Shown piece after piece: positions 1 to 64,000 of a stretch of DNA of 64,000 nucleotides. How positions within the stretch are numbered: position 1 is the first letter of the stretch; each line of letters opens with the position of its first letter. The translations under genes and the position numbers were made by a program. The notes beneath the pieces were generated by a model that was not told where the DNA came from, ran no database searches, and saw nothing but the letters and a program-made list of their open reading frames with translations. The DNA is from Anolis carolinensis (lineage: Eukaryota), in the NCBI RefSeq assembly GCF_035594765.1, contig NC_085841.1, positions 176,561,574 to 176,625,573 on the forward strand. Direction: 5' to 3'.

Positions 1-331
1 TGGAATATATGGCAGTGTGGACTCAGATAACTCAGTTCAAAGCAGATATTCTGGGTTATATGACTGTGTGCAAGGGCCCTCTCTCTTTGCCTCCTTGTCA
101 TGTTGCTCAACTGACCCATGATTTGCATTTCTGCCTGCTGTAGCATGCAGAAGGAATGCCCAGCTTGACAAAGTTTATATGCCACTTAGGGCCCTTCCAG
201 ACAGGATCTATATCCCAGGATCCAATCACAAATTTTCTGTTTATCCCAGATTATCTGGCAGTGCGGACTCATATAATCCAGTTTAACATCCAAAGCCTGG
301 GATGGGATCCTGGAATGTGAACTATTTTCAC
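1..331. mobile_element. Two fragments of a PIF/Harbinger-like MITE family (about 1-80 and 188-331, the second cut by the gap)
   Basis: Shared motifs ggcagtgtggactcatataatccagtt and gggccc termini, as in copies at 15725, 32150, 40672 and 52956. Confidence 0.55.
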
Positions 332-496
332 NNNNNNNNNNNNNNNNNNNNNNNNNNNNNNNNNNNNNNNNNNNNNNNNNNNNNNNNNNNNNNNNNNNNN
401 NNNNNNNNNNNNNNNNNNNNNNNNNNNNNNNNNNNNNNNNNNNNNNNNNNNNNNNNNNNNNNNNNNNNNNNNNNNNNNNNNNNNNNNNNNNNNNNN
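332..496. other. Assembly gap (N run)
   Basis: 165 consecutive N. Confidence 1.
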
Positions 497-1850
497 CACT
501 TGGGACGTGTTCGACTTGTGATTTTGTGATACGAAATCCAGCATATCTATCTTGTTTGCTGTGTCATGCAATGTAATAATAATAATATTTTGTGTGTTGT
601 CATGACCATAATCAACGCTTTTATTTTTCAGTGATTGATTTGGGGGGGGGGGGGCTAAATTTCTGTTTGCCTACACTTGAAAATTTCCTTGGACCTCCTC
701 TGCGTGAGGAGGAAGGAGTGCTGGACATACAGACTTTGTAAAAACAAGCTCCTTTGTCAGAGGCTTTGTGAACTAAGGCACGCATGTACTTAACTGGATC
801 TGCCATAGAGCTCAAGTCCACAAGCAAGACACTATAAAAAGGTTTGCTCATAGCTCAAGCCCATCTACTTTTGTCTCCCAGATTAACATTTCAGAAGAAC
901 AGACTTATGTTAGGTCTTGTCAGGCATCCCCATATTGATTAACCAAGTTGAGAAAATATCATGAGGAATTTAACTAAAAACAAGTTTGCCTTGATGTCCA
1001 AATCAAGCCCAAAAAAGTTTCCTACAAACCATGGCCAGAAGGTATGGTTAACTCAGTACATACAAAATATCCAGCCTGAAAAGATGGTGACTTCACTCTA
1101 ACAATAGACTTTGTTGAAGAGGTTGCCTTTTCTGATGTTATTTTATGAGATAAAACATTTCTGCTTTGAACAAATGATCTGACTGGATGCCACCATACAT
1201 TCTTCTCTGCAGTCCCTTTCCTTTAAGTCTGCCGTACGGACATTGACAAGAATACTACAGAATACACTAGAAAACATCTGGAGCTCTGACCCACAAATAG
1301 CACTGGTGCTTGGGATTTTGAAAGATATGTTTCCAGCCCTTGCCATACAGAATGGTTAACAGTCTGGTATTGGGAAGAAGCTACTGTTAATCTACAGTCA
1401 AGGTTATGCTATATAACATTACAGTAACAGTAATTTTGTTCATGAAATTTCATATACTAGTTGTAACTTACTGAAAAGCAGAGGAGCAGTTTTATAGCTG
1501 ACTGGATGTTAAATTATTTTTTGTGCATCTGCAAGTAGACAGAGGGGTGGAATCAGGGAAAGGAAAGATTCACAGCAATTCCAAGTGCCGCATGTCTTAT
1601 CTGGCAGCACTATTGCAGAGAAGCAGATTTTAGGGATCTTATTTTCTAGGAACACATTTTGGCAAATATTCTTGCAGATCCTGACAGTTATAGACATCTA
1701 AATTTGTGTTCATCAAAGGCTAAAAACACTCTTTCCTATACTATCATGTAATATTTGATGTAATATTGTTATATTCACTTTTTAGGCCAATGTATCTATC
1801 TTTCATTTTGGATATCTAGAAAAATGAGTTTGTCTATTTATAAATGGGAA

Positions 1851-2140
1851 GTCTGAACATCCCTTTTCCAGAAATCCAAACTTTTTCAAAATTCAAAATT
1901 GTCCACATGGATTTTGGGTTTTAGATGGCTAAGGGCACACCAACATGGTTTCATGATCAAATTTATTTTTTAAAAATTGTATACAATCACAGTATGTTAA
2001 TGCCATGTGTATATAAAACAAACATGACTTTTATTAATACTACTCTCCAAATATCTCATTATGTACCGATATGTAAATATAGCTATTCCAAAATCCAAAT
2101 ACTTCTGGTCTCAAGCATTTCAGATAAGGGGTACTAAAGC
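1851..2140. mobile_element. Degenerate Tigger-like (Tc1/Mariner) non-autonomous element
   Basis: Similar to 38214-38502 and 63153-63449 (aaatccaaa, cttctggtctcaagcatttcagataaggg). Confidence 0.5.
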
Positions 2141-2564
2141 TGGATTAACAGGGTAATGTAGTAGATATAATCGATTTACAAATACTTTTTAAAGTCTTTG
2201 GATAAAATCAAACACTTAAGAAGCTTCAGCAAACCTTGCAGTCACAGAATAATGGGAAAAGTACTCTTAGAATACAAACCGAACAGCAGGACTAAGTGAC
2301 AAATTCTCATAGTGGATGTTTGTGGGCCTTCAAAAATCTGTATTCAGACGAGTGCTTTTTAAATTGTTCATAATGATTTGGAATTTGGATGAACAGTAAA
2401 GTGATAAAATTTGCTAAATTATCTGGAGTTGTTAAAATAAGAACAGATTGCAGACAGATCGGGGGGAAAACCCTCCAAACTAGTGAAAACATAGCTAAAG
2501 TGTCAAATGTGATTCAATGTAAGCACATGTGAAATGATGTATATTTGTAGGTTTTTAAGCCATC

Positions 2565-2655
2565 TGTCAGGAGTCCTTTGATTGTATCTCCCTGCATGGC
2601 AGGGGGCTGGACTAAATGGCACCTGTGGTCTCTTCCATGATTCTATTATTCTATG
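2565..2655 (+). mobile_element. CR1 LINE 3' terminus
   Basis: gcatggcagggggctggactaaatgg...gattctattattctatg, the typical CR1 3' end with ATTCTRTG-type repeat. Confidence 0.65.
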
Positions 2656-2809
2656 GACAAAAATATAAAATAAAATAATAAAATGCCAATGTCATGTGTA
2701 CTGTGAAGAGCTGAACCAGCGGCATCTAACCAGAAAATCATTTATTTGGTTCTGAACCAAAGCAATTTTTGTCGTTGTGCATAACTGGAAAGAAAATGGA
2801 ATTTAACAT

Positions 2810-3330
2810 ATCCAATACCAGACTGTTATTGTACAAGACAATATAGTGCAACCACTTATGGAATACTATATTCACATCTGGTCACCCCACCTTTTAAAAA
2901 GGATATTGTGGTCCTGGAAATGGTACAGAAAATGGAAGCTACAAGCATAAAGTAACTCAAGGAACTGGAGTTTGAAGAAATATAACAATATTTGCAGCTG
3001 TTTAGCTCAGAAAGAAAGCTCACACTGAGTAAGGGGAGATATGATGGCACTGTATAAATTATGAATGAGGCAAGAACCTAAACAGGGAAGCTTTTTTCCT
3101 CTGTCTGACAATACCAGATCCCATTCAATGAAACAAACTGATAAGAAATTGAGAAAAAAAATAAAGGAAATACTTTTTCTTATAATACTTTGTTAAACTG
3201 TGGAACTGAGTGCCACAAAAGTACTGTAGTTATGGTTGCCAATTTGGATGGTTGCAAAAGGGGAGTGGGTAAATTCATAGAGGATGGGGCTAACAATATC
3301 TACTAGCCAGGGATGGCTGCGTATCACCTG
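2810..3330 (+). mobile_element. Old CR1 LINE ORF2 C-terminal fragment
   Basis: Degenerate coding remnants LYK..V.P..EY...WSPHL, LEMVQ, RGDMMALYK followed by CR1-like 3' UTR. Confidence 0.65.
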
Positions 3331-3374
3331 GAGTATCAAAAACAACATGCACCTCTGTATTAGGTTCTGATATA

Positions 3375-3585
3375 CAGTGATACCTTGAATTAAGAGTTGA
3401 ATTTGTTCTGTGACCAAGCTCTTAACTCAAACTGCTCTCATCTCAAAGCATTTTGTCACATCAAAATGCTCCCTCTGGCGCTGGCACTTCCTCTGGAGGT
3501 ATCGCTCAACTCAAATGCTGCTCTTATGTCAAAGCAAACCTGGGGAAGCTCTCAACTCAAAATGCTCTTAAGTCAAGGTCCACAG
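3375..3585. mobile_element. Tigger-like MITE
   Basis: TA-flanked imperfect TIR cagtgataccttgaattaagag / ctcttaagtcaaggtccacag; related to 50796-51401. Confidence 0.55.
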
Positions 3586-5519
3586 TACTGTCCAAGGTGA
3601 AGCCTACGGTTGTGTCCAGGTCCCGTATGGGCTTTGCACCAGCAGCTGTCCATTGTATGAATAGAACATTAGATAAATCTTTGGTTTGATACAATATGGC
3701 TTTTCTGATGTTTTTATATAATGCAATCCAGTGCATTTAGGAATGCCCCTGGAAAACTGTTTGGAAACTACAGTTTGATCAAAATTCAGTGGCCACTACT
3801 GTTTGGTGTGCACTTCAGAGACTGTATATCACTCATCCTATACCAACTTTACAGGCTTGCAGTATGTATGGGTTAGGATATCTGAAAGATGACATTCTCC
3901 TGCATAGACTACCTCCTGGACAATCTTGTCTAAAATCTGAGAACTTTTGCAGACTATTTCATCAGCTGAATACTGTAGGTTCTGTAGGGCTCCATTCTGC
4001 GAGTGATGCTGATGTTTGTATTGGAAAACTCTTGATAATTCCAAACAGCTAACATAAGAATCTCCTTGCTAACATTTAGCTATTGGTCTACAAAAAAAAT
4101 CCTGGATCCAAGCATTATTTATACTATGTAATATAGAATTGTATGCCTAGTTCTTAGTAATTTCAGTTTTAGTCACAGAAGAACCTAACAGTATGGAAAT
4201 CATTAAGCATTTACCAAATCCAGTTGTGGAGTAGAATGTGGGCTAATGGCTTGATAGACTAGTTGTATTTGCTTAAATAAATGTGTGACTAGTCATGCTT
4301 ACAATAACTTTGGCCCTAGCAGTAATAGTGCACCATATTAAGACTTAATTAAAAATGAGGGAAGAAGTTGGAGTAAGGGAGTCCAATTACACAAAGATTG
4401 CTGCTCAAAGTAAGTAGCTCATCTTAATTTTGCTCATCTTTCACACTGTCTTCTAACTGCTGTCACTTCACTTTTGCCATGAAAAATCATTCAACTACTT
4501 GTCCATCTGCATGGAAAGCAATTCAACTTCTTCATTCCTAGTCAAAACGGATACTCATATTCCTGCCAGATGTTAGTGTAGTTTATGTCTCCTGTATTCT
4601 CTAAAGTCAATGAAACTCTAAGAGAACAATATTGAGGATTTCTGAGTTTGGAAGCTCAACTGATTTGGAGAGTGAGGACATTGTTGCTTGTGTATCGCTC
4701 CATCTGCAGCTCCCTTCGATTATTTCATTCAAATGAACATCCTTTTCAGAAAAAGTTTTGTTCAGGATGCCCACAGCAACTGTCACCAAATGGGTGTTCA
4801 CAGGCTTCAATAAAGTTTTAAAACTCCTCCCACACATCCATGTTTTTGAGGAATAAAGAATTTTAATCTTTTACAAATCTTCAACAGTTTTCCTTGATGT
4901 TTTAGTTCCCACATATATCTTGAAGAGGCAACTCTAAAGATAATGAATATATACAAAGTATAAGCGATAAAGAATCTATAAAACGTTTGGTATGGAATCA
5001 TTTCACATATTCTTAACAAAACATCAGATCATTTTCAATGGTGCAGAAACAGTCTGCATTTGTCTTGTATCAAATTTTACTGATATAACAACACAATATG
5101 ACAAAGAAATATAATGAATATTTAGGTGTATTATGTAAGGACCCATAGCTTACTCCCTTTGTTAAAGGAAACTTTCCAAAACATTAAAATATATCAAAGA
5201 GGCTTACAAGTAGCAATTCTGTTAGCAAATGAAAAATTCTTTAAATATCAAAAAGCGCTTAAGCACTGGAAAACTAGGAAACTCTGAACCACAAGTACGA
5301 TGTGTCAGATTCAAGAACTTCCTTTCTGTTCACATTAATAGTGTTGCCTTTGGGGTGGAAGGGAGGGCAATGCAAGTGTGGCTACGGCCATCAAACTGGG
5401 CAAAACAAATCCTCAGATTCAAATCCTGTAGTGTAATAAGGAAGTTTAATTAAGGCCACATACTATGACTGCTAATGTTCTCTTATATAACAAGGTCTAA
5501 ATGAAGTTACAATTCCTTC

Positions 5520-5835
5520 ATTAGCAAATTACAAACAAGAGCGCGCAGCTGACACACCAGCTATGATTATCGCAACTAATTGCCTCGTTGTTGCAAACCA
5601 GCCTGGAATGGTGTTCAGATGTCCTTCTGCAATCGCAAATGAGGGCCACATCGGGCTATTTCTGTGATCACAAGGGGCTCTTGTACAGTGATCTGATTTA
5701 CCCTTGTCGACTGACAGCAAACGGCCCAATCAAAGCGCTCTCTACAAAAGGCAGGCTTTGAAGCCCGCTCAGCCTAGAAGCACGCTCCATATGCAGGCCG
5801 GCAGACTGCACTTCATTAGGCCTGTTGTCACTTTT
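5520..5835. promoter_or_regulatory. Candidate conserved intronic enhancer
   Basis: Non-repetitive, CpG-retaining block with TGATTTAC (Pbx/Hox), TGACAG (Meis), ATCAAAG and CTTTGAAG (TCF/LEF) and TAAT cores. Confidence 0.5.
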
Positions 5836-6021
5836 TCCCTCTTCTTATTCTAATGATCCTATTTTAATACATATAGGAACCTCTCCTAATTGATGTCAAG
5901 TGAGTGACTTCAACATTCATCAGCAGAGCACATCAAATAAATCTTGGCACACAAACCCAGCATCATGGTGTGTCCCGAGGTGTGTCTCTAAGTGCAGGGA
6001 AAGCGCACATGCACGCACTCA

Positions 6022-6186
<165 letters not shown>

Positions 6187-7836
6187 TCATAGTCACATTT
6201 TAATTTTTTAAGTTGTTTAAATATATCAGGATTATTAGAAATAATTATGCTAGAACCTTTTAAAAATGCTACACATTGATATTAAAGCCTCGAAACAGCT
6301 CAGTGTCATTTGTCAAGAATACAATACAATGCAGATCCCCCAAAAACGATAACATGAAAAATTGTGTCTTCCCATATAAGAAACAACAGGATATACTTAA
6401 TTATCATCTGATGAGATTTTAAAAGGCTATTAACTACTCAGCAGTGTAATTTTATGGACACCTTGATTAGAATTAAATTCAATTTAATTTCCTGTTTTAC
6501 TGCTTTCAGATGATAGCATCAAAGTCAAACCAACAATGCTTAGAAAACCAAGCTGCTTTGACAAGCACAAAAAGTTCAAAATCCTGATCATATTTATATA
6601 TCTGCCTTTCTCGATATAAACCCACATGGGTAAAATGTAATGAAGCTACCACTTTTTGTTGAAGAGTTTTCCTTTAAAAATGATCAATCACTTTGCCTGG
6701 CTACATTTAAAAAAAAATAAGTGTGCCTATTCAAAAATATTTCATGGGACAAAGGCTGTCCTACCTGGGTTTTTCCCCCACAGCTATGGGACAAATGTAC
6801 ACAATCCTATTTAAAAAGAACTATCCTCCCCTCCTTTATTGTGAGAAAAGTAAATCTACATGTGACAGATTTATTTTATTATGAGCAAGATCTAAAAGTC
6901 ATCCTCCTTAATAACTACGCTGACAAGTGACAACTTCACTCCATTACTTTTCAGTGGGAACATTACTCACACAATATTGAAAATGAGGAAACATTTTCAT
7001 GCGCTTTTCAAATCACAGATGATATATGAAGTGAAAGGACTGGTGATGTCCAGCACCACAACGGAATGCTAATAAAAACCAAGTGGTGTAAAATCAGGGT
7101 GCTTCTCTGCAATATATCACAGGATTGCCAAAAACATTAAAATTCTGAGGACAAATTAAAATGAGCATTTTAAAACTATGTTTAATATTTCAGTGATTAG
7201 CTAAGAGCTAAAGGGAGTGAACTGAAATTTTCTAAGATGAGAATACCACCGCCACATTGTATTTCATTTATACCAAGAACCGCTAATGCATAATCTCCAC
7301 AGTGCTCACATTGTGGGCAAATTCTTCTCTCTGACAGGTTCACAATTATGCAATACTACCATAGTGGATACAGAAATCCCAATGCTAACCACTGTTCCTA
7401 TGTGTTTATCCAAAGGTTATGTGAAAAAAGTAAATGTAATGCTTATGGGGAGGAAAACAGGAAAGCTTTGATGTTGTGCATTATTTCAAAGCAGTAAAAA
7501 AACAGAAGTGGGAGGCAGTTAAGTTTACCAAATCCTTACCTACAAATCTCTGCCACTTGAACAGCAGGTCAGTCTACCTCAACTGAAAATGCCTGACTAG
7601 CTTCTCCAAGTCTTATGATACCCTTGCATAAATGCATGACAAGTAGCTAGAACACCTTATCTTCAATGTAGTACAATTATGTTATGAGGAATTTTCATTA
7701 CAAACAGATTATTTTTCATAGGAATGTGATTTTTAAAAATTGTAAATGAAACATAAGTCAGTTTCCAATCAGGCTCCAGAATGGGATTGAGAACATATGC
7801 TTACTTTCAGAGAAAAAAGTGTGGTATAAATACATG

Positions 7837-7850
7837 TAATAATAATAATA

Positions 7851-7906
<56 letters not shown>
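7837..7906. repeat. (TAA)n microsatellite
   Basis: About 23 TAA units with one TAG interruption. Confidence 0.95.
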
Positions 7907-7909
<3 letters not shown>

Positions 7910-10900
7910 GCCATCCAGGTATTGTTGGACAAAAACACCCAATATCTTTAGCCAACATCACCAGGGGCTAGGAATGGTGGGAACTGCAGCTGAACATTTG
8001 GAGGATCACAAGTTCCTCCTACTAATAACATTGCCTTTAGTTTAGGATTGCGCTAGGCATCTTTTAGGGAGTTCAAATTCAAGATTTTCATAAGAAATAA
8101 TGATTAGATGGTAAGTGCCCCATTCTTTTAAAGATATATAGTTGACACACATAGTAGCAAATACTAAGACAAAAAAGAAACAACAGGACTGAGGATATAA
8201 AACTTCATCCAAATTTAGAATAGAAATATTTTGCACTTTCATTCACAGGTTATCAATGAAAAATAAGAGCTATATCCTTGCAAATAAGAATTTTAAATAA
8301 ACTGTAAAATTATTCATCCCTCCCCCTTTTCTATCTTTGTATCACAGATGATAAACATACATAGATTTATCTCACAAAACCTGGTGGATAATAATCCCTA
8401 GTCTTATTTGCAAAGTGATTTTTAACATTGTTTTATTATAGTTCCTAAATAAACATTCCCATATTACTATGTATCAGTAAAAGCTATTTGCATTCATATT
8501 CTTCTATTTGCTATGGCCATGTCTGCCTGTTAAAAATTGTTCACTCAAGCAACATAATCACACGCCACCCCAAAACGGATAGAATGGGAGATAAAGATTT
8601 ACACTAACACGTGCGTGAAAAGACAAGGTAAATTCATCATATATGCAGTAAGATTTGCATTACCAACATTTAGTAAAATAACAAGCGCAAAGACAATAGT
8701 AGTGGACTATTGGTGCTACCTCTGAAATCAAAGAGAGAAAAGTACCCTGTTTCTTTTTCTGTGAAAGCCTTCTCTGAAAACCACTACACATATAATCAAA
8801 ACAAAACTCCATTCCTAATGGAAGCTGTATTTTTTGACAAATGGCTTGAGACTGAAGCTTAGAAAGTTATTTGTAAGGCACAGAAATATGAAATGCTGAA
8901 ACTATTCATAACTAATGGTACGAAAATCACCTTACTATAGCTCGGTTACAGATTGTTTCGGCATGTCATTGTACAGTATTTGTTCTTTTGGAAAGTTCCA
9001 GCCCAAGATCCGCTGGAAAGATCATTTAACCTATGTTTTCTTACCAAAGTAAATAAGACTTCACTTGTCACCAAAATAATTTTGAATTTATTTCATCTTA
9101 CAGTCAAACATCACCCTCAAAGCAAGCCTTCAAAAGTTAATTGAAATCATTAAATGGTTTTGCCCTGAATATTTCAAATAATTTCACTGCTGTTTTCTGT
9201 TACACTGCTGTTTTAACATCTTCATGCTTTACTGCTATTTTGTAAGATGTTGCAAGAGGTTGCTTTCAAATTGCTAATTTATGCTTGCTGTCAGGCACTT
9301 TGAACTTTAGAGAAGAGAAGAAAGCTGGTATATTCACATTTTAAATAAATAAATAAATAAATAAATAAAATCTATATCAATATCCCTACTTATATCCAAC
9401 AAAACCATGATTTTCAAGGAAACAAATTTCTTGCTGCATTACCACAGTTATGTACTGAGTATTTGAGATCAAAATATGTTTAAAAGAAAAAGAATACAAT
9501 TCCAGGTAGCAAATGAACTCTGCAAATGTCATGACTACACGGCTCAGAGTATTTTATTCTTCCTTCCTTCAACAGAAGACAGAATAGGAACAAAGAAACT
9601 GAATACGTGTCTACACTGAAGAAAAAGCCATTTATTTCAACAGGTTTACGTCAAGATAATAAACCCTAGGAACATCTCCCAGCGATCAAGACCCATCATA
9701 CACAGTGGGACTTCTGCATCGACATGCTCTCAATGGCACCATAAAACTGCATCTTCTACTGCTGGCATGTGGCGAGAAATCTTTGAAAAATTGAACATTA
9801 CAGAAATTCTAGAATTTTTTTACTGAAATAGCAGGAGTAATATTTATGTAACATCTTCCTGTCAATAACATAACATGCAGAAAGAGTATCTGAAAAAAAA
9901 AACTAACATTCTGAAATTTCTATTCAATCCATATTCCTATTTCTGTTTAGCTGTATAAATATAAAATGTCCATGCAAAAACACTACAACACCAAAATATT
10001 TATACTGCATTGGGGGAGGGGTTTTTTTGATAATTTTACTTTTCAAATGGATGAAGCTAGACCATCAAATCTATTGTAATCAGATGTTTTTAAATTACAT
10101 AGTTTTGTACTCTGAACATGGAATATGAAAAGCAGTATCTATGCATGTAAGCATCAATTTTTAAGTAGTTGTATCAGTATACTGAATTAAATCTAAATAT
10201 AAGCCAATAATTTCTCCATATGGACAGAAAGCCCTTTGTCAGTATGCATGCCTTTCATTCGATTCCTTGATTCACACTGACATCTTGTGGACAAAACAGT
10301 TACTATACCGTAGTTAACGAATATTTCATTCTTCAATCCTAACCAAGTTTGCAACACAATGACATTATCTGTGTAGCATTAGTTGCACAGAAAACAGAAT
10401 GTGAAAGATCTCTGACTCTATTTTGTGAAGTTTCTCCAAATCCCATCTATATTTCTGCCCTGCTCTTATATCATATCAAATTTTGAGATTTTGTAGGCTA
10501 ACACTCTGTTCACTGTCAAAAAAAATCTTCTAGCAACCAAAAGAGTGACTATAGACATGGATATTATTTGATAGACAATATAGAAATTATATAGATTACA
10601 TAATTGGAAGTGGAAGATGAAGAAGCTCTATTGTTTCTGCAAAAATAAAACCATGAGCTGGTTGTAGCACAGACCATGAACTACTAAATTAAAAAATAGA
10701 GTAAAGTGAAAGAGGACTAAACAACTATCACATCAAAATACCACCTGAAGAATACCCCTGTAAAATTTAAAGATAATCTTCTTTTCAAAACAGGAATTAC
10801 AGTCATGTGCCTGTACCTTTCCACTTTTCAACAGAAGTACTTAAGATCTTTAAGGCATTTATAGATAAGATGTGATATATGAAATTACAAATATATTTAA

Positions 10901-12787
10901 ATATTACAGTCAACAGTTTTGCTTATGCCTATGAGTCGCATCTGAGAAAGGCATAATTTAAAGACTAATCAAATATTTTGAAAAAGAAGAGGAATGTCAG
11001 GAGATGACTTTAAAGACATGGCTTATACCCATTTTTATGGGGTGGGTGGCTGGGTTTTTGAAATCATTTTTATCTAAGTTCAGAGTACACACCTGATTGT
11101 GAACTGCTCACACATTTCTCATTATCATGAAGTCAAATATGGCATACCCTATCCCCCAAGATCATTGGGGTTACTTCATCACATCAGGGTTAAGCCTACT
11201 ACAGCCAATCCTTTTGTTCTTTCTTGTACTTTCTTTTTCTGCAAAGCAAGGGTTTCTTGCTATGTCAGATATCTTACAGATATCCGGATAGCTGAAATAC
11301 TTCATAGAATTTTATCTCAACTGCAAACTTCTATAATCTGGTTCAGAAAAGTTGCCTGGAAAATACAAAATACATTGCCGCAAAAATGTCACTTTTGCTT
11401 ATCGTTCTATCCTTATACAGATATTTTCAGTAGGGCTCTGTGAATTTCTTCATAGTTTTATACATTAATTACAAATAATACAACTACTACCCCCTTTCTA
11501 ATGGGTCTTTTGAACAAACTGTCAAATCCAATAACAACAATAATATTCTTCTCACTAAGTGGATCATATTTATCTAATGTTAGAACTTCCAAGATTTCAA
11601 CTTCGTTTTCCACACTCCATGGAGGTCATAAGTACTTCTTCATCCCAGTATTTTGGTACTAACTTGGTTGTATATGGGTGGTGTGCTTTAAAGTAGCCTG
11701 CCTACATGAATTTCATAGCCAAGGAATACAGAAAGGTGGTTTTGCCTCAGAAATATAGCCTCTATAAAGTGAAATGTAACACCTGAATGTCAGTAAGAAA
11801 TGCAGGGAAAAAAAACCATCACTTGTACCTATCTTTTAAGATCCGCTTTTCTTCTGCCTATAACATAGGAAGGGATGTATGTGGGAAACAACATGAGCAG
11901 TGAATGGATCTGATGGGTCTTGACAGCCTCTCCATAACACAACTAGATATTACAGGAAGGTAACACAACTCCTAAGATCAGGTCTCCAAATAAGAGATTC
12001 TGACATGCAACTCAGCGGCCTCAGATTAATATGCATCCCCTCAATCAATGGCTGAGCACGGATAAAAAGGAAAATTAAAAAATCCCCTCAAGCACTTAAT
12101 TCCATCTTCTAGGCACCACAAAAGAATTGCTGATGTACCCCTGCCAGCTGAACTTCAGAAGGTAGAGATGTTCACAGAGGTGCCTCATCAGATGATTTTA
12201 AGTAATAGCAAATCTAATTAAGGGGCAGTAAATATATAGCTGCCCCTTATATATATATGGAAGAACAGCTCCAGGTCCCAAACCATGGAAGTGGTACAAT
12301 GGTGTGAACGTGGTTCCATGATATGAAAGACCTGTATGCTGATACTCTGGATAATGGGAAGTAATCAAAAGCAGAGGCAAAAGACTGTAACTATTAGAAC
12401 TTTACTTTCTATTTCCCAGACAGTCATGTTCTGCAGATATAGTCAGCAGTCCAGAAGGGACTGCGCTGTACATTGTTTTTCTCTCATTTTGAATTGTTTT
12501 TCTTTTGGTTATAATGAAATTGACATTATTTTGCAAACCAGAAGGAATTATTATTATTATTGTTATTATTAATAATAATAATTTTATTTCTTACCCACCT
12601 CTCCTCAGTGCTCAAGCCAAGTTACAGCATAATTAAAACACATAAACATTGTAAAATTATATAAATATACATATTTCTATAAAAGATACATATTAAAATG
12701 AATTTCTACAATATACATATTAAAACACACAGAACAGAGATTAAAACCCAAAGACAATATAAACGTAGCATAAATACATAATCATTA

Positions 12788-12958
<171 letters not shown>

Positions 12959-13074
12959 TTAAAATCAATTTTAGCAAATATAGAGCCAATTGCCATTTTA
13001 CAGACTTAATTTTATTTTCCATTGAAAAATACCATGCATTTTTAAAGATTATGTTATATCTTTATAGCATAATC

Positions 13075-13270
13075 TATAGACTACTACAATGGAGTCTGAG
13101 CCCTGCCACATGCACAATGGAGGACCTCCTTACAGCAACACCAGAGGCACTCAAAGTGGCCAGCTACTGGTCAATGGAAATTTAGTATAATGCCAAGTTT
13201 TTAATTTTGTTTGTGGTTTTTCTATACATTATAACGGTATTGTCAATTCACTTCTGACATGATAAATAAA
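13075..13270 (+). mobile_element. Vingi-like LINE 3' fragment
   Basis: LLQWSLSPATCTMEDLLTATPEALKVASYWS C-terminus plus 3' tail; reverse-orientation homologue at 30003-30140. Confidence 0.6.
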
Positions 13271-15059
13271 ATCTCACTCACTAAGTTCTCATGGAACAGC
13301 TAGTTTAAGGGATGTAGCAGTTACTGCTAATCCAATCTCATCTTTTTGGATGAAAAGTGCTATATTTCTCATGAGATGGTGAAACATTAATCACTATTTG
13401 CTTATTAGTCATACTCTCCGGAATACGGATGCCCCTTTCATAGAAGGGATTTTGAGGCCATAGAAATGTAGATCACTATCAAGCCTGAAATGGGAGTTGT
13501 CGGGAAGAGTGAGAACTAAATTCCCAACTGAGCAGTTTCATCGTGAGTATGAAAAAAGTATAAAATCCAACATTCTCAAAGAGTATATATCTTAATATTT
13601 CATATCTCATCCTTCCTAAAGCTGGTGCTATCTACATGTTGTGGACTACAAGTTCAATCACACAAAAGCTAGTTGTCATGCTATATGGGTATTGTGGAAA
13701 TTGTGTTCCAACACATCGGAAGGGCACCAAAGTGGAAGAAGATTATCCCAGATGGCAGAAAAACAAAGTTCCTAAGGCCTCTGCTGATTGTCAAAATTCA
13801 ATAATAGACAAATCACTCTTCACCCAGAGTCCCATTCATCTTGTACCAAATTTATGTCCCAACTACGTACACAACAAATGCATATTAGCTGACTTTTGAA
13901 CACATTTTGAACCAGTGTATATCCATGCAGTTTAAACCTAAGGCCTTCCCCATATGTTCAATTCAGTCACACTGGCACTCTGACCAACAACAACAACTAC
14001 TACCATCAGCAATTTTGTGCTTCATGGTTGGCGCTATAACTAGGGCAGGACAATGACAGAAAGGGTGGCCATCCACCGGCACTGAACTGGTTTCGTAGCT
14101 GCTGGACTCTTTAACCACCTTCTTGCCACCAGGTCAGCTCAATGCCACACTGTGCAGACAGTCTCCTACCAGCAGGAAAATTCAGAGCCTGCCTGTTCAG
14201 ACTCCCCCAGGACTGATCCAGAGTAAATGGCATGTGTAGATATGCTCTGTGTTTTTGTGGCAGAAATAGTCAAGGATTCTTTTCAATAGGTCCAAGAAGC
14301 AGTAATATACCCAAGGTCCTCTAATAAGAGTCTGATCATCCCTATTCATACCTTCACAACACACTGAGATTCTCATACAAAACCCTTAGTAATTCACTAC
14401 CTTCATGTGAAAATGCCAGTTCTTACAAAAAAAAAAAAAAAAGGGGGGGGGGGGCTGAAATACAAACTGCATTATGGCAATATGCATTTCCTTTGGAAAA
14501 TAACTGTACGTGCCAGCTTTAAGAAATACATATCTAATTGCTTGTGCTTAAAAACCCCAAAAGATTTCCCCATCATATCCAAATGCAGTGTCTAAGTTTG
14601 ACTGGGATTTATTTATTTATTTATTTATTTATTGCAACAGCAACAGTTTAGCCACATTCAAGCAACTGAAGAAGGTACAGGAAAAACTGCCTCAGCAAAA
14701 GAGCACGTTTAGTAGAAACAACAAAAGTTTATAAAAGTTAGAAGTCAGGCTTCATAACAGAATTTTGCATTCTAAATTTTTTATCCTCCAAGATAGAGAC
14801 AAATACAAATTCAAATAGTAGCAAAGTGTGACAACTGGTGGGACAAAATGCAATCTGAATTACCAAAAAATTTTTTTTAAAAAAAATCTGTATCTGTGAC
14901 TAAGATAGCCACAGATCTGAAATCTGCTCCCACATATTTCACTGCTTCATAGAGAGACAGATCATCTACAATATTTACAACACCACATTACCCAGTTGTT
15001 CAGCTGTATCTGTATCTACCACTAAAGAGGAAGAAGTCTGATAATATTCTATGTCATAC

Positions 15060-15187
15060 CTGACTGATATGTACTGCAGACACCTGGGCTGAACATACAG
15101 ATGAGTGGCTTGGAGAGTTTGGCAATGATTTGCAAGGACCTATTGAAAGCTGCTGTTTTTTCCTTGTTGCAACAATCTTCTGTGCAA
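15060..15187 (-). CDS. AGAP1: AGAP1 coding exon, 128 bp
   Basis: ttacag|TT...CAG|gtatga; translates (V)AQKIVATRKKQQLSIGPCKSLPNSPSHSSVCSAQVSAVHISQ; phase 1-0. Confidence 0.95.
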
Positions 15188-15724
15188 CTGTAAAGACAAA
15201 GCAAAAAAAAAATTATTGCATGCCCCTGTCTCCAAGGTGCAATAACCATGTTCACATTAAAGAGCAATTTTACAATTTGACCAATAATGTAAACTGGCAA
15301 TCCAAAGTCTAATGGGTATACATTCTAATGAGAAGAGATAATAGCACTTGCAATTGTATTTTATCATTTGTAATATACAGGGTACGAGTGAAACAAAAAT
15401 CTCTTGAATGTGAGGTGTACTTTCAATCACGGTAAATATGAAAAAAGTTTAATACTTTTGGAACATTTCTTTTTTCCACATGACTGAATTTTCAGTAAGA
15501 CTGTTTAAGTGAATCATTTGTTTCAAGAAAATGCTAGAACATTTAGTCTAAAAAGGGAAATGTACGTTGTCACACTTTGATAGTTATTTGGAACAGAGTA
15601 ATCTGTTTTCTAAAGCAGACACTCCTAACATTACCCAATGCTCAGGGATTCTGGGAGCTGTTGTCTTAACAAACATCCACAGAATATCACACCGTTGAAG
15701 GTAAACTTAGAGCACTGCTTCTTA

Positions 15725-15873
15725 AGCCCCTTCTACACTGTCATATAAAATCCAGATTATCAGATTTGAAGTGGATTATATGGTAGTGTAGTCTCATATA
15801 ATCCAGTTCAAAGCACATAGTCTGGATTATCTGACTTGATAATCAGAATTATATGGCAGTGTAGAAGGGGCCT
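15725..15873. mobile_element. PIF/Harbinger-like MITE
   Basis: TIRs gccccttctacactg / cagtgtagaaggggc with TTA/TAA flanks and a palindromic body. Confidence 0.75.
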
Positions 15874-17871
15874 TAAACTGTGGATCCTGACACCAAATGT
15901 GGTCCCCTTAGATCAATGTTGGGTTCCTGAAAAAATTGCCAACAGTAAACTTTTTCTGAACATCACCCGTTCAGACATTTACACAAATCCGTAATGCAGT
16001 GTTTACAGTGGAATCTGCAGAGGATGCCTCAGCTGTACTTCATAAATAGAAACATCAGCTTTTTTAGCAAGCCTGCCAAATGCTTATCTGTTTTCAGTAA
16101 ATGTTCGATTTTTATGCCTGTTTTATATATCTATAGATATACAAATATCTCAGGCCAAAATGGATCCCAAGTGGAAAAAATTAAGAAGCCCTGTCTTAGA
16201 GGTTTGAAAACCTCTATAGTAATACGATGTTTTACATTTAGGTGCAACTGAAAGACATTTCACCATCTCCTAAATAGCTGCTGTCTTGGGGATAGTTACG
16301 AAATGATACCCAAAAGGGTTCCAAAGTACTTTGAAGAAACACCCCTGCTAAAGAAGTAATGAACGAAATGATGACGCAGAAAAAAACCCCACAAAAACAA
16401 ACAAAAGCAGTTAAAGGAAACCACACAAGATCAAGTGTTTTGGGTTTCCAGAAAGAAGTATCAGATGAAAAAGCCCCAAAACATATCATCCAAACACAAA
16501 CACAGTCATTCCATAATTTCATGAGGGCCATCAGGGAAGACTTGCATTTGCAACCTGATTTGGCCTGGATGATGATTTCTTCAACCCATCTCAAATTAGA
16601 AAGATTCAATATGAAGTGTGTACTTCTATCAGGACTTTTCACAAAAGTATGTGTGATAGCAGTGTAGTATGATCATACTAATCTGAAGCCAACCATATCT
16701 TTGCAGCAACATTCATTCATCACCAGTTGCAATTATTATATTATATGCATGAATTACACAAGCAAGATCACAATGGCAACATCTTTAGCTCGGCAAATGC
16801 AAAGACTGCCCAAAACCCAAAGAACCTGAACATCGACTGAACACATAAAGTCTCATTTTTTATCTCATTCATTAGACTTTTGGCTATATCATTTTAACAC
16901 GTAATGTCTGGCACATATTACAAAAAAAAAAAAAACCAATAGTAATTGTGACTGTGACTCTGTGTCATTTCAAAACAAAATACTAAGCTGGGAAGACAGT
17001 GGTCCAATCACAGAAATGATTCCAAATTCTCTTAATGCCTTCTAAGAAACTATGTTCAACACAAATAGTAGTACTAAATTAAAGAGTATGTCTTTGTTTC
17101 AATTAAGCTAATTAAGCCTAATGCCAGCATAACAATGGGAGTGGGGGGAGGATGTTTCAGCAGAAAGCTGGAGATAAATAACGAATGTTGCTACTTTTCA
17201 TTGAAAGAGTTGTTTTTATTTGATAGTGTCCTGATGCATTATGTTTGCAGCTCCATTAATTTACATGAAAAAGGAGTAATGCAACTAACATTGTTTACTT
17301 GGGAAAAATAATGATATAGACAAAATAGCTTAAAAGTAAACCACCAATTTGCAGAGCTCGAGTTTACTATGCCAGTAAAAACAAACTAATTACCATAGTA
17401 TTTTAAAAGAATCAGATTCATATCTACATGGGGTTTAATGATGTAATTCATAGGATCAATTTGTAAGCTATATAATACTATTAAATAAATGAACTGTTTC
17501 CTGGTCCTACGGCAGTAGCATGAAACTCTGTTCTTGATGTATTGGAGCTTAATACGTCAAATCCATATGTTATTAAAACACCTGAATGAAACAAAACCAT
17601 AAAAATACAAGTCCCGCGATATGTACATCTCCAGCCATTCTTCTCTGCACTTTATTTTTTTGTACCTAACTGGAGGAGCCTATTGTAATTTCACTTTCAT
17701 TTCATTTCCAATCTCATTAATGTAGACAATTCTTGCACTGTGAATATTCTGACTACTTAAAGACCAGTCCTGCTTTAAAAGTAACTTCAATTAAAGCAAG
17801 TACTAATAGTGTAACACAGTTCTGTGATGTCTAGAGATGTAATTTTTGTGGAAATTATTTTGTTCATTTTT

Positions 17872-18231
17872 GTCTTTGTCAGGAGTGACTTGAGAAACTG
17901 CAAGTCGCTTCTGGTGTGAGAGAATTGGCCGTCTGCAAGGACGCTGCCCAGGGGATGCTCAGATGTTTGATGTTTTACCATCCTGTGGGAGGCTTCTCTC
18001 ATGTCCCCGCATGGAAAGCTGGAGCTGACATAAGGGAGCTCACCCTGTTCTCCCTGGATTCAAACCACTGACCTGTCGGTGAGCAGTCCTGCTGATACAT
18101 ATTTATACATATTGGCATCACATTGCTACCTGCTTTAAGTCTGCCCTGAGTCCCCCTTTTAGTGTGAAAAGGGCAGGATACAAATATGTAAAATAAATAA
18201 GAGTTTAACCCATTGCGCCATCAAGAGCTCC
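17872..18231 (-). mobile_element. Sauria SINE interrupted by an L2-type 3' tail fragment (~18100-18200)
   Basis: Reverse complement of the SINE at 60690-60957; the inserted piece ccctgagtcccc...gggcaggatacaaat...aataaataa matches L2-type tails elsewhere in the window. Confidence 0.8.
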
Positions 18232-18639
18232 TTTTGTTCATGAATGGATGGGAGAAGCTTTCAGTGGTAATAAAAAGTGTAATGAAGGAATAAAACAGAA
18301 TGTATTTGCACAAGAATTAACACATAAAAGTTATATTAATGTTTTTTAAAAACTATAAATAGCTTAATATGTGATAGTGCAAAAAGTAACATTTCTTGTA
18401 ATGATATGGCCCTTATCTGCAGCAATTTCCTGACACTTTGCAGTATGAGTGAAAATGGAATTATCACAATGCAACACAAAAAACCAAAAATAAAAGGGAC
18501 ATAAACCTGGATTTAGTTTATGGTTACTTCTACAAGTCTATATAAATTTGCCTTAAAATTATCAACTTCTTTTTGTCTCATATTTTGATCATAAATTATT
18601 TTTGCAATTATTTCTGTTATGATTATTATAACATGTAAT

Positions 18640-18920
18640 GCTCACCAGTAACCTAGTTAGGCAGCAGAGCTTGGTATTATCGAGAATTTGGACCCCTCCC
18701 TGGCAAAGAAAATGAATTATATAAAATATAAATAGACGCGGTTCCATTTGTACATACAGCGAGCACGTGCGCCTTTGCCCTGCAGTAATCTCTTTATGAA
18801 TTAACCCTGGAATGTTGTCTAACACCCTGATGGACCCTCAGGAAATGATTCCTTAAATTACCATAATCCGCTCACAATGAATTGGGAAACGTGAGCAGGG
18901 CACATAATGAATTTGTGTCA
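18640..18920. promoter_or_regulatory. Candidate conserved intronic enhancer
   Basis: Unique sequence with retained CpGs, E-box CACGTG, TTTATGA, TAATCC, ACAATG (Sox) and several TAAT/ATTA cores. Confidence 0.4.
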
Positions 18921-19333
18921 GAGTTCCTGGGTCCCCTTGCTGCCTTTCCTGATATGATTGGGGCTATCTGTTGGAACTGTTCATTTCCCATGCCCCAAGT
19001 CAGCCTCACCTATTGTAATGGCCATCACCTTCAAGCACCCATTGTGTACTTTGGGGTATTATCATTGTGTCCACTAGAGCCCAACCATTGAGCCCATCAT
19101 GGAACCATTGGCAATCACCACATCACATTTCTTTCTGATCGCACACCTCTCAGATGCAGATCAATAAACAAACTAATATTTCAAATGCTCCAATGACAGT
19201 GTATTAAATTTCCTGCCACCACAAAAAGCCAATCAGCAATGTCATAGGATGGAGTCAGGATGCAGATCCTAGCCATACAGTTTTTGAACCAATCAAGTGT
19301 GGGTTTCTTAACTAGTCAAAATGAATAAAAGTA

Positions 19334-20441
19334 CAGTAGAGTCTCACTTATCCAACATAAACGGGCCGGCAGAACGTTGGATAAGCGAATATGTTGGATA
19401 ATAAGGAGGGTTTAAGGAAAAGCCTATTAAATGTCAAATTACATTATGGTTTTACAAATTAAGCACCAAAACATCCTGTTTGAAATACAAAACCCCTGGA
19501 AGCTGGGAACACACTGATATACTGTAGATTAATCATCTCTAGAATCCCATATTGAGCAGAGCAATGGCAACACTGGGAAACAAAAATTTGCTAAATATTT
19601 GATATTGGTCAACTGTCTCCAGAATCTCACCTGGAGCTGGGTGGCTCTGTGTTGGGAGGAGGGCTTGGCTTGTGCCTTCCAGCCTGGCAGAATGGGGCTG
19701 GGCTGGAGAGCCTCTGAAGGGAGGAGGGGGTCTCTTGTGTTTCTAGGGTGCTATGCCTCTAAAGATTCTTGCTTGGGTTAAAAGAGGAGGAGGAAGCCAG
19801 AAGTGCAAGTTGCTGCAGGGCTGACAGGGGTAAAAGAGGGGGAAGAGGGAGGAGGAGGAGAAGGAAGAGAGAGTGCGTGGGGGAGAAAAAGGAAGGAGAG
19901 GGGGGGGGGATCTGGAGCAAAATGTGTGTGTGTGTGTGCAGGAGGAAAGGGGGGTCCTCCGCTCACCCACCCAGGTAAGGAGATGACAGAAGGCAGGCAG
20001 CCCCCGCCCCACTCGCCAGCCCTGACTTGGCCTTGCCTGCGGCCCTTTCCCAAGCCCGGGCCCTCTGCTTTGGCTTCTCTCCCTCCCCATTCTTTCCTTC
20101 CAATCACGAGCCATTGATTTGGAAACAAGGCCGGCTTGGAGCCTGCACCAAGAGAAAGAGGGAGGGAGAGCCATGCGTTTCCTTTTTTCCCCCTCCTCCC
20201 TCCCTCCCCTCCCTCCCTCCCTCCCTCGCATATAAATGGCCCCCCATGGAATTATTCACCCCCCTTCCCTCCCTTCTCTTCCGAGATGCGCTTTCATCCT
20301 TCCAGTTTTTTCGAAAGGGAAAGAGCCACAGCTCTCACCTTGGATTGAGTGAAGGATGCAATGTTTCCAATTGACCACTAGATGGCGTCGGATAATACGG
20401 AGTGTCGGATAAGCGGAAGTCGGATAAGTGAGACTCTACTG
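19334..20441 (+). mobile_element. Long (1108 bp) variant of the Tc1/Mariner MITE with a GC-rich interior
   Basis: TIRs cagtagagtctcacttatcc / ggataagtgagactctactg with TA TSD; the first ~150 bp match the short copies. Confidence 0.85.
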
Positions 20442-20613
20442 TACTGTGTTTGCTATTGCAGCATGTTAGTCCTTCGGAGTATTTTCTCCACTGGCATCCT
20501 CTCTAGCCAATGAGAATAAACCTCTAATTTCGCCTTCTACCTGTCTGTGTCTCTTCCAGTCTTCTGGAAAGCTGGGCACACCTGGCCACTGAGCCTGAAG
20601 CTCTTGAGGGAGC

Positions 20614-21586
20614 TGTGATGACTCATGGGCCTTGTAGTCCTGCTTATGACACTGTAATGCCTGATGATGAAGAAAACTTGGGTTTTTTACCTTCCCAGTC
20701 TGAACTGGAATCTTCCCAGCCAGATCTTTCCCAGGCAGATCTGGGAACCTTGCACCTGCAAGAGAGTTGTGACCCAGAAGTATGTCAAACAAATCCGGAG
20801 CCCACTTCCCCTGTGTTCTCCCGCCATGAGTTTTGTAAACAACAGAGAAGTTTGGAAGCTGCTTCGCGCAGGAGTGCGAGGATAGCAGCCAAGAATTCAG
20901 CCAATTAAGTCTGCTTTTTCGTGAGAATCCTTAAGGAGGCAAACATCTGGTCTCAAAGATTAGCTTTCGTTTCTGGTTCCCAGAGAACTGCTTCGGCGGG
21001 AAAGTTAGACTCTATATAGGTGATTTACCCGCGAAGTAACTTCGCGGAGTCAATTCGTCAACCTCCGGAGCGAGTTGTGTCTGGACAGCGCGCTCCGTTT
21101 CAAGCCTCGCTCCTGCTCAAGCCTTGCCCTGCTTTTCAGCCTTCGCTCCTGTTTCTGCCTTGTTTACCTACGGACCTTGCTTGTTTCCCGGGACTAAACA
21201 TTGCCTTGTATCACGGATTTTACCAAGTTTTTTCCACGGACCTTGTTCTTGTTCCTTGTTACCTTGTTCCACGTTTTAAGCCTTGTTTCAAGTATCAAGT
21301 TATTTCCTAGCCTTGCTCAAGTTTATGGACTAAAGGACCTTGTCATCTCCCCTCACTTTGCCTGGCAAAGTGAGTGTTTCGGTTATTGGATTACAACTTT
21401 GAACCTTAATATTTCATATTGGACATCGCTTTTTTGAACTAATTTAGACCTTTCCTGAAAGGTCTGCTTTTGGACTATTTCATATACTTGCTTTTATTAA
21501 CTTTATATATTCCTTCAATAAAGATATTAGATAGATTCTGGCCTCTGTGTTTGGTTATTGGTGCCTTTGCAGCCTGGGTCCTGACA
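20614..21586 (+). repeat. 5' LTR (TATA ~21013, AATAAA 21517-21522)
   Basis: TGTGA...TGACA termini; direct repeat of 26062-27034. Confidence 0.97.
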
Positions 21587-21588
21587 GT

Positions 21589-21598
21589 TTGACTCCGC
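21589..21598 (+). promoter_or_regulatory. Self-priming primer-binding site
   Basis: TTGACTCCGC, 2 nt after the LTR end, is the exact reverse complement of GCGGAGTCAA (21044-21053), 31 nt downstream of the TATA box; no TGG-type tRNA PBS is present. Confidence 0.85.
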
Positions 21599-21629
21599 CA
21601 CCCATAAGCACCAATTAACCAAGGCCAGA

Positions 21630-22616
21630 ATGTCGACCGGAGCCGCGCCGGCTGGGCAGCCGCTCAGCTACACCATCAGCAAAGATGAAGTGGATCGCAT
21701 CCGTGACAGACTCAACGCGCAGGATGGAGAAATAAAAGGATTGAGGGAGCGCGGAGTCCGCCTCCCGGCCATGGCGTTGCCAACCAAGTTTTCTGGAGAA
21801 GCTTCCAAGGTCCAAGTTTTCCGCCGCCAGTGCCAGGCTTACCTAGAGGCCCGTGCCGCCGAGTTTCCCCAAGAAGACATCAAGGTGGCGTGGGTTTACA
21901 GCCTTCTAGACGGACCAGCGGCCAGCTGGGCGACGGCCCTATTCGATCAAGCCTCTTCCCACCTAAGAACAGCGCAACGCTTCTTGGATCACCTTAAGGA
22001 GACCTGGGGAATCGAGGACAATTTGGAGGCAGCCGGCCATAAACTCCGGCGCCTCTTTCAAGGAGACAGACCCATGTCTCAGTACATAGCTGAGTTCCGA
22101 GTGCTGGCCCACAGCACCGGCTGGAACGATGTAGCCCTCAGGGGACAATTTCGGGAGGGTCTCAACATTGAAATGCTGGAAGAAATCTCCAAGGTGGACC
22201 CTCCCCAGTCCCTCGAAGCACTCATTGACCAATGTTTACGGGCTGAAGTCTTGATTGCCAACAGGAAACAATGGGTACGTGGTCAGAGCGGTAGAGCCGG
22301 GGCAAAACCCCCCGCTCCCGCCAGCGTCCAGCCGCGTCCAGTGTGGAGACCCCCACCACCAACCCCATACCCCAGAGGGAGCGAGGAGGTGCCGATGCAG
22401 TTGGGCAACGTGCGACCCAGGTTAGATGCCGCCGAGAAGGCCCGTCGCCAACGCTTAAATCTCTGCTGGTATTGCGGAAATGGGGGCCACTTCGCCAGAG
22501 AGTGTCCAGCCAAAGGGAAGCCCGCCGCCCGTCTTGCGGCGGCGTCCTCCACGGAGACGAAGGCGTCTGAGGCGGCTGGCACACAGCCGGCGGGGGAAGC
22601 CAACGACCGGGCGTAG
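21630..22616 (+). CDS. gag: Gag (capsid plus CCHC zinc knuckle), 328 aa
   Basis: LPTKFSGE, QGDRPMSQYIAEFR (MHR-like), VPMQLG and CWYCGNGGHFAREC; sushi/PEG10-like architecture. Confidence 0.95.
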   Translation: MSTGAAPAGQPLSYTISKDEVDRIRDRLNAQDGEIKGLRERGVRLPAMALPTKFSGEASKVQVFRRQCQAYLEARAAEFPQEDIKVAWVYSLLDGPAASWATALFDQASSHLRTAQRFLDHLKETWGIEDNLEAAGHKLRRLFQGDRPMSQYIAEFRVLAHSTGWNDVALRGQFREGLNIEMLEEISKVDPPQSLEALIDQCLRAEVLIANRKQWVRGQSGRAGAKPPAPASVQPRPVWRPPPPTPYPRGSEEVPMQLGNVRPRLDAAEKARRQRLNLCWYCGNGGHFARECPAKGKPAARLAAASSTETKASEAAGTQPAGEANDRA

Positions 22617-25600
22617 AGAGGCTCGCCAACCCGGTCAAAAAAACCATTCAAGAGCCGCCAACCGGGGTCCTGTTCCTTCTAGTGGTCACCTTATGGTCAG
22701 CAAAAAGGGGACCCGTCATGATCCACGCCATGATAGACTCCGGAGCCACCAACAACTTCATTGACAGAGAGTATGCCGACTCTCTGGGATTACAATATCA
22801 TGACTTCAAGAATGCCCGTGTGGTGCAAGCCATAGACGGCCGCCCCCTCAAGACGGGGCCCGTAAGCCAGTGGTCAGAACCCACCAGGATGTGGATAAGG
22901 GAACATATGGAAGAGATTTCTTTCTTTGTTACCGAGGTTCCCCATTTCCCTGTGATTTTGGGAATCCCGTGGCTGACTCTCCACGACCCAAGCATCTCCT
23001 GGTCCAACAGAGAACTACAGTTTGCTTCAAAGTACTGCCAAAACCATTGCCTCGTAGCCAAGGTCTGCCATGCCACAGAGACCGAGCCCATCATCACCCT
23101 GCCCAAGAAGTACTCCGAGTATTGGGATGTATTCAATGAAAAAGAAGCCGAGAAATTACCCCCACATAGACCTTATGACTGTGCCATTGACTTGGTGGAG
23201 GGGGCCCCGATCCCGCGAGGGCACCTATACTCCCTGACTGAACCGGAGCAAGAAGCTCTCAGGGAATTCATAGAGACAAACCTTCGCAAGGGATTCATCA
23301 GACCCTCTCAATCCCCAGCCGCCTCCCCAGTGATGTTTGTGAAGAAGAAGTCAGGGGAATTACGCTTGGTGGTGGACTACAGAGCATTGAACAATATCAC
23401 CAAGCGGAACAGTTATCCCCTGCCCTTAATCTCGGATCTACTGGACCGACTTCGAGGAGCCAAGGTCTACACCAAGCTGGATCTTCGAGGGGCTTATAAT
23501 CTAGTTCGCATCAGAGAAGGGGACGAGTGGAAGACTGCCTTTCAGACTAAATTCGGATTATTCGAGTCCCGAGTTATGAATTATGGATTATGCGGAGCCC
23601 CCGCAACGTTCCAGCATTTTGTCAATGATATTTTTCAGGACTATCTAGATCGGTTCTTGATAATCTACCTGGACGATTTTTTGGTGTTTTCTAGATCACA
23701 ATCAGAACATGAGAACCACGTCAAAATGGTGTTACAACGTTTGCGAGATCATGGACTTTATGCCAAGTTGGAAAAATGCGCTTTCGATCTACAAGAGGTA
23801 GATTTCCTTGGTTACCGTATCTCGCCTCTAGGGCTCTCCATGGATCCAGCCAAGGTTTCAGCAGTATTGGAGTGGCGGGCGCCAACTAACAAGAAAGAGG
23901 TGCAACGTTTCTTGGGGTTCGCGAACTATTACCGCAAGTTCATTCCAGATTTTGCCCGCTGGTCTGACCCAATCACTAGCTGCATCCGTGGAAAACAGCC
24001 CTTCCGCTGGACTGATCAAGCAGAGAAAGGGTTCCAGCAATTAAAGAAATTATTCACGTCCCAGCCAATTCTACAGCACCCAGATCCTGGAACCCCTTTT
24101 GTTGTGCAAGCGGACGCCTCGGACGTGGCAATTGGGGCTGTACTCTTACAACCGGTGGGAGACCACCTTCATCCCTGTGCCTTTTACTCCCGTCAACTAA
24201 CCACACCAGAGAGAAATTACACCATTTGGGAAAAGGAACTACTGGCCATAAAGGCAGCCTTTGAAACTTGGAGACATTGGCTAGAAGGGGCCAAATTTCC
24301 CATTGAAGTCCACACTGATCATCGAAATCTAGAACATCTAAGAACTGCCCGCAAACTAAATCAGAGGCAGCAACGTTGGGCTTTATTCTTTGAACGTTTC
24401 AACTTCCAGATCCATTATGTGACCCCAGCCCAAACCAAGCAAGCAGACGCCCTGTCACGTAAACCGGAATACGCTGCAGGACGCAAGGAGACCTTTGAAT
24501 CCCAACTACTACAACCCGAGAACTTTGCCACGCTCACAGTGGGGAACACCAAATCCACTCCCATTGGTTCAACTTCCTCTACTCCAGGACCCATCTGTGC
24601 TCAAGAAATCAGGGCCAGTCAGCAAGCAGATGCCTGGGCGCAGGACCAACTTCGTCAAGGTCTGCATTTTCCCTTTTCGCTTAAAGATGGACTGCTTTGC
24701 TATAGAAATCATGTTTATATCCCACCCGGACCGGGCAGGGAAAAAGCGCTTCGTCTGTGTCATGACTGCAAACCAGCAGGGCATTTCGGACTATTTAAAA
24801 CCATGCATCTGATCCTAAGGGATTTTTGGTGGCCCAAGATCCGCAAAGATGTGGAAAAATATGTCAACACCTGCCCAGTATGCCAGCGCTCCAAGATAAG
24901 AAGGGAGAAACCCTCGGGGCTTCTACATCCCCTTCCTACCCCATCTCGCCCATGGGAAATAATTTCTGCGGATTTCATCACTGACCTACCACCTTCCTGT
25001 GGATTCACCACGATCCTAGTGGTGGTGGACCTTTTCACCAAGTTAGCCCATTTCATACCCTGTGAAGGTCTCCCCACGGCCAAAGAGACTGCAGATCTAT
25101 TCCTTCAACATGTTTTCAGACTACATGGATTGCCCAAGAGTTTAGTCACAGACCGTGGATCTCAATTCACCTCTCGTTTTTGGAAGGCACTACAGAAACT
25201 ATTGGGCATAGACTCTCGCTTATCTTCAGCTCATCATCCTCAAACAGATGGGCAAACGGAGCGCACCAATGCCACCTTGGAGCAGTATCTTCGCTGTTAT
25301 GTAAACTACCAACAGGACAATTGGGCTTCTCTGTTACCACTGTCAGAGTTTGCTTATAACAATGGAGTTCAAGCTTCTACAAAAGAAACGCCGTTCTTTG
25401 CAAACTACGGCTTCCACCCACGTTTCTTTCCCCCTGTCATTGAAACTTCAGAAGTTCCCGCAGCAGAGGATTGGCTGCAGGAACTCACAGCGGTACAACA
25501 ACTTTTGCTCCAGCAACTGGACCAAGCCAAGGAGGACTATAAACGCCACGCTGACAAACATCGCCAGCCGGGCCCCGAAATCAAGGTAGGAGATCGGGTT

Positions 25601-26356
25601 TTCCTGTCCACTCGCTTTCTGCCCTCCCACCGCCCTTGCCGGAAGTTAGATGCCCGTTTCATTGGCCCTTATCCAGTGGTGGCGCAATTAAACCCCGTGA
25701 CTTTCAAACTCCAACTTCCGCGTTCAATGCGCATCCACCCAGTGTTTCACCGTTCCCTGCTCCTTCCGGCGGATGGTGTGCGTCCTGATACAGACCAACC
25801 GGCTCCCCCTCCTGTTTTGATGAATGGGGAGGAGGAGTTCGAGGTTGAGGACATTTTAGATTCTCGCTTTCACCGCCGCCGCCTGCAATATCTCATTGAC
25901 TGGGTGGGTTTTGGCCCTGAGGAGCGCTCTTGGGAAGACGCCTCCACAGTTCACGCTCCTGATCTAACCCGTCGCTTTCATCAGACCTATCCCACCAAAC
26001 CGCGGCCTCGCGCTTCGGGGAGAGAGTCCCAGTTTGGGAGGGGCCCTGAGGAGGGGGATAGTGTGATGACTCATGGGCCTTGTAGTCCTGCTTATGACAC
26101 TGTAATGCCTGATGATGAAGAAAACTTGGGTTTTTTACCTTCCCAGTCTGAACTGGAATCTTCCCAGCCAGATCTTTCCCAGGCAGATCTGGGAACCTTG
26201 CACCTGCAAGAGAGTTGTGACCCAGAAGTATGTCAAACAAATCCGGAGCCCACTTCCCCTGTGTTCTCCCGCCATGAGTTTTGTAAACAACAGAGAAGTT
26301 TGGAAGCTGCTTCGCGCAGGAGTGCGAGGATAGCAGCCAAGAATTCAGCCAATTAA
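22571..26356 (+). CDS. pol: Pol (PR-RT-RNaseH-IN-chromodomain plus LTR-encoded tail), in the -1 frame relative to gag
   Basis: Frame open from 22571 (after TGA at 22568-22570). Motifs: DSGA protease, YLDD RT, DASD RNase H, H-x6-H...CPVC zinc finger, D-D-E core (SADF/TDRG/ERTN), GPYP, chromodomain EEFEVEDILDSR...YLIDWVGF...SWE; the stop codon lies inside the 3' LTR. Confidence 0.95.
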   Translation, partial: GGWHTAGGGSQRPGVERLANPVKKTIQEPPTGVLFLLVVTLWSAKRGPVMIHAMIDSGATNNFIDREYADSLGLQYHDFKNARVVQAIDGRPLKTGPVSQWSEPTRMWIREHMEEISFFVTEVPHFPVILGIPWLTLHDPSISWSNRELQFASKYCQNHCLVAKVCHATETEPIITLPKKYSEYWDVFNEKEAEKLPPHRPYDCAIDLVEGAPIPRGHLYSLTEPEQEALREFIETNLRKGFIRPSQSPAASPVMFVKKKSGELRLVVDYRALNNITKRNSYPLPLISDLLDRLRGAKVYTKLDLRGAYNLVRIREGDEWKTAFQTKFGLFESRVMNYGLCGAPATFQHFVNDIFQDYLDRFLIIYLDDFLVFSRSQSEHENHVKMVLQRLRDHGLYAKLEKCAFDLQEVDFLGYRISPLGLSMDPAKVSAVLEWRAPTNKKEVQRFLGFANYYRKFIPDFARWSDPITSCIRGKQPFRWTDQAEKGFQQLKKLFTSQPILQHPDPGTPFVVQADASDVAIGAVLLQPVGDHLHPCAFYSRQLTTPERNYTIWEKELLAIKAAFETWRHWLEGAKFPIEVHTDHRNLEHLRTARKLNQRQQRWALFFERFNFQIHYVTPAQTKQADALSRKPEYAAGRKETFESQLLQPENFATLTVGNTKSTPIGSTSSTPGPICAQEIRASQQADAWAQDQLRQGLHFPFSLKDGLLCYRNHVYIPPGPGREKALRLCHDCKPAGHFGLFKTMHLILRDFWWPKIRKDVEKYVNTCPVCQRSKIRREKPSGLLHPLPTPSRPWEIISADFITDLPPSCGFTTILVVVDLFTKLAHFIPCEGLPTAKETADLFLQHVFRLHGLPKSLVTDRGSQFTSRFWKALQKLLGIDSRLSSAHHPQTDGQTERTNATLEQYLRCYVNYQQDNWASLLPLSEFAYNNGVQASTKETPFFANYGFHPRFFPPVIETSEVPAAEDWLQELTAVQQLLLQQLDQAKEDYKRHADKHRQPGPEIKVGDRVFLSTRFLPSHRPCRKLDARFIGPYPVVAQLNPVTFKLQLPRSMRIHPVFHRSLLLPADGVRPDTDQPAPPPVLMNGEEEFEVEDILDSRFHRRRLQYLIDWVGFGPEERSWEDASTVHAPDLTRRFHQTYPTKPRPRASGRESQFGRGPEEGDSVMTHGPCSPAYDTVMPDDEENLGFLPSQSELESSQPDLSQADLGTLHLQESCDPEVCQTNPEPTSPVFSRHEFCKQQRSLEAASRRSARIAAKNSAN
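26048..26061 (+). promoter_or_regulatory. Polypurine tract
   Basis: GAGGAGGGGGATAG directly before the 3' LTR. Confidence 0.9.
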
Positions 26357-27034
26357 GTCTGCTTTTTCGTGAGAATCCTTAAGGAGGCAAACATCTGGTC
26401 TCAAAGATTAGCTTTCGTTTCTGGTTCCCAGAGAACTGCTTCGGCGGGAAAGTTAGACTCTATATAGGTGATTTACCCGCGAAGTAACTTCGCGGAGTCA
26501 ATTCGTCAACCTCCGGAGCGAGTTGTGTCTGGACAGCGCGCTCCGTTTCAAGCCTCGCTCCTGCTCAAGCCTTGCCCTGCTTTTCAGCCTTCGCTCCTGT
26601 TTCTGCCTTGTTTACCTACGGACCTTGCTTGTTTCCCGGGACTAAACATTGCCTTGTATCACGGATTTTACCAAGTTTTTTCCACGGACCTTGTTCTTGT
26701 TCCTTGTTACCTTGTTCCACGTTTTAAGCCTTGTTTCAAGTATCAAGTTATTTCCTAGCCTTGCTCAAGTTTATGGACTAAAGGACCTTGTCATCTCCCC
26801 TCACTTTGCCTGGCAAAGTGAGTGTTTCGGTTATTGGATTACAACTTTGAACCTTAATATTTCATATTGGACATCGCTTTTTTGAACTAATTTAGACCTT
26901 TCCTGAAAGGTCTGCTTTTGGACTATTTCATATACTTGCTTTTATTAACTTTATATATTCCTTCAATAAAGATATTAGATAGATTCTGGCCTCTGTGTTT
27001 GGTTATTGGTGCCTTTGCAGCCTGGGTCCTGACA
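26062..27034 (+). repeat. 3' LTR
   Basis: 973-bp direct repeat of the 5' LTR, followed by TSD GGAGC. Confidence 0.97.
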
Positions 27035-27769
27035 GGAGCTGAAATCACTTGACACTGGCACACTCAAACATTTAAACTACCAACAAATTATGAATGCACT
27101 AGGATCTATCTTTCAGTGGTGTTAAAAACAAACAGAACAAAAACCAAGCATCTATTGCTTCAATTTTACTTCTTGAGAAACATATCTTATGAGTTGAGAT
27201 TGCCCCTTGATGCCATTTGTTAAGATTAAGACATCGGTCATTTTAAGTTCCACCTCTAACTATAAAATAATTTTAAACTGGAGGTTCTGCTCTTGACTTA
27301 TATAAAACTCTTCCTGTATTAAAACAAATTTATCTTCATTTATGTTGCAATTATCTCTTACGGTAGTTAATTTGATGTAAATTAAACTATTGTTTAATTG
27401 CTCCTATTAATCGGAGATTTAAATATCCACAGCAATAAACAGTTACCTTCAGGACAGAACAAAGTCAAAGCTACTCATGTTGATCCTAGAAAAGCAAAAT
27501 AATTCAACATGGCAATGTTCATCCTAATGGCAATTTTCAAGATAGTAAGTTTTAGAAAAGGAGATGCAGCAAAACAGCACATTAGCAAGGACTGAAACAG
27601 TTTCACTTGCTACGATTGATAGATTCCAATATTCCTTTGCTACCTTTCCCATAACTACAGTATTTTGTTTTCTCTGAAGGAACTATATTATATATAAAAA
27701 TAATGTCAACCTTTTCCAAATATGTCTTATTGGACTGTTATAAATGAAGTGAGTTAGTCCAGAATGTAA

Positions 27770-29998
27770 GTGCATTTGAGTGCATGTACCGAAAGGTGGG
27801 TAACCAGGACAGAATAGGGATCCTGTTGGGGTACTGCCCACCCCGCTACTCAACTTTCCCTTCGTAAGATAGCTGGAGTGGTCTCGGGGTTGGCATTGGA
27901 GTCTCAGCGACTAATAGTGATGGGAGACTTCCACATCCATGCCGAAACTGCCCTGTCAGGAGTGGGTCAGGACTTCATGGCCTCCATGACAGCCATGGAT
28001 CTGTCTCAAGTGGTATCTTGTCCTACCCATGCTACTGGGCACACTTTGAACCTTTTTTTTCTGTGCAGGATGGGATTGTGGTGATTGTGGTGTGGAGGAA
28101 CTTGTCATAGTTTCGTTGTCACTATGTCAACTTGATCACTACCTGGTCAAGTTTAGACTTGCTGGGACTTCAAACCTCCACAGGGGTGGAGAACCAAGTA
28201 AGATGGTCTGTCCCAGGAGGCTTATGGATCCGGATGGATTCCTGATGGCTCTTGGGGATTTTCCTGTCACCTTTGCAGGCGATTCTGTTGAAGCTCTGGA
28301 TGACCTCTGGAATGGGGAAATGGCCAGGGTGGTGGACATAATTGCTCCTGAATGTTCTCTCTCATGGAGAAGAACCAAACCAGCCTCTTGATTTTCCCAG
28401 GAGTTGGCAATGATGAAGCAAGGGAGACGAAGACTAGGGAGATGTTGGCAGAAAACTCGAAATGAATCTGACTGAGCACAGCCTAAAGCATATTTAGAAG
28501 CCTACTCTGCTGCATTGGAGGCAGCAGAGAAATCATTCCTTGCTGCCACCATTGCACCTGAGGGATCCTGTCCAGCTAAGCTGTTTCAAGTGGTCAGACA
28601 GGCCAGAGGGAAATTGGCAGAGTGGGTGAAGGTGGTGGTCAATGCCTCCTTAGAACAAGACAACGTTCCAACCTGCCTAAAGAAGCTGTGAGACCTATAT
28701 TTAAAAAGCCATCCCTGAACCCCTCTATAATGGGCAACTATCGGCCAGTGTCCAAGCTTCTTTTTCTAAGCAAGGTCTTGGAGCATGTGGTGGCCTCCCA
28801 ACATCAGGGATTTCTGGATGAAACAGATTATCTAGATCCATTTCAATCTGGTTTCAGGCCTGGCTATGGTGGATGACCTATGTAAAGAGCTAGACAGGGG
28901 GAGTGTTTCCCTGTTGGTTCTCCTGGACCTCTCGGCAGCTTTCAATACCATTGACCATGGTATCTTTCTGGGTCGTCTCGCTGGGATGGGACTGAGAGGC
29001 ACTGTTTTACAGTAAGCCCATCCTTTCTGGAGGGTTCTATTCAAACCCTTGGCCGTTGACCTGTGGGGTTCCTTGGGGTTCCATTTTGTCCCCTATGCTG
29101 TTTAACATATACAAGAAACCACTGAGAAGGGTCACCCGGAGTTTTTGAATATGGTGCCACCTATGCAGTTGACACCCAACTCTACTATTTCTTTCCACCT
29201 AATGCCAAGGAAGCTGTCTTGACCCTAAACCAGTGTCTGTCATCAATAAAAGACTGAATGAGGGCAAACAAACTGAAACTTAATCCAGACAAGACAGAGG
29301 TACTTCTGGTCAGTTGGCAGGCAGACCAGGGAAGAGGGATCCAGTCTGTGTTGGATGGGGTCACACACACCCCTTGAAGACACAGGTCCACAGTTGAAGA
29401 GTTCTCCTGGACTCGGCACTGAACCTGGAGGCCAGGAGGGCCTTTGCACAACTAAAATTTGTATGCTAACTCTGCATGTTTCTTGAGAAGCCAGATCTGG
29501 CAACAGTGATACATGTCTTAGTTACATCCCATTTGGATTACTGTAATGCGTTTTATGTTAGACTGCTTCTGAAAAGTGCTCGGAAACTTCAGCTGGTCCA
29601 AAGAGCTGCAATCAGGTTGCTAACTGGGGCTAGCTGCAGGGTGGGAACAAGAGAATGAGCCTTTTCAGTGGCTACACTGCGACTCTGGAACTCCCTGCCC
29701 AGGGAAGCCAGAATGGCCCCCTCTGTGTTGTCCTTCCAGCAGCAGGGTATGTTTTTTATTTTGACAGGCTTTTAAAGATGAAGGTGTTTAAGATCTAGTC
29801 AGGGGGTGCTGTGGCTTTTAACTTTGAATATGTTTTGATGGATTTAAACTGAATTTTTAGTGATATTTGTGTTTAATTCTGTTTTAATGTTTATATATTT
29901 GTATATTTTAAATTGTATACTAATACTTTTATGTCAAGCTGCTTTGAGTCCCTTTTGGGGAGATAAAGCAGGGTACAAATAAATAAAAATAATAATAA
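27770..29998 (+). mobile_element. Degenerate, internally deleted L2 LINE (APE endonuclease plus RT remnants)
   Basis: GDFHIH, KKPSLNPSIMGNYRPVS, DPFQSGFRPG, LDLSAAFNTIDH, LKLNPDKTEVL, LDYCNAFY, KLQLVQRAA with stops and frameshifts; tail gctttgagtccc...aataaataa. Confidence 0.9.
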
Positions 29999-30002
29999 CT
30001 AA

Positions 30003-30240
30003 AGATTTAAAAACACAAAGTTAAAAATTTGGCATTATACTAAATGTCCTTTGACCAGAAGCTGGCCACTTGTGTCGCTGTAAAAAGGACCTCCACTGTG
30101 CAAGTAGCAGGGCTCAGGGGACATTGTAGCAAGTGGTCTGTGGGACACGAAAGAAACATCCCCGCAGGATCTAACACATCCAGGCATCCCCTGGGCAACG
30201 TCTTTGTAGACGGCTGATTCTCTCATACCAGCAGCATGTC
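30003..30240. mobile_element. Vingi-like 3' fragment (minus, ~30003-30140) joined to a Sauria SINE fragment (plus, ~30160-30235)
   Basis: Homology to 13075-13270 and to the SINE body catccaggcatcccctgggcaacgtc. Confidence 0.6.
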
Positions 30241-30583
30241 CAGGATGTATATGAGTCAGAGTGCGTGACAAAACATTCATGTAGGATATTTCTTCCATAC
30301 AAGAAATAAGATACAGGTAGAAAGGATCCTTGCCAAAAGTCTTCTTCCCAAATCCTAGTTTCATATGAAGAAGACACATGTGAGTTCTTAACTGCAGCTC
30401 AGAGACAGGTTACACTGAAGAAAAGTAGGCATGGGATTCATCAAGTAATGACAAGAAGTATTCAGAATTAGGGCTAAACATAGCGCATACCTTTGGAACA
30501 ATCTGGTGGCCTTCTACTATATGGGCCCACAAGCTTTTAGGCCCTGTGGAGTGCAATGTTCACTGGAGGGTCAGAGGCTATAC

Positions 30584-30964
30584 CAGTGGTTCTCAACCTG
30601 TGGGCCGCAGCTCAGCAGTGGGCCACGAGAATGAAAATCCAATCCACAAATCTTCTTCCTTTTTATTTATTTCCGCTCCTTTCTGAAGAGCTGACCATTG
30701 CATTGGATAGACCACATAAGCTCTAGATTATTAAATATGGTTTTCTGTGGATGAGCAGATGGCGACTACTGGATGGCATATGTTCTGTATCAGAAACTAG
30801 AGCTGATGTAGTTTATCCAATGCAATTTTCTGAATCAGCACCCCAAATAACCAAACTGGATCTAAAGTTGACCAAAACCTGATTCATAAGCCTTTTGGTA
30901 CTAATATTGAAAAGTGGTTCCTGGTCAAAGTGGTCCCTGGTCAAAAAAAGGTTGGGAACCACTG
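30584..30964. mobile_element. hAT-Charlie MITE
   Basis: TIRs cagtggttctcaacct / aggttgggaaccactg; 8-bp TSD ggctatac/ggatatac. Confidence 0.85.
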
Positions 30965-32149
30965 GGATATACCATTAGAGCTGGGGAAGCATTCTAGGCA
31001 AGTCCACAAGGGAAGGGCTTATCAATTGGGAGGAGTAGTAGAAATTTACCTTTTCACCATTGTTTCTCCCTCTACAATAGATCTGTGATTACTTCTTGCA
31101 TATCTAACCTAACAGGTCTAATTTAATGATTTGTTATCTCCCTATTTTCCGTGGAGACAAGAATATACACATATCCCTGCTGCTCCTTAGAATTTCTCAT
31201 ATCAAGAACTGGCCTAACAAAACCACCAAGACTCTCAGAACAATGTTACATAAATGTACGTGAAGTCTGACCCCTGCCTCCCAATCACTTCAGGTTACTG
31301 TCCAAACAATGCAACACCAAATAATACCGTTCATATTTGTGAACTACAAGAATTGACTTAGCATATGCTACATTGTGCTACATCCAAATTCTCTTTTTCA
31401 TTCCAAGCCTTCAATAGATCTCAAAACACAAAACCAATTCTCATACAATGTAGTTAAACCATTAAAGGCTTTCTCTTTTGAACCATCAAAGACATTGTTA
31501 AACTTTTTATTTTTTAAGAAGGCAATAATGCAATATAAAACTAAGCAATCTGAGTATTATGTAGGGATAATTATGCTGAAGTATGAATTCAGCATTTAGA
31601 TATCATTGTTTGCATATAAAATATTTTACATTCCATATCTATTAATCATCCAGCTAAATTGCTAAATATGTGGGCTCAATGAGCCTTCAACATTTTATGA
31701 GAAAATTACTCAATTGATCTGCTCTATTAAAAATATAACAAGAGACCAGATTCAGGCTTATATGGAACTCACAAACATGGCTGTCCCATGCTATAAATGA
31801 CAACATACATTTCAGAAATTCTGGCTATTCATGCCACTCCATGGAGATTACTCAAATCGTTGTCACCTGGAAGAAACTGAAATATTGCCTGCCTAGGATT
31901 AATAGAACTCCTGAAAATAAATCTAAATATACTTATCTATTTATATTGGCTATTAAGAATTATATGGATGTAGAGAGCAAACTAAAAAAGATACCACCAG
32001 TGATAACTAGAAAATGCCCACTAAAGACTGCTAAAAAGTAACAAAAGTCTGTAACTCACATCTTTTTAGCACCTCCTTCAGTGTGTGCATTCTAATGCCC
32101 CCCTTGCTAAAACCGAACTGAAAATGACGAATAGCAGTTCACCACTACT

Positions 32150-32300
32150 CAGGCTGGATCTATACTGCCTATTTACCAGGTTCTGATCCCAGATTATCTT
32201 CTTTGAACCGGATTATATGTTTCTACACAGTCAAAAAGTCTGGAATAAGCAGATAATCTGGGATCAAATCCTGGCAATAGGGCAGCGTAGATCCAACCTC
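32150..32300. mobile_element. Harbinger-like MITE
   Basis: TIRs aggctggatctatactgcc / ggcagcgtagatccaacct. Confidence 0.6.
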
Positions 32301-32382
32301 AGATTCTTCCCTAAGTAGGACCATCTGTAGGCATATAGATACACCACACTTTCTCTACACTTTGTTCCACTACTGTTCACCA

Positions 32383-32645
32383 CCAGGGATGGCGCAATGG
32401 TTTAAACCCTTGTGCCGGCTGAACTGCTGACCTGAAGGTTGGGTTGCTGATCTGAAGGTTGCCAGTTCGAATCCGTGTGATGGAGTGAGTTCCCATCTGT
32501 CAGCTCTAGCTTGCAGGGACATGAGAGAAGCCTCGCCGCTATCACATCTGGGCATCCCCTGTGCAACGTCTCTGTAGACGGCCAATTCTCTCACACAAGA
32601 AGCGACTTATAGTTCCATTTCTCAAGTTCCATTTGACACAATAAA
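32383..32645 (+). mobile_element. Sauria SINE
   Basis: tRNA-like head (ggcgcaatgg...agttcgaatcc) and body shared with the 60690 copy. Confidence 0.8.
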
Positions 32646-33109
32646 AATGATATAAAATTCATTTTCTGCATGGACTTAGTTGAAAAAGTTAACATGTAGA
32701 AGTAAGATGAACCTCAGAAGCTCAGGGGGAGCAGGAGTAGGGGTTCCACATGACCTTCAATTCACTAGCCCCTATTCGCTATTGATTTACCAGGCAGATG
32801 CAGAAACTTGAGAACTAGCTTTCATCAAAGATATGACCAGATATACATTTATATCAGTTTATGAATCTACTGTGCACTTTTTCTGCTGAGCAAGTTTGGT
32901 CTTTGGACCATAATCAAGATTGATGTAGGAGATATGGTCGTGGTATTTAAAGAATGCAATTCAGAAAGAACATGAATGTTCATATTTCTCTATTATTAGG
33001 TCTATTCATCCAATTTTCATTTGATGTTGAAGGAATCCACTAAAGAACATATCTAGATTCTGCTTTATCAGGGTTCAGCCACAGCTAAGGTCCATACATT
33101 AACTGTACC

Positions 33110-33497
33110 AGTTCCTAGAGAAGACCAATCTAGCCATGGTAACATATGCCTTGATTACATTCTGTTTCAGTTACCATAGAGCATTTTACATGAGGCATCC
33201 TTTGAAAAGTTCTCAGGAACTTCAGCTGGTCCAAACAGCTGCATGCGGAACATTGACTGGAGCTGACAATAGCTTCACTGGCTACTGATCCCTTTATGCT
33301 AACAATTCAAAATAGTGGTGGTAACCTATAACGCCCTGTACAGCTTAGGTCCAAGCTGTTTGAAGGACCATTGCTCCCTCAATGAGCCCATTACAGATCT
33401 AAAATCTTCTAGATCTCACCACCTTCCCAGGCTCATTTGGAAGGACTAAGGGAGAAGAGGACCTTTGTAATGGCTGCTCTCATGCTTTAGAACTCTC
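33110..33497 (+). mobile_element. Old L2 3' fragment
   Basis: ELQLVQTAA-type remnant and ctttagaactc end. Confidence 0.55.
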
Positions 33498-35477
33498 AGG
33501 CACTATCTATGCAAACACCACACACCTTTTCTCAAGAGATCTTATGCTCTTTCAGAAATGAACCAATTGTATCAAATACATCATGTGCAGTAGTTGTCAT
33601 TTCAAGAGGTTTGCAAAAGAGAAAGTCATCTTTAAAGTCTCCATCATTAATATACTTCACATAACTGTGAACAGTTTGCAATGTCTGTAGATTCATCAAG
33701 ATGAAAGTGGAGCATATTTAATTCCCTGGATTATCTGGTCAAGAATGTCAGCAGACATGCCATCTATTCTTCTGCGGGCAATGTCATTAGATAAGGAAAT
33801 TGCACTCAGCTTCATAACAAATTCATCTCCAATCATAACTCAATGTTTTTGGCCACTAGAAACAGTAAATCCTCAACAATGGTGAGAGGTTTCATAGCCG
33901 TAGCGATTCTGAGTGCCACCAAATATGAAGCTTCAATGGCTGTTACATTTTGTTTGGGGTACTTGCCACCGGTGTGAAGTCTGGCTTTCTTGAATCCATC
34001 AGTGTTGTAGCCCAGCCTTCATCTGAGCTATCAGGTGAGCCTAAGGTAGGGCCTGTTCAGCCTGTGATTGTCCCTGCACCTGCCTTGTCAGGGGACTCTG
34101 GGTTTGGGCCTGAGAGGTAGCCAGAGTTTGTCCCAGTGGATTCTGGGACCAGAAACATAATGGTTTCAAGCAGGCAGCTTGAACCACATTCCTCAAAGGA
34201 GTCAAGGTTGGATCTCCTGGTGCCAGATGGACATTCTAGTTTGGATTCTGGAAGTGATAAGGCGGATAGGGCTAATGAGCTTGACAGAAGGAAGGCGATA
34301 ACTCAGCAGAGGAAAGAAAGGGAGTGTGTCAGATGAAGTAAACAATTGCTTTTGAAATGAAATAATGAGCAGAGTTCTCATGGAAAGAGACCTTGAGTTT
34401 CCCTTAAAAAGGGCTGCTTTATCTGAAAAATTCAGAGGCAGTAACTTTGCTTATTCAAAAGAGGAAGATCTCTGCTTTGTGCTCCTGTGAACTCCATGTT
34501 ATTTTCCTGCAGCTTTGTATCTTGTTTCTAGTGCCAGCCTTATTTTTGTTTCTGGGGATTTCTGTGTAGCCAGTTGAATGTTCCAGTAACCTTGCAGTTT
34601 GGATTTCTGCTCCAGCCAAAACCCTTGCCATGTGTACCAGCATTAACCTTGTACCTTTGACTAAACTTGGAGATTTGTTCCCGTGTTCCAGCTTTGGCTT
34701 CCTGTGTTCCAGTTCGACTCATGCCTTTGATTAATCCTTGATATCTTGTTTGGACTATTCTTGATACCTGTCTTGGGACTTACTTTGATATCCAATTTGG
34801 ACTATGTTCTTTGAGTGACTTTTATGGACTTTTTCTTCAAGATTTTCATGTACTTAGTTCTTGTGGATTTAAACCCATTCTATTGACTATGAACTTTGAT
34901 TGGTTGCATATAATCTTCAATAAACAGCTTGCTTGCTTATATTCTGGGGCTCCAGTGTGGTTTTGAGGTGCCTACGCAACCTAGGGGTGCAACAATCAGC
35001 TTTGCTTCTAAAATGGTTGGTATATTTGCCGGCAAAGCTCAGATGCTTGCTATCAAAATGGCGTTTTAGTTTGTTTGGCTTCATAGAATTGGTTCACATA
35101 ACTTCACAACAAATAACACATTGTGATTTCTCAATTCCTGCTGTAATTACTGAGGTAAAACCAGTAATTACTGAGGTTAAAAATCCTCACTATATTTTTC
35201 ATAAGTACATTATGCTGCCTACTCTGTCACATGCACTTGTATTTGTATGGAGTGTATGTGATGGGGTTGGTGTGATGATGTCATCATGTTGGGTACTAGT
35301 ATGTGGCCGTATCTGCATGTAGGCGGACCCACCTGGAGATGGGTAGAGGAGTGGTGTCTCTGTTCCTAAAACCACCAGAAATATGTTTTCTGATGGTTTT
35401 AGGCGACCCCTGTGAAAAGGTTGTTTGACACCCCCCCCCCCCCAAAAGTGTCATGACCCACAGGTTGAGAACCACTG
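33498..35477 (-). mobile_element. hAT-Charlie/Buster DNA transposon remnant with transposase pseudogene, split by a solo LTR
   Basis: Minus strand gives SMKPNKLKRHFDSKH...KAD|GFKKARL...EASYLVALRIA...LSNDIARRRIDGMSADI...LDESTDIANCSQL...DDFLFCKPL...VCGVCIDSA; TIR cagtggttctcaacctg at 35461-35477. Confidence 0.85.
34003..34994 (+). mobile_element. Solo Gypsy LTR of a different family, 992 bp
   Basis: TGTTG...CAACA termini, 5-bp TSD ATCAG, AATAAA 34919-34924; removing it restores the transposase reading frame. Confidence 0.9.
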
Positions 35478-36004
35478 CTTTACAGGAACGTACATTATCT
35501 TTTTAATTTGACATAAAGCAAACACATTTAAAATTATGTTCATCCATGTATTGTGTTTTCTGTACCTCATGTTCCTCATCTGTGCCATTGTTGGCTAGAT
35601 TACTATTTCCTGCATGTGTCTTAAAGTCACCTGTCAACTTGTGGTTATCTTGTAAATTTCAGAAATGGTTTTGCTAGTTCTTTCCTCTGAAATATAACCA
35701 ACAGCACTTGGAAGATAGTTATTTGTCTCTCCTTTTTTGAAGAAGACTGCTCACCCCACACCTCTGAAAGTTAAGACTTTCATAATTTTGTGACATGTGA
35801 TAACGGTCATCGCATAGAGGTCCTAGTTTTGCGTACTGCAATATTATAGCCCAGTCCCAATCATGCTTTTTTCAAGATCACTTTCGTTATCTTTACTTCA
35901 ATGCATGCACATTTTTAAAGAGTCAACACTCACATTCTACTTCCATGTATTGCTGATCCAGTATCTTTGTTCACTTTGAGTGTGTCTCATTGAAATTCCA
36001 AATA

Positions 36005-36327
36005 CAGTAGAGTCTCACTTATCCAAGCTAAATGGGCCGGCAGAAGCTTGGATAAGCGAATAACTTGGATAATAAGGAGGGATTAAGGAAAAGCCTATTA
36101 AACATCAAATTAGGTTGTGATATTACAAATTAAGCACCAAAACTTCATGTTATACAACAAATTTGACAGAAAAAGTAGTTCAATAGGCAGTAATGTTATG
36201 TTGTAATTACTGTATTTACGAATTTAGCACCAAAATATCACGATACATTGAAAACATTGACTACAAAAATGGCTTGGATTATCCAGAGGCTTGGATAAGC
36301 GAGGCTTGGATAAGTGAAACTCTACTG
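36005..36327 (+). mobile_element. Tc1/Mariner MITE
   Basis: TIR cagtagagtctcacttatcc, TA TSD. Confidence 0.9.
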
Positions 36328-36959
36328 TAGTATCTTACAGCACTTTTGTTTACTGAGCAGAAGCAAAAGCTCAAGAAATACCTCTTTTCTACTCTTGCAC
36401 TGTCCCCTAGTGGCCACATAATAATTCTGAAAATATTATGGAGCACCAGGCACAGTTCTTACCTTTTCAGGGTAACTTCAGTGAGCTAACAGTGGTAAAT
36501 ATGTTTTACAACTATAGCAAGTTTCATCAGGATAGCTCAAAAATGATGCAGAATAGAATAGCATTGGCTTTTTTAACTGTCACAAAAATACACAGTAAGA
36601 TCAATACACTGTGCGAGGATGGGAGAGAGGACCTTGCAATTTTGGAATGCCTACCCCTTGGAAGTCCAACAAATACTGGTTTCATTTAAACACCAAAGGA
36701 AACCATGACTACTTTTTAAAGTTTTTGGGCTTCACTGATTTATCTCAAAATGCTAATTTATGTGGTTTTAAACTGGGTTTTAATCCACTAAACTTTTTAC
36801 TTTGTTAATTGCATTTAATAGTTTTGTTGTTTTAAATGTTTGAAATAATTTTACTTGTATGCTACTCTGAGACGTTTTGATATAAGGGTGGGATAGAATA
36901 CTTTAACAACAAGATCAGCAACAACAATATAATTTTTTTCCTGTAGCTGAAATATACTT

Positions 36960-37500
36960 GGTCGGGAAAGAATCAAGATGACAAGCTCCAGCTGGAGCCA
37001 GAGAAAGCTGGCAAACCTTCACTGGAGCTATTAGGGCCAGAGCCTGTACAATCCCATATAGCACTTGAAGCTCCTCAAGAGCAGGGGAAAGATGATGAGC
37101 CACTTGACGCTCCTGAGTGTCATACACTAAAGTGCCAGCTGCAAAAGAGCAAAAAAAAAAAAAAAAAAAAAGCTTTGGCTGGCCTTAAAAAGAATCAAGC
37201 TGAGGAACGACTGGGGCCTGCAGCATGGAAAGAGAGCCAGCTATAAATTAGCACATCCAAGGCCATTCCTTTGCTATCAACAACAAAATGTTGGTTTGCT
37301 ACTCGTTGCTTTATTTCTGGACTTTCACTTGTTCCTTAGATTATTCTCCTTGCTTATTCATTGACTAGCACTGGACCCTGAACTCAATCACACTTCTGCT
37401 ATCATATATTCTCCTCATATGACCCTGGACTGACTTGGATTCTTCTGTCTGTTCTCAGTAGCTCTAAAGGAGTGATTAGATATGAGTCTAAAATCATGTG
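36960..37500 (+). mobile_element. Possible old Gypsy LTR remnant
   Basis: E/P-rich degenerate frame, then a TATA-like ctataaat (37241) and a pyrimidine-rich ggac-containing tract like the other LTRs; no TSD found. Confidence 0.35.
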
Positions 37501-37520
37501 AGCAATTGCCGGCTGATAAA

Positions 37521-38155
37521 ACTATGTAACACAATTTTTGTTCCTAGGTTATAAATGTCATTTCCTAACTGAGTCTATCATAGAAACATGGGGAAAGTTT
37601 ATTAAACTACAAAACCTTTGTTTTTCTGGGACATACTGCAGCACATTTTGCTATAGGTTTTCAATGAATATCTCATAGAGTCTCAACAAATTCAACATAC
37701 GTTTATGTCAGCCACAAAAACAAAGTTTCTAGAGTATAGCAACTACAGTAGAGTCTCACTTATCCAACACTCGCTTATCCAACATTCTGGATTATCCAAC
37801 GCATTTTTGTAGTCAATGTTTTCAATATATTGTAATATTTTAGTGCTAAATTCGTAAACACAGTAATTACTACATAACATTACTGCGTATTGAACTACCT
37901 TTTCTGTCAAATGTGTTGTATAACATGATGTTTTGGTGCTTAATTTGTAAAATCATAACCTAATTTGATGTTTAATAGGCTTTTCCTTAATGCCTCCTTA
38001 TTATCCAACATATTCGCTTATCCAACATTCTGCCAGCCTGTTTATGTTGGGTAAGTGAGACTCTACTGTACTTTCAAAGTAAATACTGCGCAATTAAATG
38101 ATGAACAACGCTTTCAAACCAGGATCAGACAATGTTTCAAATTTTGTTACATAGT
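37521..38155. mobile_element. Chapaev-like non-autonomous DNA transposon hosting a MITE
   Basis: TIR actatgtaac / gttacatagt; a related right end recurs at ~48860-48925. Confidence 0.65.
37746..38068 (-). mobile_element. Tc1/Mariner MITE (nested, reverse orientation)
   Basis: Same TIRs, TA TSD; reverse complement of 36005-36327. Confidence 0.9.
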
Positions 38156-38213
38156 ATAATACCAATCTTTGTCTTTCATCTGCCGTTATTTGTGATTGGC
38201 TTTACCTGTACCA

Positions 38214-38502
38214 CAAGTGGATAATCTCTTATCCAAAATTCTAAAATCGATAATATTCCAAAATTCAAAATTGTCCACATGGCTATCTGAGATAATGACA
38301 GCTTTGTTTCCTGGTAATTCAATTTATACAAACTTTTGTTTCATTCACAAAATTATTTAACATATTGTATAAAAGGTTCAGGTTCAGTGTATTAAGCATA
38401 TATGAAAAAAAATAGGTATTCCAAAATTTGAAGGAAAAAAAACCATCCCAAATCCAAAGGACTTCTGGTCCCAAGCACTCTGAATAAGGGATAATCAACC
38501 TG
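38214..38502. mobile_element. Tigger-like non-autonomous element
   Basis: Ends ...cttatccaaaattc / gaataagggataatcaacctg. Confidence 0.6.
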
Positions 38503-38814
38503 TATTACAGCCATAGGTCAGTTAACAAAGCATCTAATAGTAAAAGTTCTTTTTACGAACTCTTTTATGCCCTCATCCCATTCCTCCTCATTGTCTGTCT
38601 AGCTAGAAGGTTTTTGAGTACCACTGGCATTTGGAGAATAGTAAAGAGAGAGCTGGGAAAACAGTGTTGGGTTGAAACAATATGTCTGCAATAAAAATCT
38701 TCAGCAAGGAAACAATAGGAGAATTGAATAGAATTCTAGTCAAATTTACTGTGCCAATCCTTGTCTTCATGTGACAGGCATATTTAAAAATGTATGGTTG
38801 CTTACCTATCACAG

Positions 38815-40420
38815 TGTTCATTCAAGTAGTCATCTGTGAAATTTGCACAAATACAGAAGCAATGGCAATGTTGACGTGATAGAGATCTGCTGCTGCTGCT
38901 CTGATGGGAAGAGCGGATCCTCCACTGACACTGGCGGCTTTTCAGTAGGAAAGTTGAGAGCACGTGCCAAGCAAAGTATCAAATGTGGAAAAGTTTTCAG
39001 TCATCCACGAGCATGGGGCCCAGATCAACCTTCAGCTCATGAGGGTCCTCAATGCCACATGAGGAGTCCGAATCCTTCGTTAGGGGCGCAGCTGTAGTGG
39101 TGGACAAAGGTAGTGCCACCCTGCGCTGAGCAGAATCCTGGAGGGGCAGCTGGTCATAATCTGGCAGTAAAGGAGGGATGTGCTGCCTATGATCATCTTG
39201 GGCATGAGGCCCAAAATAATAGGAGTGCCCACCAGGCGAGTGAGGGCAGAAATCCTGCTGTGGGATATACAAAGGTAGCTCCTGCTGCTTGTGTATTGGG
39301 GGGATCAGAAGGTAGGCTGGTGTTTGTGCTAGAGGGAGGTGGCTCCTTGATCCCAAGGAGTCCAACACAATCAACAAGTGTCGGTCCCACAGCAGGACTG
39401 CTTGAAGAGGGCTTGATGAGGGTGACCAGTGCCTGACAGGGTGGGGAGGTCCATGCCTGCATCGCCCGCAGGTGAGCGGCCTCCCTGAGGGGCATGGGCG
39501 GCAGCGATGGCTGGCCCTGGAGGACCTCTACAGCTGCCTGCCTTGGTGCCTACATCGGCCGCACAAGGGCTGTGGCCTGCGCTTCTGCTGAGGGCAGGAA
39601 TGCGGAAGCATTCGACACCTCCAGCAGAGAAAAGCCTCCCTGCTGCCTTGCCATCTCTCCCGTCAACAGAGGCGCTGGGGAGGAGGGCCGGCTTGGTTAC
39701 GCTGCAGCAAGGGGAGGCGTAGGAGTGTATCCAGAGACCGCCGGAGGCTTTTTCTTCCTTCCTTGCTTTTGCCTCCTTTTGAGCTGCTCTGGTCCTTGGT
39801 GCTGTATTACAACCTGGAGTGTTTAGCCACAGCTGGCTGCACCACAGCTGACAAAGAGGCCATGCCTGAAGGTAATGGTGTTTGGTTGTCCACAACTGGG
39901 TGGGCTCTAAGGTGACCCGCATCCTGGAGCTTGGAATAGTGGGAAGGATGGCCTGCTCATACAGCATGGCCTTAAGACACTGGTCCAGATTCTTCCTTGT
40001 CTGGGATGTAAAAGATCAACACACTTCACAAGAGCTCACAATATGCCTTTCACCCAAACAGACCAAATATATATCATATCCATCAACGTCTAGTAACTTA
40101 GTACCACAAGATGCACATTTTTAAAGCAATGAGTAGACATCTCTTGCCTGAGTAGTACACAATCTGGATCAAAACCATAGTATCAAAGGAGTATCCAAAG
40201 AGTAGACAATCTGTAGGTCAACACAATAGCTACTCAGTAGTAAGAGATTCTTCTGCTGGCTGCTGAGGCAGTGGAAAAAACTGAGGCTACAACCCATTAC
40301 CCTGCATTATATCATCTGGGGAGTGTGGGCAGGGTTATAGCCGTAAAGCTAGAAAGCTTTCCAGAAGATTCAGAGACTTGCTGTGCAGGTGCAGAAATTG
40401 GAAATCATAAGATATTTTTG
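38815..40420 (-). mobile_element. DIRS1-like tyrosine-recombinase retrotransposon remnant (gag pseudogene, internally deleted)
   Basis: From ATG at 40140 (minus): MSTHCFK/KCASCGTKLLDVDGYDIYLVCLGERHIVSSCEVC*SFTSQTRKNLDQCLKAMLYEQAI, matching the vertebrate DIRS gag N-terminal Cys/His finger; later LARALNFP..DPLF; DIRS-like terminus gtcatctgtgaa near 38830. Confidence 0.75.
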
Positions 40421-43400
40421 TGTACTTATGCAAAGCTGTCCTGCCAGGAATATTTCATTTTCAATGTGCAAGTTGTGAGTTTCGGATAAAAAAAATGTTT
40501 CCTAAAACATAATGAACTGCTCTTTTTTGTGGTTCTTTGGTTTGTAGCATCTATTTGTATTCTTTCCATATTATTTCTGCTACTGGTATCAAGTTTTCTG
40601 TTAAAGAAGTAATGTTCACATATGTATCTTTCTTAGCTGAAGTACAACTATATTTTAAAAAGGTGGGCCTCAGGCCCCTTCTACATTGCCATATAATCCA
40701 GATTATCAAAGCAGATAATCCAGAAGAATGATGGCTTGTGTTTTGTATCGCGGTACTTGTTACAATCCTATGCACACACATATGAGTTCAAGCTCCATGA
40801 AAACAGTTGGACTTGCATTTAGGTAAATATGGATTATGTTTTCTGCCAATCCTATCTCCCTGCCAACTGCCACCTTTGTCAAATGCATAAGAGACGCACA
40901 GTTCCATCTGGTAGACAGACTAATAAAAGAAATTAAGAAATTAGATGATGTAGTTTGAATACAAAGTACTATTTTAAAGATGCACCTTTAACCAATGCAG
41001 CCTTTTTACTAGAACAACTTCTAATGGTGCCTTCTAATATGCATGCAACTGGGTCCCAAACCTCCTTTTTGAAAACAGAAAAGATCCCTCAAGAGATCAT
41101 TTTTGTCCATTTCTTTCCCCATGTACAGCCCACTGCAACTTTTACAAGCTGTCTGAAAATTACCAAGATCTGCAAAATGGGTGACACACAGGGCTGCAAA
41201 AACAGAAAAAATAATCTGCAAAAATCAGCTCCTTTTTGACAGGCAGAATTCAGCTCATGAGATCTGCAGATTCAAGTCTTCAGGTTCCGCCTCGTCTTCT
41301 CTCCTCCTCCCAGTCCCAAATAGGTCAGAATGCCTGATTTTGAGGATTTTCATTCACACTGCCTGACACATTAAGTAAAACAACTCCTCTCCCCCATCTA
41401 ATGAGCCATTTTACATTTCGTGAATAGGAGCATGTGGCTCCCTAGATGCTGTCAGACTACAAGCCCCATCAGACCCACCCAACAATGGTGAAGGATGATG
41501 TGAGATGAGCTCCAATACTTAGAAGAAGGATTACGTCTATCCCAGTATAGTCCTTTTTTTTTTTTTGAAGCTGCCCACTTCCAACTTGAACCTCTTGCTG
41601 TTGCCATTATTGTGTTAAGCACAGGGCACAGTTTCTCCTTCCCTTCACCTCAGTGCATACATAATTTTTTTAAAATGTAGTTCTGCTGCTACATTAATTT
41701 TTCAGTCCTACACGCCTAAAACCACTGAAAGTGCCTAATGCTGCATGGATAGTCTGTAATCCTCACGAAACAGCATAATCTGCCCAAGAGCCATTCTCAT
41801 TTATTAAACAAGAAAGAGCATTCACTGCTAGCATCTCCTTGTGTTTCATTTTTAACATGAGCTTAAATGCCAACCACAGCAGGGATGAATATAGTGGACT
41901 AAGAGAATTAGACCTAGTGGTATATAATTCCCCTAGCTACTTAAACACAAGCCATAGCTGCTTAAACATAGGAACCTTCACATCTTATTGCTTCAGTTAT
42001 GCTAGGATATTGTGCTTGTTCAGTAAGTCAAAACAGTAGCAGAACAATGTCCCCTCTTGTACTTTTTCTACTAGCACTATTCTGGATACAACCCAGTGTT
42101 TTCAAACCAGGGCTGCAACAGTGCCTTTCACTAATGCTACACTACAAGGAGTCTTGCACTCTAATTAGTCAAAAGCGAACATAATCTACTAATGAGCAAT
42201 CTGGGCAGCATGTCACTTTGGATTTTCAGTTATGGCCATAAGCATGGTTCCGAAAAGGACACAGCTGCACATCACTGAATCAAATTATAGATGCCAGAGG
42301 ACTTACTCCTTGGAAGAGCAAGGCACTTGACTGCACTACTATACATCTACAGTTGGGGAGATTCATGTTTATTTACCATTTTCATTAGACATAAGTGCAA
42401 GAACAAGAACAAGAAAACAAATACAACACAAAACCCTCAAACTATGATCATTCACTGAAGAAAGTAAGGACATCTGTATACATAGCTTGTAAACCCCACC
42501 ACATTTATTTGCACCAGGCACTATTATTCTGTGATAACTCTGATATTATCTGGGGAGGGAATATATATCAACAAGTTAAGAAATCAGTGGTATTTGGTAC
42601 TTTGTGGTTTTCAGTTGCACCATAAAAAGAGACAGAGCTATCAGACAAGACAAAGCTCATCATCCTTTTTTCATTAAATACTTTGTTCATTATAAACAAA
42701 TGTGTTTTTTTCATTTTAAATTAAGTGTAAATAGGATAAAAATCAATAAACTTAATAAAAGCATTAAAATTCAAGCCTTTGTTAAATATCCTGTTTATGG
42801 CAGCAGATTCCATGTGTTCAATTGTGTCTGCCTGTGCCCACTGTTGTATGGTTATAAATGAAGGCGCCAACTGATTCTGAAGAATCTTTACAAAGACGTC
42901 ATTACAATTTCAAGTTCTTTGCAGGCTCAGAAAAAAAAACTCCTCAGACCCTTGCCTTTTACCCAGTTTCATGTATTCTACTTTTTCTAAAGTTCTGTCA
43001 TAAGCAATAAAAAAGGGATTTTTTTCCCCTCTTCCCTAAAAGCACTTCAGTACTGTATGTTTTCTTGCAGTAATGTCCTATCAGGAGATCTAGGGAAACT
43101 ATAATATCTACACCAGCAGGCCAAACTGAAGCATAGGTAAGATTAACATATATATTTTTGCATCTGACTTGTAAAAGCAGATAAAATATTTAATATGTAT
43201 TTTTACAATTTATTTTACCAGCACCTTCAGAATAACAATCATAACTGCAGGGAAGCAGAAAGGCAGGCAGATACATCAGTGGAGGAATCAGTCAAAGTAT
43301 AAAGCCATGCCACTCTCCCAATGACATTAGTGTAGGTGTGGCAGTCAAAAATGAGATTATGAAAAGAACACTGTCAATATCAAAGTCTGAGAAGAAATAC

Positions 43401-43669
43401 CATTATATATACTCGTGTGTAATTCAAAAAGAATGCCACCAAATGCCTGGATTGATTTATACACAGGTCAGGGCTGGAATAGCGACCCAGTGCAAAGGCA
43501 GAGGCCTTCATTACCCCCCCCCCCCCCATGCCTAACCCACAAGAAGAAAGGCAGCTCCCCCTTTCTCACCTTGCTTTTCAAGCCAAATGGCAATAATTTT
43601 TAATAGGGGTATATTGTCAGCCTTATTGAAAATGGCTACCACAGTCTCTCTGCAGAGAAACTTCTACAG

Positions 43670-43796
43670 CAGTGGTTTCCAACCTTTGGGCCTCCAGGTG
43701 TTTTGGACTTCAACTTCCAGAAATCCCAGCCAGCTTACCAGCTGTCAGGAGTTGTGGGAGCTAAAGTCCAAAACATCTGGAGGCTGGGAACCACTG
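43670..43796. mobile_element. Short hAT MITE (127 bp)
   Basis: TIRs cagtggtttccaacc / ggctgggaaccactg; perfect 8-bp TSD TTCTACAG. Confidence 0.9.
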
Positions 43797-44654
43797 TTCT
43801 ACAGGAAGTCATTATTAAAATGGCTGCCAGCACTCCACCTCAAGCACCCAAATGGCATGTGTCACCATCCTCAGGTTGTCATGAACTCATCTGGTGTGTT
43901 CACAACATCAGAACTCCTCAATGCCATGAGTTCACAGCCAAGGTCAGTGAATGAAAATAGAATAAAAACATCTGCATGGGAAAGACCTTAATAAAATGAA
44001 CTGGCTCAGACTGAAAGACCTGGTGGCTGTATGGAGGAACTTTGGGAGTTCAGGGGGTAAGGCTTTCGGGGATATTAAACGGAGAAGTTGCCCATGTTTC
44101 TTCATTTGTAACTTTGCTGTATATTAGTAACCTAGCATTAAAGACATTTCCAAGATTCCTTGTGAGTGAATTTAATTGCTAACAAGTTTCTGCAATCATC
44201 ACACAGGTGCCCCCATGTTGCTGTTGAACACCTTTCTTTCTGTGGGCAGAGGGAGATGTAATGAGGTGAGAGCATGTCTTGCCTCTGCCTCTTATCCTTT
44301 CCTTGTTTTTCTAACCTGCTTTTTAATGATGCATTTCCATTCTTTTCTTCATTTGTATTCTTTTCTCTATCTGTATTTCTATAGATGTAAACATCCTAAA
44401 GTCAGCAATGCAATTTGCACCCCATTGTAACCTATCAAATAAAGTAGCTTCCCTCTGTGCATTTTTCCAACGAGAAAATATTTCTTTGTTACCTGCTCCA
44501 AAATGTTTTATGCTCGACTTACCCATATATCAAAGTTAAATCCATAATTTTGGTCCCAAAACCTGTCCTCGACTTATACAAGAGATGGGCTTATATACAA
44601 GTATGAGTCCCTTTGGGAAGATAGGGCGTGATATAAATAAAATTTTATTATTAT

Positions 44655-44692
<38 letters not shown>

Positions 44693-47385
44693 TATACAAT
44701 AATTTTACTAATTCCATTTTCAAGCATGACTGTTGATGGCCTTTGTCCATCACTTGATCAGAATCCATGTCTTTTATTTCTATTGTAAAGCCTAATAACC
44801 TAGTATTTTTCATATATCATCTGAAATCAGAACGGCAAAGATGCACAGGTAACTATTTTGTCTCAAGTTTGGAAATCAGCATGTTGTTGATTCAAATGTT
44901 GACCACACAGTTCAATTACCTTCTGTAGTGCCGAGAAACACTCCTGGTCTCTTCACCATGGTTTGTGGGTTAGGACTAGTCCATGGAATTACACACTCCC
45001 AACCTCTCACATACATTCTGCTCTTGCCAGCTTAATCAGAATTGTAGCCATACCAATCCTGGCATGACTGATTACAATATGTAACCATAATTAAAGGAAT
45101 GGGCCATGTTAGTTAATGGGTAACGGTGGTCAAAACTGGCCTGAATATCCAAAACATCTTTGCCATCTTATTTGATAGGAGTTACTAAATGTCGTCTCCA
45201 TTAAATCATCTGCCTTTGCTTTTCACAGCACCCAATCCAAGTCCAGTTTCAAAAGCATAATTGCTTCACCTCTCATTATTGTCACATGGCTATACAGACA
45301 TGCTATCTTTAGTCATTTCACTAATTAAATTACATCAAATTACAGCAAACTGGGGATATGGTATGACAGCAATATGGATTAGCAAATTATGCTTTTTTTG
45401 CCCATAAGAAGACATTAAACTGTGCTTGCTGATATTAAATACTCTTTTAGACACATCCCTTTAGCGACCATTTAAATTTAACACAGCACAAAAGATCAGA
45501 GCAAGCAGTATAACAATGTTAGTCACCATCAACAAACATGAAGACCGTGATGTGAGATGGAAATAATATTGGCTACTCTGACCAGAAGAAAAAATAATAC
45601 ACTGATGGAATACATGGTGAACAAAAGCAAACACTACTCTTGCAGATTAATGACACGTCACACTAATTCCAAGAGGCTGAAATCATAAATGAAGAGTAGA
45701 ACACAGTAATTACTCCACTGCCTTATCAAAAGGAATTAGCTTTATTCTACGAACATTGAGAGTATCTATTTTGATAAGCATACAATATTACCCAGTAGCA
45801 GACACCAAACGCACATTCCATTTTCCTTCCAGCCATTCATGGCACATGATAGGAATCTAAGAAAAACACAGCTGCCGTTCTGTTAACATGGTTGCCAGCC
45901 AGATGCCTCTGGGCAGCCCACACTCAAGACATGAGCAAAACTCTGGCCTGCAAAATCTGCACTGTGAAATGACCATACGCCAATGACCTCACCAGTCCAC
46001 CTGATTATCATTATGTGCACAACACCTGTGCTTTCTTTAAAACTACGCCTGGCCAAGTTCCCTTCTGCTTAGAGGCTTTTAAAATTGAATGTTGATTTTA
46101 AAAGCAGAAATGTTTATGACACACTGTCCCCATAACATTGGTGAAGCATTTTTCCACTGAACTTCTAGAAGACATTCTAATACTTCATTACCTTCCATTT
46201 TTAGTTTATTTGCAAATTCAAATTGGATACTTTTCAGTAATATTTACAAATACCAATTCCTGGTTTTACATTCTCTTAATATGTTCCTGTATTCTCCAGC
46301 AAAACAAGAGCTGCTGAAGTCCCCAAGGCTGATGGTCCACAGACAGACAATAAAAATTACAGTAATCGTCCACATTTTAACATAGACCAAAAAATTACAG
46401 TGAAATCATGTTTGTGTGTGTCCATACACACACATGCAAATACACATATATGCACAGCCATGGCACATAATCTTCTAGCAATAGCACAGAAGAATCTATG
46501 CTCGGCATCCTTCACCAATCATAGGTATTCGAAATGTTTTAAGGATCATAAAAACATGTTAAAAATGTATACTGGTTGTATAGGAATCTGGGCATTCTAA
46601 ATCCAAAAATTATTTTAGCTTTGCTCTATCACATATATCCTTCCCCCCCCCCCCCCCCCATCTACTTTGATGTTTCTATCTTGTAATATGTGACTGGGTA
46701 AGATTTCTCTGGGAAATAAAAAATAAACAGAAAGAAAGTAGAAAGCTTTTAGTAGAAAGCTTTAATTCACTGATATGAAAAACAAAATTCATTCAAAAGC
46801 ACTAGAAATCACACTGGAACATCAGACTCCACACATAATTAAAACTGAATTGATGAAAATACTGAATTTGTTAAAGAGCTGTCTGTGGTACGGCATTTTT
46901 ATTGTGTTTTTCTTATTTAGCACCCCAAAATACATTAACAGCAGCTACAGCAGATTCTTTGTGCATGGTCTGTCAGGGCTTTGATCTGCGAACCTCACCT
47001 CCTCCAAGGTGAACAAAACCACCTAAACTGGGCTCTACAGGACAATGGATACTCCACCACAGACATCAGAAGAGCTGCAAGGCCAAGAACAAGCCATGAG
47101 AGTCAAGACAAAGATCCACCCAGAGGAAAGGTGTTCTTACCATACATCAAGGGAACCACTGACCGCATAGGCAAACTGATGAAGAAGCACAACCTACAAA
47201 CTATCTACAGACCCACAAAGAAAATCCAACAAATGCTATGGTCAGCGAAGGACAAGAGGGATCCTCTCTCCTCTGCAGGAGTCTACTGGATACCATGCAG
47301 CTGTGGACAAGTATACATAGGGACCACCAAACACAGCGCCCAAACACAAATCAAAGAACATGAAAGACACTGCAGACTAACTCAA

Positions 47386-48298
47386 TGTGATGATTCATGG
47401 GCCATGTAGTCCCGTTCCTAGTGCTGTTGTGACAGATGAAGAGGAAAACTTGGGTTTTCCACCATTTCAGCCAGAAAAGGAACTATCCCAGCCAGAAATG
47501 GAGCCTTTGCACCTGCAGGAGGTTTGTCTTCCAGAAATCTGCCAAACAAGCCCTGAGTCAAAGTCTCCCCCTTTTTCTCGCCGTAATTATTATCTCCAGC
47601 AAAAAGGAGTGCAACAGGCTAATCGCAGGAGCTTGAGAATTGCAGCAAAGCATTCAGATGATTAAGCCTGCTTCCATGAGAAATTTTAGGGAGTGATACA
47701 TCTGGACACAGAGATTGACTTTCGTTTCTGGTTCCCCAGAGAAGTGTTCTCTGGTGGGGAAACGAGGCCCTATTTAGGTTCCTTGCTCCCGAAGGAATCT
47801 TGCGGAGTCAATTCGTCAGCTACCGGAGCAGCGTGTGTGGACAGCTACTCCTGCTCCCAAGCCTTGTTCCTGTTCCAAGCCTTCGTTCCCAGCCTTGTTT
47901 TCTCCCCGGATCTTGCCTTGTTTCCCGGACCTTGCCAAGTAATTACCACGGATCTTGTTCTTGCTCCTCGTTTCCTTGTTGCCTTGAATCAAGCCTTGTG
48001 TTCCAAGAATCAAGTTATTTCCTAGCCCTGCTCAAGTTCATGGACTAAAGGACCTTGTCATCTCCCCTCACTTGCTTGGCAAGTGAGTGTTTCGGTTATT
48101 GGATTACAACTTTGGACCTTAATATTTCATATTGGACCTTGCTTCTTTGGACTAATTTTGACCTTTCCTGAAAGGTCTACTTCTGGACTATTTCCTATAC
48201 TTGTTTTTATTAACTTTATATATTTCCTTAATAAAGATATTAGATAGATTCTGGCCTCTGTGTATGGTTATTGGTGCTCTGCAGCCTGGGTCCTGACA
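47386..48298 (+). mobile_element. Solo LTR related to the 20614 chromovirus, 913 bp
   Basis: TGTGA...TGACA termini, TSD CTCAA, clear homology to 20614-21586. Confidence 0.95.
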
Positions 48299-48748
48299 CT
48301 CAACCAGAGAAATCAGCCATAGCAGAGCACTTGATGAACCAACCTGGACACAGTATATTATTTGAGAACACAGGAATGCTTGGCCACTCCAACAACTATC
48401 ATGTCAGACTACACAGAGAAGCCATTGAAATCCACAAGCATGTGGACAACTTCAACAGAAAGGAGGAAACCATGAAAATGAACAAAATCTGGCTACCAGT
48501 ATTAAAAAACTCAAAAATCATAACAGTAGATGGGAAGCAGCACTCTGAGGGCAGAGGAGCTCCAGGGATGACTAATGACTCTGAACAAAGGATGCTCCCC
48601 AGGCAAGAGACAAACCTTTCCAATGCTAATTAGAGTGATTAACTGCAACATTCACGCAACATTCCAACTCACAAAGAACTCTTCTCACACCCTGGACTTC
48701 CACAGATATATATTAACCTCCCTTGCCTAGTTTCTCCATGCCTCACAA

Positions 48749-48790
48749 CCTCTGAGGATGTCTGCCATAGATGTGGGCGAAACGTCAGAA
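48749..48790 (+). ncRNA. Minimal type I hammerhead ribozyme motif of Penelope
   Basis: cct-CTGAGGA-stem II-GAAA-CG-TC core, with predicted cleavage after GUC at 48786. Confidence 0.7.
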
Positions 48791-49759
48791 GAGAATACTT
48801 CTGGAACATGGCCATACAGCCCGGAATACATACAACAACCCTAAGTAGCAATACCACAGAATTAAACAAGAAATTACACTTTCAAACCAGGAACAGAAAA
48901 TCTTTCAAATTTTGTTAGATAATGTTATTCGCTAAGAGGGGAAATCAACTGTCCTGACTTTCTTGCCTTGTTGTTTAACTCATATGGATGTGTAATCCTT
49001 TCCCCTCTCCTTTGATACTTTGTCCCTGGGGCTTATCCTCCCGCTCAGAGAGCTCTCCCTCACAACCATGTCCTATATTAAATACAGCCCTAGATAGCTT
49101 TGCCTTAACTGCCTTTATAATCAATTCAGTTAGAAATCCTTGATTAGTGCTGCACTAGATTCCAGTGAAAATGAATGTAGGTCACTTTAGTCCCCAGGGA
49201 ATGGAGATGATTTTGGTTGGACAGTGGACTATGGGAAGGAAACCAAGGAGAGGATACAGCTGGAGCCTCTTTGGGAATGCCAAGAGCTGAGTCACTGTGA
49301 GCTCAACTCAATATGTACTTTCGGGATTGTAGTTTAGTTAAAACTGTGCTAAAACGTCAGCTAAATCTGATTGTCTCTGAATTGAACATCTGAATATGCA
49401 GTTTTTTCCTTTTATGTGCATATTGTTTTACTATACTATGACATATATACATGTCACAGTATATGTGTTCATTTTAGCTCCTTCCCAGACTTAAAAGTAT
49501 CCAGAAAAGGTTTTTTGCCATACTGCTAAACCTCTGCTTCTTTACCATATATACTCTTGAATAAATTCACTTCCTGTACAAATCAAAAGGAGGCTTGGGG
49601 GACAAAATTATGGATTTCGCAAAGGAACAAGTTGAACTTAAAGGCATGTAACAACAAAATATTTCCCTCTCTCTTTAAATATGCATGGAGGAGACATACC
49701 TTTAGGAAGAGATAAAGAGAAGGCGAGAGCCTGTTTATTTGAGGATTGTAACTGTGGAG

Positions 49760-50482
49760 TGCAATGAAGTATGAATTTTTGGTTTACAGATGTTATGTTT
49801 AATTGTGTGTTCGTGTTTTAAAAGGATAAGTATTACAGTTATTACATCTCAGTACTCAGAGGCTGGTTGCCATGGAGAAGTAGGCGGAGCCAACTGCCAT
49901 TGTGTTGAAGAAGTGCAGAGTTTTAAAAAAAGGGATTCAGTCTGTGCTCTGATGAGGCACAGGGAAGATTGATCCTAGGTTGAGGGGATCAAGGAGACTC
50001 AATTGTTCATTTTGAGTTGGTTTAAAATAAGTTTGGTGACTTATTTAATGTAGCCTGTGTCCTGGTAAGGAACAGAGAATCTGTGATCGTATATCACAGG
50101 GGTGACTGCGGTTTAAAAGTAGCAGAGGAAGAAGTTCTAACTACTTTAAGTAAAAGAAGTGACACCTTAGGGAGTTTGACTCACCTCATTCTAGTATTGT
50201 AACTGTTAATAAAAGTGCCTCTAAGTGAGAAACAACATTGTAACCACTAAGCTCTGTGCCTGAATAAACTTGTTATTGTTCCTCCAACATCTAAGCCTCT
50301 GTCGCATATATTATAAACCAAGTTGTGTTACCATCTAAAGTGAATAAGAAGAAGAAGGGAAAAAAAGTAAAAGGTCTCCTCTCTGAGTTTTTGGTGGTTG
50401 CATCTTCACAAATTACTGGCAGCGGTGGGATAAAAAGTTTCCCCCTGCCTGAAAGAACCTTAGTCGTTCATAGTCCTTTACA
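49760..50482 (+). mobile_element. Solo LTR (family B, copy 1)
   Basis: TG...TTACA termini, TSD tggag/gggag, AATAAA near 50262; highly similar to 53058-53839. Confidence 0.8.
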
Positions 50483-50795
50483 GGGAGATACAAATTGCAT
50501 TGTATCTATAGAAAGACAGGGAAAGGAATATAAATGAGGTGAAAGAATTGATAATGTGGTCTAAAAGGGAGGGGTAAAACAGCAAGGAAAGAAATCTGCA
50601 TCAATTAGAGATGCAGTGTGAAGGCAATGACAAGAGGAAGAGTACCCAAAATGGCAGTGAGCACAGAGAATTTCTAGTACTGAACTATGAATAATGCAAG
50701 CCAGTTTGTGTGTGTTAATTTTTTTTAAAACTTTTCCATGAATATACACAGTAAAACTTGAAGAGGTTTATGCTACTGCTTTTTAAAAAGGATTA

Positions 50796-51401
50796 CAGTT
50801 GAACCTCTACTAAAGAGCATCGCAATTTTGAGAGCATTTTGAGTTAAGAGCTAGCACCAGTGGGAGCGCTAGCACTAGAGGAAACATTGGCAGGAGAATA
50901 CAGGGCTTTTGAGCTTCAAGGGAGCAGCCTCCGTGCCTCATAATCTTGTCCGCTTTGGGAGACTGCTGTCCCCTTTGCTCTTGTCTGCCTTGAGGAACTT
51001 TGGATTAGTTGATTATGTGGGGTTTTTATTCCTGGTAGAGGGAGAGGGACCAAGAGAGGGAGGAAGGCTGGAATGAGTATAGTAAGAAGAAAATGATGCT
51101 TCTTCCTTTTCACTTTGTGCTTCCTTGTCACAACTTTGTGCTTCTACCATTTTAAAGTTGATCTTTCTTCTTTATTGTTCCATGTGAATGTGCATTTATA
51201 CATTATTTGTTATTTATAAAGTACATTTTCTTCTTTAAAAACATGTAACAAAAATAATTGGGGAGACAAGGTTGGGGGGGGCAGAATGGATTAATAGTAT
51301 TTCAATGCACTTCAATGGGAAAATTTGCTTTGAGATAAGTCTGTTCTGAATTAAGACCTTGGACACACAACAAATTAAAATCTTAAGTCAAGTTATCACT
51401 G
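50796..51401. mobile_element. Tigger-like non-autonomous element
   Basis: TA-flanked cagttgaacctc / agttatcactg; related to 3375-3585. Confidence 0.6.
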
Positions 51402-52861
51402 TAGTTTAATTGTTCTGGAAGTGCTTTTTACAGTTGAGGACCGAAGTACTATATAAACATTTGCAAAAATTCATATGCTTTGATCAGACTGATAAACTAA
51501 ATTAACTCAGAAAAAGAATTGAGACTCCTAAAGGCATTTAAGTACAGAACCTTCATTTTAAACTTCATGGAATTTCTTTCACATATCAAATTATTTCAAG
51601 AGATAAAGTATGTATATTTTCTATAAGCCATTTTTTAATTTTACCTGATGCAGAAAATGCAATAAGGAAACAAGATGCTTTTGAGCAAAGATGAATATGT
51701 TGCAGGAATAATAATTATTGTTATTATGAGTTAATGTTTATTTAAACTTTCAAACTAATGGAGGCATAAGTAGTTGCAATATCTTCTTTTCCTCTTTTTA
51801 TTTTTAGCACTGTAATTTGAAAAGCCCATTCACAGGAAAACGTATTCAGAATAACACAGCATTAAAAAACTGATTTAAGATGAATCAGTACATGCTAATT
51901 TAGTATATGTCAAGATCTTGACACAATTCATTTAGGGAAGTTGCAGACAGCTCCAAGCCAAGATGGGGAAAGCACCTTTGATAACCTACTGGTATGTTTC
52001 CTTTAAGAAATGTTAACCAAAGTGATGCTAGCACTCCCGTTGGAATAAATATATTTACTAAATGTTACAAAATTAAGCATTGGAGAAACAACCAAAGTTG
52101 TTCCCCAAAGGTACAGTCACTAATTTCAGAATGAAGAAACAGTTGGCAGATGGAAGATGTGCTGGAGCAGAATTTCCACAAGAGGGAGTCAAAACACCCA
52201 TTTCAAGCAAAGTATTTTTTTATGGAGCTGAACTAGTTCATTCACAAAATTTCTGCAGGACTTTCTAAGCTTAACTGTAACAGCAATATTCCAAATTCAA
52301 AGAACTGCCTAATCAACTATTTTCTTAATCTTAAAATTTACCTCCATGGTATAGTATTGCTCTTTCCTGCTTCCCCCAATTCTACCGGGATGGTGCTAGT
52401 GCAAGTTATATTTGTTTACACACAAAGAAAATACTGTTTCAGCATCTTGTACATTATATTTTTTCTGTATATGCTTGGAAATAAACCCTTCTTCCTTCAT
52501 CAACCGGATAACTGTAGATTCACCTCCTCCTCCCCAAAAAATCTGTCTATAAAATAACTCCATCTACATTATCTAACATTTTGGACAAGTAACAATTAAT
52601 ATCTACCTCCTTAAGTAAATAATCAACCCAGATTTTCCCTTCTATATTGCTGTTGTGAACTCTCAGAATTAGGAGTATTAAAAGGTTGACTGAATGAGAA
52701 ACACTTACAGCAAATATAAAAATGAAATATGTAAGACAATGGAACAGATAGGAATGCACAAATACAAAGGCAGTAAGATAATACCTTTACCAACATGTGT
52801 GTTTACAACGTGGGATGTATACGGTTTGTTTACAGATCTCTTTCTTCCAGCTGGATGTATT

Positions 52862-52866
<5 letters not shown>

Positions 52867-52918
<52 letters not shown>
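52867..52918. repeat. (TA)n microsatellite
   Basis: About 26 TA units. Confidence 0.95.
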
Positions 52919-52921
<3 letters not shown>

Positions 52922-52955
52922 CCAGATGGAGGTACAGGCATGAACCCCACTTTTA

Positions 52956-53889
52956 GGACTCTTCTACACTGCCACATAACCCAGATTATCAAATCAGATA
53001 ATCCACATTATTTACTTTGAAGTGGATTATGAGTCCACACTGCCATATAATCCAGTCTAATGAAGTATGAATTTTTAGTTTACAGATGTTATGTTTAATT
53101 GTGTGTTTGTGTTTTAAAAGGGTCAGTATTTCAGTTATTGCATCTCTGCACTCAGAGGTTGGTTGCCTTGGAGAAGTGGGCGGAGTCAACTGCTGTTTTG
53201 GTGAAGTGCAGAGTTTTAAAAAAGCAGTTAGTCTATGCTCTGATGAGGCACAGGGAAGACTGATCCCAGGTTGAGAGGATCAGGGAGGCTCAACTGCTTA
53301 TTTTTGAGCCGGATTAAAATAAGTTTGGTGACTTATTTTATGTAGTCTGTGTCCTAGTAAGGAACAGAGAACCTGTGACTGTATATCACAGGGTGTCTGC
53401 GGTTTAAAAGCAGTAGAGAAAGAAGTTCTAATTACTTTAAGCATAAGTAGTGACACTTTAGGAAGTTTGAATTCTCATTCTAATATTGCAACTGTTAACA
53501 AAAGTGCCTCTAAGTGACGAACAATTTTGTAACCACTAAGCTCTGTGCCTGAATAAACTTGTTATTGTTCCTCTAACATCTAAGCCTCTGTCATATATAT
53601 ATTATAAACTGAGTTGTGTTACCAAGTTGTGAATAAGAAAGAAGAAAGAAAAACAAAATTTATAAGGTCTCCTCTCTGAGTCTGTGGTGTCTGAATCTTT
53701 CCCAAAGTGGTGGCAGCGTTATAAAACCTTTACAATTTGGTGGCAGCGTTTAATAAACCCTTTACATTTGGTGGCAGAGGTGGGATTTAAAAGGATTCCC
53801 CCTGCCTGAAAGAGCCTTAGACGTTCATAGCTCTTTACACAGTCCAAATCAGATAATCTGGATTTTCTTTGGCAGTGTAGAAGGGGCCT
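52956..53889. mobile_element. Harbinger-like MITE interrupted by a solo LTR
   Basis: cttctacactgcc...atccagtc | insert | cagtccaaatcagataatctgg...ggcagtgtagaaggggcc. Confidence 0.75.
53058..53839 (+). mobile_element. Solo LTR (family B, copy 2)
   Basis: TSD CAGTC on both sides; ends ctttaca; the 5' TG appears lost. Confidence 0.8.
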
Positions 53890-54760
53890 AAATTCCAACT
53901 AGAGTAGATCTACTGAATCAACTAGACTCCCACAAGGGATGCTTTGCAAAGTTACCACTGAGTTAATGAATCTAGTTGGGATAAACAAAAGGATTCAGGT
54001 CACAGTTTTTCATCCAGTCTGGAGTCAGATTTGCAATGAGAGCAGAAAACTAAGGCAGAATTAAGATTTCTGCCTTTTGAAAAACATTTAATTTGCAAAG
54101 TTTTAAGATTTTGCTTATATGACATTAAAAATGGAACAGAAATGTAATATACCAGTGTTTGCTAACCCCAGCCATGTAAGCTTTCAACATGATGTGCTAA
54201 TAAATCTGCAACCGTTGCAGGGGTATAGTTTCATTAAAAACATCAAGGGCTAGTTTTTTGTATATACCCACCAAAAACTAGCCCTTGATGTTTTTAATGA
54301 TACAATCTTCCACTAGCACAACTTTCCTGCACACCAGAACGATTCCTCCATGGATTAAGTCCCTTCTTCTTAAAGTGATGTCTATCCGGATAGTGTTAGT
54401 GCAAGTTGTAGTTGCATATGTACAAAGCAATTACTCTTCAGCACCTTGTACATTGCCTTTCCTGTCCAGTAGTTACTGAACATTAAGTGGCTGTTCATGC
54501 TGCTCATGAGCAACAGTGTGCTTTCAAGACTGCTACAACATATAGGGATGAGATTGGGGGAAAGGTAATGTTTAACGGAGAAGTAGAGCCCCATTTTCCT
54601 CCTAAGAAATTCCTATGTAAGGGGAGTAAGACAGTTTCCCACATAGAATGTAAGAAGCAAAAGCAAACACAAATTTAGTGAACTTTACAAAAAGTATTAA
54701 TCGATTTCACAATAACTGGTACAAATAATTATGGCATTAAGCAGGAAAAGGTTACTTTAC

Positions 54761-54895
54761 CATCCTGAAAGACTCTCTCCACATTCAGTCCATAAGTAGC
54801 ACAGGTTTCATAGTAGGTGCATCTCTTCAAATCATTTGACAGTTTTCGTGCTCTACCGTCATCAATTACACGAGGATTACTGGAACTTATAGCAT
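54761..54895 (-). CDS. AGAP1: AGAP1 coding exon (GTPase-like domain), 135 bp
   Basis: aatag|AT...GATG|gtaaag; translates (D)[44 protein letters not shown]; phase 1-1 fits both neighbours. Confidence 0.95.
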
Positions 54896-55544
54896 CTATT
54901 CAGAAAAAAAAAGAAAACGCTTAAACATGAGATTGCTTATTATTCTTTTTATTTTTCTGGGGCCCTTTTGAGTAAACAGTGGCATATTATCAAGCCAAAT
55001 AAATAACTAAATAAAATGCTATGATTTCATATTGTTTTTAAAGTATTATCTGCTTTCCCATTTATAAACAGCCAAAGAAACTTGGCAATCCAAATCCCTA
55101 CCAAAAAGAGAGAGAGATCTATATGAGATGGAGAGAATAAGAAAGAGCAATCTCATTTCATAGTCCATTACAGTACAAATGTTTGGAAAATTCAAAGGAG
55201 AGCGCTTCCCAGGAGACGGCCCTCTGAGTAGGCCGAGTGGCTCATCCTGCAAAGAGACACTGGGTTCCAAGCCAGGGAAACAGAGAAGTTAAAGCAAACA
55301 GAGTCATATAAAGCAAGCTCTTGCTGCTATGTTTTCCAACAGTGTCTTCAGCAACACCATTCCTTAAATGCCTGGTACTGTGGAGAAAACTCTGGACGCT
55401 TCTGGCATCTAAAGAATGCAACCATGTTTGCTGATAAAGTCATTAGGATAGGGGAAAAAAAACAATCATTCTCTACAGCATAAAAATGGTATAATATCCA
55501 CCAAACATAGCAGATCTTCAAGATATCAGGTAATTGGGGTATAT

Positions 55545-55990
55545 CAAGGGCCGGCTTTACAACAACGGGTTAATCACCAGCTGCAGCTGCAGTAAATCTT
55601 GCCTGCCAACCAAAAGGTTGGCAATTCAAAGCTGGGTCAGGGTGAGCTCCTGACCTTCAGCCCAGCTCCCCACCCACATAGCAGATCAAAAATAGCAATG
55701 TGAGTAGATAAATAGGAACCGTATTAAAGCGGGGAGGTATTTCAGGCATGACATTTCAACTAGAAAAAGGAGGAAAAGTTTACGAACAAAAGAATGCTCT
55801 TCAGCAAGGAGATGGCACAACAGCACGATGCCGAAAAGATAGGGAAAAGCCTATATAATATCTCTATCTGTTGTCTTATCACTGTATATTCAGCATGGAA
55901 TGTTTGCCGTATATGTGTTCTATGATCCGACCTGAGTCCCCTTCCGGGTGAGAAGGGTTGAATATAAATACTGTAAATAAATAAATAAAT
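55545..55990 (+). mobile_element. tRNA-derived SINE with L2-type tail
   Basis: Degenerate tRNA-like head and tail cctgagtccccttccgggtgagaaggg...(taaa)n. Confidence 0.6.
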
Positions 55991-56402
55991 ATATCCTAGC
56001 CAATCCACACTCTTTTAACTAAGATCACACTAAATGCAGGTCTCTTCCATGAGGCCTCACAAGTGAAATGTAAGGTCATGATATGGTGCTAAAAAAATGC
56101 AAACATGTAGAATGAAAAAAGCTTTTATTAAGTATTTCACTTATAATTTTGAGCATTTAACATTTTAGTTCATATTGGACAAATGGCAGCACATGACCTA
56201 CATGTGGTCCTTGGTGGCCCTTCTGTATGTTGTTTCACCATCTCTAACAATACTAGAAGCAGCTGACAAAACCAATATCAAACAGCAAAAAGTACTAGAA
56301 AATATCTTAACATAAAGTGTGGCATTGCATGTAGAAAAGTAAAGTTCTATGCAACAGGTACATTAAAATAAGCAACAGCCACTATAAGTTGAAAAAGAGC
56401 TA

Positions 56403-56706
56403 CAGTACAGTCTCACTTATCCAACATAAACGGGCCGGCAGAATGTTGGATAAGCGAATATGTTGGATAATAAGGAGAGATTAAGGAAAAGCCTATTAAA
56501 CATCAAATTAGGTTATGATTTTACAAATTAAGCACCAAAACATCATGTTATACAACAAATTTGACAGAAAAAGTAGTAATGCTATGTGTAGTAATCACTG
56601 TATTTACTAATTTAGCACCAAAATATCACGACATATTGACTACAAAAATGCATTGGATAATCCAGAACGTTGGATAAGTGAATGTTGGATAAGTGAGACT
56701 CTACTG
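56403..56706 (+). mobile_element. Tc1/Mariner MITE
   Basis: Same TIR family, TA TSD. Confidence 0.9.
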
Positions 56707-58671
56707 TAGTTAAATAATTACATATAATGGGAATGATAGCAACAAGGGCAAATTTTATGCATGAAGCTAGCAATGGGCAGACCATAACTGTAAACATGAA
56801 CAAGATGTTGCTGGGACAGGATTTCTAGACATGCTTTCTAGCATTCTTGGCTACTGGCTGTACTTTCCCATTGCCACTAGTACCCATATTCTTCCATCCC
56901 TCTCACCAAAACGGCAGCAGTTGCAACCGTTCACTTCCTTTTGTCTTGGGATCCTCCCATGACATCCATGATCACCGAGTGTTCTCCTTTGTTTTTCTCT
57001 ATAGCCCCTATGGCCATCCTTTCTGTGTCATTCCCAGATGACAGATATAATTGAGGACTTCTGAGTGCAGAGGCAAGTGTTCCCCTGGGAAAAGCTCCGT
57101 GAGCCACCTCTTTATGTCCACATGCTATTCTGACCTACTAATGATGAGATCAGGAAGTGAGGTAGATGATAATAAACTTTGCAGATTTCCTTCTTTTTCT
57201 TTACTACTTCGTAACATTCATTTTTACTGGGCCACTAGTCTTCCTCTTCTCTTTCTGGTTCCTCCCCTTTTAGATTAGCACACCCTGAATAGTCACAGCT
57301 CCCTCAAAAACCATTCTTGCACCTTTAAAAAGCTGTCCATACTACGTTCAGAGGAAGAGAGTACCACGGTACCCCTTCAATCCTTTAAAAGAAACAAGAA
57401 AGCAACCCGTGAAGGGCTTAATAAAGTGGATCAGTTTAAGACCTTGACAATCATTTCAATTAGCCTTTAAGGGAAGGAGTGACCTCTTCCGAACTGCAAA
57501 ATTATTTTAATACTTTATCATCACTTGAAACAAAACTATTTAGTGCAAAATTATGGTTAAATGCATGAGATTCGGCTATGTTTTACCCATCTGATCCAAA
57601 TGCAACTTATTGTTTTTATTATTGCTGTTGTTATTATTATTACTATATGCTAACAGGTTCTTAACAAAGTACAATTATAAAAAGAAAGATTTTACATGGG
57701 TCTAAATGATTTTATCCTACCCTCAGTCCTTCCAATTCAACTAGGAAACTGAACTCAGTTTCGGTTTCACAGAATTCTCCTGTCTACCTTTTAAGCTTGA
57801 ACGTAAGCCCTTTGGAGAATAAGATTATCTCAGGAGGTGCATTCAAAAACAGAAGCCCATCTGCCAGTGTCATAGAGTATATGTTTATCACCTGGAATGC
57901 TTCTGCTTCCTCAGATAATCCCTCTGCCGGACCTTATTCATATATCAAATCCACAATTTAGGGCAGGCAAAGAAGCCTGCAACAAAAATATTCTATCTCA
58001 ATTTCCATATTAGCGAAGAAGCTTTCTTATTTTATTGCAATATCCCACCTTGACTCCAACACAATGTAGAAACTAACTATAAAATATATAAGAATGACAC
58101 AGAATTGACACTCTTATTTCATTTTTATTCTATCTCTCTCCCAAAACTGGGATTCAAGGCAACTTACAAAGATTAAAATCAATACCAATAAAAAGCACAG
58201 GCAAAACATCAGTAAAAAGTAAATATTAAAATTCAATGAGTTATTATTAAAATGATATTGAACTCTAGAGTTTTTAAAAATATATCTTCTTAGAATTTGT
58301 AGTATTTTTAATATTTTAAGTACTTTGTGTAAGGCAATAGTGATGAAGAATTAGATGTAATAACTATAATTTTGTATACCCTCCTCAACCCTCCAACTCC
58401 TCAACCCTCTTCCCTGGTGACATACTAGACATTTAATCCTAGAGTTAATCTACTAACAATAACTCTACTATCTCATTCTCCCTCTTTTTCTTTTTTAACC
58501 AACTTCTCCATTTTCCTCTTTTCTGAAAAAAAAATTAGATTAAAACATATTAATAAGGAAAATATTTTTTCTTGGAACATTGTTATTGGAATTCTTCTGC
58601 ATCCTGACTATATGTAAAAGGGAGATCTGTAAATATCTATCTTTACTCAAGAAAAAATGGAGTAACCTACT

Positions 58672-59158
58672 GCCTCATCACACTAGAGCATGAATCCACT
58701 TTAAATGCAGTTTTTGCCTCCTGCAGAATTCTGGGGTTTGTAGTTTGGTGAAGCCCAGGACCTGTCTGGCTAAGCTGTTTAAAGCCTTCCCTCCCTAAAG
58801 TGGTTTTAAAGTAGATTTAAAGTGGATTTATGCTCGGCTGCTCACTGGAGGGAAGGATATTAGAGGCAAAGTTGAAGTTTTTTGGCCACATCATGAGAAA
58901 ACAGGAAAACTTGGAAAAGATCATGATCCTCGGGAAAATGGAAGGAAAAAGGAAGAGAGGCCGACCAAGGGCAAGATGGATGGATGGTATCCTTGAAGTG
59001 ACTGGCTTGACCTTGAAGGAACTGGGGGCAGCGACGGCCGACAGGGAGCTCTGGCGTGAACTGGTCCATGAGGTCACGAAGAGTTGGAAATGACTATGCG
59101 ACTGAGCAGCAGCAAAGTGGATTTAAAGTGGATCCAAGCTCTACTATGATGAGGTCCC
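58672..59158. mobile_element. Harbinger-like MITE hosting a BovB fragment
   Basis: Ends cctcatcacactagagc / gctctactatgatgagg. Confidence 0.55.
58831..59113 (+). mobile_element. RTE-BovB LINE 3' fragment
   Basis: SLEGRILEAKLKFFGHIMRK...LGKMEGKRKRGRPRARWMDGI...WRELVHEVTKS; (GCA)n tail; 12-bp TSD AAAGTGGATTTA. Confidence 0.9.
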
Positions 59159-59289
59159 TAATCAAACCAAGTGAAGGAAACCTCTAAACTAAGGTCCATC
59201 AAGTTTCTCCATCCAGTCTGTATCTTTCCAACCTGTTATCTCTCATTAGCGATAAAATGAAATTTAAAGCTACAGGGTTAACATTTAAA

Positions 59290-59435
59290 TGTGTGTGCAT
59301 GGGTCTTCAAGCTTCCAGTCACATAGAGTTTTTCAAGGCAAGTAATACTGAGAAGTGATATCCCATCATCTTCTCTTGGTAGTCCTACCCTGCTTAGCTT
59401 CCAGAATCAGACAGTATCTGGTGTCTTCAGGGTAC
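59290..59435 (-). mobile_element. 5S rRNA-derived SINE fragment
   Basis: ccctgcttagcttcc..atcagac is the reverse complement of the 5S rRNA internal promoter region; related body fragments lie near 11680-11760 and 35615-35710. Confidence 0.55.
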
Positions 59436-59692
59436 TTTGGACCAACTTTTAAATAGCCTTACTGAAAACTAACCTAACACTCTGTTGAGGCAGAAAAAAA
59501 AATAAATGTGTTGTTTTGCAGACAGTCCACTTTTCCAACACTGGTGAAAATATGTCTAAACTGGTAAGAATTATACCTGGCTCTGCCCACTCTGTCCATG
59601 GCACCACTTATTGCTGGAATATCCCAAACAAACTTCCCAATTAAATTAAGTGATTTCCAAGAAATACCATATGCACAGGAGACTTCACTTAC

Positions 59693-59834
59693 CCTGAGTT
59701 CCCACTAGTACCATTGGGATTTCATTAGTGTTACGATAGTTTGCCATACGGCTATAGTAGTGGTAAACAGTCTGGAAGCTAATTTCATCCTCGAGACTGA
59801 AGACAAATATAACAGCATCCACCCACATGGCAAA
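59693..59834 (-). CDS. AGAP1: AGAP1 coding exon (GTPase-like domain; probably equivalent to human exon 5), 142 bp
   Basis: Reverse strand reads ...ctgcag|TTTGCC...CAGG|gtaagt and translates [47 protein letters not shown], recognisable as the AGAP1/centaurin-gamma2 GLD; ends in phase 1. Confidence 0.95.
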
Positions 59835-60689
59835 CTGCAGGGCAGAAAAGGAGATAAACACTCAATGAGATTTTTACATAACAGATACTCTTGAGATCAA
59901 GCAGCAACCATCAAATCATTGGAACTAAGACCTAAACTGACATTAGGTTATAAATGGGACATTTGGCAGTAAATTTGTTCCTATATAAGAATTATATGAA
60001 TATTAGTGTAAGACAAGAGCAGTGGTTAAACTCTGAATTTCCAGAAGTGTCAACGCAAAACATTTTTTTTATTAATTGTTTATAGCAGCTAGCCATTCTT
60101 TGATTGCAGCACATATTAGTCCACTGCAAAACAAATATTTACAAAATGATAGTTAACCACATCAGAGAACACTGTTTGGAAAGTTGTTCTATGTTCAAAC
60201 AGCCCATAAAAAGATTGCTTATTTACCCCTTTATCATTGTAGATACCAGAGCAGGGTAAAAGAGAATAATCAGTATTTCAATAAATCATCATTAAAAAAA
60301 ACCATATATGGAATGGTAAAACAATAGACAGATCATATAAGCTACAGTAATTCAAATGCAATATAAGTCAAATGGAATCATCACTTGCCTTTACCAAAAG
60401 ACAACACTATGGGAGTTTTGTGGCACCTCCAAACAGGGTGAAGAATGGGGACCAGAAATACTCTGCTTGTAATGCCAGAGATCTAAAAAAGAGACTGCTT
60501 TGTCACTGTACCACTCTGTTCCTCTTTGGTGCTGTAAGGAATTCTATTCTACTATGTGGCACAATGCATTATTATTTTGAAAACTCCTAGTTTCATTGTG
60601 AAACTGCTTTTACAAGGCAGAATCTACCGATTGGGTTTTTATTCTCCTTTTAATCAGTTTTCATGTGTGTATTTATTATTATTATTATT

Positions 60690-60957
60690 GGAGCCCTCAG
60701 ATGGTGTAGTGGACTAAGTGACTTGAAGGTTGGGTTGCTGACCTGAAAGCTGCCAGGTTTGAATCCCACCCGGGGAGAGTGCGGATGAGCTCCCTCTATC
60801 AGCTCCAGCTCCAGCTCCATGTGGGGACATGAGAGAAGCCTCCCACAAGGATGGTAAAAACATCAAAACATTCGGACGTCCCCTGGGCAACGTCCTTGCA
60901 GACGGCCAATTCTCTCACTCCAGAAGCGACTCAAGTTGCTCCTGACACGAAAAAAAA
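60690..60957 (+). mobile_element. Sauria SINE
   Basis: tRNA-like head, body catgagagaagcctcccacaaggatgg, tail ctcctgacacgaaaaaaa. Confidence 0.85.
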
Positions 60958-61820
60958 GTGTGTTTTATCGACTTGGTTTCATGTTTAGTTAAGATAAATT
61001 GTCATTTTAGTTATATGAATTTAATTTATTATGTATTTGTATTTTCACTTTGTATTGTATGGCATTGAATTGTTGCCATTTATGTTGTAAGCCAACCTGA
61101 GTCCCCACGGGGAGATGGGACGGGGTATAAACAAAGTTGACTTGACAGTCTGTTTGGACTTAAATACTCTGAAAGGACTAGATCCTGCCACATTTTGGAA
61201 TATAAGTAGGACCCACTCTGGTGCATACTTGAATGGCAGATTTGTTCTCAAGGCTGTATTTTTAGAGGAGGTAATGAACTGGCAAAATCTGTGAACTGGC
61301 AAAATCCGATGAAATTCATGGGGCCACCATACGGTAGCATGTAACTTGAAGATGTGCTCTGTGTTAAGGCAGTAGCCTTTTGAACTTGACTCAGAAATGA
61401 AATGGTAGGCAGCGACATTCTTTAGGAACTGGCAAGATGTGATTCAGCTGGCAGAAAGTCCACAGCATTGTGAACCACTTCAGCTGAGTGGTGGAAGCAG
61501 CAGAAAAAAAGCATAAAGGCAGCAGGTGGAGAAAATGGAAGCTATGAAGATGAGAAGGAGGGCAATGACTAGGTGCTCAGCAGCATGTTGCTCCTAGTGC
61601 ACAGCAGTGACTGCATTGATGAAGACCACAATTTCCTCCTCTGCTTCTCATGGGCTGTGCGCAAGGCAGGAGCAGTTTGCTGCCTCCACCCCACTTGGTT
61701 CAGTGCTCGTTCAATGGCTCTCCTCCCCTCTCACCACAATCACAGACTGAGTAGAACCTGGAGCATCCTCTCACAAAATCTTAGAGTCTTAAACATCCAG
61801 AGCAACCTCAAAACTATAGA

Positions 61821-61913
61821 TCCTCTGAAGATGCCAGTCACAGATACAGGTGAAATGTCAGGAGAAAATGTTACAAGAACAGGGCCATACAGCCCGGAAA
61901 CCACACAACACCC
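61821..61913 (+). mobile_element. Penelope terminal fragment with decayed hammerhead motif
   Basis: tcct-CTGAAGA-...-GAAA-TGTC-agga followed by ggccatacagcccggaaa..caaca, homologous to 48749-48843. Confidence 0.75.
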
Positions 61914-63152
61914 AACTATAGAATTACTGCATATACATGTGTGTATATATAAACCTCATGTATAAATCAAGGGCAGGTTTGAGAGCCAAAAATATGGATT
62001 TAGATATGACCTGTTGATAAGTCAAAGGTCATTTCACAGAGAGGGGAAAGTAACAATGTTGCCTCAGGGGACTGCTCCTGGCCGTCACCACCATTTCCCT
62101 GACCAGGCATTCAAAAAGGCCAGAAGCAGCAGCATGGCGGAGAGAGTAGAAGAGGCTGGTGCCTTTAAGGTTCTTCTAGGACAGATTGAGCTCTTGCCTT
62201 TTGTCACAGAAAGGGGTGGCTCCTTTTTGGGTAAGGTTCATCGCTTACACTAACCTATGACTAAGTTAACCTAGTTTTAGGGGGTTGATTACTTTACCAC
62301 AATTTTTAGACTTATACATGAATAGTGTAAAAGACTCCAGATATGGCTGCCTAGGAAACAATGCACCTGTCTGCCAACTGATGAAGCATAAAGTGCCACT
62401 ATTGTGAGACTATGGAATCTAATCTATTCTGGAGCAAATGCTCAAATGATACATTCATGTTTTCAAACCCTATGTTGATAACATATTTTGCCCCAATACT
62501 ACAGCCTTCATGTTGCATAGCCTTGCAGCTCTTATTCTATCATTTCTTATTTGGCAAATGTTTATCTTCCCCATCTTCTTTTTATTTCTCTCTCAAGGGT
62601 GAGACTCATAAAACCTCCAGATACTGATGGTAATGGTGAGGAATACTGGGAGCTGCGATCCAACAACATCAGGAGAGTCAAAGGATATCCACACCTGCTG
62701 TGGCTATCAGAACTAGCAAACTTATTCACAAAAAATGTTGAGGTTAGTGCATATGCTGACTGCAAGATTATTCCATTCTCTGGTATATGTGAACATCTGT
62801 TTTTAAAACTAAAACTGCACAACATACTTATAGTTTAGCAAGCTGCTAAACTGAATGAACCAGGCTGATGTGCTGTATTCTTTGTTACAGCAATGAAAAG
62901 GAGAAGCAAAATTTAAGTAGCTGCACACAACACATTCTCAAAAATGTTCCTTGGTATGTGGCTTATATGACTGCAGCATATACCACTATGAAATAACATT
63001 GTTAGGAATGAAGGATCCAACAGTGAACTTCCACAGCCAAAACATTAGAGCCCAGCTGAATACGGAGGGAGGGAGGATCTCCCACCTTGAGTACTGCTCC
63101 CATGAGCTCCTCAAAACTCATACAAAGAGACTCCAGGTTTCATGAGCAATTC

Positions 63153-63449
63153 CAGGTTGAACATCCCTTATCTGAAATTTTGAAATCCAAAAATGTGCAC
63201 ATTGGTAACACAGTGACATATTTGCTTTCTAGTGGTTGAATGTAGACCAATTTTACTTCATGCGCAAAATGATTAAAAATACTGTATAAAATTACTTTCA
63301 GGCTATGTGCATATGGAGTATGTGAAACGTAAGTGAATTTCATGTCCCATTTTCAACTATATCATTATGTACATAAATGCAAATAGTGGTATTCCAAAAT
63401 CCCAAACATTTCGTATTCCAATCATTTCGGCTAAGGGATACTCAACCTG
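63153..63449. mobile_element. Tigger-like non-autonomous element
   Basis: TIRs caggttgaacatccctta / taagggatactcaacctg. Confidence 0.75.
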
Positions 63450-63729
63450 AATATTGCATCTCAATAGTTTTATAGACAAACAGGAAGTATTAGCTATTCA
63501 GAATATTGAGTAGAAGACGTAAGGTGTACTGGAGATCTGGCATGTTTAGGTTAGTTTAATGAAGACCATACTCCTATGTGACTGTACACCATATAACAGA
63601 TTACGCACATCCCTGTTAACTTTTGATAGTATATTCTTGATGTATTTACAGCATTCAAAGCTAAGAGTAAGACATTGAAATAAACATCAATCCCAATTCT
63701 CTTGCTGCTCAAAACCTCATAAAGAATTA

Positions 63730-64000
63730 CAGTAGAGTCTCACTTATCCAACACAAGCTTATCCAACATTCTGGATTATCCAACACATTTTTGTAGTCAA
63801 TGTTTTCAATATATCATGATATTTTGGTGCTAAATTCATAAATACAGTAATTACTACATAGCATTACAGCATATTGAACTACCTTTTCTGCCAAATTTGT
63901 TGTCTAACATGATGTTTTGGTGCTTCATTTGTAAAATCATAACTTAATTTGATGTTTAATAGGCTTTTCTTTAATGCCTCCTTATTATCCAACATATTCA
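63730..64000 (-). mobile_element. Tc1/Mariner MITE (truncated by window end)
   Basis: TA plus cagtagagtctcacttatcc; same orientation as the 37746 copy. Confidence 0.85.

Follow-up and report, generated by a model that had tools for sequence, protein, structure and literature searches.

Chromoviruses whose coding region runs into their 3' long terminal repeat (LTR) are known from plants. According to the accessible text of the source, the coding region of CRM group A elements extends into the 3' LTR, and the LTR encodes a CR motif that replaces the chromodomain (PMC3059260). The beet Reina-clade elements Bingo1-4 and Bingo7 carry their chromodomain upstream of the polypurine tract and an ORF that continues into the LTR, an extension for which the available part of the source names no conserved motif or function (PMC3605345). 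A second set of relevant systems binds the acidic patch of the nucleosome by means of arginines. The sources, as far as they were accessible, report such binding for the motifs RRSSRLTS of Dsup and RRSARLSA of HMGN (PMC13347269, PMC12487698), the same motif being an arginine anchor in the cryo-EM structures of HMGN2 and Dsup (PMC12487698), and for yeast Dot5 RRSARIAT, in which nucleosome binding requires three arginines and is abolished by mutations of the acidic patch (PMC13347269). Retroviruses also choose integration sites by acidic-patch tethers: in the available portion of the source, foamy virus Gag is shown to tether to the patch, loss of binding redistributes the integration sites, and a similar anchor is suggested for MLV p12 (PMC9040877). 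Chromodomain-guided integration is cited in the accessible part of PMC5053271.

Here we compare with these systems three elements found in one window (the whole 64,000-nucleotide stretch of DNA that was analysed): a full-length chromovirus, A, and two solo LTRs, B and C (Table 1). Compared by layout, A resembles CRM group A in that its coding region reaches into the 3' LTR; it differs in that no CR motif replaces its chromodomain, which stands before the polypurine tract while the LTR adds a second module (PMC3059260, accessible text). The position of the chromodomain and the run of the ORF into the LTR are the same in A and in Bingo, although the latter are plant elements. With HMGN, Dsup and Dot5, the RRSxR[IL] core with three arginines is common to A and to a relative of C; in the accessible texts these three are chromatin proteins of the host, and their binding is demonstrated (PMC12487698, PMC13347269), whereas here the motif ends a retrotransposon frame and is predicted to be helical. 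Likewise, foamy virus Gag and p12 are Gag products, whereas the anchor predicted here would be on an integrase and LTR-encoded; the available portion of PMC9040877 is silent on retrotransposons. Plant CRM and Bingo elements are known to read through into the LTR, while an HMGN-like motif in such a tail was not found in the literature searched. Indeed, within that literature, mostly openly available main texts, we found neither a retrotransposon integrase described as bearing an HMGN-like or acidic-patch motif nor this tail in lizards; an earlier mention of vertebrate LTR read-through is possible.

A first-pass annotation of the window had described in C a hidden frame and had interpreted it as independent support for a clade-wide, LTR-encoded integrase tail. 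The observation was mostly right; the interpretation was right in kind but overstated, and is partly supported by the results below. We assign a probability of roughly 55% to the reading that the frame in 34003-34994 is the C-terminal tail, now decayed, of a chromovirus integrase, with its motif a predicted acidic-patch tether.

Table 1. Features of elements A, B and C, in window coordinates
Feature	Position	Strand	Details	Basis
Element A	20614..27034	+	Full-length chromovirus, GGAGC target duplication	
LTRs of A	20614-21586 and 26062-27034		973 nt, 0 mismatches	
gag of A	21585-22616			
pol of A	22571-26356			
pol tail of A in 3' LTR	26063..26356	+	97 aa from LTR nt 2, past chromodomain and polypurine tract, ends RRSARIAAKNSAN	
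Left target-site duplication of C	33998..34002	+	ATCAG	
LTR C	34003..34994	+	Solo, 992 nt, TGTTG...CAACA	Termini, target duplication, contig edges
Broken frame of C	34004..34360	+	From LTR nt 2, 118 codons and stop, likely decayed pol/integrase tail	
Stretch duplicated in other family-C copies	34058..34130	+	Mostly whole codons	Contig joints
Terminal arginine motif site of C	34331..34348	+	Broken in window copy, open in natural relative P0002	
TATA-like box of C	34404..34409	+	Weak, TTAAAA, LTR nt 402	Pattern match only
3' end of C	34905..34994	+	AATAAA (34919-34924), then R/U5-like end; homologous to ends of A and B	
Right target-site duplication of C	34995..34999	+	ATCAG	
LTR B	47386..48298	+	Solo, CTCAA target duplication, 92 aa open from LTR nt 2, ends RRSLRIAAKHSDD	

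Pol read-through and selection in elements A and B

The gag and pol of A are both open, lie in different frames and overlap at 22571-22616. Together with the identical LTRs and the target duplication, this indicates a very recent insertion. The order of the pol domains is protease, RT, RNase H, integrase, SH3 and chromodomain, with the Pfam chromodomain before the LTR. The frame remains open across the junction and for 295 nt into the 3' LTR, of which nt 2 begins a codon.

As regards B, the Anolis pol P0063 ends in the B tail type, which gives, at the level of a protein record, a pol-into-LTR layout for this type too. Over 92 codons of the A and B tails, dN/dS was 0.29 (Fisher p 2e-5), while the shifted frames gave 1.03 and 1.31. 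Between A and B, indels were multiples of three in 5/5 cases inside the tail, where two pairs among the five cancel out and may be alignment artefacts, and in 2/17 cases past the tail. Judged from these substitutions and indels, the A/B-type tail is under purifying selection. Of 31 Anolis pol records inspected, 19 reach the end of the chromodomain, and 16 of these 19 finish with RRSxR[IL].

Two further features of the window were noted. By eye, the flanks of B (47200-47385 and 48299-48500) resemble the coding sequence of another retroelement, presumably Penelope-like, and a Pfam scan of these flanks gave no match. The segments 49763-50424 and 53059-53718 are direct repeats of about 660 nt, 86% identical and 3.3 kb apart, LTR-like by eye; the sequence between them did not match the gag or pol of A.

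Solo LTR C and its broken frame

The TG...CA ends and the 5-bp ATCAG duplication identify C as an LTR, and the start at 34003 given by the first-pass annotation was borne out by the initial TGTTG and by ATCAG on both sides. In public contigs, the summed depth ranged from about 390 to 334,000 within C and from 10 to 90 in its flanks (4/4 runs), with 42-58 contigs per run starting at 34003 and 109-158 ending at 34994. The contig flanks at the edges of C disagree with one another (agreement 0.34-0.37). Thus, C belongs to a large high-copy family whose copies have mostly unlike neighbours, and the named records closest to this family in the databases come from the green anole, Anolis carolinensis. 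Depth was 5- to 50-fold higher at the ends of C (34029-34250 and 34770-34994) than in its middle, which suggests several C subfamilies, with a common frame start, a common 3' end and a differing middle. The CpG observed/expected ratio was 0.11 in C, compared with 0.58 in A, 0.36 in B and 0.30 in the whole window, so that the window copy is decayed.

The absence of nucleotide similarity to the other two LTRs, as originally described, holds for blastn, which gave no match between C and A or B, and for the first 360 nt of C, unalignable with A (421/500 shuffles score as well in local alignment); it does not hold for the 3' end. Indeed, the last 90 nt of C agree at 61/82 aligned positions with A and at 58/81 with B (0/500 shuffles each), and the last 260 nt likewise align with A and B (0/500 shuffles). 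Among 21,304 90-mers sampled from the window, the best non-self matches to the last 90 nt of C were the two LTR ends of A, with the end of B ranking fourth. All three LTRs have 5-bp duplications and the same frame register. Since the 3' ends align, C is a distant sister of A and B, homologous by sequence to the LTR of a proven chromovirus. The support that C lends to the tail cannot then be called independent: with C homologous to A and B, the case is one of deep conservation.

The frame starts at 34004 and has two internal stops, as first read, but it closes two residues later than had been reported. The internal stops are at codon 39 (34118-34120) and codon 111 (34334-34336), and the closing stop is at 34358-34360. 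Its composition is 31% P+S+E, with a net charge of -5 over the first 75% and +5 in the last 25 residues; this agrees with the description of a P/S/E-rich linker followed by a basic helix, the helix being predicted in the natural relative presented below. The register is that of A and B, while the position before the TATA-like box is the same only roughly: the box is at LTR nt 399 in A and nt 386 in B, and the distance from the frame stop to the box is about 105 nt in A and B and 44 nt in C. The motif RRSxRL itself is absent from the window copy, in which the second internal stop interrupts it.

Two stops or fewer were found in 4.8% of 5000 dinucleotide shuffles for the nt-2 frame, in 14% for any of the three frames, and in 26% of 1273 real window stretches. 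Since shuffles and real stretches are often as stop-poor, the C frame is weak evidence by itself: taken alone it is near chance (p 0.05-0.14) and proves little.

More information came from the other members of family C. At 34118, another base is present in 98-99% of the summed contig depth in 4/4 runs, which makes the first stop private to the window copy; the second stop falls outside the 40 variant positions listed, of 198. Within the stretch where other copies bear duplications, 8/9 of those listed have lengths that are multiples of three (p 0.001), or 5/6 when distinct lengths are counted (p 0.018). Among the 12 joints listed with their letters (9 duplications and 3 deletions, with 35 further joints beyond these), the three deletions break the frame, which is kept in only 8/12, and some of the joints may be one and the same event. 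The whole-codon lengths indicate coding constraint on the frame of family C.

An open relative was obtained by searching with the C frame, its stops read as X, and it was the only one of 256 candidates. This relative, P0002 (XP_016853733), is an Anolis gene model, whose last 117 residues (1511-1627) are a C-type frame with 53% identity to C (66/125 columns), aligned from residue 1. The tail is open, with the frame kept across three gaps of 6, 8 and 7 codons relative to C, and the two C-type sequences share an aligned methionine. It ends RRSKRLFLKHANK, which includes RRSKRL (octamer RRSKRLFL); the ending VRRSKRLL, obtained in the first-pass annotation by undoing the presumed decay, thus has a natural counterpart. 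AlphaFold2, run on a two-sequence alignment, predicted disorder for residues 1-86 and one helix for residues 87-115, with pLDDT 92-95 for 91-110. Because of the open relative, the private first stop and the whole-codon duplications, we consider the hidden frame real in family C.

P0002 is a predicted ZNFX1-like helicase/zinc-finger model in which the tail follows a 46-aa tandem repeat. It was rejected as proof of a fusion to pol, as this upstream repeat is not pol and has no purine-tract-like residues. Rather than a junction with pol, it looks like the in-frame insertion of an LTR in the model of a host gene; P0002 is either an annotation artefact or a case of an LTR donating a host C-terminus in frame. 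Two other Anolis models named for host genes, P0042 (PCBD2) and P0043 (KCNQ5), cluster with Gypsy pol, which indicates that annotation often absorbs such elements. In any case, one annotated antiviral-type gene model (ZNFX1-like) already terminates in a C-type tail and, if the proposed reading is true, host genes could acquire the module in frame through LTR insertions, as this model suggests.

Integrase tail and alternative readings

A profile built on 19 A/B-type tails scored 14.1 bits on the open tail of P0002 (0/2000 shuffles, or 11/2000 without the last 20 residues) and 4.0 bits on C itself (30/2000 shuffles, or 676/2000 without the last 20 residues), and it ranked the nt-2 frame of C first of 15 scored frame segments. 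In global alignments, the A and B tails against the P0002 tail were matched by 0/2000 shuffles; against C, the values were 399/2000 for A and 31/2000 for B. The profile-profile comparison gave a probability of only 8.8%, covering the last 30 residues. The spacing from FxR to RRS is equal in both tail types. Taken together, the comparisons show a weak kinship of the C tail with the A/B tails, most marked at the end.

A pol bearing a C-type tail was then the missing element. Protein searches for it gave P0002 alone (1/256 and 1/34 candidates), and HMMER over 1.84 billion representatives found no such pol; its two hits were discarded, since their scores were sums of weak matches along repeat proteins, of which the best stretch reached 7.3 bits. 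The ESM Atlas had no match for either tail type, the viral and metagenome contigs had none to the C tail, and the viral contigs offered no usable chromovirus locus. At the left edge of C, the contigs listed, beside 1219 further loose-end rows, had no common upstream sequence or polypurine tract (agreement 0.35-0.37). The LTR-encoded integrase tail proposed at first is shown for A, while for C the parent pol in frame with the LTR was not found in the protein, metagenome and viral searches. By analogy with A, we still regard a fusion of pol into the nt-2 frame as quite likely in the parent of C.

In the mechanism that we propose, the parent pol would pass the polypurine tract and continue into the U3 of the 3' LTR, as it does in A and presumably did in C. 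As both ends of the element receive a copy of U3, the code for the tail would be present in each LTR, solo ones included. Translation would take place only from the 3' LTR of a full element, and a solo copy would decay neutrally, which would account for the private stops and the CpG loss in C; solo LTR C is expected to be untranslated, as its frame is upstream of its TATA-like box. In order, the protein would consist of the integrase core, SH3 and chromodomain, then a linker that is acidic, disordered, flexible in length and free to vary in whole codons, and finally a basic end with RRSxR[IL]. With its arginines placed in the H2A-H2B acidic patch, this end would provide a second grip in addition to the chromodomain.

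The octamer RRSARIAA of A is identical to RRSARIAT of yeast Dot5 at 7/8 positions, and the RRSxR[LI] core with its three arginines is present in A, in B, in the 16/19 Anolis pol ends and in P0002. The likeness to the motif of Dot5, HMGN2 and Dsup, and the tethering of foamy virus Gag, lead us to regard the tail as a second handle on chromatin for the integration complex; from motif identity only, docking in the acidic patch seems somewhat better than an even bet. A point against docking is that the C-type motif lies within a predicted long helix, whereas the tether of foamy virus Gag is extended and that of LANA is a hairpin. Pfam, at E up to 10, returned no family, HMGN included, for the C, A or B tails, and the PDB held no relevant solved structure for them. 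Without a Pfam HMGN match, the tail is no HMGN, but it may work like the HMGN motif.

Another possibility, which we hold unlikely, is that the frame is a real pol tail whose basic end serves in nuclear import or as a general DNA-binding helix rather than as an acidic-patch anchor. Retrotransposon integrases with C-terminal import signals are known, as in Ty1, and the basic end is indeed a predicted 29-residue helix. Moreover, among 37 relatives of the C-terminal region of A's pol, 17, mostly from fish, have RGRP right after the chromodomain, versus 0/19 Anolis records, so that the slot could merely need a DNA-binding patch. However, the conservation goes beyond charge, since it covers RRSxR[IL] with its serine and hydrophobic residue, the tested motif of Dot5 is reproduced in A at all positions but one, and RRSxR[IL] fell in the last 20 residues in 69/200,000 shuffles of the C-type tail, for a pattern picked afterwards.

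Less probable still is that the U3 frame of C is coding but was never fused to pol, being an accessory frame, the end of another ORF or a frame found mainly in non-autonomous carriers. Retroviruses do have accessory frames in U3, namely nef and sag, and the methionine aligned in C and P0002 would suit such a frame. It would also explain why the C-type fusion was absent from every search, though the A-family clusters count 94 and 366 records; on the other hand, if the family is old and few of its copies are intact, no annotated pol would be expected either. Furthermore, the homology starts exactly at LTR nt 2, where there is no start codon, the register is that of A's pol, and the 3' end of C is homologous to that of A, all of which favour the integrase tail.

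Finally, that the frame arose by accident in a GC-richer U3 and was never translated in family C is already disfavoured and very improbable: two stops in 117 codons are frequent in the shuffles and in the window (14% and 26%, as above), the lone open relative was found since a gene predictor requires an open frame, and C alone is scarcely like A or B, but an accident would not explain the whole-codon duplications and gaps, the motif at the same place in P0002, or the profile likeness to tails under selection in the sister families (dN/dS 0.29).

Distribution of the motif and of read-through

Among the 37 pol relatives, in which Anolis is the only reptile, RRSxR after the chromodomain was found in two, both of them Anolis cluster representatives (94 and 366 members). 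The same motif was present in 0/77 readable metagenome chromovirus loci (of 80). Contrary to the first claim, the RRSxR motif is thus not clade-wide, and among the relatives found it seems so far confined to Anolis. The fish hits, which we take to be Sushi-type chromoviruses, have tails of 20-46 aa without RRSxR, with an SPx[YF] end in 9/37 relatives and the RGRP mentioned above, presumably an AT-hook-like motif. A tentative view, which we find a little less probable than its contrary, is that anole chromoviruses hold in U3 an HMGN-type acidic-patch anchor, fused behind the chromodomain, which replaced the fish AT-hook-like motif and outlasted the U3 DNA similarity between sister families.

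If the proposed reading is true, a retrotransposon integrase would be tethered to nucleosomes by an arginine anchor. To our knowledge, insertion-site choice by LTR retrotransposons in vertebrate genomes has been little tested, and a motif near-identical to a proven acidic-patch binder, under purifying selection within an LTR, would allow a second targeting handle to be tested cheaply with peptides, beside the chromodomain. In many solo LTRs, a last exon with a candidate chromatin-binding end would be available ready-made. Although the window copy of C is itself dead, it is of value in showing the tail in a sister family that has diverged deeply.

Read-through was also evaluated in metagenome loci and in fish proteins. 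A purine tract followed by TG within 400 nt of the chromodomain was present in 13 of the 77 readable metagenome loci: four of them read through, all in the nt-2 register (three being near-identical), and nine stop at or before the site. In the DNA of locus L016, 29 codons follow the purine tract and TGTCA, and the stop overlaps a repeat common to the other end of the contig; in L021, the read-through is of 26 codons. Many fish proteins pass through a Gly-rich junction into valine, as A does, the junction being deduced from the protein. This junction suggests that fish chromoviruses read through in the same register as A. Overall, read-through into the LTR seems common.

The fish-type tail ending SPx[YF] was seen in the group of proteins P0013-P0037 and at L016:4520-4705. 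Other loci had different sequences after the chromodomain. At L005:396-1655, a dUTPase domain follows the pol chromodomain in frame (Pfam E 3e-30), with similar text in L009. A group of metagenome chromoviruses, which includes L045, L053, L055, L064 and L074, has some 390 aa of frame after the chromodomain, with the stop 16-19 nt inside the LTR.

Follow-up and report, generated by a model that had tools for sequence, protein, structure and literature searches.

The 64,000-nucleotide stretch of Anolis carolinensis DNA that we analyzed (the window) contains two members of one retrotransposon family, an intact element and a solo LTR (Table 1). The solo LTR is a single complete LTR between two copies of a 5-bp TSD (CTCAA, at 47381-47385 and 48299-48303), and no internal region is present nearby. 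It is 74.6% identical to the LTR of the intact element by blastn, and there is no further piece of the family within the 64-kb window. The solo LTR was inserted in an older non-LTR element (46939-47385 and 48299-48530); the left frame of this element ends with ...HERHCRLTQ and the right one resumes with PEKSAIAEH across the TSD. We take these flanks to resemble the RT/GIY-YIG end of a Penelope-like element; a Pfam search of the flanks of the solo LTR gave no match. Other stop-to-stop frames of 150-214 aa are at 19743-20255, 38997-40015 (minus strand), and 43536-43991, and no tRNA genes were found within the 64-kb window.

Table 1. Features of the intact element and the solo LTR in the window.
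Feature	Coordinates	Strand	Description
Ty3/gypsy chromovirus, Tf1/sushi type, intact	20614..27034	+	two identical 973-bp LTRs; TSD GGAGC
Primer-binding site, self-priming type	21589..21598	+	10-nt complement to LTR nt 431-440
gag	21630..22616	+	DUF4939, Retrotrans_gag, zf-CCHC (profile domains)
pol, -1 relative to gag	22571..26356	+	PR, RT, RNase H, integrase, SH3, chromodomain; through PPT into 3' LTR
LTR-encoded integrase tail, Pol aa 1165-1261	26063..26356	+	acidic low-confidence linker, then predicted helix
RRSARIAAK motif, Pol aa 1249-1257	26315..26341	+	7/8 to Dot5 RRSARIAT, 6/8 to HMGN RRSARLSA
Solo LTR, 913 bp	47386..48298	+	TG...CA ends; sister subfamily of the window's Ty3/gypsy chromovirus
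Solo U3 frame, 92-aa copy of integrase C-terminal tail without upstream pol	47387..47665	+	88/92 to Pol-fused tails
RRSLRIAAK motif of solo, HMGN/Dot5-like	47624..47650	+	8/9 residues equal to those of the intact element
Solo TATA-like box (47771) and self-primer-like GCGGAGTCAA (47802-47811)	47771..47811	+	inferred U3/R border

The intact element is a Ty3/gypsy chromovirus and belongs to the Tf1/sushi group by its structure. Its LTRs have TG...CA ends, it is flanked by a TSD, and gag is followed by PR-RT-RH-IN. With sushi-ichi, MAGGY, and Tf1 it shares a CCHC gag, the -1 overlap of gag and pol, the order PR-RT-RH-IN, a C-terminal chromodomain, a primer-binding site (PBS) of the self-priming type, AATAAA near the LTR's 3' end, and a 5-bp TSD. 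The chromodomain (PF00385, Pol residues 1090-1138, E 3e-09) is at the C-terminal end of the integrase, and its aromatic cage positions (F1090, W1111, and F1114) are all aromatic, as in the residues by which group I chromodomains are defined (PMC3605345). The PBS complements the inferred 5' end of the transcript, as expected for self-priming in the Tf1/sushi group (10.1101/2022.12.06.519325). The complement is 31 nt behind the TATA box (LTR nt 400) and is also kept in the solo LTR; by chance, a complement of at least 9 nt was found for 2.8% of random 20-mers. The AATAAA at LTR nt 904 agrees in position with that of sushi LTRs (PMC3601003). The insertion is very recent, since its two LTRs show no difference in 973 bp and neither gag nor pol is interrupted.

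The open frame in U3 encodes the last 97 residues of the integrase, after the chromodomain, and is not a separate LTR gene. The pol frame has no stop and terminates 295 nt inside the 3' LTR; by reading on past the PPT into the 3' LTR, pol thus has its tail encoded in U3. Given that the PBS complement is at LTR nt 431-440, the frame is wholly within U3. It is upstream of the start site inferred at nt ~431 and is therefore likely to be silent in a 5' or solo LTR. The original prediction had proposed that the frame might be a targeting module. A targeting role is plausible, but the place of the frame as the C-terminus of Pol was missed.

The tail, 85-97 aa long, forms an acidic linker that changes fast and varies in length without loss of frame, but a few blocks in it are fixed. 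Its C-terminal third is basic, with 7 K/R within the last 32-37 aa. It belongs to no family in Pfam, and the sole match in a PDB sequence search was to a designed repeat protein (E 0.089). A search of 1.84 billion proteins gave four matches: the LTR frame is part of three of them, all Anolis gene models, and the fourth is repetitive and chance-like. Atlas searches gave chromodomain clusters or no match. AlphaFold2, run on the single sequence, gave a poor model (mean pLDDT 51, with the chromodomain not in its expected fold) that placed the terminal motif within a helix at residues ~1234-1260 (pLDDT ~70-76).

The frame in the solo LTR has the form that had been described from the sequence. It begins at LTR nt 2, contains 92 codons and a TAA, and differs from that of the intact LTR by a single 15-nt in-frame gap. 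An amino acid identity of 55-60% had been estimated, and we found 53/92 (58%) relative to the frame of the intact element. The blocks HGPCSP, EENLGF, LHLQE, FSR, and RRSxRIAAK, which had been listed as retained, are all present. The ratio of observed to expected CpG was 0.27-0.29 in the two U3 frames (26063-26356 and 47387-47665), 0.63 in pol, and 0.41-0.73 in the remaining LTR.

The solo LTR is not a decayed relic. The top database matches of the element were UniRef proteins labelled Anolis carolinensis, in clusters of 366, 94, 33, and 9 members, with at most 15 members per cluster among the matches listed; these proteins are gene models and are biased towards open frames. Among the matches listed, 63 proteins were of the Anolis type: 35 had pol-fused tails of at least 80 aa, three ended soon after the junction, and 25 were without the junction. 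Eight of 35 tails among these matches shared 90% or more of their residues with the solo frame, which matched the tails of P0062 (a full-length Pol), P0081, and P0095 at 88/92 residues. Upstream of the LTR, 384/400 residues of P0062 are the same as in the intact element in the window, and Pol proteins with a solo-like tail have integrases that are 95-96% identical to that of the intact element. The description "diverged solo LTR" was therefore misleading: the solo LTR differs from the intact copy and yet is nearly the same as the tails of Pol proteins from a sister subfamily. Based on these results, we have very high confidence that the frame is a Pol tail and that the solo LTR is young and from a sister subfamily, and we attribute the open state of the solo frame to the likely youth of this copy. 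The tails are 85, 86, 91, 92, or 97 aa long, and the length variants are in frame. Not every member of the clade needs the tail, given that P0006, a sister model from Anolis, stops short of the LTR. In six Anolis host gene models (P0041, P0042, P0075, P0085, P0118, and P0119), pieces of pol or of the U3 frame of the family are fused to host sequence; these fusions are likely annotation artefacts.

The frame has been under purifying selection at the level of the protein. The solo and intact frames differ at 27, 23, and 40 of 92 first, second, and third codon positions. By NG86, dN was 0.32 and dS about 1.0, giving a dN/dS of 0.31 with a bootstrap interval of 0.16-0.55, and none of the usable replicates reached 1. 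An open frame by itself is weak evidence of selection: when an equal number of substitutions was placed at random in neutral simulations, 7% of the frames stayed open. We also compared contigs of four sequencing runs with positions 25400-27034 at 80% likeness, a comparison that does not detect long indels or those subfamilies that have diverged most. Among 15 of the 31 rows from these contigs, there were no joints with splice-like ends. Among the small indels listed there were 11 at 10 places, each of 1-2 nt and all in the non-coding LTR, and none in the frame or in pol (avoidance of the frame, p = 0.027 by places and 0.16 by five clusters, for U3 alone). In the pairwise alignment of the solo and intact LTRs, 8/10 non-coding gaps were not multiples of three. 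In these checks, frameshifting indels were not as common in the U3 frame as in the non-coding LTR; had they been, this would have spoken against the original prediction.

Because the frame is the in-frame C-terminus of Pol, it was in full-length elements, and not in the solo LTR, that selection took place. The proposal that selection maintains the frame is thus correct for the protein, where both dN/dS and the indels indicate purifying selection, but not for the solo LTR itself. Nothing that we tested points to the suggested host conflict; dN/dS is well below 1, and the comparison of solo and intact frames gave no sign of diversifying selection.

The tail evolves much faster than the rest of the integrase, as had been suggested for a linker. 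Between subfamilies, identity was 60% in the tail versus 96% in the integrase; the integrase core differs at ~4-18 of 280 residues, and the two halves of the tail at up to 18/48 and 30/49. Other LTR elements also have a U3 that varies from subfamily to subfamily. The non-coding LTR downstream of the stop has 114 differences in 628 columns. The estimate of about 90% identity for R/U5 holds for the last 309 columns (92%), but not for all of the non-coding LTR past the stop (82%), and the 319 columns that precede the last 309 are 72% identical, about like the coding part (69%). Divergence was 31% in the frame and 28% in the non-coding part from the stop to column 680. The best single step is at LTR nt ~665, with a divergence of 30% to the left and 8% to the right (maximum chi-square 55.8, reached in 0/300 permutations). 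This step is in the inferred R, at about 26726 in the intact element and about 47991 in the solo LTR, and a breakpoint near the TATA box is rejected.

The step at nt ~665 reflects either recombination or a strong RNA-level constraint on the last ~310 nt. The tails of P0063 and P0065 are mosaic, with a first half of the solo type and a second half like that of P0060; in a test of triplets that were hand-picked after viewing the alignment, 3/9 gave p<0.01 and 6/9 were not significant. Together, the mosaic tails and the step in R make template-switch recombination likely, although constraint on the LTR's 3' end could also give the step. Of the proposed swapping of U3 cassettes, then, the recombination is likely from the mosaic tails and the position at the TATA box does not hold.

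The tail ends in a short motif that is conserved in the family. We compared 35 distinct tails (34 fused to Pol, from the matches listed, and the solo). RRS[AL]RIAA[KR] was present in 31/35 and RRSxR in 32/35 of these listed tails, compared to 0.2% in shuffles, and each of the four exceptions was a single gene model. The S, R, I, A, and A of the motif were invariant in all 35 listed tails, and the windows directly upstream of the motif had a mean pairwise identity of 0.46-0.63. Within Anolis, conservation of the motif was 0.85, versus 0.86-0.92 for the blocks VMxHGPCSP, DEEENLGF, and LHLQ. Four of the eight motif codons shared by the solo and intact frames differ synonymously; the same comparison gave differences at 1/6 codons of EENLGF and 1/5 codons of LHLQE.

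Arginine anchors are used by foamy virus Gag and herpesvirus LANA. The terminal motif of the Anolis tails resembles those of HMGN proteins and Dot5: the first eight residues of the intact motif match as given in Table 1, and those of the solo motif (RRSLRIAA) match Dot5 at 6/8 and HMGN at 5/8. The HMGN motif RRSARLSA binds nucleosomes, and RRSAR of HMGN2 and RRSSR of Dsup are reported on the acidic patch by cryo-EM (PMC12487698). Yeast Dot5 is described as binding the acidic patch through RRSARIAT, with a requirement for R6, R7, and R10 (PMC13347269). The three arginine positions needed in Dot5 are those kept in the Anolis motif, and arginines at positions 1, 2, and 5 are present in 32/35 listed Anolis tails and in P0127 of Podarcis (see below). 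In about 15/35 listed tails, including the solo, an L occupies the position of the A in HMGN and Dot5.

The RRSxR core is common to HMGN, Dsup, Dot5, and the Anolis tails, but the Anolis copy is at the end of a retrotransposon integrase, where nucleosome binding is a prediction. The motifs of HMGN and Dsup are modelled as short segments straddling H2A alpha-2, whereas the Anolis motif is in a predicted helix. A complex prediction with the last 40 residues of the tail and an animal-type H2A-H2B from a metagenome locus, run without controls, gave a median score of 0.02 (single runs 0.85, 0.02, and 0.01). AlphaFold 3 is reported to fail on HMGN2 as well (PMC12487698).

A second lizard lineage has the motif. 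The closest relative outside of Anolis is P0127 of Podarcis muralis, which is from a cluster of 15 and 53% identical over Pol. In a rapidly built tree of 36 selected rows, comprising vertebrate, fungal, and unnamed chromodomain-bearing relatives and leaving out the named references sushi-ichi, Tf1, and MAGGY, P0127 grouped with Anolis and Rhineura (SH-aLRT 99); the Rhineura model ends too early to show presence or absence of the motif. P0127 has the GD[SG]-VM junction found in Anolis, followed by an acidic tail of 117 aa in which PRRSARLKAR is at position 96, and from the protein pattern this tail, too, is probably LTR-encoded. It is 34% identical to the Anolis tail, over 50 aa only, and its motif matches that of HMGN at 7/8. 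RRS[AL]R[LI]xA occurred in 4/200,000 shuffles of the P0127 tail, and RRSxR[IL] had no occurrence in 157,877 residues of Pol preceding the chromodomain. Outside of Anolis, the specific pattern was found in 1/160 proteins (P0127), and the looser RR[ST]xR in 2/103 tails following the chromodomain, with 2.9 expected from shuffles.

Other relatives end differently. Many are almost tailless and end within 25 aa of the chromodomain. Fish relatives (P0013, P0016, P0017, P0020, P0031, P0197, P0212, and others) carry an RGRP run resembling an AT-hook behind the chromodomain, and their short tails close with a conserved RxxSP[DE][YF] just before the stop. This is apparently a second, different LTR-encoded motif, with pol reading into the LTR. 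As judged from these sequences, the HMGN-like motif is a real, specific, and testable lead that is backed by two lizard lineages.

Extension of Pol into the LTR has precedents, and the Anolis element differs from each of them. Compared to the Tf1/sushi group, the Anolis Pol continues past the chromodomain for 97 aa into the 3' LTR and has an HMGN-like end, and the fish relatives apparently run in less far. Pol of the plant CRM group A elements, and of some Reina elements, is reported to extend into the 3' LTR with a targeting motif (PMC3059260, PMC3605345). In CRM group A the CR motif replaces the chromodomain; the Anolis element has a true chromodomain before the PPT and carries the motif encoded in the LTR as an extra. 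The likeness is one of architecture only, between elements of plant hosts and one of an animal host that is known from sequence. We considered membership in CRM group A and rejected it: the chromodomain is present, and the nearest relatives are squamate, other vertebrate, or fungal elements. [quoted passage not shown] The MLV and Ty1 motifs bind host adaptor proteins, whereas the Anolis motif would contact the histone surface directly.

The HMGN-like motif is the new part of these findings; the retention of an open frame in a solo LTR is explained and ordinary, and the extension of Pol into the LTR was already known. We found no literature that links a retrotransposon integrase to an HMGN-like acidic-patch motif in a search that left most subscription journals outside its scope, and no publication titled on the Anolis family in one that did not extend to subscription journals and Repbase entries. 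In one retrovirus review, the term acidic patch refers to integrase itself (PMC5053271). A 2025 structure paper presents Dsup as the sole non-vertebrate protein then known to have HMGN-like nucleosome binding, with more predicted (PMC12487698), and Dot5 followed as a further HMGN-like binder (PMC13347269). The partner of the plant CR motif was reported as unidentified in 2011 (PMC3059260).

The terminal motif could serve the integrase in some other way. It might be a basic motif for nuclear import, for non-specific binding of DNA or RNA, or for phosphorylation by a kinase, or part of an oligomerization helix, with a likeness to HMGN that is usual for short arginine-rich motifs. The helix predicted over the motif, the seven K/R near the end of the tail, the equal conservation of further tail blocks, and NLS-like motifs reported in this region of plant chromovirus integrases (PMC3605345) are all consistent with such a role. 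However, the 7/8 match is to Dot5, whose acidic-patch motif has been tested, plain charge would not require the invariant S, I, A, and A, and Podarcis has independently kept the motif, with the L of the HMGN type, in a tail that is otherwise so different. We therefore regard another role as a serious possibility, but an unlikely one.

It is improbable that the tail is simply tolerated read-through, in which stops and frameshifts would be mildly harmful or rare and the blocks would be DNA elements of U3, such as the att site or enhancer sites. The first block does overlap the end of the LTR that integrase needs, few codons of EENLGF and LHLQE have changed (1/6 and 1/5), and many relatives stop no more than 25 aa past the chromodomain. 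These observations have to be set against a dN/dS of 0.31 with an interval below 1, synonymous changes in half of the motif codons, length variants that all remain in frame, the absence of common small indels from the frame (0/10 places, with the p values given above), and the presence of the same motif in Podarcis. Retroviral genes that overlap U3 exist, and the frame might encode a separate small accessory protein that starts at the ATG at LTR nt 5 and functions in host conflict. Its transcript would be spliced or read-in, and solo LTRs could be a source as well. There is an M at position 2 in 35/35 listed tails, VM opens the Podarcis tail, and the host gene models P0075 and P0119 run into the frame. 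But the frame is continuous with pol and upstream of both the TATA box and the inferred start site, the ATG is within the LTR terminus TGTGATG and so is constrained as DNA, most fish relatives are without M at that position, and dN/dS indicates no diversifying selection. An accessory protein is thus very hard to credit.

Taking all of this together, we lean modestly towards the reading in which the frame is an integrase tail, the solo LTR is young, and the terminal motif would be an anchor of the HMGN/Dot5 type on the acidic patch of H2A-H2B. Reverse transcription would copy U3 to both ends of the element, and recombination between LTRs would leave solo LTRs that carry an orphan frame. If the tail stays on the mature integrase, the chromodomain cage would read a methylated tail of H3 and the acidic patch would be within reach of the flexible integrase tail, resulting in a two-point capture of the nucleosome or, alternatively, keeping the integration complex on chromatin. 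Template switching between co-packaged RNAs of different subfamilies may reshuffle the tail halves and the 3' ends of the LTR. The more general proposal, that squamate chromoviruses have an LTR-encoded, HMGN-type integrase anchor for two-point reading of nucleosomes and trade the tail as a recombining cassette, is tentative, and we would put it at slightly below an even chance. If true, the anchor would explain a dual constraint on the U3 of this family, as promoter and as protein, and the integrase motif would provide a direct and cheaply testable model for the role of LTR-encoded integrase tails.
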